From NCBI GenBank assembly GCA_032128875.1, contig JAVLKG010000002.1:352001-416000 (forward strand): a DNA stretch of 64,000 nucleotides. Reading direction: 5' to 3'. Position 1 is the stretch's first letter. The number at the start of each line of letters is the position of its first letter. Shown here in pieces: positions 1-64,000 of this stretch. The notes beneath the pieces are model-generated. The model was not told the origin of the DNA and did no database searches. It saw nothing but the letters and a program-made list of their open reading frames with translations. The stretch is from Candidatus Melainabacteria bacterium 17Bon1m (GTDB lineage Bacteria > Cyanobacteriota > Vampirovibrionia > Obscuribacterales > Obscuribacteraceae). A program made the position numbers and the translations under genes.

Positions 1-917
1 ATGTTTTAGAAAACGTAGCACGGCTTCATGGCGAGATGGTCTCCGCTATCGAGACAAATAGGGGTGGTCGTGACTATGATTGCATTGTCGCTTACAGTGG
101 TGGCAAAGATTCAAGCTACACCCTGAAAGTTCTTACGGAAAACTTCGGGCTCAAATGTCTGGCTGTCACTGTCGATAACGGATTCATGTCCGAGCAGGCG
201 CGAGTCAACGCAAAGGCTGTCACCGAGTCCCTTGGTGTCGACTATCAATTGTTTGCGCCGGCGTGGGACTTCATGTCGAGAATGTACAAGCAGAGTGTCG
301 ACAATTCTGAGTTGCATTCCAAGGCTGCAATTAAGCGTGCTAGTGCAGTCTGCAATTCTTGTATCGGACTTGTAAACGTCTACATGATCCGCCTGGCGCT
401 TATGCACGGCGTGAAGCTTATAGCTGGTGGCTACATCGGGGGGCAGGTCCCGAAGGATACAGCGATTCTCGAGCTTAATCTCGATTTCTATTTGAAGACG
501 CGCGAAGCGACCATGGAGCGCTATGAAAGTTCGTTCGGCGAAGACACAAGAAAGTATTTCGATGTGCCTCAAGAGCTGCTTCAGAGTTCGCAAATGAGTA
601 AACTGACCATCCTCAATCCGATGCTTGCTCTCAATGTGGGAGAAGAGGAGATTATCGCGCAACTGGCGCCTCTGGGCTGGAAGCAAACTATTGACACGGG
701 TGTCAATTCGAGCAATTGCCGTCTCAACGATTTTGGAATTGCCATGCACTACAACACGCATGGTTTCAATCCATACGTGTTTGAAATCTCTGAGCAAGTG
801 CGGCATGGTCTCATGACGCGCGAAGTTGCACTAAAGAAAGCTCTTTCTATTCCTTCGCTGAATGATGTGCAGTGGCAGGCGAAAAAGCTGGGCGTTGAGA
901 TTGCATGTGCGGAATAG
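1..917 (+). CDS. PP-loop ATP pyrophosphatase / N-acetyl-sugar amidotransferase-like protein, 5' truncated by window edge
   Basis: PP-loop AYSGGKDSS, VDNGF and CNSC motifs. The frame is open from position 3 to the ATG at 36, so the real start is probably upstream. Confidence 0.75.
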   Translation, partial: VLENVARLHGEMVSAIETNRGGRDYDCIVAYSGGKDSSYTLKVLTENFGLKCLAVTVDNGFMSEQARVNAKAVTESLGVDYQLFAPAWDFMSRMYKQSVDNSELHSKAAIKRASAVCNSCIGLVNVYMIRLALMHGVKLIAGGYIGGQVPKDTAILELNLDFYLKTREATMERYESSFGEDTRKYFDVPQELLQSSQMSKLTILNPMLALNVGEEEIIAQLAPLGWKQTIDTGVNSSNCRLNDFGIAMHYNTHGFNPYVFEISEQVRHGLMTREVALKKALSIPSLNDVQWQAKKLGVEIACAE

Positions 918-2905
918 CAGGACTTTATTCTGTTAATCGCAGCAGTGATGAGTATCCCTCTATCATTGTCGATATGCTCAGTCGTATCAAGCATCGAGGA
1001 CCCGATGAAAGTGGATATTTCTTCGACGACAATGCTGTAATTGGTTCGGTCCGTCTGCGCATAATCGATTTGCACACAGGGTCTCAGCCTCTGACTGACA
1101 GCAGTGGAAGGTTTTGGATCGCGTATAACGGTGAGATCTATAATTATTTAGAGCTGAAAGAACAGCTTAAGGCGCGTGGACATAGTTTCAAAACTGAGTC
1201 GGACACTGAAGTACTGCTGCTCTCGTATATTGAGTGGGGACTCGATGCCTTCAAGCGTTTCAATGGTGGCTTTAGTGTCGCTATTTATGACACCCTGAAG
1301 AAAGAACTTGTACTTGCCAGGGACCGTTATGGAAAGCGCCCTCTGTATTATGCAACTGCGGGCAATACCACCGTTTTTGCCTCCGAGATGAAAGCCTTTC
1401 TTGGAAATCCTGATGTTTCCTTCGCCTGGGATAACGAGCAGCTTTCGCCCATTTTTTCGCACTGGGTGCCGGTAGAGTATCAAACAGGTTTCAAAAATAT
1501 TGCCCAGATTCCTTCAGCCAGCTACATGGTTATAAACGAATCTGGCAGTCGTGTTGAGACTTACGATATTTTGGATTTGCAGGTTGAAGAGTTCAAAGGT
1601 ACTGAGGAAGAAGCCGTCGAGATAACTCGTGAAAAACTGCGTGAGGCTGTCCGCCTGCGTCTTCAGAGCGACGTGGAAGTCGGGGTCTATCTAAGCGGTG
1701 GTCTAGATTCCTCTATAACTTCTTTGTTGGCAAAACAACTCAACCCGCTGCCGGTTCGATCATTTTCGGTCGCATTCACTGATGAGAATTTTGACGAATC
1801 TCAATATCAAGAAGAGACGAGCAAATTTATTGGTACAAAACATACCTCACTGCGTGTGACGCATGAAGACATTGCACGTGACTTTCCGCTCGCTGTCTAT
1901 CATTCAGAAGTTCCACTTTTTCGCTCTGCCCTGGTTCCGCTATACACGCTTTCAAAAATGGTGCGAGAACATGGAATAAAAGTTGTCCTTACAGGCGAGG
2001 GATCTGATGAAACATTTCTTGGATATGACATATTCAAGGAGACAAATCTTCTCGACCGCTGGATGAAGGGCGCAGATGAGTCTGAGCGCGAGCAGCTTGT
2101 AGCAGGGCTTTATCCGTATCTCAAGCACTATAACAAAGACAATTTTAGAGCGATATCCGGTACTTACTCGAGATATGCACAACCCGGTGAAGCGAAATAT
2201 TTCGGGCATTCGATTCGCTTCGGTAATTCGCGTTTGGCTCTCAAGTTTCTCAAAGACGGTAACGATCCTGATAATTTCTTGTCTGACTTTGTAAGTGCGC
2301 ATTCTCGAGAATATGACGCCTTGAGCCCTATCGCAAAGACGCAGTGGCTCGAGTTTAAAACGCTGTTGGGCGGCTACCTGCTTTCCTCTCAAGGTGATCG
2401 CATGGCTTTGGCAAACGGCGTTGAAAATCGTTGTCCCTTCCTCGATCCAAATCTAGTTGCCTGGGCGTTTGGTTTGCCGGTCGAATATCGATTGAAAGGC
2501 GGTCTTGGCGAAAAGAACATCTTGAAAAAGGCCTTCGAGAAGGAGTTGCCGCCGTCAGTCATCACGCGCTCCAAACAACCTTTTGTTGCTCCAGATGCGG
2601 TCGTCTTTCTTTCAAAGTCACCACCGGAATACGTCGAGAGTGTCTTATCGGTAGATGAGCTAAAAAAAATCGATTCGCTCGATCACGGATTTTGTCAAAA
2701 GTTCGTTGATAAGCTGCGAAATTCAGAGCCCGGGCGCATTGCGCCTCGAGAGAATCAAGCATTCTTACTTCTGCTCTCTATGGCTCTTCTCGACAAATAC
2801 TATGTACGCAGAGAATATCGAGATATCTCTCCGTTTGAAAAAATCGAGAATATTACGATTGCCGTTGATGGGCGTCAGGCACCAAGGGCGGTATCAAAAC
2901 TTTAG
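905..2905 (+). CDS. asnB: asparagine synthase (glutamine-hydrolysing)-family amidotransferase
   Basis: N-terminal MCGIAG (Ntn Cys), HRGPD, NGEIYN, LSGGLDSS, TGEGSDE and RCPFLD motifs. Overlaps the upstream gene by 13 bp. Confidence 0.9.
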   Translation: MCGIAGLYSVNRSSDEYPSIIVDMLSRIKHRGPDESGYFFDDNAVIGSVRLRIIDLHTGSQPLTDSSGRFWIAYNGEIYNYLELKEQLKARGHSFKTESDTEVLLLSYIEWGLDAFKRFNGGFSVAIYDTLKKELVLARDRYGKRPLYYATAGNTTVFASEMKAFLGNPDVSFAWDNEQLSPIFSHWVPVEYQTGFKNIAQIPSASYMVINESGSRVETYDILDLQVEEFKGTEEEAVEITREKLREAVRLRLQSDVEVGVYLSGGLDSSITSLLAKQLNPLPVRSFSVAFTDENFDESQYQEETSKFIGTKHTSLRVTHEDIARDFPLAVYHSEVPLFRSALVPLYTLSKMVREHGIKVVLTGEGSDETFLGYDIFKETNLLDRWMKGADESEREQLVAGLYPYLKHYNKDNFRAISGTYSRYAQPGEAKYFGHSIRFGNSRLALKFLKDGNDPDNFLSDFVSAHSREYDALSPIAKTQWLEFKTLLGGYLLSSQGDRMALANGVENRCPFLDPNLVAWAFGLPVEYRLKGGLGEKNILKKAFEKELPPSVITRSKQPFVAPDAVVFLSKSPPEYVESVLSVDELKKIDSLDHGFCQKFVDKLRNSEPGRIAPRENQAFLLLLSMALLDKYYVRREYRDISPFEKIENITIAVDGRQAPRAVSKL

Positions 2906-3726
2906 TTGCTTCGTGCGTCTTTTGTTGGAGCTGTAGCCGGTGTTGGAGCCGCTGGCGCTGGAGTTTCTGCCGGCGGTTTTTTTTCTGTGTCCGACTGCGT
3001 GTAATTGCGCGTGTACAAGTTTGTTCCAACTGGCGATAAATGATGCTTGCCGTCTTTGTGTTTTTCCTGCAACAGGCTTTTTAGATTTTCTGCGCTTCGT
3101 TGAACTTCTGTCGGCGTCCTTTTGTAATATCCGCCTTGGTTTGACTCATATTGCCTGCTGAGTCCGTCTAAATACCGCGCCAGTTCAGGAGGAACATCAC
3201 CCCTCTTAGGACCCATCCACCAGGGCGCGCTTCCGCCAGCCTGGCGCCTGCCAGAATTTTGCATTCCTTGCCCTGCCTGTTTGTCCAATGTTGCCAGCGC
3301 GCGTTCCATCGCAGGATCTAACCGTGGTGCCGCTTGCTCGGACGCTCTCTTTGTCAGCCCTTGCCCCTGTGCATCTACGTCGAGGTAATCCAGAGCCTGT
3401 TTGGCGAACTTCCCTACTTGTCCGGTCGGATCAAGTGCATAAGCAATGCGAAACTCTCTAACAGCAGACTCCATCTGCTTCAAATGCACGCAGCAATTGC
3501 CCATGTAGTAGTGCAGAGTCGGGTTGTTGAACTCGGTTGGCATCGCAGCGCCGAGATTTCCTGCGGCGGCGGCGAAGTCGCCATTACGATAATCTTGAAC
3601 ACCCTGCAAGAGAAACTTGTTGACGGCGAGTGCCGGAGCCAGGCCTGACGCCGCGAAGAGAAAGCAGCCAGCAAGCAAAGCCCGCGAGGCTTTCTTTCGT
3701 ATTGCTTTTTCGCTGCCGGCTTTCAT
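2902..3726 (-). CDS. exported TPR-repeat protein
   Basis: Signal-peptide-like N-terminus (ALA-V), TPR-like helices (LHYYMGNC...AVREFRIAYALDP) and a Pro/Ala-rich tail. Confidence 0.7.
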   Translation of the reverse strand: MKAGSEKAIRKKASRALLAGCFLFAASGLAPALAVNKFLLQGVQDYRNGDFAAAAGNLGAAMPTEFNNPTLHYYMGNCCVHLKQMESAVREFRIAYALDPTGQVGKFAKQALDYLDVDAQGQGLTKRASEQAAPRLDPAMERALATLDKQAGQGMQNSGRRQAGGSAPWWMGPKRGDVPPELARYLDGLSRQYESNQGGYYKRTPTEVQRSAENLKSLLQEKHKDGKHHLSPVGTNLYTRNYTQSDTEKKPPAETPAPAAPTPATAPTKDARSN

Positions 3727-3771
3727 TAATTGGCTCCGAATGCTTCTCTCATCTTACATGCCCAGTTCATA

Positions 3772-5313
3772 TTATTCTGTGATGAAGTTGGAAATTGTCG
3801 TTCTAGAAATGATAAGGATGCCCAGGCAAGAGTTAAAGCCTGTGCCTGGTGCCCATCTAACCGTGCCCGAAACTTGAGTGTATTTCTCACAGTCTGGGTT
3901 GCCGCCAATAATTTGTGGCCAACAATAGTTTGGTTCGTCACGTTGTTCGTTTTCATTGACGATGAGCTTTGCTTCGCCATCAATCGTAGTCTGCGAGTTC
4001 ATCCATGATTCAGGAAGCGGTTGCCCCGGAATAATGGGAGCGATCCTTATTTTGGGATCTGTTTTGTCCTGACTGCCATACACCGGATAGATGATGTACT
4101 CAGGAGCTGGAGGAACAGATTGCAGCATTGCATTGAGTTCTCCCATCGTAAAGTCGTGTTTGATTTCTTTGATTCGTTGCAGCATCCTTTCATATTGCTC
4201 TTTGTGATTGCCTGGGAGCGCATTCATAGAACCAAGCAAGGTGCCTGATTTGTATTCGTTGCCTAACGACGCATAGCCATTCAAAATGCGGTTGTTTTTC
4301 AGTTGATAGCCTTTAATTCCGAACACTGTCTTAGGTTCAAAACCATACGGAGTTTTAGGCGCAGCCTCTTTCTCTTTGACTTTCCAATAAGCAAAATTTG
4401 ACATTAAGATCTTGATGTATGCATGCGGAATCGCCAGTCTGTACTCGTGCATCGGGTTTGCGACACTCGACGCTGATGCGCTTAAAGAAGCCTTTGTGCC
4501 TAGGTTTATGCCGTTGGCGCGAAATGCATTTGGGACAGGATTGCCTGGTACCGGATTTGTGCGCGCATCGTTGGCATTGAAATTACTGTCCGTAGTGAGG
4601 TGCGGCATTTCATTGGGAACGAATGATGCGAACGTGAAATTCTTGTTGTTGGCGTTGAATGGCATATATCCTTTCACATGACCGCCGCTGGAAGGTGCCA
4701 CACCCGCGCCTTTGGGAATCTGTTTCTCATCGAATTTCAGATTGCTGGCGGCGCCTCGGTCCACCATGGCGACGTCCCATCCAGGTCCGTCAACTGTTTT
4801 TAAATCTGAGTTGGCACCAAGTAATTTTGCCCTGCGAAGATTGGCAATGTCGTTGAAGAACGAGTCCAACTTTTGTTTGCATGTCACTGTCTCGACCAAG
4901 GTGTCATTGCATTGCTGCGCTATACGATAGGCTTGATCGGCATTCTGGGCGGTGTATGAATTCGCCAGTCCTTCTTTTTGAATCGCTTCTGCGTTGGCGT
5001 TGATTAAATACGCTTTGCCCCAGATGCGGTTGATATTGCTCATTCCGACTAATCCGCCTTTGTCTGCGACGTCGGAGAATTGATCGGAGATGGGCACTCT
5101 CAGTTTTGCAACTTGTTTGGAAACGTTGAGAGCGGCGGCGTCAACAGCATTTCGAACTTCTCGGGAGCCGCTATTGAGTGTGTAAAACTGGAAGGCGACG
5201 AAGACGAGGATAATCAGAAATCCTGCACTCACAACAACAAGAACGAGAGAAACACCGCGTTCTTCACGTTTTGTTTTTTTGACTAATCTTGAGTTTGCAG
5301 TTTTCATCTTCAT
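3772..5313 (-). CDS. TadG-like pilus-associated (minor pilin/adhesin) protein
   Basis: Basic leader, RG|VSLVLVVV hydrophobic helix and NAVDAAAL motif typical of TadG-like N-termini. Confidence 0.65.
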   Translation of the reverse strand: MKMKTANSRLVKKTKREERGVSLVLVVVSAGFLIILVFVAFQFYTLNSGSREVRNAVDAAALNVSKQVAKLRVPISDQFSDVADKGGLVGMSNINRIWGKAYLINANAEAIQKEGLANSYTAQNADQAYRIAQQCNDTLVETVTCKQKLDSFFNDIANLRRAKLLGANSDLKTVDGPGWDVAMVDRGAASNLKFDEKQIPKGAGVAPSSGGHVKGYMPFNANNKNFTFASFVPNEMPHLTTDSNFNANDARTNPVPGNPVPNAFRANGINLGTKASLSASASSVANPMHEYRLAIPHAYIKILMSNFAYWKVKEKEAAPKTPYGFEPKTVFGIKGYQLKNNRILNGYASLGNEYKSGTLLGSMNALPGNHKEQYERMLQRIKEIKHDFTMGELNAMLQSVPPAPEYIIYPVYGSQDKTDPKIRIAPIIPGQPLPESWMNSQTTIDGEAKLIVNENEQRDEPNYCWPQIIGGNPDCEKYTQVSGTVRWAPGTGFNSCLGILIISRTTISNFITE

Positions 5314-5316
5314 ATC

Positions 5317-5772
5317 CTAGTTGGGTGCCGGAGTTGAGACGATGGGCTCGATTGAGCTAGCGCGGCATTTTATTTCTTCGTAACCAGGCAGTGGAACTGG
5401 TAATTTTAGTTGCATCAATGTTGCGACCGATACCAAGCCTTTTGCTGGATCGTATTGAACGTCATCGACCATGACTGCTTGAACCATCCATACAGGCGTG
5501 CAGTGCTTCACAACATCTTCCGCGACTGTTTGCGCGCTGTCCTGCGTGGTTGCTTTGGCTGCACCACGGGCAGCCGCTTCAGCGAGGTGCTCATTGCTGT
5601 CGACTGCAGACATGAAGGCGACTACGTCTACTGCTGCAAGACCGATTGGGATGAGAATGATAAAGCCGGTCAGTGTTTCTACCAAGCTGGATGCTCGGTT
5701 CGATCTAGCCGAGTATTGAGAAAGCCTCGCATACTTTCGTGTAGTGGTCCGGTTTTTAGCGGAACATATCAT
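5317..5772 (-). CDS. TadE-like pseudopilin
   Basis: Basic leader, RA|SSLVE, hydrophobic helix and AAARGAA motif. Confidence 0.65.
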   Translation of the reverse strand: MICSAKNRTTTRKYARLSQYSARSNRASSLVETLTGFIILIPIGLAAVDVVAFMSAVDSNEHLAEAAARGAAKATTQDSAQTVAEDVVKHCTPVWMVQAVMVDDVQYDPAKGLVSVATLMQLKLPVPLPGYEEIKCRASSIEPIVSTPAPN

Positions 5773-6271
5773 TTGGGTTCTCCAAAAGTTTAGTCCGCGC
5801 GACTTTCATTTCTACTGGGGCACCGAGTGCCGGTATTTTCGCCAGAAATGGGATTTTCAGTAGAGGTTCGATTGATACGTTTGTGGTCACAGTTACGTAA
5901 ACTGCAACCTCGCTGAGCTTGTAGTCTACTTTTGTCACTGGAGGTCCGGAGAGGCGCGCAAGCCCACCCATTGCAGAGCCTGCCCATTTGTTAGGGATGC
6001 CTGCAATGACTTCTCCTCTGTCTGAAACAGCCAGGCTTTTGGCGGACTTGGACGCTTCGCGAAGCTGAATGTCATTGAGCGTCATGACCGAGTAATAGCT
6101 GATGCCGAAGTAGATGACATCGATAAGCGGAAAGAGCGCAAACATGAGCAGCAAGAACAACGCTGGTCCTGCCTCGCTCAATGCTGTTCCGCGGCGCCTG
6201 CGCGAAACTGATAGCTGCCGCCTTTTGAAGACGCAGGAGGTTTCGCAAGACCTGAGGCGAGCGCTCACCAA
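5756..6271 (-). CDS. TadE-like pseudopilin
   Basis: RRRG|TALSE prepilin-like site followed by a hydrophobic helix and LREAS. Confidence 0.6.
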   Translation of the reverse strand: MVSARLRSCETSCVFKRRQLSVSRRRRGTALSEAGPALFLLLMFALFPLIDVIYFGISYYSVMTLNDIQLREASKSAKSLAVSDRGEVIAGIPNKWAGSAMGGLARLSGPPVTKVDYKLSEVAVYVTVTTNVSIEPLLKIPFLAKIPALGAPVEMKVARTKLLENPNDMFR

Positions 6272-6441
6272 ATAGTTCTCCCCGGCTTTCGAACTAGTGA
6301 CCCATCAGACGGCTTACAAGAAAGTGAGAATTGCCTAATAATTATAACAGAGCTTATACATTAGCTCTGTAAAGGTAGTGTGTGCTGGTTATGGAACTCT
6401 GAAGGGTATTGTTGGAGAGCTTTTTGAGCCAGTTGTGATTT

Positions 6442-7662
6442 TTAGCTATTCAAAACGCTTTGTCCGGGTGGCAGAAGGGCACAGTAGGCGACATCCTGCC
6501 CTAAATTCTTGACTGAAACTTGATGGAGAGCGACTGCATCATCCAGGTTACGCGCGCGTCCGCCTAATGCAGATACTGCAAGAGGATCTTGCAGCAGCTT
6601 GGGTGCGACAATCCAAATGATTTCATCGACAAGACCTTCATCAATCATGTTGCCCGCAAGACTGCCTCCACCTTCGCAAAGTACTGTGTTGATGCCTCTT
6701 TTCACTATCTGGCGCAGTCCTTCCTCAAGATCGAGGACGATTGATTCTCGATTTTGCTCTTTGTCATCTTCTCTGCGCAGGGGGACACCAGCCGCCAATT
6801 GAGAGACCTTTACGGTGGGCTTTGAGATTTCATACGGCACGCCAATCAGCTCAACAAGCGGGAGATCGACAAGTTGTCGGTCGGCTCGATCTTCTCTAGT
6901 GATAACTAGAGTTCGTGCGCTGGTTTTATGCGTGTAAATTTTGGATTCAAATGACACCGTCAAATCTTTGTCCACGAGCACTTTTACAGGGTCTCTGCTG
7001 TTTTCTATATCGCGCACGTTCAAGGTCGGATTGTCGATCAGCGCTGTATTAGTGCCAACCAAAACAGCGTCAAACACGTTGCGTAATTGGTGCACATAGT
7101 GTCGAGCTTCCGCGCCTGTAATCCATCTGCTACCGCCATGACGGTCGGCGATTTTTGCATCAAGGGTGGTGGCAAGTTTTAAACAAACCCAAGGCAAACC
7201 AGTCTTGATTCGTTTTATAAATCCGCGATTTAGAACCTTGCATTCGGCTTCTAGAACACCTGAAACGACTTCAATTCCTGCATCTTTAAGTGCCTGGATC
7301 CCACCCCCGGCAACGACAGGATTTGGATCGACCATTCCGCAGATTACTGTTCTTACTCCGCTGGCGATAACTTTATCGCTGCAAGGAGGAGTTTTTCCAT
7401 GGTGGCAGCAAGGCTCCAGATTCACATAAAGTGTGCCGTCCTTAGCCTTTTCACCAGCTTCATTCAGAGCATGTACTTCTGCATGCGGCTGTCCGTGTTT
7501 TTGATGATAACCACGTCCAACAACATTTCCGGCTTTGTCTAGAACAACTGCACCGACCATCGGATTTGGAGATGTTCGTCCGTGTGCGCGCGCTGCCAGT
7601 TCGAGGCATTCGCGCATAAAACTCTCATGAATTTCAGGAGAAGAAGACTTCGGCAACTCCAT
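6442..7662 (-). CDS. ribD: riboflavin biosynthesis deaminase/reductase
   Basis: PNPMVGAV, HAE, LEPCCHHGKTPPC zinc site, and reductase motifs SRWIT and EGGGSL. Confidence 0.95.
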   Translation of the reverse strand: MELPKSSSPEIHESFMRECLELAARAHGRTSPNPMVGAVVLDKAGNVVGRGYHQKHGQPHAEVHALNEAGEKAKDGTLYVNLEPCCHHGKTPPCSDKVIASGVRTVICGMVDPNPVVAGGGIQALKDAGIEVVSGVLEAECKVLNRGFIKRIKTGLPWVCLKLATTLDAKIADRHGGSRWITGAEARHYVHQLRNVFDAVLVGTNTALIDNPTLNVRDIENSRDPVKVLVDKDLTVSFESKIYTHKTSARTLVITREDRADRQLVDLPLVELIGVPYEISKPTVKVSQLAAGVPLRREDDKEQNRESIVLDLEEGLRQIVKRGINTVLCEGGGSLAGNMIDEGLVDEIIWIVAPKLLQDPLAVSALGGRARNLDDAVALHQVSVKNLGQDVAYCALLPPGQSVLNS

Positions 7663-8653
7663 AGAGCTCCATATCGAGGGACTTTATCTTGCCTACGCCC
7701 TCGCTGATCGGAACATCGACTACATGATTGCCTTGCAATGCAACCATGCGACCGAACTTCTTTTCGTGAACCAGGTCTGTTGCCTTCACACCAAATCTGG
7801 TGGCAAGCACTCGGTCGAAAGCGGTTGGCGAACCACCACGCTGAATGTGACCAAGAACGGTTGCCCGTGTCTCATATCCAGTTTCTTCTTCAATCATTTT
7901 GGCAAGCCTTTCGCCGATACCCGTGCGCTTGTTGCCGTTGATCGTTACTGGCGGGACTTCCTCATCCCCTTCCAGTCTAGCGCCTTCGGCTACTACCAAA
8001 ATTGAATAGTCTCTGCCTCTGGCATGGCGCTTCTTGATTGATTCTGCGATTTCTTTCAACTTGATTGGTTTTTCCGGAACCAGCACGAAGTCGGCACCAC
8101 CTGCAATACCGCCATAACAGGCGATCCATCCTGCATTGCCGCCCATTACTTCGCAAACCAGCACGCGGTTGTGTGACTCTGCTGTGGTATGAAGCCTGTC
8201 GATGGCTTCCATTACCACGTTAACGGCAGTGTCGAAGCCGAAAGTAAAATCAGTCGAGTTTAAATCGTTATCGATTGTTTTAGGAACACAAACGATCTTG
8301 ATACCGTGCTTAGAACTCAGCTCTTCTGCAATATTGAGCGTTTCGTCTCCACCAATGGCAATCAGAGCGTCCAGGCGATGTTTTTCCATCTGCTCGGCAA
8401 TTTTTTCAGGACCGCGTTCGGTCTTGAAAGGATTGGCGCGCGATGTTCTGAGTATCGTTCCGCCTCTATGAATAAGTCCGCCGGTGCCTTGCAGGGTCAA
8501 AGGCATAACCATGCCTTCCATGGGACCGCGCCAGCCTTCGAGAAATCCCACGACCTCTGAGCCGTGTTCCATCACAGAACGCCTTACGATGGCTCGGACC
8601 ACGGCATTCAAGCCGGGGCAATCTCCTCCACCAGTAAGGATTCCTATCCGCAT
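7634..8653 (-). CDS. pfkA: 6-phosphofructokinase (PfkA family, group III-like)
   Basis: LTGGGDCPGLN, GGTILRTSR, PKTIDND, GFDTA and LGHIQRGG motifs. Confidence 0.9.
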   Translation of the reverse strand: MRIGILTGGGDCPGLNAVVRAIVRRSVMEHGSEVVGFLEGWRGPMEGMVMPLTLQGTGGLIHRGGTILRTSRANPFKTERGPEKIAEQMEKHRLDALIAIGGDETLNIAEELSSKHGIKIVCVPKTIDNDLNSTDFTFGFDTAVNVVMEAIDRLHTTAESHNRVLVCEVMGGNAGWIACYGGIAGGADFVLVPEKPIKLKEIAESIKKRHARGRDYSILVVAEGARLEGDEEVPPVTINGNKRTGIGERLAKMIEEETGYETRATVLGHIQRGGSPTAFDRVLATRFGVKATDLVHEKKFGRMVALQGNHVVDVPISEGVGKIKSLDMELYGVAEVFFS

Positions 8654-9140
8654 AGTTCAGGCCCACATAAGTGACACGCCAAGAGCAGCTCACAGATGAG
8701 CTGATTTCAAGCGACACAAACACGGTAAGTATAGCGGTATTGTCAGCGGCCCTGGCCTTTGATTGATTTTGGGGCGTCCTAAATCAGAGCGAAAATGACA
8801 GAAACCTGCACGGACAAGGGAAAAAGGCTGGTTAAGCTCTGTGAAACACCGGATTTCATGTAGGCTAAACCGCAGATTTGACCTTTCTGAAATCTGGGAC
8901 TTGGCGCCGATTACTGTCAGCATTTTTAAGCTTTTTAGAACTTCGAGGCGATTCTCGCCAGAAGGATTTACATTTATAGGATGCCAGAGCCGGTAATTGG
9001 GCTGGTTGCGCTCTTGTAAACGAGTGAAGCACAGCTGCCTGCCGAGTCTGCGAGTTCGAATTAATGGTGCACAGCGCCCCGGATACAAGAACGCACACCC
9101 GCACAAAGAGTGATTGCGCTCCCAATTGGAGGAACAGGAC

Positions 9141-10268
9141 TTGAATTTATATGAGTGGGAAGCCAAGAAGATTTTCCAGGAGCACGGCATTCCGGTTCCG
9201 CCGTCTCATCGCATCACAAAGCCGGAAGAATTGAGAAAGGTTCACCTGGGTTATCCACTCACTCTCAAGGTGCAAGTGCAATCGGGTGGTCGCGGTAAAG
9301 CCGGCGGCATCCAATTCGCTCAAGATTTGAAAGATGGTGAAACCAAAGCCAAAGACCTGCTCAAGATGGTCATCAACGGCTCGAAGACAGAAAGTCTTCT
9401 CATCGAACCCAGATTGAAAATTGCTCGCGAAATTTACTTATCTGTGACCCTCGACAGAAGCCGCGGTTGCGCAATCTTCATCGCCTCGGCTGAAGGCGGT
9501 ATCGAAATCGAATCGTCGACCAATGTCGTCACAATGCCGATTCCGTATCCTTATCACGACTATGTTGGTCGCGACCTGGCCAAACAAATCGGCTTGACCG
9601 GCAACTTGCTTAATAAGTTTGCCGACCTCGCCAATAGGCTCTACAAGCTCTTTGAGTCGAAAGATTTGGAGCTTGCTGAAATCAATCCGCTCATCGTTAC
9701 TGACGGTGATGAAGTTCTCGCGCTCGACGGCAAAATCACCATCTGCGACGACGCTTTGGGTCGCCACAAGTGTTTCGCCGGCTGGCAAGAAACCCACATG
9801 CTCGACTTGTCCGACAGAGAAAAGCGCTCGAAGCGCGCTGGACTCAATCTCGTTGAGCTCGATGGCAACATCGGTATCCTCTGCAACGGCGCTGGCTTGA
9901 CCATGGCGACCATGGACCTCGTCAAAGCTTTCGGCGGACAGCCAGGCAACTTCCTGGATGCCGGCGGTGGATCTGACACTGAGAAAACCCTTGAAGCACT
10001 GGAAATCGTGCACGACAACCCGAAGTGCGACGTCATTCTGGTCAACATCTTGGGCGGTATCACTGCTTGCGACGAAGTTGCACAAGCTCTCGTTGCATTT
10101 ATGAAGCGCCATCCTGAGCGCAAATTGATCGTTCGTCTTCGTGGCAACAACCAAGATGTCGCTGAAAAAATGCTCGCCGAATCTGGTCTGAAGCTTTATC
10201 CGGAACTCGAAGCCGCTGTGAAGCAAGCCGTTGAGCAATCCAAAGTTCCAGCCGGCGCTAAGCGCTAA
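9141..10268 (+). CDS. sucC: succinyl-CoA synthetase beta subunit
   Basis: TTG start after GGAGG gives MNLYEWEAK. Motifs [24 protein letters not shown] and NFLDAGG. Confidence 0.93.
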
Positions 10269-10287
10269 TTTTAAGGAGATACACAAA

Positions 10288-11169
10288 GTGATTCTGATTA
10301 ACAAAGACACGAAAGTCATCGTCCAGGGCGCTACAGGCAAGATGGGTTCTGCCCACACCAAGCGCATGATCGCTTACGGCACCAAGGTTGTCGGCGGCGT
10401 AACCCCTGGCAAAGGCGGCACCAAAATCGAAGGCATTCCGGTGTTCGACACCGTTAAAGAAGCTTTCCAGGCTACCGGCGCCACCACCTCGGTCATCTTC
10501 GTTCCTCCCTTTCTGGCGCTCGATGCCGGTTCGGAAGCACTCGATGCCGGTGCCGAATTGATCGTTCTCATCACCGAAGGCATTCCTCCGCAAGATGCCG
10601 CCAAGCTCGTCGCTCAGGTGAAGGCTAAAGGCGCCAAGCTGATCGGACCCAACTGCCCAGGCGTTATCACTCCTGGCGAGTGCTTGATCGGTATCCTCCC
10701 CGGCTCGATCTTCAAATCCGGACCGGTCGGCATGGTCAGCCGTTCTGGAACCCTCACCTACGAAATCGCGCTTGCCTTGACCGAAAGCGGTCTCGGTCAG
10801 TCGACCTGCGTCGGTGTCGGTGGCGACCCGATCAAGGGCATGGGTTACGAAGAAGCTCTCAGCCTCTTCAAAGACGATGCGAAGACCGAAGTGATTGTTC
10901 TCATCGGTGAAATCGGTGGAACCGCTGAAGAAGAAGCAGCTGCCTATATCAAAGCCAACGTGAAGAAGCCGGTAGTGGCTTACATTGCTGGTCAGACCGC
11001 ACCTCCCGGAAAGCGCATGGGTCACGCCGGCGCGATCATCTCGGGCGGAAAGGGCACCGCTCAATCGAAGATCGAAGCCTTCGAAAAGGCTGGAATCAAG
11101 GTAGCGAAGACCCCTTCGGAAGTTGCGAAGTTCGTTGCTGAAGCGACCAAGCAAGTAGCCCGCGCGTAA
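10288..11169 (+). CDS. sucD: succinyl-CoA synthetase alpha subunit
   Basis: GTG start after AAGGAG. Motifs [22 protein letters not shown] and RMGHAGA (phospho-His). Confidence 0.95.
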
Positions 11170-11208
11170 TGAATTGAATACGCAGGCTGTGTATACATAG
11201 CCTGTTGC

Positions 11209-11239
11209 AAAAGCGTTCTCCTCCGGGGGGACGCTTTTT
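11209..11239. terminator. intrinsic, probably bidirectional terminator between sucD and vapC
   Basis: AAAAGCGTTCTCC-TCCG-GGGGGACGCTTTTT hairpin with A and T tracts on either side. Confidence 0.8.
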
Positions 11240-11264
11240 CGCGCAGTGTGAATCGTATTTGCCT

Positions 11265-11645
11265 TTAGACAACCATGACGAAGTCGCCATACGAAGACAA
11301 TAATCTGTCGCCAGTGACGAGCTTTGCAGGTTCCAATTTACTTTGAGTGAGGAGCATTCGGTCGAAAGGATCTCGGTGCAGGTGAGGCAATTCGCTCAAT
11401 GCTATGCAATGCTCGACCAAGATGGGAAGCACGTCGAACTGACATTCTTCCACATGATCTTTCAGAGCTGGCAATGAAATTGAGATCTTGCCGAGTGACT
11501 TCTTCACACTTATTTCCCAAAACGATACGGCGCTGACAATTACTCGGTTGTGCGGATCGAGAATCATTTTTGCTACATCGCGGGTGAGGCGTTTATCGTT
11601 TGACATAGCCCAGAGTAAGACATTCGTGTCTAGAAGTAGTTGCAC
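11265..11645 (-). CDS. vapC: PIN-domain toxin (VapC family)
   Basis: LLLDTNVLLW, SAVSFWEI, HRDPFDRML and LVTGD acidic PIN motifs. Confidence 0.92.
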   Translation of the reverse strand: MQLLLDTNVLLWAMSNDKRLTRDVAKMILDPHNRVIVSAVSFWEISVKKSLGKISISLPALKDHVEECQFDVLPILVEHCIALSELPHLHRDPFDRMLLTQSKLEPAKLVTGDRLLSSYGDFVMVV

Positions 11646-11647
11646 TA

Positions 11648-11881
11648 CTATCCTTCGAACTCTTCAATAATTGACTCAGGCAGCGGCGCGTCGAAGTCTG
11701 CCGACATACGAATTTTTCCTTTCATCAGACCTAGTTTTCGACTTGAGGCCCCTTGATTGAATGGCACCAATTTTGCAACTGGTTTTCCGGCTTTGCTGAT
11801 GATGATTTCTTGTCCGTCCAGAACTTTCTCAACCAGCTTGGAGAAATGAGTTTTTGCTTGGTGGATGTTTACTTGTTCCAT
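11648..11881 (-). CDS. Phd/YefM-family antitoxin
   Basis: VNIHQAKTHFSKLV...GKPVAKLVP...DFDAPLP, located 2 bp upstream of the toxin. Confidence 0.92.
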   Translation of the reverse strand: MEQVNIHQAKTHFSKLVEKVLDGQEIIISKAGKPVAKLVPFNQGASSRKLGLMKGKIRMSADFDAPLPESIIEEFEG

Positions 11882-11911
11882 ACGTCACACAAAATTACGC
11901 ACCTACTAGAC

Positions 11912-11929
11912 TAGACTAAGTTTAGTCTA
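11912..11929. promoter_or_regulatory. palindromic operator, probably for TA autoregulation
   Basis: TAGACTAA-GT-TTAGTCTA perfect 8-bp inverted repeat about 30 bp upstream of the antitoxin start. Confidence 0.6.
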
Positions 11930-12260
11930 TCATTTCGTGCCATGTTGGCGCGCTTGGCGTGACAGTGTGCTTTTCGCGCGTTGCGGGTGGAAAGTGAGCC
12001 TTGGCTTGTTAAATCCTTCGACTTCTTCCGATTTTCAAGCTTTGCCCTTTGCCCCTGCCAGGATCGCTAAGGCAGATAACATAAGCTCTCACTTTTATAT
12101 CTCTTGGGAAAAGGGCACATATTAAATGGTGATCTGATCAAAAAAGTGTTTGACGGTCCGTTTAACGTCGCACTCTCGGTCTAAAATGTCAGAAGAGAGT
12201 CGGTAGAGAAACCGAATCAAGAATTCGAAGATTTCCAAACCAAGCTAACTGGAGACCTGC

Positions 12261-13211
12261 ATGGACAACGGAGACCGCACCCAAACTACGCCGGTGACCA
12301 AACCGAAAAGAGCGCTCGTGCTACCCGGCGGTGGCGGACGAGGTGCCTACCAGGTCGGTGTCGTAAAGGCGCTGTACGAAAAGGGTCTCAAATTCGACAT
12401 GGCTTTCGGCACATCTATCGGCGGCATTAATGCTGCTATCGTTGCCCAGGGCGGTATCGAGCGTCTGGAAGAACTCTGGTGCCAGATTCGCGCCAATGAT
12501 ATTTTCAGGCTGCCGTCGCCCCATCAAATGGGTCGTATGCTTCTCGGTCATAAGCTTGGATTGCTGGACAATTCGCCTCTGGAAGAAGTCCTTCGCAAAG
12601 AGGTCAATCTTCCCAAATTGCGCGCGACGAACATGCAAATCGGCTGGTGTGCGACTGATCTTTGCAGTCTTGAAACCAAGCTTTTCATGATGGACGACAT
12701 TATGTCGACCAACGAACTCATTGATGTTTTGATGGCGACATCGGCTATTCCAATGGCTTTCCCGCCTCGTCACATTAATGGGCATGGGCTTTGGGTCGAT
12801 GGCGGTTTGGTTAGAAACACGCCAATGGAAACAGCTATTCAAATGGGCGCTGACGAAGTCTACATGGTGCTTTTGCACCCTGAGAAGATAAACGTCTGCC
12901 CGACCAACATGTTCGAAGTAATCGTTCGCTGCTTAGACATTGTTCTTGATGCTTCTGCCCGCAAAGAGATTCAAACAGCAGAGTTGTACAACCGGCTGGT
13001 TGCCGAGGGCAATATCGAATCCAAAGGCAGAAAGAATGTGGACATCAGGGTCTTTCAACCGAAGCGCGCAGTCAACACGACGCTGCTGGAAATCGATCCG
13101 CATCGCTCGCGTAAGCTGATTACTCAAGGCTACGAGGAAGCGATGGAGATGATGGCTGACTACAAGCCGGGTGAAAAGGATAAAGAAGTAGAAGCATCCC
13201 TTGCTTCTTGA
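12261..13211 (+). CDS. patatin-like phospholipase
   Basis: GGGGRG oxyanion loop, GTSIG nucleophile and DGG catalytic Asp. Confidence 0.9.
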   Translation: MDNGDRTQTTPVTKPKRALVLPGGGGRGAYQVGVVKALYEKGLKFDMAFGTSIGGINAAIVAQGGIERLEELWCQIRANDIFRLPSPHQMGRMLLGHKLGLLDNSPLEEVLRKEVNLPKLRATNMQIGWCATDLCSLETKLFMMDDIMSTNELIDVLMATSAIPMAFPPRHINGHGLWVDGGLVRNTPMETAIQMGADEVYMVLLHPEKINVCPTNMFEVIVRCLDIVLDASARKEIQTAELYNRLVAEGNIESKGRKNVDIRVFQPKRAVNTTLLEIDPHRSRKLITQGYEEAMEMMADYKPGEKDKEVEASLAS

Positions 13212-13381
13212 TGCCAGCGTGACGCATCATAATGATTGCGGTATGGCGAATGTTCCACACGCGGCACCGCAAGTAGTGGCATAGCTTATTGACCAATGAT
13301 TGAGCAAATGAGCCGCTGAAGGATACCTCCCTAGGCGACGATTCCACTGGAGTCTCGGATGGCTACATGCACAGGTCTTTC

Positions 13382-13406
13382 GTAGGGCCGACGCCAAGCG
13401 TCGCCC
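13382..13406. repeat. GTAG-type REP-like palindrome
   Basis: GTAGGGCCGACGC-CAA-GCGTCGCCC in the intergenic gap between convergent genes. Confidence 0.4.
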
Positions 13407-13415
13407 GGTTCAAAA

Positions 13416-13901
13416 CTAATATCCGAAGCCGTTCTTGCGAAGGTGGATCATCGGCTCTTCTTCAGTGAGCTGTTCGCCATCGATTGCTTCAGCAATGAGA
13501 AGTTGGTGATCCGTTGCAGGAGCATAGGACATAACCTTGCAGGTAATGTATGAAACGCTGTTCGCAAGCACCGGATGCTCAGTTCCATCTTTGAGCGCGA
13601 TGCCTTCGAATCTATCCATGCCTTCTTGAAACGGCTTAGCGAAGCTTTTGTACACGTCCATGTTTGCTTTGGACATGACGTTTACAACGAAAGTGTCGCC
13701 CGGTTTTAGAACATCGAGCAAAGGTCTCTTGTTGTTGACCGCAACGACCACGACTGGGGCGTCGAAACCACCCTGCATCACAAAGGTGGAAAGCATTCCA
13801 TCTTTCTTGCCATCCTTGGTGAAACTAACAAGAAAAACGCCTGACGCAATGCGACCGAGTGCTTTTCCCAGACCTTCTTTTTGTGCTGTTTCCGTAGTCA
13901 C
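13416..13901 (-). CDS. flavin reductase-like FMN-binding protein
   Basis: ALGRIASGVFLVS, FVVNVM, DRFEG, DHQLLIA and HLRKNGFGY, resembling the C-terminal domain of cyanobacterial flavodiiron proteins. Confidence 0.8.
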   Translation of the reverse strand: MTTETAQKEGLGKALGRIASGVFLVSFTKDGKKDGMLSTFVMQGGFDAPVVVVAVNNKRPLLDVLKPGDTFVVNVMSKANMDVYKSFAKPFQEGMDRFEGIALKDGTEHPVLANSVSYITCKVMSYAPATDHQLLIAEAIDGEQLTEEEPMIHLRKNGFGY

Positions 13902-14071
13902 CGCCGTCTCTCCTGTCTGATTGATGAACGAACATTATATAAGCCTTTTGCACGGCAATCTGCCGTCCCTTCAGTTTCGATTAACATCTGCGGACCTTTG
14001 GCTTTTGGGGAAAAACGTATGCACAAGCCAGGCGCAATGCGCAATGTTGAAAAGAGGTGTGCGTAGAACCC

Positions 14072-15565
14072 TTAGGAGTTAGGCTCGTTGGAGTCCTTGA
14101 GCGGAGGCTCCTTCAGCCCGGCTGCGACTAATTCTTCATCAACGATTTCGCTTTCAACAACCGGTGCAACTGGTGCTGCTGCCGTTGCAGAATACTTTCC
14201 ATTGGTGGACGAGCCTGTGGCGCTAAGTGACGGTTTTGAACCTACCTTTTTGATCGGTTGTTTCCTTCCGTGGCGCATGTGCCAGAGCATGATTGATTTT
14301 GCCAGTTTGTCGGAATCGTGATGCCCAATGGCTTTTTGACTGAGCAAATTGCGTTTGATAACAACAACACCAAGTTCGCGCAGACGATCATTATCGAGCG
14401 TGACTGGTTTGATGTCGGCAGGTAATTTGCCTTCGAAGTCCGGAGTTTGATCATTGACGAGTACAGCTTCCATCAGCCTGTAGCCTAGATTGCTGGGCGT
14501 TGCTGAATGCGAAAGAATTGCTTCGACGTGATCGCCAACCGAATAACCAGTGGTTTCGCCGAGCTGAGTCAAAACATTGGTGACATAAATCTTGTCAGCA
14601 TTCGAATCACGGATCGCTTGGGGAATGCCTTCAACCAGCAGGTTTGGAATGATTGATGTATAGAGGCTGCCGGGTCCAAGAATGATCAAGTCGGCGGCGT
14701 GAATAGCTTCAATTGCTTCAGGTGTCGCTTTCGGTTTTGCAGGCTTGAGTGAGAGTGTCTTGATGCGTCCGCCTGCTTCAGTGATGTGCGACTCGCCTTC
14801 GACTACCGAGCCATCAGCCATCTCAGCGACGAGCGAGAAGTTTACCAATGTAGATGGCAGCACCTGTCCGCAACTATTCAGAACGCGGCTTGCCACTCTG
14901 GTAGCTTCCAACATGTCACCGTTGGTAATGGCACATACTGCTGTGAGAAAAAGATTTCCAAATGAGTGACCTTCGAGTCCACCCCCTGATTCGAACCTGT
15001 AACGGAAGAGGTCGGTAACCAGACCTTCTTCATCTGCCAGTGCGGTGATGCAGTTTCTCAAATCGCCCGGTGGAAGCACGCCAAGCTCTTGCCTCAAACG
15101 ACCGGACGAACCACCGTCGTCTCCAACGGTGACGATAGCAGTGATGTTATTTGTGAACATCTTTATGCCGCGCAAGAGGTTCGACAGACCAGTGCCGCCG
15201 CCTATCACAACAACGCGCGGACCTTTGGCGAGGTGGCGTTTTCTGTACAAAACATCTGGGATGGATTCGCGTTCGTTAGGTACATACGCACCAACGACCG
15301 AAAGCGTCATTCTATAGATCGCAATACAAACGATAAGGGCGCCACCAATGATAACGACGAATCCGCTTCGTTTGTGGGGAACAAGATCTGCGGCTGTTTC
15401 CAACGTTTCGCGGATAAGCATCGACGTGACATGTACTGGGTGATAACCCAGATAGAGAAATATGCCAACGACTATTACTGCAATGCCAGCCAGAATGATT
15501 AGAATCCAGCGTTTTAAGCCGGGCAACATCATGCGAGCCATGCGTGAGTTTAAAGTTCTGCTCAC
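14072..15565 (-). CDS. yvcK: YvcK/GlmR (UPF0052) family protein with N-terminal membrane segments
   Basis: GGGTGL, DDGGSSGRLR, PPGDLRNC, GHSFGNL and GPGSLYTS motifs, with two N-terminal hydrophobic helices. Confidence 0.9.
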   Translation of the reverse strand: MSRTLNSRMARMMLPGLKRWILIILAGIAVIVVGIFLYLGYHPVHVTSMLIRETLETAADLVPHKRSGFVVIIGGALIVCIAIYRMTLSVVGAYVPNERESIPDVLYRKRHLAKGPRVVVIGGGTGLSNLLRGIKMFTNNITAIVTVGDDGGSSGRLRQELGVLPPGDLRNCITALADEEGLVTDLFRYRFESGGGLEGHSFGNLFLTAVCAITNGDMLEATRVASRVLNSCGQVLPSTLVNFSLVAEMADGSVVEGESHITEAGGRIKTLSLKPAKPKATPEAIEAIHAADLIILGPGSLYTSIIPNLLVEGIPQAIRDSNADKIYVTNVLTQLGETTGYSVGDHVEAILSHSATPSNLGYRLMEAVLVNDQTPDFEGKLPADIKPVTLDNDRLRELGVVVIKRNLLSQKAIGHHDSDKLAKSIMLWHMRHGRKQPIKKVGSKPSLSATGSSTNGKYSATAAAPVAPVVESEIVDEELVAAGLKEPPLKDSNEPNS

Positions 15566-16071
15566 GACGCACCGTCCTTTCCAGCATCTGAATGTCTATG
15601 TCTGACACCATTGGCAGTGACATGGGCTACTTCTTCGAGCTCGCGGTGGCTGACACGCACGTGTGCTTCGGGAATGCCTGCAGCCAGTGATTTGGCTACG
15701 TTTTCGGCAATGGTCGTAGAGCGGTGCTGACCGCCGGTGCATCCGAACGCAATAGTGAAGTGTCTTACTTTTGCATCGGTAAATTGCGGAATGATTTTGA
15801 AACAGAGATCAAGAATTGATGTGAGAAACTCTTGTGCTGGTTCTTGCTCCAAGACGTAGTCCTGAACTGGTTTGTCCAGCCCTGTAAGCGGTCGCAATTC
15901 TTCTACCCAGTATGGATTTTTCAGAAAACGGACGTCAAACACGGCATTGGCGCTGGGTGCGTCGCCCCGTTTGTACCCGAACGACATTACCGTCACTTCA
16001 AGGCGTTCAGTATCAGCGCCGTTGGTGTCGTTATGCTTCATTACTTCCGTTTCCGGCGATTTCCCTCTCAT
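15562..16071 (-). CDS. RapZ C-terminal domain-only protein
   Basis: SFGYKRG, FDVRFLKNPYW, LTGLD, GCTGGQHRS and HREL motifs. No N-terminal P-loop domain. Overlaps yvcK by 4 bp. Confidence 0.85.
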   Translation of the reverse strand: MRGKSPETEVMKHNDTNGADTERLEVTVMSFGYKRGDAPSANAVFDVRFLKNPYWVEELRPLTGLDKPVQDYVLEQEPAQEFLTSILDLCFKIIPQFTDAKVRHFTIAFGCTGGQHRSTTIAENVAKSLAAGIPEAHVRVSHRELEEVAHVTANGVRHRHSDAGKDGAS

Positions 16072-16110
16072 GATTCACCGTGTTTCTCATGCATCTGAAG
16101 TATAGGGCGA

Positions 16111-16506
16111 CTATTGAGTCCTTTGCAAATCGCCCGTATTTGTCTTAATTTCGGGCTTTTCGCTGGTTTCGTACAAAGTGTGCAGCTTTTCCACCCACTG
16201 TGAGGTGTGCTGTGAGCTAAGCATCTTATCTAGACCATATGCAGAGCAAGTCTCTGCGGTCCATCCGTCGGAAAATGTGATGCGGGCGATTGCATGCTTA
16301 CAATACATACAACTTATCTGGCTGCCATTTTGACTTGTCGCCCAAACCGCTTTAGCATCGCCGATTTGCATTCGTGAAAGGTAGGTATCCGGCTTGGACA
16401 TGCCCAATTTCAAGCCGAGCATACGCAGCATGTGTCCGCAGTTTCTCGCCACATCAGCTGGTTGCGCTACCAGTCCTTGGAAGAAGTGTGACGGCTTGAG
16501 AAACAT
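16111..16506 (-). CDS. hypothetical protein (CxxC motif)
   Basis: 131-aa ORF co-oriented between def and the RapZ-CTD gene; contains CMYC. Confidence 0.55.
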   Translation of the reverse strand: MFLKPSHFFQGLVAQPADVARNCGHMLRMLGLKLGMSKPDTYLSRMQIGDAKAVWATSQNGSQISCMYCKHAIARITFSDGWTAETCSAYGLDKMLSSQHTSQWVEKLHTLYETSEKPEIKTNTGDLQRTQ

Positions 16507-16566
16507 AATAAACCTGACTACATGACCAAAGCACGCTGGATTGCCAGCTGTCTAAGCGTGAGCAAT

Positions 16567-17151
16567 TTAACCGACGACCGGCGTGTGGTCCTTGATTTTG
16601 ATGGTCTGTCCGGAATTGGCCAGTTCGCTTTCCAACGCTTCGACGTCGCCAGCAATGAAGCCATTTTTCACCAGCTCTAGATCAGCTGCAATCGGAGAAA
16701 CAGCTTTGTTGATGAACAGTTCGCCATCGAGGTGGTCGATTTCGTGCTGAATGGCGCGGCAGAGCAAGTCGCCCTCAGCTGTCATTTTGACGTCCTTGCC
16801 GGCTAAGTTTTGGTATTTGACGACGATTTTGTGAAAACGTCTGACTTCGAAAAAAACATTGGGGAAGCTCAGGCAGCCTTCCAGACCGACCAGTGAACCT
16901 TCCTTTTCGACAATTTGCGGGTTGATGAAGACAATCGGTTGATTCGGCTCGTCTTCATTGGATACATCGATGACCATAATTCGCTTCGAAACGCCAATCT
17001 GGGGCGCTGCCAGCCCGACTCCATTTTCGTCGTACATGGTCTCAAGCATGTCGTTAGCCAGCTTGCGAACCGAAGAGTCAAAGGTAGTGACCTTCTTAGC
17101 CTTCTGCAATAAAACTTGCTCAGGGTAATACCTCAACCGCAGCTTAGCCAT
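16567..17151 (-). CDS. def: peptide deformylase
   Basis: GVGLAAPQIG, EGCLS and QHEIDHLDG motifs, with a GAGGAGG SD upstream. Confidence 0.96.
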   Translation of the reverse strand: MAKLRLRYYPEQVLLQKAKKVTTFDSSVRKLANDMLETMYDENGVGLAAPQIGVSKRIMVIDVSNEDEPNQPIVFINPQIVEKEGSLVGLEGCLSFPNVFFEVRRFHKIVVKYQNLAGKDVKMTAEGDLLCRAIQHEIDHLDGELFINKAVSPIAADLELVKNGFIAGDVEALESELANSGQTIKIKDHTPVVG

Positions 17152-17333
17152 CTAAAGGTGTCCTCCTCGCTCCCGCCATCGGGGCCTGGTCCGTGAAACC
17201 GTGCCCTATTGGGCGTCTCCAAAGAATATTACCATACACCAGTAAATATTCTTGACTACTTTCTGTCTTGATTCTCGCATGAATTTCGCCCGAAAGACCG
17301 CCGGGAGCCATAGTATTGAGCGTTTTTTGACCT

Positions 17334-17912
17334 TTACTTCATCTGTAGCTTTAGACCGGCGCACATGAGAAAGACTGCATGTGCGGCTTGAGCGACGATT
17401 TGATTGGTTTCTCCAAGCAAATCTCGATAGGACCGGGCCAGTGCATTTTCCGGGACGATGCCAGAGCCCACCTCGTTTGTCACTGCAACGAATTTTATTT
17501 CTGAGCGCTTTTCGACCGCCGACAAAACCTTTTCAATCTCTTCAAGCACCTGCTTGCGTGCTTCTGGAAAGCGCGTCCCTTCACCGTTTGTTTTTAAAAG
17601 GATGTTTGATACCAGCAGAGAAAGGCAATCTATGATGCACGTTTGCTTGTTTTGCGAGAGGGACAAAATGGCAGCGCTTAAATTGAAGGGCGCTTCGACC
17701 GTTGTCCACGTGTCAGGCCTTCTCGAGCGGTGAAGATCAATTCGCATTACAGTTTCTGGGTCATCATGCATCTCTTCCATGGTCGCTAGATATACGACCG
17801 GCATGTTTGATTCTTTGCCAAGCTGCTCTGCAAGCAAAGATTTGCCGGAGCGCGCCCCACCAGTAATCAAAGTCAGATTGCTTAAACCTTGTATTTTTGC
17901 GGTATTAGACAA
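17334..17912 (-). CDS. cobU: adenosylcobinamide kinase / cobinamide-phosphate guanylyltransferase
   Basis: GGARSGKS, RIDLHRSRRP, IDCLSL, VTNEVGSG and YRDLLG motifs. Confidence 0.9.
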   Translation of the reverse strand: MSNTAKIQGLSNLTLITGGARSGKSLLAEQLGKESNMPVVYLATMEEMHDDPETVMRIDLHRSRRPDTWTTVEAPFNLSAAILSLSQNKQTCIIDCLSLLVSNILLKTNGEGTRFPEARKQVLEEIEKVLSAVEKRSEIKFVAVTNEVGSGIVPENALARSYRDLLGETNQIVAQAAHAVFLMCAGLKLQMK

Positions 17913-18046
17913 TTTTTCAAATTCTCCCGGTCAAGCTTTGCTTTGAAACCGCTGACTTTTGTTATCTTTGAGTTGAGCATTTAGTATGCCTGCCCGCTAG
18001 TTTTCTTGTCTATTTTCACTGCTCTTACGTTACAGAAATCCAGATA

Positions 18047-18766
18047 GTGGCCAACAAAAGCCGGACCAGCCGCTCTAATTCAGTCGCAGGCGAAAGCGTC
18101 AATTCTCAACGTGCGCTCAATGAGATGTACCAGCATTTCATGGCTGGATATGTGCGCCGCATTAACGAAGCTACTCTCAATGTCACCATTGGCGGCGTCA
18201 GGATTGGGTCAGCAAAATACACGCGACTGGCTCAAATCAATTTGAAATCACGCATCATTACGTTCTCCCGTCATGCTATCGAAAATGTGCCTGAGCGCGG
18301 GCGGAGATACTTGGTATTGCACGAGTTGTCACATGTGCTGGAGGCAAGCCACAACAAGAAATTCTGGGCTTATGTCGAGCGCTACGAGCCTGAATATCAA
18401 AAGATTGGCAAAGAACTCGATAGAGCGTTTAAGCGCAATGTACGTGCCGACATTGAAACGTTGGCGGCAGAACAGCAACTGAGTGGCATGACCACACAAG
18501 AAAAGCTCGAACAACTTAAGGGCATTGCCACGCCTCGCCTGATGGGAGGTCTGGCCAAGGGCAAGGACAGAGTTCTTGATGTCAACAACGAATCGGTGCT
18601 CATCACGGGGCAGGCCGCACTTGCTCAGTATGAAGCCGATGACGACGATGAATCCTACATCTGCATGGAAGACGAGTTCGGCATGTATGACGAAGGCGGA
18701 ATCGTGACCGGCGGCTCAGCCTTTGGCGGCAACTATGAAGAAATTGACGAATCTGACTTCAGTTGA
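18047..18766 (+). CDS. YgjP/M48-like (DUF45) zinc metallo-hydrolase with acidic tail
   Basis: YLVLHELSHVLEASHNKKFW (HExxH...H..FW) and an Asp/Glu-rich C-terminus. Confidence 0.7.
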   Translation: MANKSRTSRSNSVAGESVNSQRALNEMYQHFMAGYVRRINEATLNVTIGGVRIGSAKYTRLAQINLKSRIITFSRHAIENVPERGRRYLVLHELSHVLEASHNKKFWAYVERYEPEYQKIGKELDRAFKRNVRADIETLAAEQQLSGMTTQEKLEQLKGIATPRLMGGLAKGKDRVLDVNNESVLITGQAALAQYEADDDDESYICMEDEFGMYDEGGIVTGGSAFGGNYEEIDESDFS

Positions 18767-19104
18767 AGGGAGCCGTTTTCAGTGACTGGTTGCAAAGCGC
18801 ACGGTGCAGGGGCGCCAGTGTTAAGCCGCTTGTAAAGGTATAGGCTTGCTATAGGGATGCTTTCAGATGCCCAAAAGCATATCCTGCTGCCAATTTCTGC
18901 CACTTCGACATACTAATTTATTATCAGGAACACTGCTCAAAGCCTCACGGTGGCGTGACAGAAGCGTTAGAATGACGTTGTCTGTCGCCGGAATGGTCCA
19001 GTGAAGTTGGGCATTTTGCTCCTGAATTCACTGAGTCGACAGAGATGGTTCGGTGCGAGTAGCGCAATTAGTCAGCTCGCATAACAAGGAAAATAAATCC
19101 GCCA

Positions 19105-20367
19105 ATGAGTAGAAGAAGAGTTGTGGTGACTGGCATCGGTGGCGTTACGCCTATTGGCGTTGGCCGCGAAGACATGTGGAAAGCTTTGCTTAATGGCGAA
19201 AGCGGCGTCAAGAGAATTAGCCAGTTCGATCCCGATGAGATCGGTTTGGACGTCAAAATTGCAGCCGAAGTCAAAGGCTTCAATATTGCTGATTTCTTCC
19301 CGGACAAACGCAAAGTCGGCTCGATGTTGAAAGAGATGGATCGTGTCACTCTTTTTTCGATGGTGGCCGCTAAACAAGCTTTGGAAGATGCCAAACTTGA
19401 AATCAAAAACACTATTGCCGAGCGCGTTGGAACCTACATCGGAACCGGCGTTGGCGGTTTGATCACAACAACCGGTGACCATATCAAGCTGATGGCTGGT
19501 GGACCGAAAAAGATTGGTCTTCGCTCGATTATTCGTTTAATGCCCAACGCTTCGTCGGGACAAGTTGCCATCGAATATGGTGCGAAGGGCAGAGCTAAAA
19601 ATGACAGCACTGCGTGCGCTAGTGGTCTTGATTCGTTGCTCGACGCTTTTATGTACATCCAGAGCAATCGTGCCGACGTCATGATTTCCGGTGGTTCTGA
19701 GGCCTGTATCAACCAATTCAGTGTTGCTTCCTTTAACAACATGATGGCTCTGTCCAAGCGCAATGATGATCCTGAAAGTGCATCGCGTCCGTTCACCAGC
19801 GACAGAGATGGATTTGTAATCGGCGAAGGCTCCGTTGTTCTCATTCTTGAAGAGCTCGAGCATGCTCTCAAGCGCAACGCGACAATCTATGCAGAAATCG
19901 TCGGCGGTGGTGCATCTTGCGATGCTACCCACATCGTTGCTCCGGACGAATTCGGTGAAGGAGCAGCCAGAGCGATTAGTGAAGCACTAAGAGACGCAGA
20001 ACTCGACCCGACGGCAATTGATTACATCAATGCTCACGGAACATCGACTCCGTTAAATGATGAGAGAGAAACTCTCGCCATCAAGAAAGTATTCAAAGAG
20101 CATGCTTACAAGGTTGCTGTATCGAGCACAAAGTCCATGGTCGGTCACTTGCTCGGAGGCGCTGGCGCAATCGGTGCGGCCGCTACTGCGTTGACGTTGT
20201 TCGATCAGAAGATCCATCCAACGATCAATTACAACACTCCCGATCCGAAATGCGATCTCGACTATGTGCCAAATGTTTTCCGTCAAGCACCAGTCAAACA
20301 CGCTATTTGCGAGGCTCTCGGATTTGGCGGACACAACACTGTTTTGGTGATGAAGTCCTACGCTTAG
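19105..20367 (+). CDS. fabF: beta-ketoacyl-ACP synthase II
   Basis: RRVVVTGIG, TACAS (Cys), SRPF..RDGFV, NAHGTST (His), GHLLG (His) and GFGGHN motifs. Confidence 0.9.
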   Translation: MSRRRVVVTGIGGVTPIGVGREDMWKALLNGESGVKRISQFDPDEIGLDVKIAAEVKGFNIADFFPDKRKVGSMLKEMDRVTLFSMVAAKQALEDAKLEIKNTIAERVGTYIGTGVGGLITTTGDHIKLMAGGPKKIGLRSIIRLMPNASSGQVAIEYGAKGRAKNDSTACASGLDSLLDAFMYIQSNRADVMISGGSEACINQFSVASFNNMMALSKRNDDPESASRPFTSDRDGFVIGEGSVVLILEELEHALKRNATIYAEIVGGGASCDATHIVAPDEFGEGAARAISEALRDAELDPTAIDYINAHGTSTPLNDERETLAIKKVFKEHAYKVAVSSTKSMVGHLLGGAGAIGAAATALTLFDQKIHPTINYNTPDPKCDLDYVPNVFRQAPVKHAICEALGFGGHNTVLVMKSYA

Positions 20368-20388
20368 CCGCGTGACGGGTTTTTCGTC

Positions 20389-23300
20389 CTAGACAGTAGC
20401 GCTAGGAGAATTTTCGTCCTGATTTGCTTGCTGTTGTTGCTGTTGCGCTGCAGATGCCGCCAAAGCCATGCTGGCTGGATCTACACGCCCTGCACCGGAT
20501 TGCGCAGCGGCGCCGCCAAAACCGGCCTGATCATTTTCCGGTTGCTCTTCCAGGTGGGAGAAATTGCCGTAGACATGCTTGCCGCCAGGCTCGGCTGCGG
20601 TCAATTTGCGACCGGTATTCCAGCTGACGACATTCTGCCAGGCTTTGGACGCGCCGGAAGTGTAAGCGGCTGCCAGTGAATTTGGTCCGGAAGTGCCATA
20701 TGGGTTGGCTCTCAGACTGCTCTGGTTGTAAGCCATGTTATTGCTCATGTCTTTAATCTTGTTGATATCGAAGTTAGTCGTTGCCGGCTTTCTCTTGGAC
20801 GAATCATCAAGATTATTGGTCGAGTTGGCGCGCACCCGTGACGGTGTGGCGACGAATACTTGCTGGCTAGAGTCGGCAACAGTCGACGGAGCGCCTGGTC
20901 CGCGAGTCGGCCCCATGGGATTGCCGTACTGCACCTGGTTTTCGTGTTCTTTCTTGACGCGCAGTTGACCGACTGTGAGCGCTTCTTTTTGGCGAGTCCA
21001 GACTGCTTGAGCCTCCGGATTCTCGGCTGTGCGCTCGGCGATGATTTGCTTGATCTGCTCTCTTAGTGCGTCGATTTGAGCTTGATCTTTGCCGCGGATG
21101 TAGTCGGCAACTTTGGCTGCCAGCTCGGCACGGGATCTTTCGCGATCAGCCTCGGTGCGAGCGGCGATTTCTTTCTCCATCAAAGCAGCCATTACATATG
21201 GAGCGTTGACTTCGTCGTAAATGTAATCTTGAGCTTTTTCTTTCAGAGCAAAACCGCCGACGCCCAAAAGTCCGACGCCTGCTGCAGTGGTGAGAATATC
21301 TTTGACCAGTTTGTGGCGCAGTGATTCTTGAGCCAAGTTGGGATTGGCGAGCAAAGCTGCTTTGTCTTGGGTCAAACCTCTGACGCTGAATTTGACCTGG
21401 TTGTCCATGATGTTGCGGTTGAAACGCTCCGCAGCGTCGAGCAATTGACCTTTGTTTGTTTCCAAACCGGCAATTGGTCTGACGTTGAAAGATCCGGCTT
21501 TGACTTGGGAAATCAGTGACTGACCGCCGTCCATGCCGCCAAATGCACGTTGGGCAAGGGTGTTCTTTCCGTAATAGCCTTGCTCGCTAACCAGGCGTGC
21601 AGCCCAGTGATCGAGAATGCTTTCGCGCAACTTGAGCAGTTGTCCTTGCACCGCAGGCGGTGACACTTCGTACATGTTGGCGATGCTGTTGAGAGCATTT
21701 TTGTACGAAGCTACTTTGCCTGAGTTGGCAGCGTCCATGTAGGCCTTGAACTGCGATTCAAACGCCGATGCTCTGGCGTTTTGCATTGTTTGGGCAGTTC
21801 TTTCGAAACCTTCGACAGTTTGTCTGAGAGTTTGCAGATTGCGTGCTTCGACTTCGCCGAGAGCAACGGCAGGTTTGAAGTCATTGAGTTTCTTGGCGGC
21901 TGCATTGACGTCGGCAATAGCGCCATCACCATTGGTGAATTTTCTCAGTGCGGAATTGAACTCGGTTGCCAGTTTGTTGACTTCAGAGTCCGTTTTGAAA
22001 CCGAGGCGAGCCGCTTCATCAGCTGCATTCGGAAGTCTGCGGGCGGCGTTGATGGCATCGTCGGCGACAGCCAGCTTGCGTGCATCGGCAATGGCTGAAG
22101 CTTTGGATTCGACCATGGCGGCTGTGCCTTTGCCCAGCTCATCCAATTGAGTCGACGACTTCTTCACGAAGCTCATCATGTCGCTTTCTTTGACTGTGCC
22201 TCTGGCTACATCGTCTGAAAGCGATTTGATTACGTTGAGACGCTCGCTGACGTGATTGAACTTGCCGGCTTGGCTTTCCAACTGTTCGGCTTTGGCAATG
22301 AGCCTTGCTCTCGATTCTGACGTTGCCGGCATGGTTTCGGCCAATTCGCGAACTTCTTTGGCTAGTTGCTTGCCGCCCTGGCTGGACATAAAGCTGGTTT
22401 GCTTCGCCACATCGTCGAGCTTGGGTGCCAGGTTTTCGACAACGTTAGACATCGAGCGCGAGCTGTTTTCGATGTTGGTCAATTTGCGGACGTTGGCAGC
22501 TTCATCTCCGAGGACTTTAGCGTCGGTGCTCAGTCTTTCGGCGACGTTGGTCACCTTTGTTTCCGCCGCAGCTACTCTGCCTTCGGTCTTGATGGCAGCT
22601 TGCTCCATCCGTATGACCATGTTTTGCATGTTGTCGATCTGCGTTTGATTCTTCTGAATCACTCTTGCCAGATCGTCGCCGATGCCGTCGGTTGCTGCGC
22701 GTCTGGCAGCAGCTCTGATTTCTTCGAGAGCTTTGAATTCGTTGCTGGAGCGCTGCGCTACGAGCTCGACATTGTCGAGAGCGTTGGTCAATTTTGTCAG
22801 TTGTTTGTTGTCGCCGGCTTTGACCGCATCATCAAGAACATTACGGAAGCCCGGTTGAAGCTGTTCCAACTTAGCCAAGCCTTGCTCTGATTCTCTGACT
22901 GCTGCTGCAATTGCGTCACGGTCGCCGGAGCGAACAGCGGTGCGCAGTCTGTCGATAGCCTTGAACTCATCGGCTTGCCTTACTGCCGCTTCCATGATGT
23001 CGGTGGTGGCGGTGATGCCGTTGGTTGCTTGTCTTGATTTGACTACGCTGGTTTCGATGGCTTGCAGCCTACTTGTCCGCTCTGCTGAGCTGGCGAAATT
23101 GTCGAGTGCTTGCGGAAGTTTTACTTCAGCCGCCCGTACTTCTTTAGCAGCATTGCCCAGTCTTTCGATATCATCGGCTGACTTGGTTGAGGCCTTGAAG
23201 GCTGTAACTGCTTCTTCGAAATTGCGCAGGGATTGAACTTTTGCAGCATCGCTGCCTACTTGTGTCTGTAATGTCTTGAGCGCTTGAACTGCTTCGTCTG

Positions 23301-25710
23301 CACCTTTGCCCAGGTCTACGACACCACCTTTGATGGCAAGGGTGCGAGTCGCATCGGTCGCGGCATCGGCAATTTTGCTGCCGTTGACTGTAAGTGTTTC
23401 GGTAGCGCCCGGCACTGCACGCTCCAGCACTCTGGAATTCTTTTGGATTACCAAAGCCAATTCGTCGGCTGTGACATTGCCTTTCATAGCGCCGTTGAAG
23501 GCGGTTTGAACTTCTTCGATTGCTTTCAAATTGGTTGGATTGCCGGCCCATTTGCGTGCGGCTTCTTCCAAAACCGGCGCCGATTCTGCAATGCTTCTTT
23601 CGAGAGTCAGTGCGGGACGAGCTTTCTCTGCTGCTTCAACGACTTTGCTTGTTTGAGCAGTGACGTTGTCGCTGACGCGAGCAACTTGAGCCAGTGCTTC
23701 CTCAACGTTGCCGCCTGCTTTGGTCGCCAATGATTTTTCGTTGTTGGCGAGATTTCTCAGGGCTGCAGTCAATTCTTCTGTGCTACCGCTGCGACCGGCA
23801 ACGAAGTCTGCCACTGCCTGTTCGACTTTGGCTACTTGCTGCGGGCTGGTGGCCTTGAGCGGAGCCAGAACATTGTCTAGTTCGGAAGTGGCTGCCTTAA
23901 CCGGCTTGACCAGATCATCCATGTGAGTGAAAAGTCTGGTTGCATTGACGCTTTCGGTAAGATTTCCAGCTTGTCTGGTGATTTCTTTCAAGGTATCTGC
24001 CGAGACGTTGCCTGTTTGTTTCAGCTTATCTACGGCTTGGGCGAATTCTTCCGGACGGATAGCACCGTTGGCGAGTTTATTGGCAGCGACTTTTACTTCA
24101 TCGAGTGCTTGCGCTTGCAGCGAACCGGACTGCGGTGCTTCTTTCTGAATCGCTTGCTCTATTTTTGTGGCTGCTTGTCTGGCGTCGTCTGCGTAGGTCT
24201 CGAATCTGGTCAGAAGTCTGCGTCCGACGGATGCTCCTTCCAGTTTTGCTACATCAGCAACAAGTCCTTCGACGAGTTGTGGGTTCAGACCAGGGGCATC
24301 ACTCTTTAAAGCTTTAACAGCAGATATAAGTTCGTCAGATTTATTGCCGCCACGGGCAACATCATTTACGAGAGTCTGGATGTTTTGCAGAGCTTTTGCT
24401 TCTGGCGAATTCTTGCCGACACCGACAGTGAGGCTTTCGATCTTGGTGCCTATGTTCTTGGCGGCATTGTCGACTGTCATGCCGAATGCTTCAACGGTTC
24501 CGGCGCGCTCCATGCTGCGAAGCAATTGGTTGCTTTGACCGGTCAATTCTTGCAGTTGCGGTCCTTTGAGGTGCGCGGCACTGTTTTCGACGGCTTGGGT
24601 AAATCTCGCCTGCGCTCCGGCTTCGCCTTTGAACATAGCAGCAGCAGCATTTTCCACTTCCTTCAAAGCGGTGGTTGCGGCAACGTCGGTCTTCTCTGTC
24701 GCTGTAAGCATGCGAGTAAGCGAGCTGGAGAAATTTCTCGACTCAGTCAGCGCGGCTGTTTTGCTTGCGTCAGTGAAAGCGGCAGATGTGATATTTGCCG
24801 GTCTTACATTCGGGTAGAAGCCATGTAGCGACTTGATCAAGCTGCTTTCGCCGGCGGCGACTTCAGTGCCGATGCCTACTGTTGTCGCTTTTGGACCTCT
24901 AAATGCAGCGGTTTCACCAAGATTGGTGGAGCGCGCCACGATGTTCTCGGTTACGGAAGTTGTTTGTCCTGCTTCTCGGAAGAAAGTATGGCTCTTGCTA
25001 GTGCCGGTTTCGGTAACGCGACCGACGGTTCTGCCGACATTTGCCAACTCGTCGGTGGCTGCGGCAACGTTGTCGCCCAGGGACAGTGCGCGGGTAGCCA
25101 GTGTGCCGCCACGCAATTCATTGGCAATTCCAACTGTACCTTTAGTGGTCAGCGCCGTACCGCCACCCAAGGTGATCAAGAAACTTGTACCGGTACCCAA
25201 CATGCGGGCTTTGTCGTCTGCCGTGCCTGTTGACCAGTCAGTGGCCATTTTATTTGTAAGAGTGCCCCAGTTCTTTCTGCCTTGCTCGGAGAAGGGGTTC
25301 AATGCCGGTGCAGCATGAGCTACATCAGTAGCAGTTCTGGTGAAGGCTGCCGTGATGCTGTGGCCTTCGGACAGGGCAGAAATTCCACCCTGGTCGGCTT
25401 CTCGTGCTAGGGTCGCCTTATCCTTCTTAAATATGGTCGTGACTTGGTCGGCAAGACCGGTGACCGTAGCGCCCAAGAAATTGGTGGTGACGCTGCCAGC
25501 GGTCGACGTATCAGTCTTAGGCAGAGTCTGCTGAGTCTTCAGCATTTGGTCCGCATTGGTAAGCGCTTCGTTGAAACTGCTGCTTACTACGGAATTAAAA
25601 TTCAAGCCGGAAGTTTTTGGGGCTTCAGTTTCGGTTTCGGACGCGTTAGCGGCCAGGAGATTGTTATCTCCTCCGTTAGCGCCAGTGTTTAAACCGAATC
25701 TATTGCTCAT
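20389..25710 (-). CDS. 1773-aa Ala-rich helical repeat protein of unknown function
   Basis: Single uninterrupted 5.3-kb ORF with coiled-coil composition, two Gly-rich hydrophobic segments and a poly-Q tail. Confidence 0.85.
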   Translation of the reverse strand: MSNRFGLNTGANGGDNNLLAANASETETEAPKTSGLNFNSVVSSSFNEALTNADQMLKTQQTLPKTDTSTAGSVTTNFLGATVTGLADQVTTIFKKDKATLAREADQGGISALSEGHSITAAFTRTATDVAHAAPALNPFSEQGRKNWGTLTNKMATDWSTGTADDKARMLGTGTSFLITLGGGTALTTKGTVGIANELRGGTLATRALSLGDNVAAATDELANVGRTVGRVTETGTSKSHTFFREAGQTTSVTENIVARSTNLGETAAFRGPKATTVGIGTEVAAGESSLIKSLHGFYPNVRPANITSAAFTDASKTAALTESRNFSSSLTRMLTATEKTDVAATTALKEVENAAAAMFKGEAGAQARFTQAVENSAAHLKGPQLQELTGQSNQLLRSMERAGTVEAFGMTVDNAAKNIGTKIESLTVGVGKNSPEAKALQNIQTLVNDVARGGNKSDELISAVKALKSDAPGLNPQLVEGLVADVAKLEGASVGRRLLTRFETYADDARQAATKIEQAIQKEAPQSGSLQAQALDEVKVAANKLANGAIRPEEFAQAVDKLKQTGNVSADTLKEITRQAGNLTESVNATRLFTHMDDLVKPVKAATSELDNVLAPLKATSPQQVAKVEQAVADFVAGRSGSTEELTAALRNLANNEKSLATKAGGNVEEALAQVARVSDNVTAQTSKVVEAAEKARPALTLERSIAESAPVLEEAARKWAGNPTNLKAIEEVQTAFNGAMKGNVTADELALVIQKNSRVLERAVPGATETLTVNGSKIADAATDATRTLAIKGGVVDLGKGADEAVQALKTLQTQVGSDAAKVQSLRNFEEAVTAFKASTKSADDIERLGNAAKEVRAAEVKLPQALDNFASSAERTSRLQAIETSVVKSRQATNGITATTDIMEAAVRQADEFKAIDRLRTAVRSGDRDAIAAAVRESEQGLAKLEQLQPGFRNVLDDAVKAGDNKQLTKLTNALDNVELVAQRSSNEFKALEEIRAAARRAATDGIGDDLARVIQKNQTQIDNMQNMVIRMEQAAIKTEGRVAAAETKVTNVAERLSTDAKVLGDEAANVRKLTNIENSSRSMSNVVENLAPKLDDVAKQTSFMSSQGGKQLAKEVRELAETMPATSESRARLIAKAEQLESQAGKFNHVSERLNVIKSLSDDVARGTVKESDMMSFVKKSSTQLDELGKGTAAMVESKASAIADARKLAVADDAINAARRLPNAADEAARLGFKTDSEVNKLATEFNSALRKFTNGDGAIADVNAAAKKLNDFKPAVALGEVEARNLQTLRQTVEGFERTAQTMQNARASAFESQFKAYMDAANSGKVASYKNALNSIANMYEVSPPAVQGQLLKLRESILDHWAARLVSEQGYYGKNTLAQRAFGGMDGGQSLISQVKAGSFNVRPIAGLETNKGQLLDAAERFNRNIMDNQVKFSVRGLTQDKAALLANPNLAQESLRHKLVKDILTTAAGVGLLGVGGFALKEKAQDYIYDEVNAPYVMAALMEKEIAARTEADRERSRAELAAKVADYIRGKDQAQIDALREQIKQIIAERTAENPEAQAVWTRQKEALTVGQLRVKKEHENQVQYGNPMGPTRGPGAPSTVADSSQQVFVATPSRVRANSTNNLDDSSKRKPATTNFDINKIKDMSNNMAYNQSSLRANPYGTSGPNSLAAAYTSGASKAWQNVVSWNTGRKLTAAEPGGKHVYGNFSHLEEQPENDQAGFGGAAAQSGAGRVDPASMALAASAAQQQQQQANQDENSPSATV

Positions 25711-25994
25711 TGCTGCCCTAAATGCCTCTACGGTGTTGCCTTTTCAGGTTTTTTTATCGTAGTTTCGGCGTCTTCAGCACACCAGGAATGTGGTGACTTT
25801 GAACGCATGTATCCGAGGTGGCAAGGAAATTTGACAGTTCGAGGGGAACTTTTAACCCAGAATAGTGCCAACAGTGCCCAACTTTGATGGGGAAAATACG
25901 CATGTCAGGAGGTGGACCCCCAGGAGCGGATCAGATTTAATATAAATACTGATCTATACCTATAGATTCCCTCGAAAGTACCCCTTTTAAACCC

Positions 25995-26816
25995 ATGACA
26001 ACCCTGAAAGGGCGCTCGCGGGTGGCTAAAGAGAAGACAAAAGGACCGGAAACAACCTTGAGCTTCCTCGAAAACATAGACAACATCCTGGAAAAGGACC
26101 CTGCGGCCCGCAGCAGACTGGAAGTAATTCTCTGCTACCCTGGATTTCACGCCATCGTGGCCCACAAATTGTCCAATTTCCTCTGGCGTCGAGGTCTGAC
26201 AACGCCCGCCCGCTGCGTCTCTCAAGCAGCGCGCGTGCTGACCGGTATTGAAATACACCCAGGAGCGACAATCGGGCGGCGCGTCTTTATAGATCACGGC
26301 ATGGGTGTAGTCGTTGGAGAAACAACAATCATCGGCGATGACGTGGTTATTTATCAGGGCGTAACCCTGGGAGCCGGCGCAGCTGCACGTATGGGCTCTG
26401 CCAGTCGGGGAAAAAAACGCCATCCTACCTTGTGTAACGGGGTGGTCGTTGGTTCTGGAGCTGAGATTCAGGGCGACATTGTCGTCGGAGACAATGTCCG
26501 AGTGGCATCCGGGTCTATCGTTTTGAAGGACGTGCCTCCCAACTCGGTGGTCGTAGGTGTCCCTGGGCGCGTCATTTATCGCGATGGCGTCAAAGTAACC
26601 AGCGAGTCGGTTCCGGATATCGAAGCCGAGGCGATTAAGAGTCTTAAGCGCCGATTGGAAAAATTGGAGCACATGCTGGCTGCGTCCCCTGACCTCAATA
26701 AAGAGTCTTTTGAAGTGCCGAGCGACGATTTTTCAACCGGCGACCTCAAAGATATGGACGTTGTCGACGACGGCGCCGACCCCGTCGATGTATTTCTTCA
26801 CGGAGCCGGCATTTAA
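25995..26816 (+). CDS. cysE: serine O-acetyltransferase
   Basis: DPAARS, YPGFHA, TGIEIHPGATIG, FIDHGMGVVVGET, KRHPT and VVGVPGR motifs. Confidence 0.93.
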   Translation: MTTLKGRSRVAKEKTKGPETTLSFLENIDNILEKDPAARSRLEVILCYPGFHAIVAHKLSNFLWRRGLTTPARCVSQAARVLTGIEIHPGATIGRRVFIDHGMGVVVGETTIIGDDVVIYQGVTLGAGAAARMGSASRGKKRHPTLCNGVVVGSGAEIQGDIVVGDNVRVASGSIVLKDVPPNSVVVGVPGRVIYRDGVKVTSESVPDIEAEAIKSLKRRLEKLEHMLAASPDLNKESFEVPSDDFSTGDLKDMDVVDDGADPVDVFLHGAGI

Positions 26817-27022
26817 TCACGCCCGACCATTGTGGCAAAAACCGCTTTTTAAGTGGGTAGAATAAAGGTGTCTAGTTGAATGTGCGGTTTTCGTCCTTTG
26901 AAACCGATCTGAGGGGCAAACTGGGTTTGGCGATCGCACAGAGACAAAATGCAAAACCAAATGCATTCGTTAAGGAAAATGGATATACGATCCGGTAACT
27001 AGCGGAAAGGAACGATTACCGC

Positions 27023-27265
27023 ATGGCAGAAAGCGAGCTTGAAAAAGCATTCTCGACACTGGCGCAAGCCTTCACTGTGACTGAGACTGAGTTGACCGAA
27101 GAGATTACGGTCATCGAACAGCAGATAACCAATCTCAAGGATAGAATTGCGCAGCTTAACGGAAAGCAGCAAACGCTTGCTCACGATAAGTCATCTATCC
27201 AGGAAATGTTCAGTCGTTATTGCGCCACCGAAGGTGGTGCAGGGCAGCCAAAGGTAGAGTTCTAA
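27023..27265 (+). CDS. small coiled-coil hypothetical protein
   Basis: 80-aa heptad-rich ORF with an AAAGGA SD. Confidence 0.6.
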   Translation: MAESELEKAFSTLAQAFTVTETELTEEITVIEQQITNLKDRIAQLNGKQQTLAHDKSSIQEMFSRYCATEGGAGQPKVEF

Positions 27266-27393
27266 AACGGTCTGGAAACAGCGTCTGCCTGTAGTCTGAA
27301 ATTTATAAGTCTCCACTGGAGAATGATTTCCGATTGCCGGCCGTGATCCAAATGTCTGAAGTAATGTCACTTGACCGTTAAGAGTCTCGAGCA

Positions 27394-27894
27394 ATGTCCG
27401 GCAACTGTCCATTATGTGGTGCACCCTTAAACCTCGGGCTCAACTTTTGTGTTGTTTGCGGCAGACGTGCAATAGGTAGTGAATCCAGCAAAATCGTAGG
27501 TCTCAAGGCTGCTACGAGAGCCTCAGACCTGACGCAGAAAATTGACATCAGTGACGGCAGATTCAACAAAACCGCCAAGAAAAAAACACCACTCAGATTT
27601 CGCAAGGTGCGCGGGCTGGGCACTCAGGTCTTCTATGTTTTTCTCGGTGTTTCCCTGTTTTTCTGCGCCATAAGATACGTTCTGGAACCGGCGAGTTTTA
27701 CTGGTCATGTTCAGCGCACTGTGCACATGATCTTGGACAAAAATCCTGTACAGCACGTGCAGGGAATGCTTGGCATTAAGCCTGAAGCAAAGAAAAAGCC
27801 GCCAGAGAAGCCACCCGCCAAACAGACCAAGAAGGTCAAAAAGAAAAAGCCGCGCGGTCACAGAAACCGAGTCTCCCACAAGCATCAAACATAA
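27394..27894 (+). CDS. zinc-ribbon single-pass membrane protein
   Basis: CPLC...CVVC, one hydrophobic helix and a Lys/Pro-rich tail. Confidence 0.65.
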   Translation: MSGNCPLCGAPLNLGLNFCVVCGRRAIGSESSKIVGLKAATRASDLTQKIDISDGRFNKTAKKKTPLRFRKVRGLGTQVFYVFLGVSLFFCAIRYVLEPASFTGHVQRTVHMILDKNPVQHVQGMLGIKPEAKKKPPEKPPAKQTKKVKKKKPRGHRNRVSHKHQT

Positions 27895-27910
27895 GGAGCG
27901 ACGCGCTTTT

Positions 27911-28129
27911 CTAGGAGCTGCTTTCCTTGTCCATGAGCGCAATTATGCCCATGTCGAATAGAATTTCCAGCTCTTCCAGAGTCCAGCTCTTTTTTACTTT
28001 TGGTGAATGATGCAGGCTTGCCCGGATAACTTTTCCTCCGGCGCCTGTCACTTCATAGACATATTCTTTTTCGTAGTAAGGCGGTGCCTTGACTTTTAGA
28101 AGCTGTCCCTTTTTGAGTTCTGGCAGCAT
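27911..28129 (-). CDS. hypothetical protein
   Basis: 72-aa ORF 8 bp downstream of the ACAD gene in the same orientation. Confidence 0.6.
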   Translation of the reverse strand: MLPELKKGQLLKVKAPPYYEKEYVYEVTGAGGKVIRASLHHSPKVKKSWTLEELEILFDMGIIALMDKESSS

Positions 28130-28137
28130 GATTCTTT

Positions 28138-29274
28138 CTATTTCGACACTTGAGCAAGTGCCTTTCGCCCAATTTCCGCCATTTGCTTCTGGCTGGTACC
28201 GCCAGTAATTTGATACGTTTTTGCGTCGCGCATCAGTTTTTCTACGGGATATTCTCTCGAATATCCGTACCCTCCGAAGATTTGCACGGCATCCGTAGCA
28301 ATGCGCATCGCGGCTTCTTGCGCGAAAACTTTGGCAATAGCGGCCGTGTCAAAATCGTCCTCGCCCTGATCAACAAGCTGGCAGCCCTTGTACATAAGCA
28401 GTTTGGATGCCTCGATGTCCTTAGCCATGTCGGACATCATGAAAGCGATCGCCTGGTGATCGCCAATTGGTCTGCCGAACGTTTTTCTCTCTTTGGAATA
28501 AGCTATCGAATGAGAAAGAGCGGCGCGAGATATGCCAATGGCGCTCGCTGCAAACAAGAGATAGGCTCGAGGCATTACGAATGACATGATTTTTTCGGCA
28601 CCGCCAGGAGTGCCGATCAAGTGATCAGCAGTTACTTTCACATCTTTCAGTTCAAGGTCCGCGGTGCCCAAGCACTTGCGGCCCAGTCTGTTTACAGTCT
28701 TACCTACTTTTACTCCGGCTGCGTTTTTCTCGACAATTACAAGAGAAGGTTTGCTTGATTCATCAATAGCCATTGCAACAAACCAGTCGCAGTAAGCTCC
28801 TGTAACTACGCGAACAGCTCCATTCAGTTGAAAATCAGAACCGCTGGCCTTTAATTTTGGCAATCTCTCTTCACTGCAGGTGGTATCAAGCATACTTTCT
28901 GCAAAACCGGCAAAGGAAAGTTTTTCCAAAAGCGGCTGGATGTATTTTTTGACCCTTTCTGCGTTGTTTTCGGCTATCAAAGGCAAGATAGCAATAGCGC
29001 TTGCTTCGGCGTAACCGGCTATAGAACTGCAACCGGTGGCAAGTTCTTCTTGAATGAGCGCCGTTTCGAAAAAAGCAAGAGCCAATCCGCCTGCGCTTTC
29101 GGGCGCCATAGTGTTGGTCAAGCCGGCTTCGAATGCTTTATTCAATACTTCCAGAGGGGCTTCGCCGCTTTCATCGAAGTGGGCGGCTTGAGGCGCAACT
29201 TCTCTTATCGAAAAATCACGGGCAAGCTTTTGAAACTCTTTTTGCTCTTCAGTTAAATTGAATTCAGACATCAC
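28138..29274 (-). CDS. acyl-CoA dehydrogenase family protein (catalytic Glu apparently absent)
   Basis: FNLTEEQ, ERKTFGRPI, QAIAFM and QIFGGYGYSREYPVEKLMRDAK motifs. Confidence 0.85.
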   Translation of the reverse strand: MMSEFNLTEEQKEFQKLARDFSIREVAPQAAHFDESGEAPLEVLNKAFEAGLTNTMAPESAGGLALAFFETALIQEELATGCSSIAGYAEASAIAILPLIAENNAERVKKYIQPLLEKLSFAGFAESMLDTTCSEERLPKLKASGSDFQLNGAVRVVTGAYCDWFVAMAIDESSKPSLVIVEKNAAGVKVGKTVNRLGRKCLGTADLELKDVKVTADHLIGTPGGAEKIMSFVMPRAYLLFAASAIGISRAALSHSIAYSKERKTFGRPIGDHQAIAFMMSDMAKDIEASKLLMYKGCQLVDQGEDDFDTAAIAKVFAQEAAMRIATDAVQIFGGYGYSREYPVEKLMRDAKTYQITGGTSQKQMAEIGRKALAQVSK

Positions 29275-29557
29275 TACGCCTATGAAGAAAATGTGACGGG
29301 AAGGCGGCCTTGAGTGGCGCGACCGAACAGAAAGGCTATTCTAGTTCTTCTGAGGCTGTATCTCAATGTGAGAGCGCCGACAGCGCACCCTTTTTTGCTG
29401 GCGATAGTGGCATTTTCCGCTCTGGATAAACTTGGCTTTATACAAAAGTGAAAAGGCTTCTCTTGACCAGTCCTCTTAGGGTAGTCATGATTACGAGGAA
29501 CAGCACGCGCTTGTCAACAGGTGGCTGTTTTTCGATAGGTCTCTAAAACAAACTCAC

Positions 29558-30226
29558 ATGTCGGTTTTAATCGCTCCATCAATTTTGTCCGCGGATTTTG
29601 CCAACCTGGGCGCTGACATAAAGCGCGCCGAGGATGCGAAGGCCGACTGGATTCACGTCGACGTAATGGACGGCCACTTTGTCCCCAACCTGACAATTGG
29701 CGCTCCTGTGGTGAAAAGCTTGCGGAAGGCAACTAAGTTGCCGTTTGATGTTCACCTCATGATCACCGACCCTGACCAATATCTCCAGGACTTCGCCGAT
29801 GCCGGTGCTGACTACATAACCGTGCACTCAGAAGCCTGCGTTCATTTACAGCGTACTCTTTCACATATTCGCAGTCTGGGCAAAAAGGCTGGCGTTGCAC
29901 TTAATCCGGCTACTCCTGCCGAACATTTGAAATATGTGCTCGAGGACATCGACCTTGTCCTCGTTATGTCTGTCAATCCGGGCTTTGGCGGGCAGAAATT
30001 CCTGGCTTCGGTTTTGCCGAAAATTGCCAGAGTAAGGGAAATGTTCAATGAAATCGGCCGCAAAGACGTAAGAATTTCGGTTGATGGTGGTATCAATCCC
30101 GATACCGCAAAGGAAGCTATTGATCACGGTGCAGACGTGTTGGTAGCAGGCAAAAGTGTTTATGGCGCAGCCGATATGAAGGCTGCAATCTCGCAAATCA
30201 GACAAGAGACCGTCTCAGTAAAGTGA
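29558..30226 (+). CDS. rpe: ribulose-phosphate 3-epimerase
   Basis: [38 protein letters not shown] and VDGGIN motifs. Confidence 0.97.
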
Positions 30227-30237
30227 AGGAGCTAAAT

Positions 30238-30825
30238 ATGGCTGGCGTGAACTGTTTAAACATGGCAAAAGCGACCCTCGTTTGGGTGGCGGCAATTGCC
30301 TGCATTACTCCTGCAGAAGCTAGAGGCGATGACTTCATTATGGATACCGATTGCATCGGTAAGAGCAACAATGGAGTTGTTACTTCAGATCAATTCTTGG
30401 AACTGGGAGTGCCGACTTCTAACGCTCTGCGTCTGGAAGGTGAGCAGTCTATGCGTATCGGCAATCTGGACAGAGCCCTCACTGTACTGCAGCGTTCTGT
30501 GGAGATGGCTCCGATGGATATCGACGGACGTATTCTTTACGGAGAAGCGCTGGAGAAAAAACTGTTGAAGCAGAAAAAGCGCGACCCAAAACTCTATAAT
30601 TTCATCGTCAAGCAATGGCTTTATGTTGCGAAGAAAGCAGAATTTGCAGATCAGCAAATGATTGGCATCAACCACCTTATGGGCTTGACCGGTACTCGTC
30701 CGGGACGTTGGGAAAAAGAGCCGAAATTCCTTGCACGCGTGCTCGTTCCAGAAGATGCGGCAGTAAAAATTGGCGGCTCAGGTCAAGCAGCTGCAGCTAA
30801 GAAGAAGAAAGACGAAGACATGTAA
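30238..30825 (+). CDS. exported TPR-like protein
   Basis: AAGGAG SD before the ATG at 30238, a signal-peptide-like segment (AEA-R) and a single TPR-like unit. Confidence 0.6.
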   Translation: MAGVNCLNMAKATLVWVAAIACITPAEARGDDFIMDTDCIGKSNNGVVTSDQFLELGVPTSNALRLEGEQSMRIGNLDRALTVLQRSVEMAPMDIDGRILYGEALEKKLLKQKKRDPKLYNFIVKQWLYVAKKAEFADQQMIGINHLMGLTGTRPGRWEKEPKFLARVLVPEDAAVKIGGSGQAAAAKKKKDEDM

Positions 30826-30855
30826 TTTCGCTTTGTTCTTTGAGAACACTTGTTT

Positions 30856-30890
30856 AAGACCGGCTTTATTGAGAGCCGGTCTTTTTCTTT
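30856..30890 (+). terminator. intrinsic terminator of the rpe operon
   Basis: AAGACCGGCT-N8-AGCCGGTCTT followed by TTTCTTT. Overlaps the stop codon of the convergent gene. Confidence 0.75.
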
Positions 30891-31372
30891 GCCGCCCATT
30901 TGATCATGTTCTTGATCATTCTAACGATTCCGTATATCGTCGAAACTATCCCTATGATCATCCACGTCCATGGCGAGTGTTGTTTGACCAGATGGGTATG
31001 TACGTGTGCCATTTGTTGCGTTGATGACTCGGAAAAAACTGACACGTACGGTGACTTTTGGGCGGTCAATTGCTCGCGTGCCTTATTCATCTCCGATGTC
31101 AGCGTCTCGACCGGAATAAACGTTCCTACAAGCAGAACAAATCCGATAATCACGTTCAAAACACCGAATACCAGCCACGGCCAGCTGGGTTTCCAGAAAA
31201 ACAATAGTGGAAAAAAACCGATCAAAAGAAGCGCGTCGGGCACCCACATCAATGGGTTATCTGCAGGAATTACAAAAGCCAGTGCAAATCCGAGAATCCA
31301 GAGCACTGCCGAAACAATGCCCGCAATTTTGCTTGCCGACATCTTTTTAGATGTTTCTGCGACTTGCGTCAC
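30866..31372 (-). CDS. four-helix integral membrane protein
   Basis: Four hydrophobic segments. Its start overlaps the end of the TOPRIM gene. Confidence 0.7.
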   Translation of the reverse strand: MTQVAETSKKMSASKIAGIVSAVLWILGFALAFVIPADNPLMWVPDALLLIGFFPLLFFWKPSWPWLVFGVLNVIIGFVLLVGTFIPVETLTSEMNKAREQLTAQKSPYVSVFSESSTQQMAHVHTHLVKQHSPWTWMIIGIVSTIYGIVRMIKNMIKWAAKKKTGSQ

Positions 31373-32531
31373 TGTCGTCTCCCCACTTAGCTTCCATCGC
31401 TTCGATCATCGAGCCGAAGTCAAATGGTACATCTCCTTTGGTTTTGATCGTTTGAGCAACAAACCCGGCAAATTCAACTTTATCAAAATCTCCCAGAGAT
31501 TTTTCTCGCCAAATTTTGTTCAATACAAGAGTGCGTTTCACTTCGGGAGGAAACTGTTCTTTCTTTAGCGGTTCGAACTCTATAAGAGAAGGAGCGCTTT
31601 CTCCTGTCATTGACTGGAGATATCGGTTCAAAAGCTGCACGAAACGCGTAATTTCGAAGGTGTCTTCGAATTCGCCCGATGGAAGGCTGAATATCAAATC
31701 ATTGTTTTGCAGATGCTGCGAAATTATCTCGAATTGACTCTCAGCGTCGCCATCAAGCAGGCATGCTATTGGTAGCAGCGTTGCTTCCCGAAACGAGAGA
31801 AAGCGCTTCGTTACTTGATTTGCACCGCCGCCTGATATCATTAGTATGCGATAGTCGGCAAAATCAAAGCCATATAGTTGCGCAAAAATAGGAACAAGAA
31901 TCGCTTCCGTTTGACCTTCTACCAGCAAAAGCTTCTCCGGCAGAAATTCAGGCGGTAAGTCAGGTCGCATCTCGTTTAGATGTTCATCAAAAATTTCTAG
32001 AATCGTTTGAACTACGCCACCACTTACAGTGCCAGTCTCGAGTTCTAACTGACTTTCGATTCGATTGGCAACGGTAAACAAAAATGAGATTACGGCTGAT
32101 TCTTCGCTTTGAGATTCAGAAAATTCTTCCTGCAGATCAGATAACACAGATGCCAAAAACTCTACCGATATGGCTGCCCAGCATATTTTATCCTCGGTCC
32201 AAGCGAGTGCCAATTTCATGTGGTCATACAAGCACCGGTCGATTTGCTTCAGTACGACGCAAGGATTGAAGTTTTGAAATTGCTTGTTGTTTGAAAGAAC
32301 ATTCGCAACGCGCTTGAAGCATATTGAGTCGAAAATGTCGGCATCAGTAATTGCAAATGCGAGTGCCGCAAGTTTGAATGACAGTTTTGGTTCAAAGAGT
32401 TGCTCATTGTGCGCGCCAAACTCTTTGAAGAACCTTTCACGTTTCATCGCTTTTCGAAGACGTGATTCGGGCTCATCAAAGGAGAGCCAATGTGCAATTG
32501 TTCGCTCTTTGTGAAGGGTTCTGTTAAGCAA
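31347..32531 (-). CDS. OLD-family-like TOPRIM domain protein without ATPase domain
   Basis: LLLVEGQTE, ISGGG, CLLDGD and GEFED motifs in the C-terminal half. No Walker A motif in the N-terminal half. Confidence 0.7.
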   Translation of the reverse strand: MLNRTLHKERTIAHWLSFDEPESRLRKAMKRERFFKEFGAHNEQLFEPKLSFKLAALAFAITDADIFDSICFKRVANVLSNNKQFQNFNPCVVLKQIDRCLYDHMKLALAWTEDKICWAAISVEFLASVLSDLQEEFSESQSEESAVISFLFTVANRIESQLELETGTVSGGVVQTILEIFDEHLNEMRPDLPPEFLPEKLLLVEGQTEAILVPIFAQLYGFDFADYRILMISGGGANQVTKRFLSFREATLLPIACLLDGDAESQFEIISQHLQNNDLIFSLPSGEFEDTFEITRFVQLLNRYLQSMTGESAPSLIEFEPLKKEQFPPEVKRTLVLNKIWREKSLGDFDKVEFAGFVAQTIKTKGDVPFDFGSMIEAMEAKWGDDSDASRRNI

Positions 32532-32718
32532 AACGTCTCAACTGTGAGTTTGATTAGAAACCGCAAATCCCTGGACAGCGCCTGTTTTCGGTAATCCAGG
32601 ATGGACTTACGGCAGCATCGTACCATGTTCGCGTTTGTTGTTCGTGTTTACCCCCTTCTTATCGGCTCTTTATTGAATTAGTCTATAAATCTTCCTTCCG
32701 CCAAAGGGCATCGGAATA

Positions 32719-34107
32719 ATGTCTGTCGCCGTAGACGACACAACTGAACAGCGCGCGGATGACGTCATTATCCGTGGTTCGACTTGGGCAGCCATCTGGC
32801 ACATGTCCTGGCCGCTCCTTTTGAACATGTGCACTATTTCAATTGCCAGCTTTGCAGATGTTTGGGTCGCCGGGCAACTTGGTTCATCCACGCAGGCTGC
32901 AATTGGTATTTGCGGTCAAATCGGGTTTTTCATGATCATGCTGGCGGTTGCACTTTCCGCTGGGACAACCGCTTTGGTCAGTCGTTTTTGGGGTGCCGGA
33001 GACTTCAAGGGGGCAGTTGAAGCTGCCCGTTATTCACTTGTCTTCGCTTTCATTTTCGGCTGTGTGTCCGGCGGCATCGGGCTGCTCGTCGCCCGCCCCC
33101 TGGTTCGGCTCCTGGGTGCCTCCCCAGAGGTTGAAGAACAAGGATGGCAGTATTTGAGGCTCGACTTGCTCAGCCACATTCCGTTTACCGTCCTCTGGGT
33201 GTCGAATTCAATCTTCAGAGCCAAGGGCGACGCCCGCGTGCCTATGATGACCTGGATATTGATGACGACATTGATTTGCTCGCTAGATGTCGGGCTCTGT
33301 CTTGGCCCTATCAAAATGGGTGTTGCAGGAATCGGGCTTTCCTGGCTGATTGCCGGTACTGTAGGAGTGATTTTTTCCACTTTCATTCTTTCCAAATCAG
33401 AATTGAAAGAGTGTCTCTCTTTCAAAGGCAAGTTCGACAAAGCTCAATCAAAGGAGTGGCTCGGCAGGCTCTTGCGTATTGGAATTCCTGCCTGCATTCA
33501 AGACCTTTCCTGGGTGGGTGGCAACTTCCTTCTGCTATTCATTTTGTCCCATACTCAAGATCCGACGTCTGCTCAAGCGGCATGGGGTGTAGGTTTGCGC
33601 GTCGAAGAAATGATCGGTGGCATGCCGATTTATGCACTTTCGATGGCCGTAGGCACGATAGTTGGTCAAAACCTCGGCGCCAAGCAGCCTGACAGAGCAG
33701 TTAGAGCAGGTTGGCAAGTCGCCGCAATGGGCGCTGGCTTTAACCTGCTTGTGGCAATCTTGCTATATACATTTGCTCGCGAAATCGCCGGCATCATGAG
33801 TATTGACGCCAAAGTAATTCATTACACAAGCGATTATTTCCGCTGGGTGGGAATTTGCCAGCCGTTTGTTGCACTGTGGTTGATTCTCTTCGGAGCAATG
33901 CAGGGCGCTGGTTACACGCGCTGGCCAATGATTGCCAGCACATTGGTTCTAACAGTTTTCAGGCTTCCATTAGCCTGGTATCTGAGCGTCAATCTTAATT
34001 GGGGACCAACCGGTACTTGGGCAGCTGTTTCTGTCTCGGTTTTTATTATCGGAGCACTTGCCATCTGGCGCTTCAACACTGGCGTTTGGAAAGAGCAAAA
34101 AGTATAA
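32719..34107 (+). CDS. MATE family efflux transporter
   Basis: About 12 TM segments, with VSRFWGA, FRAKGDARVPM, IVGQNLGA and QGAGYT repeats. Confidence 0.92.
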   Translation: MSVAVDDTTEQRADDVIIRGSTWAAIWHMSWPLLLNMCTISIASFADVWVAGQLGSSTQAAIGICGQIGFFMIMLAVALSAGTTALVSRFWGAGDFKGAVEAARYSLVFAFIFGCVSGGIGLLVARPLVRLLGASPEVEEQGWQYLRLDLLSHIPFTVLWVSNSIFRAKGDARVPMMTWILMTTLICSLDVGLCLGPIKMGVAGIGLSWLIAGTVGVIFSTFILSKSELKECLSFKGKFDKAQSKEWLGRLLRIGIPACIQDLSWVGGNFLLLFILSHTQDPTSAQAAWGVGLRVEEMIGGMPIYALSMAVGTIVGQNLGAKQPDRAVRAGWQVAAMGAGFNLLVAILLYTFAREIAGIMSIDAKVIHYTSDYFRWVGICQPFVALWLILFGAMQGAGYTRWPMIASTLVLTVFRLPLAWYLSVNLNWGPTGTWAAVSVSVFIIGALAIWRFNTGVWKEQKV

Positions 34108-34134
34108 AGCGTTTGGTTGTTCAATTTTGGGATT

Positions 34135-34159
34135 GAACTTTTTGCCTCGCCGCTACGTA
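34135..34159 (+). promoter_or_regulatory. candidate ECF-sigma promoter
   Basis: GAAC-N17-CGTA upstream of the radC-like gene, with the same spacing as the site before the ECF sigma gene. Confidence 0.4.
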
Positions 34160-34247
34160 TAGAAATGAAGGCAGGAAAATTCAGAGGGGGTGAGAGACAT
34201 CCCCGCTGAGCATTCTTGCCTGAGCGTGACTAGAGTAGGAGGTGTTT

Positions 34248-34844
34248 ATGCTTACAATCCAAAGTCAAGTACAGGCGCTGGAGAACACAACAAATGATGT
34301 TGCTGCAGACGGGTCTATAGTAAATTTTGAAACTCCAGATAAAACAAAGCCCAGGAAGAAAAGCTACAAAAATCGAGTTGCCTACGCATTGCCTCAATTA
34401 AAACTATGCCTCGTCGGCGAGCCGTCCAGAGCTAGAAAGTTGATTGCTATTCAAGCGCCAGAAGATGTAGCCCGTTTTCTCAACCCTCTGAGATATGCGG
34501 CAGAGGAGCATTTTGTCAGTATTCATTTGAACGCCAGACACGAAGTGTTGGGTCTTCATGAGGTTTCGCACGGCTCATTGTCAGCCTCTCTTGTCCACCC
34601 TCGCGAGGTCTTCAAGGCAGCTATACTCGCCAATAGCTATGCAATCATCGTTTGTCACAATCATCCTTCCGGCTCGAAAGTGGTACCAAGCAAGGAAGAC
34701 CTTGAGACAACCGGGCAGCTTTTCAGCGCCGGAAAGCTTCTAGGTGTGACATTGATCGATCACCTTATCGTTGGTCCGGGACTGAAGAAAAATACCGTTT
34801 ACAGCATTAGAGAGCATTATCCCGAGCTTTGGAAGACTTCTTGA
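34248..34844 (+). CDS. RadC-like JAB-domain protein (short form)
   Basis: AGGAGG SD, EEHF, VHPREVFK, HNHPSG, S..D and LIDHLIV motifs. No HhH region. Confidence 0.88.
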   Translation: MLTIQSQVQALENTTNDVAADGSIVNFETPDKTKPRKKSYKNRVAYALPQLKLCLVGEPSRARKLIAIQAPEDVARFLNPLRYAAEEHFVSIHLNARHEVLGLHEVSHGSLSASLVHPREVFKAAILANSYAIIVCHNHPSGSKVVPSKEDLETTGQLFSAGKLLGVTLIDHLIVGPGLKKNTVYSIREHYPELWKTS

Positions 34845-34990
34845 AGCGTTTGGGTACCACAAAGTAAAGCAAAGCAAAACGGCCTAAACCCTTAACCTGA
34901 GTGGGGTTTTAGACGTGAATATGAGAAGCCTCAGGATTCCGAATTGCGGTTGTGATATCGTGAACCTGCGACTTTGGCAGACTGGTACAC

Positions 34991-36217
34991 ATGAATCGCG
35001 CAGAAAAACGAAAATCCATCAAGGTTCAGGTTGGCAATCAGTACATCGGCGGTGACGCCGAAGTGCTTGTGCAGTCAATGACAAATACACCGACCGAAGA
35101 TCCTGAGGCGACTGCAAATCAGGTAAGAGAACTTTATGACGCCGGATCTGAAATAGTTCGCATTACTGTCAATACAAGAGAAGCTGCAAAGCAGGTTCCT
35201 TTCATCGTTTCACGCCTTGAAAAAATGGGTGTGGACGTTCCACTCGTTGGCGACTTCCACTACAACGGTCATATACTTCTGACGGAGTTTCAAGACTGCG
35301 CTCGTTTGCTTGCGAAGTATCGTGTTAATCCCGGCAATGTTGGTCGGGGAGAAAAGCACGACGAAAATTTCAAAGCGATGATCGACTGCGCCATCAAGTA
35401 CGAAAAGCCGGTGCGCATTGGCGTCAATTGGGGCTCACTCGATCAAGACTTGCTCAAGCGCATGATGGACGAGAACGCCGCTCTGAAAGAACCTCAGGAC
35501 GCGCACGAAGTTCTTATCGAAGCCATCGTTGAAAGTGCTGTGCAATCCGCGGCTAAAGCAGTTGAGTATGGTTTGCCGAAAAACCGCATAGTGCTTAGCG
35601 CAAAAGTTTCTGAAGTGCCGGATATGATCGAGGTCTACCGGCGATTGGCTTCGCGCACAGATCTGGCTCTGCACCTTGGACTCACTGAAGCAGGCATGGC
35701 GATGAAAGGTATGGTCGCATCGAGTGCTGCGCTATCGGTTTTGCTATTCGAAGGCATAGGCGATACCATTCGTGTCAGTCTCACGCCCGAGCCCGGCGCT
35801 GACCGCGCCAAAGAAGTGCATGTTTGCCAGCAGATTTTGCAATCTTTGCATATTCGCAGTTTCAAACCACAAGTCACTGCCTGCCCAGGTTGCGGCAGAA
35901 CAACAAGTACTGTCTTTCAAGAATTGGCAAAAGAAATTGAAGAACATCTTTCCAGTAGAAGGAAAGAGTGGCAAGAACTTTATCCTGCTTCGAAAGACTT
36001 GAAGGTCGCCGTTATGGGCTGCATCGTCAACGGACCCGGCGAATCACGCCACGCCGACATCGGCATCTCTTTGCCAGGCACTGGTGAAGAGCCTCGCGCT
36101 CCTGTTTATGTCGACGGTGAGCATAAGACGACGCTTTCCGGTCCCAATCTCGCCAATGATTTCATCAACCTGGTCGATGATTACGTGAAGAAGAGCTTCG
36201 CCAAAACCAACAACTAG
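34991..36217 (+). CDS. ispG: (E)-4-hydroxy-3-methylbut-2-enyl-diphosphate synthase
   Basis: [51 protein letters not shown] and [10 protein letters not shown] motifs. Confidence 0.96.
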
Positions 36218-38277
36218 TGCTTGATGATGACGGTTGGAAGTGTTCGCTGAAGCCGTTCGAAGTCTTCCTTTGTCCACGCGTCGGTGGTTAAACTTAGCTC
36301 TCTGAGTTTTTTGAAACGCTTAAATGAATCAATGCATTTCGGTGATAGGTCGCAGAAGTAGAGAAAAAGGCTTTCGACGTTGGCTGGTAATAATGGGATA
36401 CATTCATCGGTGAATTTTGAACTGCCTCGCACATCGAGAATGCTCAAATCTAAGCAATGAGTTAGTCCGCGGATTGCGCTCGAGTCTACGTCGCAATCGC
36501 GCATTATCAACCTGTGTATTTTTTTTGATTTCCCTAATTCCTCAGTAATCAAATTTACGCCGCGCATGTCCTTCAGTGCGAGTACTTTTAGCTTGCTCAG
36601 AATTTGAGGCTCTGCGACTTCATTACTCTGCAGGTTGATTTTAGACAGCCATAGCTCCTCGAGGTTTGGCAGTGCTTTTAGTCTATTGAAATTTTCAGGA
36701 CGAATCGTTGTGTTGTCCAAAGACAGAGTCGAAATGCTTTTGAGTTTTACAACATAAGGAATCATGTGATCTACGGACAGCAATTTCTTGTCCATGAATG
36801 GCGCTTGGTCTTCCGGAAAATAGAGGTCAAGAAAACTGACTTCGTCTTCTCTAAATCGATTTAGAAATTGAGGATACTCGCGTATTTTATCGACTGGCCG
36901 AAATACAACCGGTTCGAATTTTGGTGGACTCTGGATATCGCCGACAGCCAGCATCGTGGGTAAATTTGCGAATCCAAAAGTGCCAATTGGCTCGGGTGGA
37001 AAATGAAAAACTCTCCTTCCTGTTTTGTCTTTTAATTCGGAAAATTTCGCTGGATTATTTGCGTACTCTGCATAAATGGTGCTGCTGGACTTTTCTATTC
37101 CTTTCTTCGACTCTTCCAAGGTTTGCTCGACACTCTCTTTCAGTCTCTCTTTCGTTTTTCCGCTGAATTCCGGGCGCTTTACGGTAAAAGTGTTTTGATA
37201 GCCCGGAAGAAAATAGCCGATTGCTATTCCTGCACCAAGTATCAAAACTCCTAGCAATCTTGCTTGTTTTCTGTCTAACTTCCAGTCGACTTCATGAATT
37301 GGCGGCGGCAGCGAGTTTATAACTGTACTGCTGGGAATTGAATCGAATGCCGCCAGGTGCGATGTCACTATCTGGGCTGACTGATAACGTTCACTTACGT
37401 TCTTTTCGAGAAGTTTATTGACTATTTGCTCAATTCTCTCGGGAAACTCAATTCCCATCGACGCTTCTTTCAATGTGAGGGGCGCTTCTGATTGATGTTT
37501 CATCATCGTTGACAGAGCTGTGTCTCCTACAAGTGGAGGCGCACCGGTAAGTGCTTCATAGATGACGCAACCCATCGAATACAAATCAGTTCGGTGATCG
37601 ATAGCACTGCCCATGCATTGCTCGGGGCTCATGTATAAAGGGCTGCCGAATATTTCTCCTGTTTTGGTTAGTGTCTGCTGATTGAAGTCGTCTCTTCCAG
37701 TCAACTTCGCAATGCCAAAATCGACGAGCTTAACTATTGAACCCGAGGTGGTTTCATTGCCTGGCTCTTGAAGCATGATATTGCTCGGTTTTATGTCCCG
37801 ATGAATAATTCCTTTGGAGTGAGCGTAGCCCAGCGCAAACCCAACCTGAACGAATATTTTGAGCACTTTCTCCAACGGTAGGCGACCGCGCGTCTTTAAA
37901 AGCTCAGCCAGCGACTGTCCTTGTACGAGATCCATAATGAAATACGGTTGTCCATTTGGAAGCAGACCGGACTCATGCACTTTGACCAAATTAGGATGAT
38001 CGAGACGATTGGTTGCATTGATCTCGTTTTCAAATCGCTTCCATGATGCGTCGTTTGACTGTTGTTTGTTCAGAAATTTAAGAGCATAGAAGCGTTTGGT
38101 TCTAATGTCCTCTACTTTGTAGACGCTACCCATTCCGCCACTTCCAAGCAGCTCAATGAGCTTATAGCGTTCTTGAATGAGGGCGCCATCTTTGACATCA
38201 AGCCATTCAAGATGGGCGGATTCACCCATCCGATGTACTTCTTGGCTTGGTTGCTGAGAATCAGGGGTTTTGCTCAT
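36214..38277 (-). CDS. Hanks-type Ser/Thr kinase-TM-LRR protein (4th in operon)
   Basis: [20 protein letters not shown] and YMSPEQ motifs, one TM helix and C-terminal LxxLxL repeats. Confidence 0.9.
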
Positions 38278-40426
38278 TTGATACTCGCGCTGGTTTTAAC
38301 CGCCCTGTATGTTTTTCTTCTTCTGTAATCGCAAACTCGACTTCCAAATTTTGATTGCTGCTGAGCAGCTTATGAATATCGAAAGAAGAGAAAGATTCTC
38401 TGTCAACAATGAGCAGTCTTAAATTTTTCAGATGCTTAAAGTAGGGGAAAGAAGCGCTCGTAACTTTGCATTTGCTGATGTCTAGCAGCCTTAGAGTGTT
38501 TGGCAGTTTCTTGATTGTTTCATCAGTAATTTTCGTGCCTCTCAATTCCAATTCTGTCAGCATCGGCATTGTTGCAAATGCTTCTGCGTCTTTATCTGTA
38601 ATTGCGCACCTGCTCAGGCACAGATTGCGGATCTCTTTCGAACCTTTCAATCTTTCAATAACTGGGGTGACGCTTTCGTCTGTCACTAGTTTGAAATATT
38701 CGAGTTTTTTGAAGCCTTTGAATTTTGCAATTTCCGCCGCGCTCAGTTTGATGTGAGAAAGGCTCAAGACCTTCAAGTTCGCAAAGGTGTTAACGCATTG
38801 CCAACCTTTTGGACTGACTTCCGTTGCATTCATGTGCAGTTCTTTCAACGTCCGAAGGTGCGTAGCTTGGGAGAGTAAATTGTCGGTGCTTGAATAATCG
38901 ATAGTATCGATATTTATATCGGAGTACTGATTCTTGAGGCTTAGCCATTCAATTTCGTCCTCGCGAAATTTCTTGAAGAGCTTTGGATGAGACTTGAAAA
39001 TCCCATTGGGAGTAAAGGCAAGATGAGCTGATATAGGAAATTCTATGCTTCCTTTTGCCTTTTGAGGTTTGCCATATGTTTCACCGATTACACCAAGAGA
39101 AAAATCAGGGAAGTGGAAGATTCGAATCTTCCTTTTACCGTCGAGCGTTGCAAAATATCCTGCTTCCTTTTCCATCGCAGACAGCCTGGCGTGGCACATT
39201 TTGAAATGAGCAGGGGAGTATTCGTCGACAATGTCGCCGCCTTCATGCTTGATTTGCATATTTGGCGTTGGCGTGCGGGATAAGGCGTTGTCGGCATAAA
39301 GACGAACTTTTGGTATCTCGGGGGCGGGACGCGGTATACGCGTGCCAATGAAGGCCCCGACCAGAAGAATCCCTAGGTAAATTGACAGCAGTTTGAACAC
39401 GTAAAACGGGCGGATTTTTGTTTCGACTTTCGGTTCGACTTTGTCAAATACTGGAAAAGTGGTGTCCAGTCCGGAGTCGAAATTCACCAAATCCGAAGTA
39501 AAGGCTTGTGCTGTTTGATATCTGTCGTGAACTTCTTTCTTGAGCAGTCTGGCGATAATTCTTTCTATCTGCTCCGGATATTCGATACCTAGCGAAGCTT
39601 CTTTGAGTGGCAATGCGTCTTCCGATTGATGCTTCATCATCGTAGATAGTGCGCTGTCTCCCATGAGTGGCGGCGCACCGGTCAATGATTCGTAGAAAAC
39701 ACACCCGAGAGAATAGAGGTCTGAGCGGTGATCGACTCCGGCTCCCATGCACTGCTCTGGGCTCATGTACAGAGGGCTTCCAAATATCTCTCCTGTTTTC
39801 GTCAAGGTCATTTGCGTACAATCGTCTTTGCCTGTGAGTTTTGCAATTCCGAAATCAACAACTTTGACTATGGCACCAATCGTAGTATCGTCTTTGTTTT
39901 TCTCCAGCATTATGTTGCTGGGTTTGATGTCGCGGTGAATAACGCCGTTTGCGTGTGCATAGCTCAAAGCAAATCCGACTTGTATGAAGACTTTTACTGC
40001 TTGGCTTACAGACAATCTGCCTCTGGTCTTTAGAATGTCCGCAAGTGATTCACCTTGCACGAGATCCATTATGAAAAACGGCTGGCCGTCAGGTAAGAGC
40101 CCCCATTCATAAACCTTGATCAGGTTCGGATGGTCGAGCTTGTTTGACGTTTTTGCTTCAATGTCAAAACGCCTCCAGGTTGCTTCATTGGTGTGCTGCT
40201 TGTGCAAAAACTTAAGCGCATAGTTAAGTGCTGTTTCCAGGCTTTCTACCTTATAGACACTGCCCATGCCACCGCGTCCGAGCATTTCGATAACCTTGTA
40301 TCGCTCCAGAATAACGATGCCTGGCGCAAATTCCAAGACAGCAGGTGCTTCGGCGCTCAACGCCAGCGTCGCTTCTTGCGAATTGCTGTTGCCGTTAGGA
40401 TGCTGGTTATGTGCCGGATCTTTCAT
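38261..40426 (-). CDS. Hanks-type Ser/Thr kinase-TM-LRR protein (3rd in operon)
   Basis: [17 protein letters not shown] and SPEQ motifs, TM helix and LRRs (LKELHM, LKVLSL, LTELEL, LRLLDI). Confidence 0.9.
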   Translation of the reverse strand: MKDPAHNQHPNGNSNSQEATLALSAEAPAVLEFAPGIVILERYKVIEMLGRGGMGSVYKVESLETALNYALKFLHKQHTNEATWRRFDIEAKTSNKLDHPNLIKVYEWGLLPDGQPFFIMDLVQGESLADILKTRGRLSVSQAVKVFIQVGFALSYAHANGVIHRDIKPSNIMLEKNKDDTTIGAIVKVVDFGIAKLTGKDDCTQMTLTKTGEIFGSPLYMSPEQCMGAGVDHRSDLYSLGCVFYESLTGAPPLMGDSALSTMMKHQSEDALPLKEASLGIEYPEQIERIIARLLKKEVHDRYQTAQAFTSDLVNFDSGLDTTFPVFDKVEPKVETKIRPFYVFKLLSIYLGILLVGAFIGTRIPRPAPEIPKVRLYADNALSRTPTPNMQIKHEGGDIVDEYSPAHFKMCHARLSAMEKEAGYFATLDGKRKIRIFHFPDFSLGVIGETYGKPQKAKGSIEFPISAHLAFTPNGIFKSHPKLFKKFREDEIEWLSLKNQYSDINIDTIDYSSTDNLLSQATHLRTLKELHMNATEVSPKGWQCVNTFANLKVLSLSHIKLSAAEIAKFKGFKKLEYFKLVTDESVTPVIERLKGSKEIRNLCLSRCAITDKDAEAFATMPMLTELELRGTKITDETIKKLPNTLRLLDISKCKVTSASFPYFKHLKNLRLLIVDRESFSSFDIHKLLSSNQNLEVEFAITEEEKHTGRLKPARVSNEQNP

Positions 40427-40436
40427 TTCTCGCCCG

Positions 40437-42536
40437 TCAATTGAGCTGAGAAGAGGCTCTTTTCCAAATTACATTTTTCGGAGCCAGCTTTTTCTCGAAG
40501 TGTTGAACTTGTGCGGGGGTGAATATCTTGTCTGATAAGCGAATTGACAAAAGTTTCGGCATGCTCTTTAGAGTCGGAATGACTTTGGTTGTGACAGGAC
40601 AAGATTCAAGGTCAATATGCAAAAGGTTTTTCAGTCCTTGCAACTTCTTGATTGCCTCGTCGGTTACGAAATGATTATTGGTCAAGTCAAGGCGTTGCAG
40701 CGTTGGCATTTGACCTAGCAAAGAAATGTCGTCGGGTGTTAGCTCACAATTATTGAGTTCGAGAATTTCTATTTGATTTGCTGCTTTGAGTTTTTGCAAA
40801 ACAGAGGTTATACCTGTTATGAAGCCACAATTGAGCTGTTTCAGCTGCGCCAGATTCGACAAGGTCGTGATGTCTTTTCCGGTAAGATTTGTGCCCTTTA
40901 GATTCAGATATTTCAAATTTCGGATCTTCGATATCTGTCGCAAATTGTCTTTGTCACAGGCGCTACTCTCTAAGCCCAGATATTCGAGATTGGTATAACT
41001 TTCAACCGGTTTGAGAATTGCTGCCAGGTTGTTCTGGACGCCCGTCAGCTTGAATCCTCCCAGCTCATCCGGGCGGAATTTCGAAAAAATAATTGGAGAA
41101 GCGGATATTGCTTGATCGAAATCAATATAGAGAGGCTTGAAACTTTCGTATACTTTTACGCCCGTGGCATGTCCACCAACATTCGGCAACATATTGAAGC
41201 TCCAATCTTCGTTATGCAGAACTCCCAAAGTTTCACTTGTTGGAAAACGGAATATTCTCTTCTTTCCATCGTTTAGTAGTGTGGAAAACGGCTTTGAATC
41301 TAGGTTCATTAAGCCATTTTTCACAGACTCTAGATCTACAAGCGGTGAGCCTTCCGCTCTGTCTTTCTCTTTGGATTCCTTTGGTGTTTTTACCGCCGTC
41401 TCTTGAGGTGAAGAGGTTTCACCTCGATAGACATAACCAAGAAAAAAGCCTGCTGCGATCATTGCCACAGAGCAAATTCCCAGAATGATATGATTGTCGT
41501 GTCTTTTGACTGGACTTATTCTTTTCTCTGTCCCTATAAGAGTTTGGCGGGAATCATTCGCAACATTTTCATTGAACGATTGTCCTTGCTCGATAGCGAC
41601 CAGATCTGCAGTAAGCATGTTGGCACTTTGATATCGCTTCGCCGGATCCTTTTCCAAAAGTTTTGAAACAACAAACTCTATGGATTCCGGAAATTCCAGC
41701 CCCAGGGATGCTTGCCTCAGTGTAAGCGGAGCCTCGTTTTGATGCTTCATCATCGTTGACAGAGCATTCTCGCCCACCATCGGCGGTGCTCCTGTCAAAG
41801 ATTCAAACATTACACACCCCATCGAGTAGAGGTCTGACCTGTGATCTACTGCTGTTCCCCTGCACTGTTCAGGGCTCATATACAAGGGGCTTCCAAAAAT
41901 CTCCCCAGTGCGTGTCAGAGTCTGCTGATTATATTCGTCCTGACCGGTGAGCTTTGCTATTCCAAAATCTACGACTTTGACTGTGCCTCCTAGGGAGCCG
42001 GAAGCGTTTTTCACCAGCATGATGTTTGATGGTTTGATATCGCGATGTATCACGCCATTTGCGTGTGCATAGGCAAGGGCAAAACCAACCTGGATAAAGA
42101 TCTTCAGTACTTGTTGAAGGGAGAGGGTTCCGCGCGCTGTAAGCTCCTGCGCAAGCGTCGTTCCATTAACGAGGTCCATTACGAAGTAAGGCTGACCGTC
42201 TGCGAGCAAACCCGAATCGTGAACGCGGATCAGGTTTGGATGGTCGAGTTTGTTGGCCGCGCGCGCCTCGTTTTCAAAACGACGCCAAATTGCGTCGTTG
42301 CCTTGTTTGTGATTCAAACATTTTAAAGCGTAGTAAGTCTCTAGTGCCAAGTGTTTCACCTTGAACACACTGCCCATGCCGCCGGTTCCAAGATGTTCTA
42401 CAACGACAAACTTTTGCATTATGACATTGCCTGGTGCCAACAAAACAGGCGAATCATAAGCGTTGAGCCCTGGTGCTCCGGTAGTTTTATCCTGACCGGC
42501 AAGGTCTTGTGGAGTATGCGGAGTGTTTGGGCTCAT
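40437..42536 (-). CDS. Hanks-type Ser/Thr kinase-TM-LRR protein (2nd in operon)
   Basis: [14 protein letters not shown] and DFG motifs, TM helix and LRRs (LEYLGL, LKYLNL, LQRLDL). Confidence 0.9.
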   Translation of the reverse strand: MSPNTPHTPQDLAGQDKTTGAPGLNAYDSPVLLAPGNVIMQKFVVVEHLGTGGMGSVFKVKHLALETYYALKCLNHKQGNDAIWRRFENEARAANKLDHPNLIRVHDSGLLADGQPYFVMDLVNGTTLAQELTARGTLSLQQVLKIFIQVGFALAYAHANGVIHRDIKPSNIMLVKNASGSLGGTVKVVDFGIAKLTGQDEYNQQTLTRTGEIFGSPLYMSPEQCRGTAVDHRSDLYSMGCVMFESLTGAPPMVGENALSTMMKHQNEAPLTLRQASLGLEFPESIEFVVSKLLEKDPAKRYQSANMLTADLVAIEQGQSFNENVANDSRQTLIGTEKRISPVKRHDNHIILGICSVAMIAAGFFLGYVYRGETSSPQETAVKTPKESKEKDRAEGSPLVDLESVKNGLMNLDSKPFSTLLNDGKKRIFRFPTSETLGVLHNEDWSFNMLPNVGGHATGVKVYESFKPLYIDFDQAISASPIIFSKFRPDELGGFKLTGVQNNLAAILKPVESYTNLEYLGLESSACDKDNLRQISKIRNLKYLNLKGTNLTGKDITTLSNLAQLKQLNCGFITGITSVLQKLKAANQIEILELNNCELTPDDISLLGQMPTLQRLDLTNNHFVTDEAIKKLQGLKNLLHIDLESCPVTTKVIPTLKSMPKLLSIRLSDKIFTPAQVQHFEKKLAPKNVIWKRASSQLN

Positions 42537-44650
42537 GGAACTGTGAAGGTCTCTAACACGTAATTGAGCTGTACTTGTCCCCCGGATTCCTTTTGAAGTG
42601 GCCGCACTGCTAAATTGGGAATCTCTTCGCGAAGTCTTTTAAGACGTTCTCTCGAGAAATTGAAATTACTGATTACTACTTCTGCTCTAATAGACTTGAT
42701 TTCTTGCAGCGCTTTTTCTGAAATCGGTATGCCTTCCAAATTGAGGTACTTGAGATGCTTTAGTGATGAGAGTGCTTTTAGACCCTCACCAGTCATCTCC
42801 TTATTGAACTTTATGTCGAGGTTTATAAGGTTGTTTAATTTGCTTAGTGCGCTCAAGTCTTTAGGTTTTAGCCCACATCGTTTTAACCGGAGGCTAGAAA
42901 TATTTTTGCTGTTTTTCAGCGCTTCGACTAACTTTGATCCTCCGCTGGCGGAGTTCACGTTTATGCAAGTAAGGTTATTCAAATTTTGCATATGAGCCAA
43001 CTCATCAGCGTCAATTTGGCTGCCGCAGAAAGAAACAAGTTGAAGCTTGGGAAGTCTACCTATCTGCAAGATGTCTTGATTGTCGATCCAGGTGCCGTCA
43101 AGGTCGAGATAGGTCAAATTTTGCTGTTGCGGAAGCACTCGCAGCAGTTCTTTACCGCCGCGGTGCGCATTCTGCAATATCAGAGCGCCGAGTTCGCCAG
43201 GTCTGAATTTTTCCAGCATCTTCGGATAGATGAAGAGTTGCGCTGAGCCCGCAAATGCAAGGGGACCGGCCGGAACTTTCTGTTCGCCTTTTGCATGGGC
43301 GACGAAGACAGGATATTGATCACCTTTTGATCTTCCGATGAGGCCGATGTCGACGTTTGGGAAATTGCACAAAATTTCTTTGCCGCTCGGTTTTGTGAAA
43401 TAGGCTTTTCCTGTATTCATATACGGATCGGCGCCTTTCGGGGAGCCTCCATCCATAATCTCCATGAATTCACCAGGAATGCCAACCGTATTTTCTTCAA
43501 TTGATTTGACTGGAATTGGTGTCTTTGGCGCAGCTGTTTGCGAAGGCAGAGTACTGTTGCCTGTCAGATAACCCAGTGCATACGAGCCTAGAATAATTAG
43601 TGAACAGACGATATTGCGTGTGCTGAATAGTTGGTTTGCGTCTGATGCAAGCTTGCCCTTTTGTGCTGTTGTAAGCAGTGGTTGACGTCGAGATTCATCG
43701 GTCTCATGCAGTGTTTGCTGAATATTGACTAAAGTTGCTGTCAGCAGTTGTGCATTCGAATAACGTTTGTCAGGATCCTTTTCCAACAGCTTCGCCACCA
43801 CTTCTTCGATGGATGTGGGAAACTCAATGCCCATCGAGGCCTCTTTCAAGCTGAGTGGTTTTTCCGATTGATGTTTCATCATCGTAGAAAGTGCGTTCTC
43901 GCCTATCAAAGGAGGCGCACCAGTTAGAGCCTCATAAATTACGCAACCCAAGGAATAAAGATCCGACCTGCGGTCGACAGCAATTCCCATGCATTGCTCT
44001 GGGCTCATGTATAGAGGACTTCCGAATATTTCTCCTGTCCTCGTCAATGTTTGTTGGTTGAGTTCTTCTTCTGCGCTCCATTTAGCGATGCCGAGGTCGA
44101 CCAATTTGACACTCGAGCATAAGCTTCCTGCCGTGTTTTCTATCAGCATGATATTGCTTGGTTTTAAATCACGGTGAATCAAACCGTTTTCGTGTGCATA
44201 CGCAAGTGCAAAACCTACTTGAATGAAAATATTCAAGGTCTGAGCAAGGGAAAGGCGACCTTTCATCTTGAGATGATCGGCAAGAGTCATACCAGGCACA
44301 TATTCCATTACGAGAAACGGCTGGCCGTCAGCTGTAAGACCAGAATCGTGCACCTTGATCAAGTTTGGGTGGTCGAGACGATTAGCCGCTCTAGCTTCGA
44401 TCTCGAAGCGACGTGCGCTTGATTCGCTGGCGTGAGTATCGAGAACTTTTAGAGCATAATCCGTCTGCAAAATGACATGGCGGACGTGATAAACGCTGCC
44501 CATACCGCCGCGTCCCAGTAGACTCAAGACTTGATAGCGATCTTGAATAATCGAATCTGTTTCAAGAGGCGCGCCTGCTTTCGGCTGCGCATGAACAAGT
44601 TCAATTGTTCGGTCGTCAATCCCTGCTTGTCCTGCCTGGCTACTCGTCAT
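42533..44650 (-). CDS. Hanks-type Ser/Thr kinase-TM-LRR protein (1st in operon)
   Basis: GRGGMG, HRDLKPSN and DLG motifs, TM helix and LRRs (LTYLDL, LKYLNL), with a GAGGA SD. Confidence 0.9.
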   Translation of the reverse strand: MTSSQAGQAGIDDRTIELVHAQPKAGAPLETDSIIQDRYQVLSLLGRGGMGSVYHVRHVILQTDYALKVLDTHASESSARRFEIEARAANRLDHPNLIKVHDSGLTADGQPFLVMEYVPGMTLADHLKMKGRLSLAQTLNIFIQVGFALAYAHENGLIHRDLKPSNIMLIENTAGSLCSSVKLVDLGIAKWSAEEELNQQTLTRTGEIFGSPLYMSPEQCMGIAVDRRSDLYSLGCVIYEALTGAPPLIGENALSTMMKHQSEKPLSLKEASMGIEFPTSIEEVVAKLLEKDPDKRYSNAQLLTATLVNIQQTLHETDESRRQPLLTTAQKGKLASDANQLFSTRNIVCSLIILGSYALGYLTGNSTLPSQTAAPKTPIPVKSIEENTVGIPGEFMEIMDGGSPKGADPYMNTGKAYFTKPSGKEILCNFPNVDIGLIGRSKGDQYPVFVAHAKGEQKVPAGPLAFAGSAQLFIYPKMLEKFRPGELGALILQNAHRGGKELLRVLPQQQNLTYLDLDGTWIDNQDILQIGRLPKLQLVSFCGSQIDADELAHMQNLNNLTCINVNSASGGSKLVEALKNSKNISSLRLKRCGLKPKDLSALSKLNNLINLDIKFNKEMTGEGLKALSSLKHLKYLNLEGIPISEKALQEIKSIRAEVVISNFNFSRERLKRLREEIPNLAVRPLQKESGGQVQLNYVLETFTVP

Positions 44651-44985
44651 CCGGTCCTCGAAAACTCGGTTGCAAATTAGTTGCTGGCGGGTGCCTTGTG
44701 CACGGTTGGCAGCGTCTGAGCTCCAGTATCAGGAGTCAGAACAAGGGACGTACGCGGCCGACAGTATGAGTAACCCTGTGGTTTTATTCCCTAGACAGTG
44801 ACCTTCTAGACAGACTTGGCTCGTATCGCCTCATTTCCCAGTTAAAAACTGGGATTGTCAAGCGATCGCTCGAGATTTTGTGGGATAGAATTAGACAACT
44901 TTCACTATTTGCGCGCGGAAGTCCCATAGCTCAAGGCCTAGTTGCCTTCGGCGGATTTGTCGCGCCTACCTCCCTGGCTAAGGTG

Positions 44986-45201
44986 ATGTTTATGGTTGAC
45001 ACTGGCTTAATTATTAAGTCCGACAGAGAAGGGCAACCTGCGCTCTTTTTCAAGACCGATGCTCGCGAAATCCTTCCACCTCAAACGCACGCAGAGCGCA
45101 TGGAATGGGTTCGTTCATCATTCTCTCGCTTCTACACTCAAATTGAAGAGAATGATTATGCCTATCAAGTCAAGACTGCTGCGGCTTTGACCCGTTTCTA
45201 G
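44986..45201 (+). CDS. small hypothetical protein
   Basis: ORF of about 71 aa after an AAGGTG SD-like sequence. The start is uncertain (44986 or 44992). Confidence 0.4.
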   Translation: MFMVDTGLIIKSDREGQPALFFKTDAREILPPQTHAERMEWVRSSFSRFYTQIEENDYAYQVKTAAALTRF

Positions 45202-45333
45202 AGCCGATCTGATTCATTGCGTCATGTTGCAGCTTAAAGCCAAGCTGCAAGCCATAAAATAGCGTATTTGCTTTGACTGCCATATAATGTTCAATCCGCT
45301 TGCAACTTTGGTTTGCAGGCGAAAGAGGCTTGT

Positions 45334-46701
45334 ATGGCTGGCAATTCAACTTTGGACGAAAAAGCTGCTCGACGTGTTTTCGTCGAAACTTTCGGCTGCC
45401 AAATGAATAAAGCCGACTCGGAAAACATGCTTGGTCTTTTGAGCGAGATTGGCTATGAGCAAACACTCGATTCCAAGCAAGCCGATCTTTTGATTTTAAA
45501 TACATGTGCAATTCGAGAAGGTGCCGAAGATAAGGTCTTCAGTTACCTGGGTGCATGGGGCAAGCAAAAGAGAAAACGCCCTGAATTAATGATTGCCGTG
45601 GGCGGTTGCGTCGCTCAAGAAAAAGGCGGCTCGATTCTCACTCGGATGCCTTACATCGATATTGTTTTTGGCACGCATAATCTCAATCGGCTACCAGACC
45701 TTGTTTTGAAAGCCAGGAATGAGAAAAAGAGCGTTGTAGAAATTGTTCAAGAACTGCCGGAAGATTTGCCCGAATTGCCTGTCATCAGACAAAGTGATTT
45801 TTCCGCATGGGTTTCTGTGATTTATGGTTGTGACTACAACTGCACCTATTGCATCGTGCCTTATGTTCGTGGCCGCGAGAAAAGCAGAACCGCAGAAGCG
45901 ATTGAAAAGGAAATCGAAGAATTGACGGCTGCAGGTTACCTTGAGGTGACTTTGCTCGGACAAAATGTCACCGCTTATGGTCATGACCTCGATCCAAAAA
46001 TTCACTTGGGAGATTTGATCCGGCGCCTGGAAAAATATAAAGATCTGAAGAGAATCCGCTTCCTGACTGGACACCCTCGCGATCTTCAAGACGGCATTAT
46101 CGATGCTGTTTACGAAGTTGAAAGTGCGTGTGAGTATTTCCATATTCCCATTCAAGCCGGAAGCGATCGTACATTGCGTCGCATGGCACGCGGATATCAA
46201 GTCGATTTCTACAAGCGGCTTATAGAGAAGATTCGCAATAAGATGCCAGAAGCTTCAATTACCAGCGATTTGATTGTCGGTTTTCCTGGTGAAACAGAGC
46301 AAGAGTTCATGGATACTGTCAATCTCGTAGAAGAGATTCAGTTCGACTCCTGCAACACCGCAGCGTATTCACCAAGACCCCATACGCATTCTGCTTCATG
46401 GGCTGATCAACTTCCGGAACATGAGAAGTATGAGCGCTTGCGTTTTCTGAATTCTGTCGTCGGTGATGTTTCGCACAAGATCAACAAACGCTACGTAGGA
46501 AGACGCGAAGAAGTTCTCGTTGAGGGCGAAAGCCAGCGTGATGCAACTCGTTTGACGGGTAGAACACGCACGAATAAAGTAGTCAATTTTGAAGGCGATA
46601 AGTCACTGAAAGGAAAGCTTGTCGACGTCGAGATTCAGTCCGCAAATCCATGGGCACTGCGCGGCTCTCTTTGTGCTGCTGCAGTCCATGTAGTTAAGTG
46701 A
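45334..46701 (+). CDS. miaB: tRNA-2-methylthio-N6-dimethylallyladenosine synthase
   Basis: TFGCQMNKADSE, NTCAIRE, GGCVAQ, radical SAM CDYNCTYC, YSPRP and a TRAM domain. Confidence 0.95.
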   Translation: MAGNSTLDEKAARRVFVETFGCQMNKADSENMLGLLSEIGYEQTLDSKQADLLILNTCAIREGAEDKVFSYLGAWGKQKRKRPELMIAVGGCVAQEKGGSILTRMPYIDIVFGTHNLNRLPDLVLKARNEKKSVVEIVQELPEDLPELPVIRQSDFSAWVSVIYGCDYNCTYCIVPYVRGREKSRTAEAIEKEIEELTAAGYLEVTLLGQNVTAYGHDLDPKIHLGDLIRRLEKYKDLKRIRFLTGHPRDLQDGIIDAVYEVESACEYFHIPIQAGSDRTLRRMARGYQVDFYKRLIEKIRNKMPEASITSDLIVGFPGETEQEFMDTVNLVEEIQFDSCNTAAYSPRPHTHSASWADQLPEHEKYERLRFLNSVVGDVSHKINKRYVGRREEVLVEGESQRDATRLTGRTRTNKVVNFEGDKSLKGKLVDVEIQSANPWALRGSLCAAAVHVVK

Positions 46702-46739
46702 TTTCATTTTAGTAGGAAGGGAGAGTTAGTTTTAAAGCC

Positions 46740-47258
46740 ATGTCTGAGTCAAAATCAACGACAGCCGCTCAACTCAATCATGTAATCCGCGAATTTGTTG
46801 CGGATGACTTGGCGGCACTCAAGAATTGTTTCGTCGAGCTGCAAGAGTTCGAGCGCGAATTGGTAAGTCATCGTCTGCCCGGTGAGGAAATTGCCGACCG
46901 TTATATTCAAGCTTTGCTGCAACGAAAGAAAGATGGTTCTGCCGAAATTTTTGTAGCAGAAGTAGACGGAAAGGCAGTTGGGTTTTTAAGTGTCCTCCTC
47001 AGTGAAAAGCTGGATGCGGACTTGAATGAGCCCATTGAACTTGCTTACTTGTCCGATATCGTCATCTTGAAAGAATTTCGCAAAGGCGGCATCGGCGAAT
47101 CTCTGGTGAAGCGCGCCGAGCAATATGCGGTCGCCAAGAAAGCCATGTACCTTTCGGCCAATGTTTTGGCAAACAATAAAGGTGGCCGTGCCCTTTATGG
47201 CAAAGCTGGATTCAACGAGTATGAGCTTCTCATGCTTAAGAAATTGCCGACGCCGTAG
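46740..47258 (+). CDS. GNAT family N-acetyltransferase
   Basis: FVAEVDGKAVGF, FRKGGIGESL and ALYGKAGF motifs. Confidence 0.88.
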   Translation: MSESKSTTAAQLNHVIREFVADDLAALKNCFVELQEFERELVSHRLPGEEIADRYIQALLQRKKDGSAEIFVAEVDGKAVGFLSVLLSEKLDADLNEPIELAYLSDIVILKEFRKGGIGESLVKRAEQYAVAKKAMYLSANVLANNKGGRALYGKAGFNEYELLMLKKLPTP

Positions 47259-47262
47259 AAAT

Positions 47263-47943
47263 TTAGATTCTCAGAAGTCGGAAATATTCCTGCAAGTCCA
47301 TTCTGGAAATGCCTGCGTTTTCCGGCGCCCAGTGCTCGTCATAAGCTTTTGAAATTGCCTCGATGTTTCGCAGCAGAAAAATGAGGAAAGACTTTTCGCG
47401 CCATCCGGTTAATTCGTCTGTTGCTGCATTTTGCAACTCCTGGCGGCTGAGAAACCCGTCGCCGTCTTGATCCATGCTGTCAAAAGTTTTTAAGGCATAT
47501 TCGTGGATATCTTGAAACGTTTGACTCAGGTTGATCCCGCCTGACGGAATCGGTACTTTTTTCCAGGCATCTGCGCGCGGTGCCGCCTCACAGGTGCCAT
47601 CCTCGCGTACTTCGATTTGTTCGAAATACTCTTGCAAATCAACTCGCGAGATACCGCGCTTTTCCACTGCCCATTCTTCTTCGTAAGCAGCGCAGATGTC
47701 CTCGATGCGGCGAATGAGAAACAGTAAAAATGACTTTTCTCGCCATCCGGCGGTCGGATCTGTAAATGCATTGGATAGCTCAGTTTGGGTAACGAAACCG
47801 TCGCCATCAAGGTCGAGGCTGTCGTACGCTCCATAAGCGAACACTTTTATGTCGTTGAGTGAAGTCTTGATACAGATACCGTCCTGGGATCTCAGCCAGG
47901 CTGTCTGTGATTGCTCGGCTTGTTGCTGCGATGTGCCTGTCAC
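47263..47943 (-). CDS. EF-hand protein made of two tandem ~90-aa repeats
   Basis: DLDGDGFVTQTE and DQDGDGFLSRQE loops, each followed by GWREKSFL...GISRxDLQEYF. Confidence 0.8.
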   Translation of the reverse strand: MTGTSQQQAEQSQTAWLRSQDGICIKTSLNDIKVFAYGAYDSLDLDGDGFVTQTELSNAFTDPTAGWREKSFLLFLIRRIEDICAAYEEEWAVEKRGISRVDLQEYFEQIEVREDGTCEAAPRADAWKKVPIPSGGINLSQTFQDIHEYALKTFDSMDQDGDGFLSRQELQNAATDELTGWREKSFLIFLLRNIEAISKAYDEHWAPENAGISRMDLQEYFRLLRI

Positions 47944-48077
47944 TAGCTGACCCTCAATAAACGCTCAGGTGTTCTTCTATTATCGGTACTTGCCCGTTAG
48001 CAAGGCCTGATAAACAGCTCGTAAACCCGCGTCCTGCGCTCGCTGTATCCCCATAAAGGGTTATAATAGCGGTCGTT

Positions 48078-49124
48078 ATGCAAGACCAGGCACCTGTTAA
48101 GACGGCAATTAATGCCGAGGAAATTAAGTCCGCTTCCACTTTGTTGAAGGCGGGGCAGCTTGTCGCATTTCCTACAGAGACCGTCTATGGGCTTGGCTGC
48201 GATGCCGCCAATGTAGAGGCTCTGGCCAGGCTCTATCGTGTTAAAGGACGACCAGGCACCCACCCTGTGATTGTTCACCTGGCTTCAGTAGAGCAGCTCA
48301 AAGATTGGGCACAAACAGTTCCGGCCGAAGCTCTGGCATTGGCGAAGAAGTTTTGGCCAGGGCCTATGACTCTCATTTTGAAGAAATCGGATAAAGTGCT
48401 GCCCGAGGTGAGCGGAGGCCAAGACACTGTTGGTCTTAGAATCCCTTCTCATCCCGTGGCGCTTGCTCTCTTGAAGGAATTCAAATCCGGGATTGCCGCC
48501 CCTTCTGCTAATAGACACGGCAGAATCAGCCCCACCACAGCCGCACATGTGAAGTCTGAGCTCGGAGATCTCGTCGCTAAAGTGCTTGATGGCGGAAATT
48601 GTACGGTCGGAATTGAGTCGACAATCGTTGATCTTTCCAGTGACAAACCACGCATTTTAAGACCTGGAATGATCACGCTCGAGGCCATTGAAGCTGCCCT
48701 GAACGAAGCTAAGCAGAAAGAGAAAAAATCCAGCTCAAAGAAGAGACCAGCGACTGAATCAAAGTCTTCTACTGCTTCGGAAAATACTGTTATTCCTCGA
48801 GCTCCTGGTTCTATGTCCAGTCATTACGCGCCAACAACTGGATTGAAACTGTTTGCTCATCATAATCTTCCACGCGCTATCGCTACATCTGAAAGCCTCT
48901 CTATGAAGATTTCCGTGATGGCATTTTCAGCTCCCATCGTCTCTTCCTGTGTAATTACATGGAAGCAGCTGTCTGAAGATCCTAACGAATGCGCCCGCCA
49001 GCTTTATGCATACATGCGGGAGTTGGATACCTCTGGTGCCGACTACATTGTCGTAGAGGAGCCGCCGGAGCTGCCTGAATGGATGGGGATTTTGGACCGC
49101 TTGCGCAGAGCTGCTAACGGATAG
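48078..49124 (+). CDS. sua5: threonylcarbamoyl-AMP synthase (two-domain Sua5 type)
   Basis: VAFPTETVYGLG, KGRP, FWPGPMT, AAPSAN, GIESTIVD, APG..SHYAP and DRLRRAA motifs. Confidence 0.95.
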   Translation: MQDQAPVKTAINAEEIKSASTLLKAGQLVAFPTETVYGLGCDAANVEALARLYRVKGRPGTHPVIVHLASVEQLKDWAQTVPAEALALAKKFWPGPMTLILKKSDKVLPEVSGGQDTVGLRIPSHPVALALLKEFKSGIAAPSANRHGRISPTTAAHVKSELGDLVAKVLDGGNCTVGIESTIVDLSSDKPRILRPGMITLEAIEAALNEAKQKEKKSSSKKRPATESKSSTASENTVIPRAPGSMSSHYAPTTGLKLFAHHNLPRAIATSESLSMKISVMAFSAPIVSSCVITWKQLSEDPNECARQLYAYMRELDTSGADYIVVEEPPELPEWMGILDRLRRAANG

Positions 49125-49172
49125 ATATTTGCATTTGGTTATCGAACAACGCGAGGTTTTACAGAGAGTCCG

Positions 49173-50177
49173 ATGGCAGATATAGACAAGAAACTGGAAG
49201 GCAACGTCGAAGGCGACTTTTTTGTTGATTCGACTTGCCAGAACATGGATATCTGTCGGCAGATAGCTCCGGAAAACTTCACTTACTGGCAAGATTATGC
49301 AGTTGTGAGCAAACAGCCAGAGGGTGCAAAAGAAACAAAGCAGGCACTGCAGGCGGTGCTTTGTTGTCCTTATGGCTCAATCGGGACGAGTAATAAAACC
49401 GGACTCGCTGACGCAATGCAAGATTTCCCGATTCAGATCGAGAATGAAGTTTATTTTTGCGGATTCAATTCGCCCAAGACTTCCGGTGGCAACAGTTATT
49501 TCATACAACACAAAGGGGGCAATTGGCTTGTCACCGCTCCTAAGTTTCAAGCACAGCTAGTGAAGAAGCTGGAGAATATGGGCGGTGTAGCATATATCTT
49601 TCTGTCCCATCGAGACGATGCCGGCGATGCTGAAAAATTTGCTCAGCACTTCAAGGCAAAACGAATTATCCACAGGCATGAATTAGAAGCTCAGCCGCAC
49701 GCTGAGGAGGTTTTGAACGAGACAGAGACATACGATTTTCAGCCTGAATTCACTGTTGTTCCATCTCCTGGCCATACAGAAGGTCACATGATGTTGATCT
49801 ATAAGAACAAATATTTGTTCTCCGGAGATTCTCTTTATTACGATCGCAAAGAAACAAGGCTGGAAATTTGGAATCCGCTCTGGACCTGGTATTCATTTGA
49901 AGAGCAGATCATGTCTATGGAGAAGCTCTTGAATCGTGAATTCGAATGGCTTTTACCGGCCCACGGTCAGCGTGTCCATCTGGATAAGTCTCAAATGAAA
50001 CAGCAACTCCAGGATGCAATTGACCGAGCCTGGCAATTACCGGACCCGGAAGCTGCGAGTTCACTGCGCGTTCAGATATTAGAGCAGTACGCTGATGAGC
50101 TGCGCACCGGAAAACAACCCGAATATGCCAAACTCATTCAAGCCAAGGCAGATTGGCTGAGAACACTCATCAAATAG
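49173..50177 (+). CDS. ferredoxin-fused metallo-beta-lactamase-fold hydrolase
   Basis: N-terminal FFVDSTC..C...CP ferredoxin-like region, plus SHRDD, PGHTEGH, FSGDSL and LLPAHG motifs. Confidence 0.82.
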   Translation: MADIDKKLEGNVEGDFFVDSTCQNMDICRQIAPENFTYWQDYAVVSKQPEGAKETKQALQAVLCCPYGSIGTSNKTGLADAMQDFPIQIENEVYFCGFNSPKTSGGNSYFIQHKGGNWLVTAPKFQAQLVKKLENMGGVAYIFLSHRDDAGDAEKFAQHFKAKRIIHRHELEAQPHAEEVLNETETYDFQPEFTVVPSPGHTEGHMMLIYKNKYLFSGDSLYYDRKETRLEIWNPLWTWYSFEEQIMSMEKLLNREFEWLLPAHGQRVHLDKSQMKQQLQDAIDRAWQLPDPEAASSLRVQILEQYADELRTGKQPEYAKLIQAKADWLRTLIK

Positions 50178-50198
50178 ATGAAGCAGTAGAATGGATGT

Positions 50199-50519
50199 AT
50201 GAGTGAGAAACAAGAAGCTAATACATCATCCGATTCCAGCATGGAAGAAAGTTCTTCTTTCGAGCCTGTTACAGCCGCAGACCCGGCAGTACAATCTGGA
50301 AGCGCCGTTGTCGCTGCAGGAGCAAATGCGGTATCGAAGTTTCCCCTCACCGACAAGACCGATAAGGTAAAACCACCTCTAACACTGGAAGAGAAAAGGA
50401 AGGTATGGATCCGCCGCATCATAGGTGCGATTTTGTTCTTTTCGATTTTAGGATGTTTGGCTCTGCTTGCAGCGGCGCAAGCAGTCACGTTCTTGTTCAA
50501 AACGATCCTTAGCCCTTAG
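50199..50519 (+). CDS. small membrane-anchored hypothetical protein
   Basis: Acidic/Ser-rich N-terminus and C-terminal hydrophobic helix; follows the MBL gene. Confidence 0.55.
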   Translation: MSEKQEANTSSDSSMEESSSFEPVTAADPAVQSGSAVVAAGANAVSKFPLTDKTDKVKPPLTLEEKRKVWIRRIIGAILFFSILGCLALLAAAQAVTFLFKTILSP

Positions 50520-50548
50520 ATTCTTAGGCTTCATTTGCTTTTATATCG

Positions 50549-52111
50549 TTAGCTGTTGATCGCGTTAGTTTCCAGAGCGACCGGGCATTTGCCGGTGGCG
50601 CCCATTCTTCGCACCAGCATAACCGCGAGTTCTTCCATTGCTTTATCGGAAGGGTCGAATGTGCACATATAAGTTGCGGCTCTTGAAACAGCCAGGCAGT
50701 CGTAGGGAATATCAGCGGCAATGCCGATGAAATTGGACGTGCTGTGCTCCAGCGCTTTTGCAAGTTCTAATTGACCGCGGTTTAAGCCGGCGCGGAAAGT
50801 GACCAGCACAACGTTCTTTTCTTTGGCTTGTATCAATAGCTTTTCAATCTCGGCCTTATCCGGATCGACCGTATATCTGATTTCTTCAAGCGCCGGTTTC
50901 ATTCCGTTGAATTTCAATTGCTCCTGAAGAAACTTTCCGAGCGGCAGCGGATAGCGTGGATGGTTTGGAACGATAACTGTAACGGGGTTTTCTGTGATGT
51001 TCTGAAACTCGCCTTGCAACAGCGTTATCGCGCTTTGGTAAATTGAGGAAATGCGAGCATTGTCGTCCTCCAGCCAACCTTTCAATTGGGCAACTCGAGA
51101 CTTTGGATCAATGCTAGGTTTTTCGTTGTTCGCAAAAAGCTTTTCGATGCGCTCATTTGCCTGGCGAATTCTTTCCTCTTTCAATCGACCTGAACGAACT
51201 GCGTCGATAATATGCTGATGTGCATTTTTCAATTCGGCTGCCGACGAGCAAAGCAGCAAGACGTCGCAGCCGGCTTCTACAGCTAATAGAGCCGATTCTG
51301 CTAAGCCGTATTTATTGGTAATTGCTTTCATCATCATGTCGTCAGTGAAAATTAGACCGTCAAAGCCGAGCTCTTTTCGCAGTACATCTTGCAAAAGTTT
51401 AGAGGACAGCGTAGCTGGCAAAGGCTCCTTTTCATAAGCTGTCAGCCAAACGTGGCCAGCTAGAAGAGCAGGGGCCAGCTGCGCGCAATTCTTGAATGGT
51501 TTCAATTCCAATTCTTGTACTGATTGTTTGGCACGGTCAATCACCGCCAGCTCCGAATGCGAGTCTTGACCGGTATCTCCGTGACCTGGATAGTGTTTTA
51601 TGACCGGAATTACACCTTCCTGCATAAACGCTTCCAGCATTGCTTTGGCAAAGCGTGAAACGGTTGCTGTATCGCAAGAGAAGGCGCGAGTGCCAATAAT
51701 GGGATTGAGCGGATTACTTGCTACATCGACTACCGGCGAAAGCACGCAGTTGACTCCGAGTGCTCGCAACTGTTTACCGTTGACTACGGCGGCTGTCTCA
51801 GCATATTTTTCATTGTCGGTTGCAGCCAGCGCCATAAGAGAAGGCAGTGGTGACAAAACATCGTCAAAGCGCTGGACCGCGCCACCTTCTTGGTCTACAC
51901 AAATGATTGGATTGAAGATAGAACTGCGGGAAATTTTTGCTACGAGTTCTGACAACTGAGTCAAATTCTCTACGTTGTCTTTGAAAATGCAGATACCACC
52001 CGCGGTGCCGTCTTTGAGGAGTTGTTCGTACTCACCATCCAAAGTCTTAGCGGGAAGTCGCCCGACAAGCATCCGTCCTACAGCTTTTTCAAGACTTTCG
52101 TCGGCGGGCAC
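50549..52111 (-). CDS. nagZ: GH3 beta-N-acetylhexosaminidase
   Basis: DQEGGAVQR, KHYPGHGDTGQDSH (NagZ signature) and TDDM nucleophile. No signal peptide. Confidence 0.88.
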   Translation of the reverse strand: MPADESLEKAVGRMLVGRLPAKTLDGEYEQLLKDGTAGGICIFKDNVENLTQLSELVAKISRSSIFNPIICVDQEGGAVQRFDDVLSPLPSLMALAATDNEKYAETAAVVNGKQLRALGVNCVLSPVVDVASNPLNPIIGTRAFSCDTATVSRFAKAMLEAFMQEGVIPVIKHYPGHGDTGQDSHSELAVIDRAKQSVQELELKPFKNCAQLAPALLAGHVWLTAYEKEPLPATLSSKLLQDVLRKELGFDGLIFTDDMMMKAITNKYGLAESALLAVEAGCDVLLLCSSAAELKNAHQHIIDAVRSGRLKEERIRQANERIEKLFANNEKPSIDPKSRVAQLKGWLEDDNARISSIYQSAITLLQGEFQNITENPVTVIVPNHPRYPLPLGKFLQEQLKFNGMKPALEEIRYTVDPDKAEIEKLLIQAKEKNVVLVTFRAGLNRGQLELAKALEHSTSNFIGIAADIPYDCLAVSRAATYMCTFDPSDKAMEELAVMLVRRMGATGKCPVALETNAINS

Positions 52112-52118
52112 TTTTTGT

Positions 52119-53105
52119 TTATACCGTACTGATCAGTTGGTAGACTTCCACCGGTTTTTGCCGGCCTTTTACAGAGAATTGATTGACGTAATTGAACTGG
52201 AAGCGCTCACGTGCCAGGTCGTGAGTTACACCATCGACCCAAATTTCGCCTGCGTGGTCGCTGGTAATCAGCTTTTCTAATCGAAAGACGATATTGGCTG
52301 TGTCGCCAGTGATAGCTTGTCCGGCTCCTGATTGACCGAGCGTACCGGCTGCGACTGGTCCGGTCGCCAGGGCTATATCGACAACGAGCGGATGCTTTTT
52401 GAAGGGCCAAAAATTCGTGTCTTTTGCCAATCTGGCAGTGATAGTACGCATTTGCAAAGCTGTAAGACAGGCTTGGTAGGCTTGTAGCGCCGCGCCTTCT
52501 TTCGAATCGTCGCCGCTCCAGTAAGCCATGATCGCATCTCCGGCGATTTTTTCGAGCTGTCCGTAATGTCTGTGTATTTCTTCGTTTAGTGCGTCAAAAA
52601 CCATTTTCTGAGCGCGCATGACGAGATCTGGCTCGGAAGCATAGGTTTCCATGAGCCCGCTGAAATCGACAATGTCGCCAACCAGAATTGTGGCGTTGAT
52701 TAAGTGAATGCGGAATTGAGTTTTGTCTTGCTCATCTCTGTCCTCATCCATCTCTCTGGCAGCGTTGAAAGGTGGACTGACAAGCAGGTCGTACTGAGCA
52801 ATTTTGACTTTGTCGCCGCTATGCAGAATGTATTCTTTGCCCGGTGTAAGACGCGTGCCGTTCAGCGAGGTGCCATTAGTCGAGCCGTTGTCAACTAGCG
52901 TCCAGCCTTCCTGTGTGCAACGGATTTCGGCGTGCTGACCGGAAACTTCCGGAAATGGCAAAACCAATCGGCGTTTGTCGCCGGCGCCAGGTTTTCGACC
53001 TATCGAAAGGACCTCGCCTTCAACAAGGTCTAGCGACCAGCCGTCCGGTGATTCTGGCAGCACCGTAATGGAGCCGGAAGTCGAATTTTTCCCAACTGAA
53101 GACAA
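52119..53105 (-). CDS. FHA domain - class III nucleotidyl cyclase
   Basis: FHA motifs IGR, VSGQHA and STNGT. Cyclase motifs GDIVDFS, KIAGDAIMA and GDTANIVFRLE. Confidence 0.87.
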   Translation of the reverse strand: MSSVGKNSTSGSITVLPESPDGWSLDLVEGEVLSIGRKPGAGDKRRLVLPFPEVSGQHAEIRCTQEGWTLVDNGSTNGTSLNGTRLTPGKEYILHSGDKVKIAQYDLLVSPPFNAAREMDEDRDEQDKTQFRIHLINATILVGDIVDFSGLMETYASEPDLVMRAQKMVFDALNEEIHRHYGQLEKIAGDAIMAYWSGDDSKEGAALQAYQACLTALQMRTITARLAKDTNFWPFKKHPLVVDIALATGPVAAGTLGQSGAGQAITGDTANIVFRLEKLITSDHAGEIWVDGVTHDLARERFQFNYVNQFSVKGRQKPVEVYQLISTV

Positions 53106-53248
53106 TTCCGCGGAAACCCTTTTAGATAGCCAAGTAGATAGCTAAAGGCTCTATAAATACGTTGTTTATTATAACGATGGTCAAGTTGTTCTAACCGTCT
53201 CAAATGAGAGACGGCTAGAATTCTCAATACTTGATTTCACCCGGCCGC

Positions 53249-54508
<1,260 letters not shown>

Positions 54509-54660
54509 GGCTGTATCTCCTTTGGATATGGCAGTGAAGGTATTTCGAGCCGCTCTAAAATGCAGAGCCTGGCTCAATGCCGGGCAACGGCGCCCGTCTG
54601 CTTCACCAGCCGTGCCATGTTTTTTCTCAAAGCGGGCAAATAAAGCCGTTCTTGAGAACA
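54509..54660 (-). ncRNA. candidate structured cis-regulatory leader (riboswitch-like) of metK
   Basis: 12-bp closing stem with a 6-nt bulge, two internal hairpins, and bulge complementarity to the SD-start spacer (see findings). Confidence 0.5.
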
Positions 54661-54893
54661 AGGCAACTGTCATGCTAGCACCTTTCCATATCTGTACTAG
54701 AGAAAGGAATTAAAGATGCCGCAAAGATGAAGACGATGACTGGCCGGCTGTCGTTCCAGGCAGCTCAAGTCTTAACGTAGGTGTAGCAAATCTGAGCGAG
54801 AACGGCAAAGCATGCCAGATCTGTTGGATAGCAGTGATACCATATAAGGGCCTTGGCGAAACCCCCTATAGAACGTAGATATATCCAACCCCC

Positions 54894-54921
54894 GGAACAC
54901 GTTTGTTCGCCAGCGCGTCAA
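54894..54921 (+). promoter_or_regulatory. ECF-sigma autoregulatory promoter
   Basis: GGAAC-N17-CGTCAA about 30 bp upstream of the ECF sigma start codon. Confidence 0.6.
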
Positions 54922-54948
54922 TGCAATCAATCGTCGAGAGGAGTCGCC

Positions 54949-55575
54949 ATGGCGACAGGCTACAGCCAAAAAAGCGATAGAGACCTTGTACTGGCTTGCC
55001 AGAGGCGTGAGCCCGCGGCATTCGAGGAGCTGGTCAAGCGTCACCAACGCACTGTTTATGCCCTTCTTTACCAATTGGCACCCGATTGGACAGATACGGC
55101 AGATCTTGCCCAAGAAGTGTTTATCAGGGTTTGGAGAAATATCAACAACCTGAGAAATCCATCTTCGTTTCGCTCGTGGCTGACACAGATTGTCACCAAC
55201 ATCTTCTATGACGAGTTGCGTAAGCGTCCTCGTAAGTTGCCAACCGTATCTATGGATGAAGGCATTGACGACGAGGAGGGAAGTGACGGCGCAACCCGCG
55301 ATATTGCCGACACATCCGCCCTCCCCGATGAAAATGTTCTAAGCAAAGAAGTCAACGAAGTCATCCGCGCGGCCATGATGCAACTCCCGGAACAGTTTCG
55401 GACGAGTATCGTCTTAAGGGAAGTGGAGGGTCTCAGTTACGAGGAAATTGCGGTTCTAACAAAGACAGAGATGGGAACCGTAAAGTCGCGAATCGCGAGA
55501 GCCAGATTAAAGCTGCAAGAGATGCTTAAACCGTATCTCGAGAACAGCAACTCGCAAGCTGAAATATCGGGGTGA
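54949..55575 (+). CDS. ECF (sigma-70 group 4) RNA polymerase sigma factor
   Basis: GAGGAG SD, and AFEELV, DLAQEVFIRVW, FRSWL and LREVEGLSYEEIA...GTVKSRIARAR motifs. Confidence 0.93.
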   Translation: MATGYSQKSDRDLVLACQRREPAAFEELVKRHQRTVYALLYQLAPDWTDTADLAQEVFIRVWRNINNLRNPSSFRSWLTQIVTNIFYDELRKRPRKLPTVSMDEGIDDEEGSDGATRDIADTSALPDENVLSKEVNEVIRAAMMQLPEQFRTSIVLREVEGLSYEEIAVLTKTEMGTVKSRIARARLKLQEMLKPYLENSNSQAEISG

Positions 55576-55583
55576 TCGGGGTA

Positions 55584-56486
55584 ATGGTCGAGTCTTGTGA
55601 AAAGTACAGAATGGAGTTGTCGGCGCTGTTAGACGAACAGCTTGACAAACAGCTCAAGACCGAAGTGGAGGGGCACCTTTCCGGCTGTAATGATTGCAGT
55701 CAGGAATTGGACACACTGAAGTCTCTATGCCAATTGATGTCCAATCAATTCGAGCCGGATAATCTGGAAATGCCAGATCTCTGGGCGAAGATGAAAGACC
55801 AGGTGCCGACTGTGTGCCAGGTGATGGACGAAGATTTATCGGCGTATTTGGACGGCGAATTGCCGGCACCGGCTCAAGAAGGTGTCAATGTACATCTAAA
55901 GGAATGTCCGGACTGCCTCGCCAAATTCAAAACGCTCAATACAACCAATCAATTTATTTCGAAGGGATTGGAATTACCGACGGACCATAAAGTAGATCTG
56001 TGGCCGGCGGTTAAGTCGAGACTAAATGAAGACTGTGCTCTTATTCATACGGAGCTGTCTCCATATATCGATCAGGAAGTCGCAACTTTGCGACATCGCG
56101 CCATCACCACGCACCTTACTGATTGTCAGGGGTGCAGAGATGAGTTCAACAGATTATCTAGTGTTGGCGATGCGATAAGAGAACACTATAAGCCGGATAT
56201 CCCGGAAGATTTTGATCTCTGGCCTGGTATCAAGTCTCAACTGCAAGTGGTGCCTTTCACACCGAGGGCTAACAACAATCAGCAGAAGAGCAAGCCTGGT
56301 ATGCGTCGTGCATATTGGATGAGCGCCGCAGCTGCAGTGGTTTTGGGTATCATTGGTTTTGGTAGTTTTTGGCTAATGTCTCCATCAACTTCTTCAATAA
56401 AGACTGTCAGTGCAGAAGACTACTTGATAGAATCGGCACTGACAGAACCAGCCGGCAGTGCTGAGGCGGTCCTCTATGAGTACTAA
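55584..56486 (+). CDS. anti-sigma factor with three zf-HC2 (ZAS) domains and a C-terminal TM helix
   Basis: HLSGCNDC, HLKECPDC and HLTDCQGC, each preceded by C...LSxxxD. TM segment AAAAVVLGIIGFGSFW. Confidence 0.85.
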   Translation: MVESCEKYRMELSALLDEQLDKQLKTEVEGHLSGCNDCSQELDTLKSLCQLMSNQFEPDNLEMPDLWAKMKDQVPTVCQVMDEDLSAYLDGELPAPAQEGVNVHLKECPDCLAKFKTLNTTNQFISKGLELPTDHKVDLWPAVKSRLNEDCALIHTELSPYIDQEVATLRHRAITTHLTDCQGCRDEFNRLSSVGDAIREHYKPDIPEDFDLWPGIKSQLQVVPFTPRANNNQQKSKPGMRRAYWMSAAAAVVLGIIGFGSFWLMSPSTSSIKTVSAEDYLIESALTEPAGSAEAVLYEY

Positions 56487-57018
56487 GATGGGTATTGAGG
56501 TGGGTGGTCAGAACCGGTCTATGTACAAAGTCGCAAAGAAAGTAGTTTTGGTGATCGGCATCCAATCTGCATTGGTCTTGCCTGCATTCGCAGACGAGAG
56601 CTGCTGTGTTGATTGGAGCAAGCTAAATCTTTCACCACAACAAACGCAGCAAGTGCAGCAACTGGAAACCCAGTGGCAGCAAGACTATAGTCAAATCAAA
56701 CCGGCTATTGCGGACGAGCAGCGCAAACTTCAGCGTTTACTCGAATCGCATAATGCTGATCCTGTTGAACTGATGGCAGTACAGCAGTCTTTGACTCGTA
56801 AAAAAGAACAGCTCAATCAAGCTGCAACCGCAAATTATTTGCGCAAAAGACAGGTGTTGAACGAAAATCAACAACATCAGTTGGAGCAAATGATTCGGCA
56901 GCGCATCATCGCCAAGCAAAAGGAAATGCATCCTAATATGCAAAGCAATGATATGCCGGGACGTCTGCAAAACTTGATGCAACGCGTATTGCAAACTAAT
57001 CCACCGGATAAGCCCTAA
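56476..57018 (+). CDS. Spy/CpxP-like exported protein
   Basis: Signal peptide (PAFA-D), LNLSPQQ and VLNENQ motifs, Gln-rich helices. The start is uncertain. Confidence 0.65.
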   Translation: MSTKMGIEVGGQNRSMYKVAKKVVLVIGIQSALVLPAFADESCCVDWSKLNLSPQQTQQVQQLETQWQQDYSQIKPAIADEQRKLQRLLESHNADPVELMAVQQSLTRKKEQLNQAATANYLRKRQVLNENQQHQLEQMIRQRIIAKQKEMHPNMQSNDMPGRLQNLMQRVLQTNPPDKP

Positions 57019-57042
57019 TTTTCAGGGACCAAACCGGCATAG

Positions 57043-57067
57043 AGGCGCTCACTGAGCGCCTTTTTTT
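57043..57067 (+). terminator. intrinsic terminator of the ECF operon
   Basis: AGGCGCTC-ACT-GAGCGCC followed by a run of 7 T. Confidence 0.88.
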
Positions 57068-57378
57068 GTGCGTAAAAACGCCAGATGGAAGTTTTCCTTT
57101 GGTATCGAATGTGGTGTCGCCTGTCTGAGAGTTATTTCCCCAGTCCTCCAACCATGGGACCAAAATCTCCCAGGTACACTCATTGTTTGCACTTTCATTG
57201 AAGAGTAATAAGAACCATTTCGACACAAGAATTGAATTATGGGGAAGAACAACCGCTAGCTCATGGCTCAGTTTCTTAAAAAGGTTAAGGTTTAGCCTTT
57301 GACGTTTCATAAGTAGAGCCAGTCAGGCTAGCCGGATGGTAGCCTAGGGGTCTTTGCTGTTAAAAGGAGACTGAAAAG

Positions 57379-59145
57379 GTGATTTCCGAAAGGCTGGCAA
57401 GCCTTGTTGAGCGTGCGATTGACAGGGCTACAAAAGATGGAAAGTTGGGACCGCTCACGGGCTGTCCGATTCCGGTTTTGGTCGAGCGTCCGCGCCTTCC
57501 AGAGCATGGCGACCTCGCTGTCGGAACTGCACTTAAGCTTGCCGGACAGGCAAAAATGCCACCTATTAAGATTGCTGAGATTATTGCCGAGTACATAGAA
57601 AAGGATGAGGAAGCCGGCAAGCACAACATAGAGCGTTTGGCAGTCGCTCCTCCTGGATTTATCAATTTCCATCTTTCCACGGGCTGGCTGGAAGCCGCTT
57701 TGAGCAATATTCATGTAAAGGGCGAACAGTTCGGCGCGCTGAATATCGGCGAAGGGAAAAAAGTCCTGGTTGAGTATGTTTCCGCCAACCCTACAGGCGA
57801 TCTCCACATAGGTCATGGTCGTGGAGCAGTTTATGGCAGCTGTTTGTCTAATCTTTTTGCGTTTGTAGGTTTTTCTGTAGAACAAGAGTTTTACGTAAAT
57901 GATGCCGGGGTTCAGATTTCTCAGCTTGGAGAATGCGCTTGGGCTCTTTATCAGAGGCTCCAAGGGCGCGATGTACCTTATCCGGAAGAAGGCTATCCGG
58001 AAAATTCTTTGATGCATTTCCTCGAGCCTATCGTAAAAGAGTACGGCGATAAGTATTTGAGTTGCGACAGCGAAGAAGGGCCAAAGAAGCTTGGTGAAAT
58101 AACCAAAATGACCATCATGGAGTCGCAAAGAAAGCTCTTGTCGCGACTGCACGTCAACTTCAATACTTGGTTTTCAGAAACTTCGCTGCATACATCTGAT
58201 GCTGTTTCGTCCGTGCTTAAAGAGTTCGAGAAGAAGCAGAAGAGTTATGAGTCGGAAGGCGCACTGTGGCTCAAAGCTAAGGAGCTTGGTGATGAAAGAG
58301 ACAGGGTCTTGCGCAAAAGCACAGGTGCAACAACTTATCTGGCTAATGATGCTGCTTATCACCTGGACAAATTCAATCGCGGTTTCGATCAGCTCATAAA
58401 CATTTGGGGCGCAGACCATCACGGTCAAGTGCCGGGTCTGAAAGCTGTTGTAAAAGCGCTTGATCTGGACGCCGACAAGCTCGAGATTATTCTTACCCAG
58501 ATCGTCAATTTGAGCCGTGAAGGGCAGATGGTGAGGATGTCGAAACGCGCAGGCACTGTCGTCACCCTGGAAGAAGTTATGGATGAGGTCGGTGTCGATG
58601 CGACTCGCTATTATCTGGCTGAGTCCAATCCGCAAAATCCTATCAATTTTGATTTGGAGTTGGCTAAGCGCACATCCAGAGAGAATCCGGCGTTTTATAT
58701 TCAGTATGCACATGCACGCTGTTGTGCAATTTTACGGCGTGCAACTGAGGAGCAAGTCAATCAAGAGTCTGGTGTGACCGAGAAGCCTGTTCTTACACAA
58801 GAACAGTTAGAAGCGTACAAAGTCGATTATAAAAATAGCCCGCAAGCGTTTAGAGCCGCCTTTGAGCCTGGACATGAGGTCTACCAGCACCAGAAGGCGC
58901 TGGTGCAAAAACTAGACTCATTTCCAGATGAGGTGAAAGAAGCAGCGCTTTCGCGACTACCCGGCAGATTGGCTCGATATGCATACGATGTGGCCAATGA
59001 TTTGCAAAAGTTCTACGAAGTATCGCGCGTTATCACTGATGATTTATCGGTCACGAAAGCCAGGCTGGGACTGATTCTTGCAACTAAGCAGGTGCTGGCG
59101 AATGCGCTCAAAATAATTGGTGTGTCGGCGCCGGAGCGCATGTGA
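57379..59145 (+). CDS. argS: arginine--tRNA ligase
   Basis: PGFINF, EYVSANPTGDLHIGHGRGA, WGADHHG, MSKRAG, YIQYAHAR and APERM motifs. Confidence 0.97.
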   Translation: MISERLASLVERAIDRATKDGKLGPLTGCPIPVLVERPRLPEHGDLAVGTALKLAGQAKMPPIKIAEIIAEYIEKDEEAGKHNIERLAVAPPGFINFHLSTGWLEAALSNIHVKGEQFGALNIGEGKKVLVEYVSANPTGDLHIGHGRGAVYGSCLSNLFAFVGFSVEQEFYVNDAGVQISQLGECAWALYQRLQGRDVPYPEEGYPENSLMHFLEPIVKEYGDKYLSCDSEEGPKKLGEITKMTIMESQRKLLSRLHVNFNTWFSETSLHTSDAVSSVLKEFEKKQKSYESEGALWLKAKELGDERDRVLRKSTGATTYLANDAAYHLDKFNRGFDQLINIWGADHHGQVPGLKAVVKALDLDADKLEIILTQIVNLSREGQMVRMSKRAGTVVTLEEVMDEVGVDATRYYLAESNPQNPINFDLELAKRTSRENPAFYIQYAHARCCAILRRATEEQVNQESGVTEKPVLTQEQLEAYKVDYKNSPQAFRAAFEPGHEVYQHQKALVQKLDSFPDEVKEAALSRLPGRLARYAYDVANDLQKFYEVSRVITDDLSVTKARLGLILATKQVLANALKIIGVSAPERM

Positions 59146-59330
59146 TCTCGGTTAATACCAGTCACTAATAAAATCAGCGGATCTATGGACGCATTAATTC
59201 ACTTCTGAGGCGGGCACAAAAGCCCGTCAAATGCTTCCGTGTACGGCAGTCGGGTGCTAGGCTAGAAATAGGACATACCATCACGCTTATTTGGGATCCG
59301 GCATAGCCGTATTAGCTTAGGGGACTTTTG

Positions 59331-59948
59331 ATGGACATGGAAGATAAGTTCAGCCTGGAGCTGACTCAAGAAGAAGGGGTTCTTCTTCTGACCAGTGCTA
59401 GGCTTTTGGATAAGCTAGTTGCGGGCGTCACAATTCATTCAAAAGATCGAGATGAGCTCATCAAAGACATAATAGAGAAGCTGGCGCAAAAGGTTGCACC
59501 GGCTCTTTCTGTAATGTCTGACGAGCTTGCCGATGCCATAGTGGACTCTGTTCTCGGGTGTGATGGCGAAGATGATCTCGATTTTGATTTAGCTCTTATT
59601 GAGAGCGAGATGAATGCAGAGCAGCTTGATCTGCAGGTAATGAATTTCCCTATGTATGCGACTGACGAGACTTTGCCGAAATTAGAAAAGGCGCTTGTCG
59701 ATCATAGAATGGTGAAGGCTGAATACTATAGTTTTGCCAGAGAGTCCGTAGACAGAATTACCCTCAACCCGTTGACCATCTTAAAGGAAGAAGGGCTCTG
59801 GCGGGTGATCGCATACTGTCACGAGCGCAAAGAAGTTTTGCTTTTCCGCGTTGACAGAATAAAGCAATTGAAAGAAACGGCACAGCATTTTGAAACTCCA
59901 AAGGACTTCTCACAGCGAAAAGCTCAGCGCTACGCCACATACTGCTGA
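59331..59948 (+). CDS. WYL-domain protein without an HTH
   Basis: C-terminal YYS...LNPL...WRVIAYCHERKEVLLFRVDRI, with an acidic helical N-terminus. Confidence 0.8.
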   Translation: MDMEDKFSLELTQEEGVLLLTSARLLDKLVAGVTIHSKDRDELIKDIIEKLAQKVAPALSVMSDELADAIVDSVLGCDGEDDLDFDLALIESEMNAEQLDLQVMNFPMYATDETLPKLEKALVDHRMVKAEYYSFARESVDRITLNPLTILKEEGLWRVIAYCHERKEVLLFRVDRIKQLKETAQHFETPKDFSQRKAQRYATYC

Positions 59949-60062
59949 ACCTATTAATTGCTCTATTGGTTTACTGGTTCATTGATTTATTGAAATTTTG
60001 AATTAGTCATTTCAAGCTGATAAACTCTGAACCTTCGGAGCGTTGTTTGAAACGGGTTTATC

Positions 60063-60560
60063 ATGACTTTCGCCAGCAGAATAAAAGAAACGAGCGGCAA
60101 GATTGCCGTCGGCAGTGACCATGCCGGTTTTGTCTTGAAAGAGAAAATCAAGAAATTACTGACAGGAAAGTCAATTGATTTCATTGATTTCGGGACATTT
60201 TCTCAGGACTCCTGTGACTATCCTGACTACGCACGGAAAGCCGCGAATGCTGTCGTCTCAGGCGAAGCAATTTGCGGAATACTTTGCTGTGGTTCGGGAG
60301 TGGGAATTTCAATCGTCGCCAACAAAGTGAGAGGCATACGGGCTGCACTGTTGCACGAGCCTGAAACCGCAGCACTCTGCAGGCAGCATAACGACGCCAA
60401 CATACTCTGTATGGCCGGTCGCACCATGAATGAAGCGCTTCTGGAACCTACTCTTGAAGCTTTTCTGAACACTGAATTCGAAGGCGGGCGTCACGCTCGG
60501 CGCGTCGATAAGATCGAAGAGCCGCGTAAAGGTGAACAAGCCGGTAGTTGGTCGAAATAG
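60063..60560 (+). CDS. rpiB: ribose-5-phosphate isomerase B
   Basis: GSDHAG, DYPD, CGSGVGISIVANK, HNDAN and FEGGRH motifs. Confidence 0.95.
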   Translation: MTFASRIKETSGKIAVGSDHAGFVLKEKIKKLLTGKSIDFIDFGTFSQDSCDYPDYARKAANAVVSGEAICGILCCGSGVGISIVANKVRGIRAALLHEPETAALCRQHNDANILCMAGRTMNEALLEPTLEAFLNTEFEGGRHARRVDKIEEPRKGEQAGSWSK

Positions 60561-60636
60561 AACAGATTACGAATTAAGAGGCGCAGAGTATGCGCCTCTT
60601 AAGGTTTTAACGACGCTTGCAGCGCCAAGGTTTCAA

Positions 60637-61152
60637 TTACTTCTTGCGGCTTTTTCCTGAACCAGTGGCTACGAGCTGTTTTTCACGGTCTCTTTCCGTT
60701 GCCATCTCTCGGCGCCAGACAGCAAATGCACGTGGAATCAGATTGCCTTGATTGTCGTAGGCTGGTCCGATCAACGCTGTGTCAGGCATTCTGGACAGCC
60801 ATTCTCTTTCAAAACGACTTAGAACTGACGTGAATCCTACGTCCCCCAGAGCTTCCGCAATAGGAATGCAATTGCTTCTGCCCTCGCTGGTATTCAGGAG
60901 AAGAGCTATGCATGAGGCTCTGCGTGATCTTTCCGTGGGTTCTTGATAGGAAAGATCCATATTATATGAATTGCCAACCAGCAAGTAACTCTTGCCCGGC
61001 CATGCGTCGGTCTTCTTGTACGGTGTCACATCAATATGATTGAGCAATTGCGTATAACGCTCTCTCGCTCTGGCTTCTTCGCGTTCGTCATTTTCGTCTG
61101 CAATACGCGTCAACTTCACCAGAAGACGATTTGAATCTTCCTTCGATGGCAT
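60637..61152 (-). CDS. hypothetical protein
   Basis: 171-aa ORF with a GGAG SD and no recognisable motif. Confidence 0.6.
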   Translation of the reverse strand: MPSKEDSNRLLVKLTRIADENDEREEARARERYTQLLNHIDVTPYKKTDAWPGKSYLLVGNSYNMDLSYQEPTERSRRASCIALLLNTSEGRSNCIPIAEALGDVGFTSVLSRFEREWLSRMPDTALIGPAYDNQGNLIPRAFAVWRREMATERDREKQLVATGSGKSRKK

Positions 61153-61342
61153 AGAAGAGTTCTCCGAAATCTTTATTCAGTCACTCAATATTCATGCACC
61201 TTCAAGTGCGTGACTAAACTTCAAAAAAACAATTTGGAACGCAATTAAGATGAATTCTCAAACCCATGTAAATTCAAATATCTTGATGATATCTCTGTGG
61301 CATAATCACTAGGACTGATTTTGGAGATTGCTGGATCTAGCA

Positions 61343-62449
61343 ATGCGAATAGTAGTTGCACCGTGTGCATACAAAGGTACGTTCTCGCCGACGATGGTGG
61401 CGCGGGCGATGGCAGAGGGAGTCAGGCACGCGGTACCCGATGCCGTAATTGAAATGATTCCGATAGCTGACGGCGGCGATGGAACCATCGAAGCGCTCTA
61501 CGCGGGAGCGGGTGGAAAAGTCGAGGAGATGCCGGTCAAGGGAGCACTCGGCGAGCCGGCAACGGCTGTTTGGCTGTCGTTGCCGGACTTGGCTGTAATT
61601 GAATTAGCGAGCGCCTGCGGTATAGCAAAGCTGACAGGCAGAACCTTAAAGCCCCTGGAAGCAAACACTTACGGACTCGGGCAAATAATCAGAGCTGTAG
61701 TAGAACTGCATCGCTACAAAAGGATCGTTATCGCTGTTGGCGGCAGTGCCTCCACAGATGGTGGCGCAGGTGCGCTCACTGCATGTGGTGCTAGATTTTT
61801 TGACGCTCAAGGTAATGAGATCGCTCTAGGTGGCGGTAATTTAGGAAAGATTGCTCGTGCCGATGTTGCTCATCTGAAAGACTGGGTGCGGGATGTGCGC
61901 TTAGAAGTGGCGACCGATGTGCACAATCCTTTGACCGGTCCTGATGGCGCGGCGAGAATTTTTGCACCGCAAAAAGGAGCTATAGATTCGGATATTGAAT
62001 TGCTTGAAAGCAACTTGATTCACTTCGCCGAAGTGCTGGGAGCGGCCACGGGCAATGCTGATTCGAGAGCTCCTGGAACCGGGGCGGCAGGCGGCACAGC
62101 GTTTGGTTTAGCAACCGCTCTTGATGCAAAAATTGTCTCTGGCTTTGCGTTTGTGAAAGAGGTTTTGAACCTCGAGAGCAAACTAGAGAAAGCTGATTTG
62201 ATTATCACCGGTGAAGGCAAGCTAGATGGGCAGACTATTTCCGGTAAGGCGATCGGGGAGCTGCTCAAGCTATCAAAGTCGCTGCGACACCCTTTAGTTG
62301 CCGTGCCTGCTATCGTTGCAAGAGACACAGACGGACTAAACGGTTTTAAGGCGATCGTTGCGGCCTCGCATGACGACAAGCTTGCCTCCTTCGATGACAT
62401 CGCTCGTGCGACTGCTGAAGCTGTCCGTCAATGCAAACAACCCGGTTGA
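61343..62449 (+). CDS. glxK: glycerate kinase (GlxK/GarK family)
   Basis: MRIVVAP..YKG, PIADGGDGT, GGSASTDGG, FAPQKGA, GAAGG and ITGEGKLDGQT..GK motifs. Confidence 0.92.
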   Translation: MRIVVAPCAYKGTFSPTMVARAMAEGVRHAVPDAVIEMIPIADGGDGTIEALYAGAGGKVEEMPVKGALGEPATAVWLSLPDLAVIELASACGIAKLTGRTLKPLEANTYGLGQIIRAVVELHRYKRIVIAVGGSASTDGGAGALTACGARFFDAQGNEIALGGGNLGKIARADVAHLKDWVRDVRLEVATDVHNPLTGPDGAARIFAPQKGAIDSDIELLESNLIHFAEVLGAATGNADSRAPGTGAAGGTAFGLATALDAKIVSGFAFVKEVLNLESKLEKADLIITGEGKLDGQTISGKAIGELLKLSKSLRHPLVAVPAIVARDTDGLNGFKAIVAASHDDKLASFDDIARATAEAVRQCKQPG

Positions 62450-62467
62450 TTCTTTTTCAAGACTTGC

Positions 62468-64000
62468 TTACTTAGCCTTTCTGAACATATCAACGATGTC
62501 TGTCGGAACCATAGTCGACGACACTACAGCGTTCTTGTCTGCCGGTAAATTAGCGGCTGGCAATGGTTGATAGTTCGAAGGAGCCTGTGCTTGGTAGGCA
62601 GCCGGTTGAATTTGGCTTTGCAGATTTGCCTGAGGCATGCCTTGCGGTGCTCCGGCTTGTGGCTGAACCATCGGTTGTTCTTGCATTTGCGGCATCTCTT
62701 GAACGTGTTGAACATTTTGGACTGGTGCGGCTTGCGCTTCCATTCCGTTGCCGCCTGCCAGTGCTTGCTGTGCGTCACCGGTAGGCACTTGAGTTGCCGA
62801 TTGAAGTGTTTGTTGACCGGCTGCTTGCGCGGTCTGACTGCCAGCACCAGCTGCGCCTTGAGCCAAGGTGTCTGCGCCATCCATGCCTGGAATGGTCAGT
62901 TCCTGACCAGGCAAGATCAGTCTCGGATTGTCGCCGATAATTGAAGCATTTGCTTGATACAGCTCGTTCCATCTGCTGCCGTCGCCGAGCAAATCTTGTG
63001 AAATCTGCCAGAGGCTGTCGCCGGATTTCACTACATAGTTGCTTGCGCCGTGGGCTGCAACATCTTGTCCCGGCAGGTTGATAGTTGTGCCCGGACGGAT
63101 GAGATCAGGATTGCTGCCCAAGATGTCTTTATTTGCATTGAAGATGTCTTGCCATTTCATCGCATCACCGAGTTGATCCTTGGCGATGTTCCAGAGGCAG
63201 TCTCCAGCGCGAATGGTGTAAGTCGACGGTGCGGCGGGCGCTCCCACTGCTTGATCGCCTGTAAGACCGGTTGCATCTTGCGGCTGTGCTTGATTGACTG
63301 CATCTTGCGGAGCCTGTTGAGACATGCTTGATGAATCGGTTTGACTGATTTTGTTGTCAGCGATTTGCTGCGGTTTGAAATCTTGAACTGGCTTGGCCAC
63401 CGGTTTTGCAATTTGATGGCTGACAGCCGGCTTGTGATATTCGACGCCAGGAAGGCTGCGGTGCGAGATACCGTCGGCTCCGTGTCCGGCGTGTGCTCCA
63501 CCAGCTTTCAATTGGTGACCTTGGTGATCCATTACAGGTTTTGCAGACTGAGCCGCATGACCAGCGTTTGACGTGGCGTTTGCTGCAGGATGTGCTGATT
63601 TGGCGCTGTCCTTCAGCGAGTCGAAAGTCAGTTGCTTAGCTTTGAGTCCTTCCATTTTGATGGACGGTTTGGCCACGCTTTGCGGAGTATTCCATTGCGA
63701 AGCGGCATCGCTTGCCGACTGAACACCTTTGTCCATGCCGCCCAGAGTCGGTCGGAAACTTTCTGAGTTGTTGTTGTATGCAAGAAGATTGTTGTTGGAT
63801 GCAGTTGAATCCATAGAAGATTGGGCGGCATCCAGGGATGACGCATCTGTGCCGGTGCCCTGACCCATTCTGTAGCTGACATTATTGTCTGCGCTCGGCA
63901 TAGAAACATCGCGCATACTGCCCGATGCACTCAGTCCGTTTCCAGACGAACCCATTCCATATGATTGATTACCGACATTCAAGGAAGAAGGCAGATTGTT
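62468..64000 (-). CDS. low-complexity protein with two LysM domains, 5' truncated by window edge
   Basis: YTIRAGDCLWNIA...LIRPGTTINLP and YVVKSGDSLWQIS...LILPGQELTIP. The frame stays open to position 64000. Confidence 0.85.
   Translation of the reverse strand, partial: NNLPSSLNVGNQSYGMGSSGNGLSASGSMRDVSMPSADNNVSYRMGQGTGTDASSLDAAQSSMDSTASNNNLLAYNNNSESFRPTLGGMDKGVQSASDAASQWNTPQSVAKPSIKMEGLKAKQLTFDSLKDSAKSAHPAANATSNAGHAAQSAKPVMDHQGHQLKAGGAHAGHGADGISHRSLPGVEYHKPAVSHQIAKPVAKPVQDFKPQQIADNKISQTDSSSMSQQAPQDAVNQAQPQDATGLTGDQAVGAPAAPSTYTIRAGDCLWNIAKDQLGDAMKWQDIFNANKDILGSNPDLIRPGTTINLPGQDVAAHGASNYVVKSGDSLWQISQDLLGDGSRWNELYQANASIIGDNPRLILPGQELTIPGMDGADTLAQGAAGAGSQTAQAAGQQTLQSATQVPTGDAQQALAGGNGMEAQAAPVQNVQHVQEMPQMQEQPMVQPQAGAPQGMPQANLQSQIQPAAYQAQAPSNYQPLPAANLPADKNAVVSSTMVPTDIVDMFRKAK

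Follow-up and report, generated by a model that had tools for sequence, protein, structure and literature searches.

A constant three-way-junction RNA in the metK leader of one genus of Obscuribacter-like Melainabacteria, possibly a SAM-sensing riboswitch of an undescribed class

Ribosomal-protein autoregulatory leaders are lineage-specific, constitutively folded, multi-helix RNAs that lie next to the Shine-Dalgarno sequence (SD) and carry conserved unpaired bases, and proven riboswitches usually rely on aptamers much more ancient than any single genus. Among the riboswitches that respond to S-adenosylmethionine (SAM), the SAM-III riboswitch, or SMK box, is metK-specific and translational, is known only from one order (Lactobacillales) and has its SD paired to an anti-SD within the ligand pocket, and the SAM/SAH riboswitch is an H-type pseudoknot. 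In the excerpted account of PMC6411933, SAM/SAH riboswitches occur almost exclusively at metK and only in Rhodobacterales, are thought to have evolved late, and act as translational OFF switches in which ligand binding sequesters the ribosome-binding site. SAM-VI, as excerpts of PMC11274715 describe it, is a three-way-junction aptamer of Bifidobacterium metK leaders that acts on translation, and the sequence of its SD is shared with P1 and P3, so that SAM binding sequesters it. By analogy, and as far as these excerpts go, SAM/SAH and SAM-VI provide a precedent for metK-centered riboswitch classes that are restricted to a single lineage.

The window analyzed here, a stretch of 64,000 nt from Candidatus Melainabacteria bacterium 17Bon1m, carries metK on its minus strand, preceded by a leader that is predicted to span ~160 nt (about 54666 to 54509) and to consist of a 5′ domain and a compact three-way junction (Table 1). 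We conclude that this leader is a functional non-coding cis-regulatory RNA of an undescribed type. Like SAM-VI (RF02885), on the excerpted description, it presents a three-way junction in the 5′ UTR of metK within a narrow lineage; unlike SAM-VI, whose SD lies within P1/P3 according to the same excerpts, its SD (54522-54517) is located 7 nt outside P1. It also differs in having a junction domain of ~82 nt and an extra 5′ domain, the two RNAs being set apart by model and description rather than by consensus letters. With SAM/SAH (RF01727), as excerpted, it shares the metK site and the single lineage, but the leader here is a three-way junction that excludes the SD. Unlike in the SAM-III/SMK box, there is no SD/anti-SD pairing in a ligand pocket, and the leader gave no match to that model at E ≤ 10. 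The SAH riboswitch (RF01057) belongs to the same metabolic neighborhood, and its sole alignment to the leader (12.4 bits) is on the opposite strand. Ribosomal-protein leaders, unlike the metK leader, precede genes for RNA-binding proteins, and to our knowledge MetK does not bind RNA.

Table 1. Positions of the metK leader elements and flanking features, numbered within the window.
Feature	Position	Strand	Basis or remark
metK (S-adenosylmethionine synthetase) CDS	53249..54508	minus	ORF list; TTG start 54508-54506
CAGCC, pseudoknot target of the preliminary description (unsupported)	54509..54513	minus	sequence
Shine-Dalgarno AAGGAG	54517..54522	minus	invariant, 14/14; 8 nt before start codon
Three-way-junction domain	54530..54611	minus	window MFE; same fold in 14/14 homologues
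P1	54611-54601 with 54539-54530	minus	continuous P1, 95.0% of cells paired
J1/2 CAGA	54600-54597	minus	invariant, 14/14 sequences
P2 (CGGGC/GCCCG)	54596-54581	minus	100% paired
J2/3 GCA	54580-54578	minus	G[C/U]A across 14 sequences, the sole C/U variation among junction bases
P3, variable hairpin	54577-54545	minus	13 to 38 nt, seven sequence types; base GAG/CUC kept
J3/1 AAUAC	54544-54540	minus	invariant, 14/14 sequences
Lower stem strands of the preliminary description	ATGGCA 54618-54613, TGCCAT 54533-54528	minus	sequence
Upper stem strands of the preliminary description	GTGAAG 54606-54601, CTTCAC 54539-54534	minus	sequence
GAGCC...GGCTC hairpin	54575-54547	minus	sequence
5′ domain	54613..54665	minus	RNAalifold consensus; pair counts
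Outer helix UGCC/GGCA	54665-54662 / 54616-54613	minus	98.2% paired; encloses P0
Hairpin P0 (TTCTCAA/TTGAGAA)	54658-54624	minus	79% paired
CAAGAAYGGC, carried by P0	54654-54645	minus	invariant in 14 sequences
Extended -10 TGCTAGCAT	54672..54680	minus	TGnTAnnnT shared at metK by many of the family's genera
TTTAATTC	54707..54714	minus	family-wide element upstream of -10; regex table, metK upstream regions

The MetK protein aligned from residue 1 at the TTG start in 24 of 24 relatives' loci (tblastn). In the window a longer metK frame of 474 aa opens at an ATG at 54673, inside TGCTAGCATG (ORF list). This in-frame extension is kept in none of 11 relatives of the genus, all of which have stops or another frame upstream of the TTG. 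The P3 arm lengths of the 14 homologues differ by non-multiples of three, so neither strand is coding in that region. From the stops and frame changes of all 11 relatives together with the P3 lengths, it follows that the leader is not translated as part of MetK, in agreement with the untranslated leader assumed in the preliminary description. The same two observations rule out both the 474-aa extension of MetK and an 80-aa plus-strand ORF; a 14-codon ORF from ATG 54618 is missing in most relatives. The gene downstream of metK (52119-53105, minus strand, 143 nt from metK) has a 328-aa product that, judged from the translation alone, appears to consist of an FHA domain followed by an adenylate/guanylate-cyclase-like domain.

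Fourteen distinct leader sequences, which are close kin and not independent of one another, make up alignment A2. A core-pattern search returned 19 loci in genome contigs (11 of known species and 8 chance matches in GC-rich coding DNA) and 13 loci in metagenomes (4 real, 2 of them new sequences); a second, looser pattern returned at least 119 loci, and among the matches listed only those of known species were real. Across 12 genomes, 73 of the 166 leader columns are invariant with a mean pairwise identity of 0.78, against 9 of 170 invariant and a mean of 0.50 at the four-fold degenerate sites of metK. Neutral sites are thus nearly saturated within the genus while the leader is conserved, indicating that it is under strong constraint. 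Even in L012, whose four-fold sites are 41% identical to those of the window, CAGA and AAUAC are invariant, and whereas the P2 loop and the entire P3 arm vary, the junction bases stay constant.

All of the stretches named in the preliminary description were found on the minus strand where it had placed them, and the three-way junction (P1, P2, and P3) that it proposed for the metK leader is real. With a minimum free energy (MFE) of -38.7 kcal/mol (z = -2.74), the window's 91-nt junction segment is equaled by 1 of 200 shuffles. P1/P2/P3 is the MFE structure of all 14 distinct homologues when each junction domain is folded alone, and the junction is also within the whole-leader MFE of all 14. 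Each of the 14 P3 segments forms a hairpin, despite their belonging to seven unrelated sequence types. What did not hold was the register of the lower stem: ATGGCA/TGCCAT is paired in 71.4% of cells across the 14 sequences and displays no compensatory change, versus 95.0% for a continuous P1, which is also the helix of the RNAalifold consensus (GG.UGGUGAAG / CUUCACUGCC in the window). In the window the originally proposed fold reaches -34.7 kcal/mol compared to -38.7 kcal/mol with the continuous P1, and over alignment A2 the whole original model pairs 84.1% of cells versus 91.3% for the alternative model; in controls with slid partners, pairing falls to 34-48% of cells.

It had also been suggested that GGCUG, seen as a bulge in the original fold, forms a pseudoknot onto the ribosome-binding region. 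The complement of GGCTG and CAGCC is perfect in the window and in two further sequences (L002 and L047). Over the 14 sequences the pseudoknot cells are 78.3% paired with zero pairs changed on both sides, pair 64/169 being unpaired in 10 of the 14 and pair 63/170 broken in 4. In shuffled leaders the SD-to-start stretch has a mean of 1.9 five-base complements, with a probability of 0.78 of at least one, and the GGCTG bases are already paired inside the better-supported continuous P1. Since the complement is at the level of chance (P = 0.78), mostly broken in relatives and uncompensated, and since its bases lie inside P1, we do not retain the pseudoknot.

Covariation, which the preliminary description had named as a check, gave a divided outcome. 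The covariation score of 0.116 exceeds that of shuffles (0.096 ± 0.007) and was reached by 1 of 500 of them, but only three pairs changed on both sides, a number that 226 of 500 shuffles also reach. Among individual pairs, P1 pair 67/146 is C-G in eight sequences, U-A in three, and A-U in one; in L012 the P3 base pair is compensated from C-G to U-A, and two further pairs (U-A to A-U and U.G to C-G) extend P3. Statistical support per pair is modest because the 14 sequences are close kin. Of the features generic to riboswitches, a structured 5′ UTR aptamer with covarying helices and a conserved unpaired core was found in these 14 close-kin sequences; in place of an association with the genes of one pathway across many lineages, we found metK and one genus.

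The SD is 7 nt 3′ of the last P1 pair (54530) and outside every junction helix, and this spacing is constant even in L012, the most divergent sequence, despite other letters in its linker. A hairpin AAGG/CCUU that joins the SD and the start is 100% paired across the 14 sequences. Thermodynamic models place most of the SD and start codon in pairs with nearby bases in each of the 14 homologues, and give the SD guanines an unpaired probability of 0.02-0.55. Codons 2-6 of metK (TCT ACC AGA TAT CTA; window 54491-54508) hardly vary at their synonymous positions across the genus, unlike the four-fold sites of metK overall (5% invariant). Folding predicts that these codons pair both to the SD (GGAGAUA with UGUCU.CC) and to the linker (AUAUC with GAUAU).

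To count as a member of any of the 4227 Rfam 15 families, the leader strand had to score no lower with the covariance model than that family's gathering score. No Rfam 15 family was identified on the leader strand at E ≤ 10 in scans of 8 kb or of 211 nt, as the preliminary description had anticipated. The 8-kb scan produced three chance matches, all outside the leader, and the 211-nt scan produced a SAH alignment of 12.4 bits on the plus strand, opposite to the leader (cut-off 37), and a partial REN-SRE match of 10.6 bits over 15 nt (cut-off 41). The likeness to the SAH motif seen earlier in GCCAGGCTC is not supported, the sole match being that 12.4-bit alignment on the wrong strand. In the whole genome, the SAM-I (RF00162) and SAM-II (RF00521) models gave no match, nor did SAM-III (RF01767) and SAM-VI (RF02885) at E ≤ 10; SAM/SAH (RF01727) reached a maximum of 16.9 bits and SAH (RF01057) a best match of 23.5 bits versus a cut-off of 37, none of these at metK. 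SAM-IV, SAM-I/IV, and SAM-V were compared through the all-family scans of the leader region. The metK upstream regions of 20 other genera gave no Rfam match at E ≤ 1. A hammerhead or other ribozyme core, which the junction letters had brought to mind, was rejected because Rfam includes those families and the scans gave nothing. Judged by these model searches, the leader RNA belongs to no described family, and metK is without other recognized RNA control in this genome. The sub-threshold SAH match of 23.5 bits (contig C3:183303-183356, plus strand) contains CAACGGCGCUC and is probably due to chance; no ORF of at least 80 codons starts on the same strand within ~500 nt downstream of it.

The leader element is present as one copy per genome, at metK only, and in one genus (Candidatus Obscuribacter-like). 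By BLAST against 40 relatives, full-length matches were confined to the window's genus (g1), in which 11 of 12 other genomes carry the leader, the genome without a match being 64% complete. A covariance model built from the leader (R1) was used for wider searches. It has a single match in the window's own genome (184 bits; the next is 13 bits), and among 101 genomes of the family it matched the 12 of this genus at 102-195 bits. The remaining 36 genera of the sample yielded no credible match, and six matches of 15.7-17.6 bits were all away from metK. We located metK in 95 of these 101 genomes and, for 80 genomes representing 34 other genera, extracted the 295 nt surrounding its start; the best R1 score in these regions, with filters off, was 11.2 bits and came from the SD region. 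Across the class, R1 matched two of 141 sampled genomes, both of this genus, with one extra match of 18.9 bits in a coding region that is not next to metK; marginal matches (15.7-18.9 bits) were thereby seen in 7 genomes. Read by eye, the metK leaders of other genera range from ~45 to ~190 nt and are unrelated to that of g1, and the nearest genus (g4) retains only an AAGAAYGGCU stretch and a CAGAC-hairpin. Long metK leaders of another kind are found in g34 (L077-L080, L087), with a CCUCCUU...AAGGAG hairpin that mimics SD/anti-SD pairing, and in g49 (L105-L112, L120, L130-L131), where they are ~130 to ~190 nt long with GAAGAAC hairpins and GGUGAGAGCC; none matched Rfam among the 20 loci scanned, and going by their letters, both may be independent regulatory leaders.

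The reading that we favor, at a probability of roughly 0.4, is that the metK leader would sense SAM as a riboswitch of narrow range and undescribed structural class. In this model the constant junction bases (CAGA, GCA, and AAUAC) would form a small-molecule pocket, most plausibly for S-adenosylmethionine, and the element would tune metK translation. The SD would be positioned at the meeting point of the 5′ helix, P1 and the 3′ tail, with the start region forming a small hairpin, and this placement, 7 nt 3′ of P1, suggests that the liganded, rigid junction would hinder 30S binding beside the SD (OFF) by a steric mechanism that involves no pseudoknot. Ligand binding, the identity of the ligand, the direction of regulation and the steric mechanism are all points that we infer. 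P1 is worth ~10 kcal/mol, and with its 5′ strand blocked the MFE is 6.5 to 12.5 kcal/mol higher (10 sequences), so the junction should form without ligand. No alternative pairing common to the homologues was found in whole-leader folds (n = 14) or with the P1 5′ strand blocked (n = 10), a condition under which CCUUC pairs with the SD in 2 of 10 sequences (L003 and L007), and no intrinsic terminator was found in the leader region. With no shared alternative fold, no terminator and the SD outside the junction, a classical secondary-structure switch is not visible, and the effect of a sensor would consequently be steric or tertiary. The very stable P1 and the restriction to one genus likewise speak against a classic switch. 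A speculative alternative would be an exchange between the two P1 registers and among the three GCC/GGC segments. That the leader is a new SAM- (or SAH-) sensing riboswitch class that arose inside this one genus of Obscuribacter-like Melainabacteria is a proposition that we regard as somewhat doubtful.

Several of these properties would also suit a constitutively folded protein operator, bound by a translational repressor or activator or serving the autoregulation exerted by a protein of methionine/SAM metabolism. It would work in the manner of ribosomal-protein leaders, which are rapidly replaced in evolution and peculiar to individual lineages. We rate this as unlikely but as deserving serious weight: P1 is of high stability and the homologues have no alternative fold in common, the element is limited to one genus with unrelated leaders in the neighboring genera, its invariant unpaired bases suit sequence-specific contact with a protein as well as they do a ligand pocket, and the constant 7-nt distance between P1 and the SD is suited to steric competition with the ribosome. 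On the other hand, no candidate protein is known, the site has no second copy in the genome and would therefore require a single-target regulator, and the lineage-restricted, metK-only leader RNAs of PMC6411933 and PMC11274715 sense SAM directly according to the excerpted accounts. A structural 5′ UTR element devoid of sensor function strikes us as improbable, a degree more so than an operator, yet likewise deserves serious weight. It could protect the 5′ end of the mRNA, hold translation at a fixed low level together with the TTG and the SD/start hairpin, or provide a standby platform for the ribosome, roles that are compatible with the UGCC/GGCA helix at the predicted 5′ end, an SD and start codon predicted to be largely paired in every homologue (n = 14), the near-invariant synonymous positions of metK codons 2-6 and the lack of a visible switch when the P1 5′ strand is blocked. 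Stability, however, requires helices, yet it is CAGA, GCA, and AAUAC that are frozen while the loops and P3 drift, and metK leaders of 45 nt suffice in some genera of the family.

The exact arrangement first proposed, a SAM OFF switch in which GGCUG pairs with CAGCC between the SD and start codon, is in our judgment very improbable. Its perfect 5-bp complement in the window, L002 and L047, a fold merely 4 kcal/mol above the MFE and the two P1 registers that could in principle alternate are outweighed by the uncompensated breaks in pairs 64/169 (10/14) and 63/170 (4/14), by the pairing of the loop bases in the continuous P1 and by a complement that is expected by chance (P = 0.78). There is next to no likelihood that the leader is a diverged member of SAM-I/IV, SAM-II/V, SAM-III, SAM-VI, SAM/SAH, or SAH, or part of a longer MetK. 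The weak SAH alignment (12.4 bits) that could be cited for the former is on the wrong strand and far under 37 bits, no family appears at E ≤ 10 on the leader strand, and the six SAM/SAH models searched genome-wide gave nothing over the cut-off and nothing at metK; the 474-aa ORF from ATG 54673 in the window could be cited for the latter, but stops or frame changes interrupt the extension in all 11 relatives.

Were the junction to bind SAM, a new fold would be added to the already unusually diverse SAM aptamers, and it would be the first riboswitch tied to Melainabacteria in the literature that we searched. Those searches returned nothing relevant on Melainabacteria riboswitches, SAM-VII, or Obscuribacter metK, and only known classes in the case of new SAM riboswitch classes. 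A SAM-binding junction would also be a rare test case for the origin of aptamers, as the element is restricted to one genus that is flanked by genera with the same promoter and other leaders; given that g4 keeps only pieces of it and sister genera have unrelated leaders, the family could then show a riboswitch born from an ordinary leader. If the RNA instead proves to be a protein operator or a fixed structural element, it would be an ordinary lineage-specific leader of local interest only.

The leader is preceded by the extended -10 element that the preliminary description had noted just upstream of it, and this motif recurs at metK across many of the family's genera. The -10 hexamers among genera (TAGCAT, TACGAT, TAGTAT, TAAACT, and TAGACT) have T1, A2, and T6 constant, and a consensus scanner reported no sigma-70 pair at the metK extended -10. 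Its position would place the transcription start near 54666. Assembled contigs from RNA libraries of two studies join the leader with the start of the metK coding sequence: one of 453 nt in run X5 (54263-54715) and one of 259 nt in X8 (54393-54650). Such contigs cannot fix a 5′ end, and the end of the X5 contig is ~45 nt upstream of the start expected from the -10. DNA carry-over is possible, so the contigs are weak support for transcription of the leader together with metK. Two other "RNA" runs had contigs of ~100 kb, which are DNA-like and uninformative on transcript ends. The next contig in X5 begins at 54937, leaving the shared intergenic region 54716-54936 uncovered, and the end on the metK side falls exactly at the conserved TTTAATTC.

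The distance from TTTAATTC to the -10 is 11 bp (one helical turn) longer in most g1 genomes than in other genera. The two are parts of a composite element (54672-54724, minus strand; L076-L155) that comprises CTTG, 6 nt, (G)TTTAATTC, ~16 nt, and AAAAGRTGnTAGCAT, and that was found by regex in 52 distinct metK upstream sequences, with 35 loci lacking it. The pair TTTAATT...TGnTAGCAT occurs once in the 7.55-Mb genome, and TGnTAGCAT alone is unenriched (94 copies). The composite element may serve as the operator at which a DNA-binding protein regulates metK. Facing metK are divergent genes for an ECF sigma factor and a zinc-finger anti-sigma-like protein (54853-56486), toward which a second TGnTAnnAT element, TGATACCAT (54835-54843, plus strand), points. 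The sigma/metK arrangement recurs in other genera, where the sigma N-terminus is found, in reverse complement, within the metK upstream regions.
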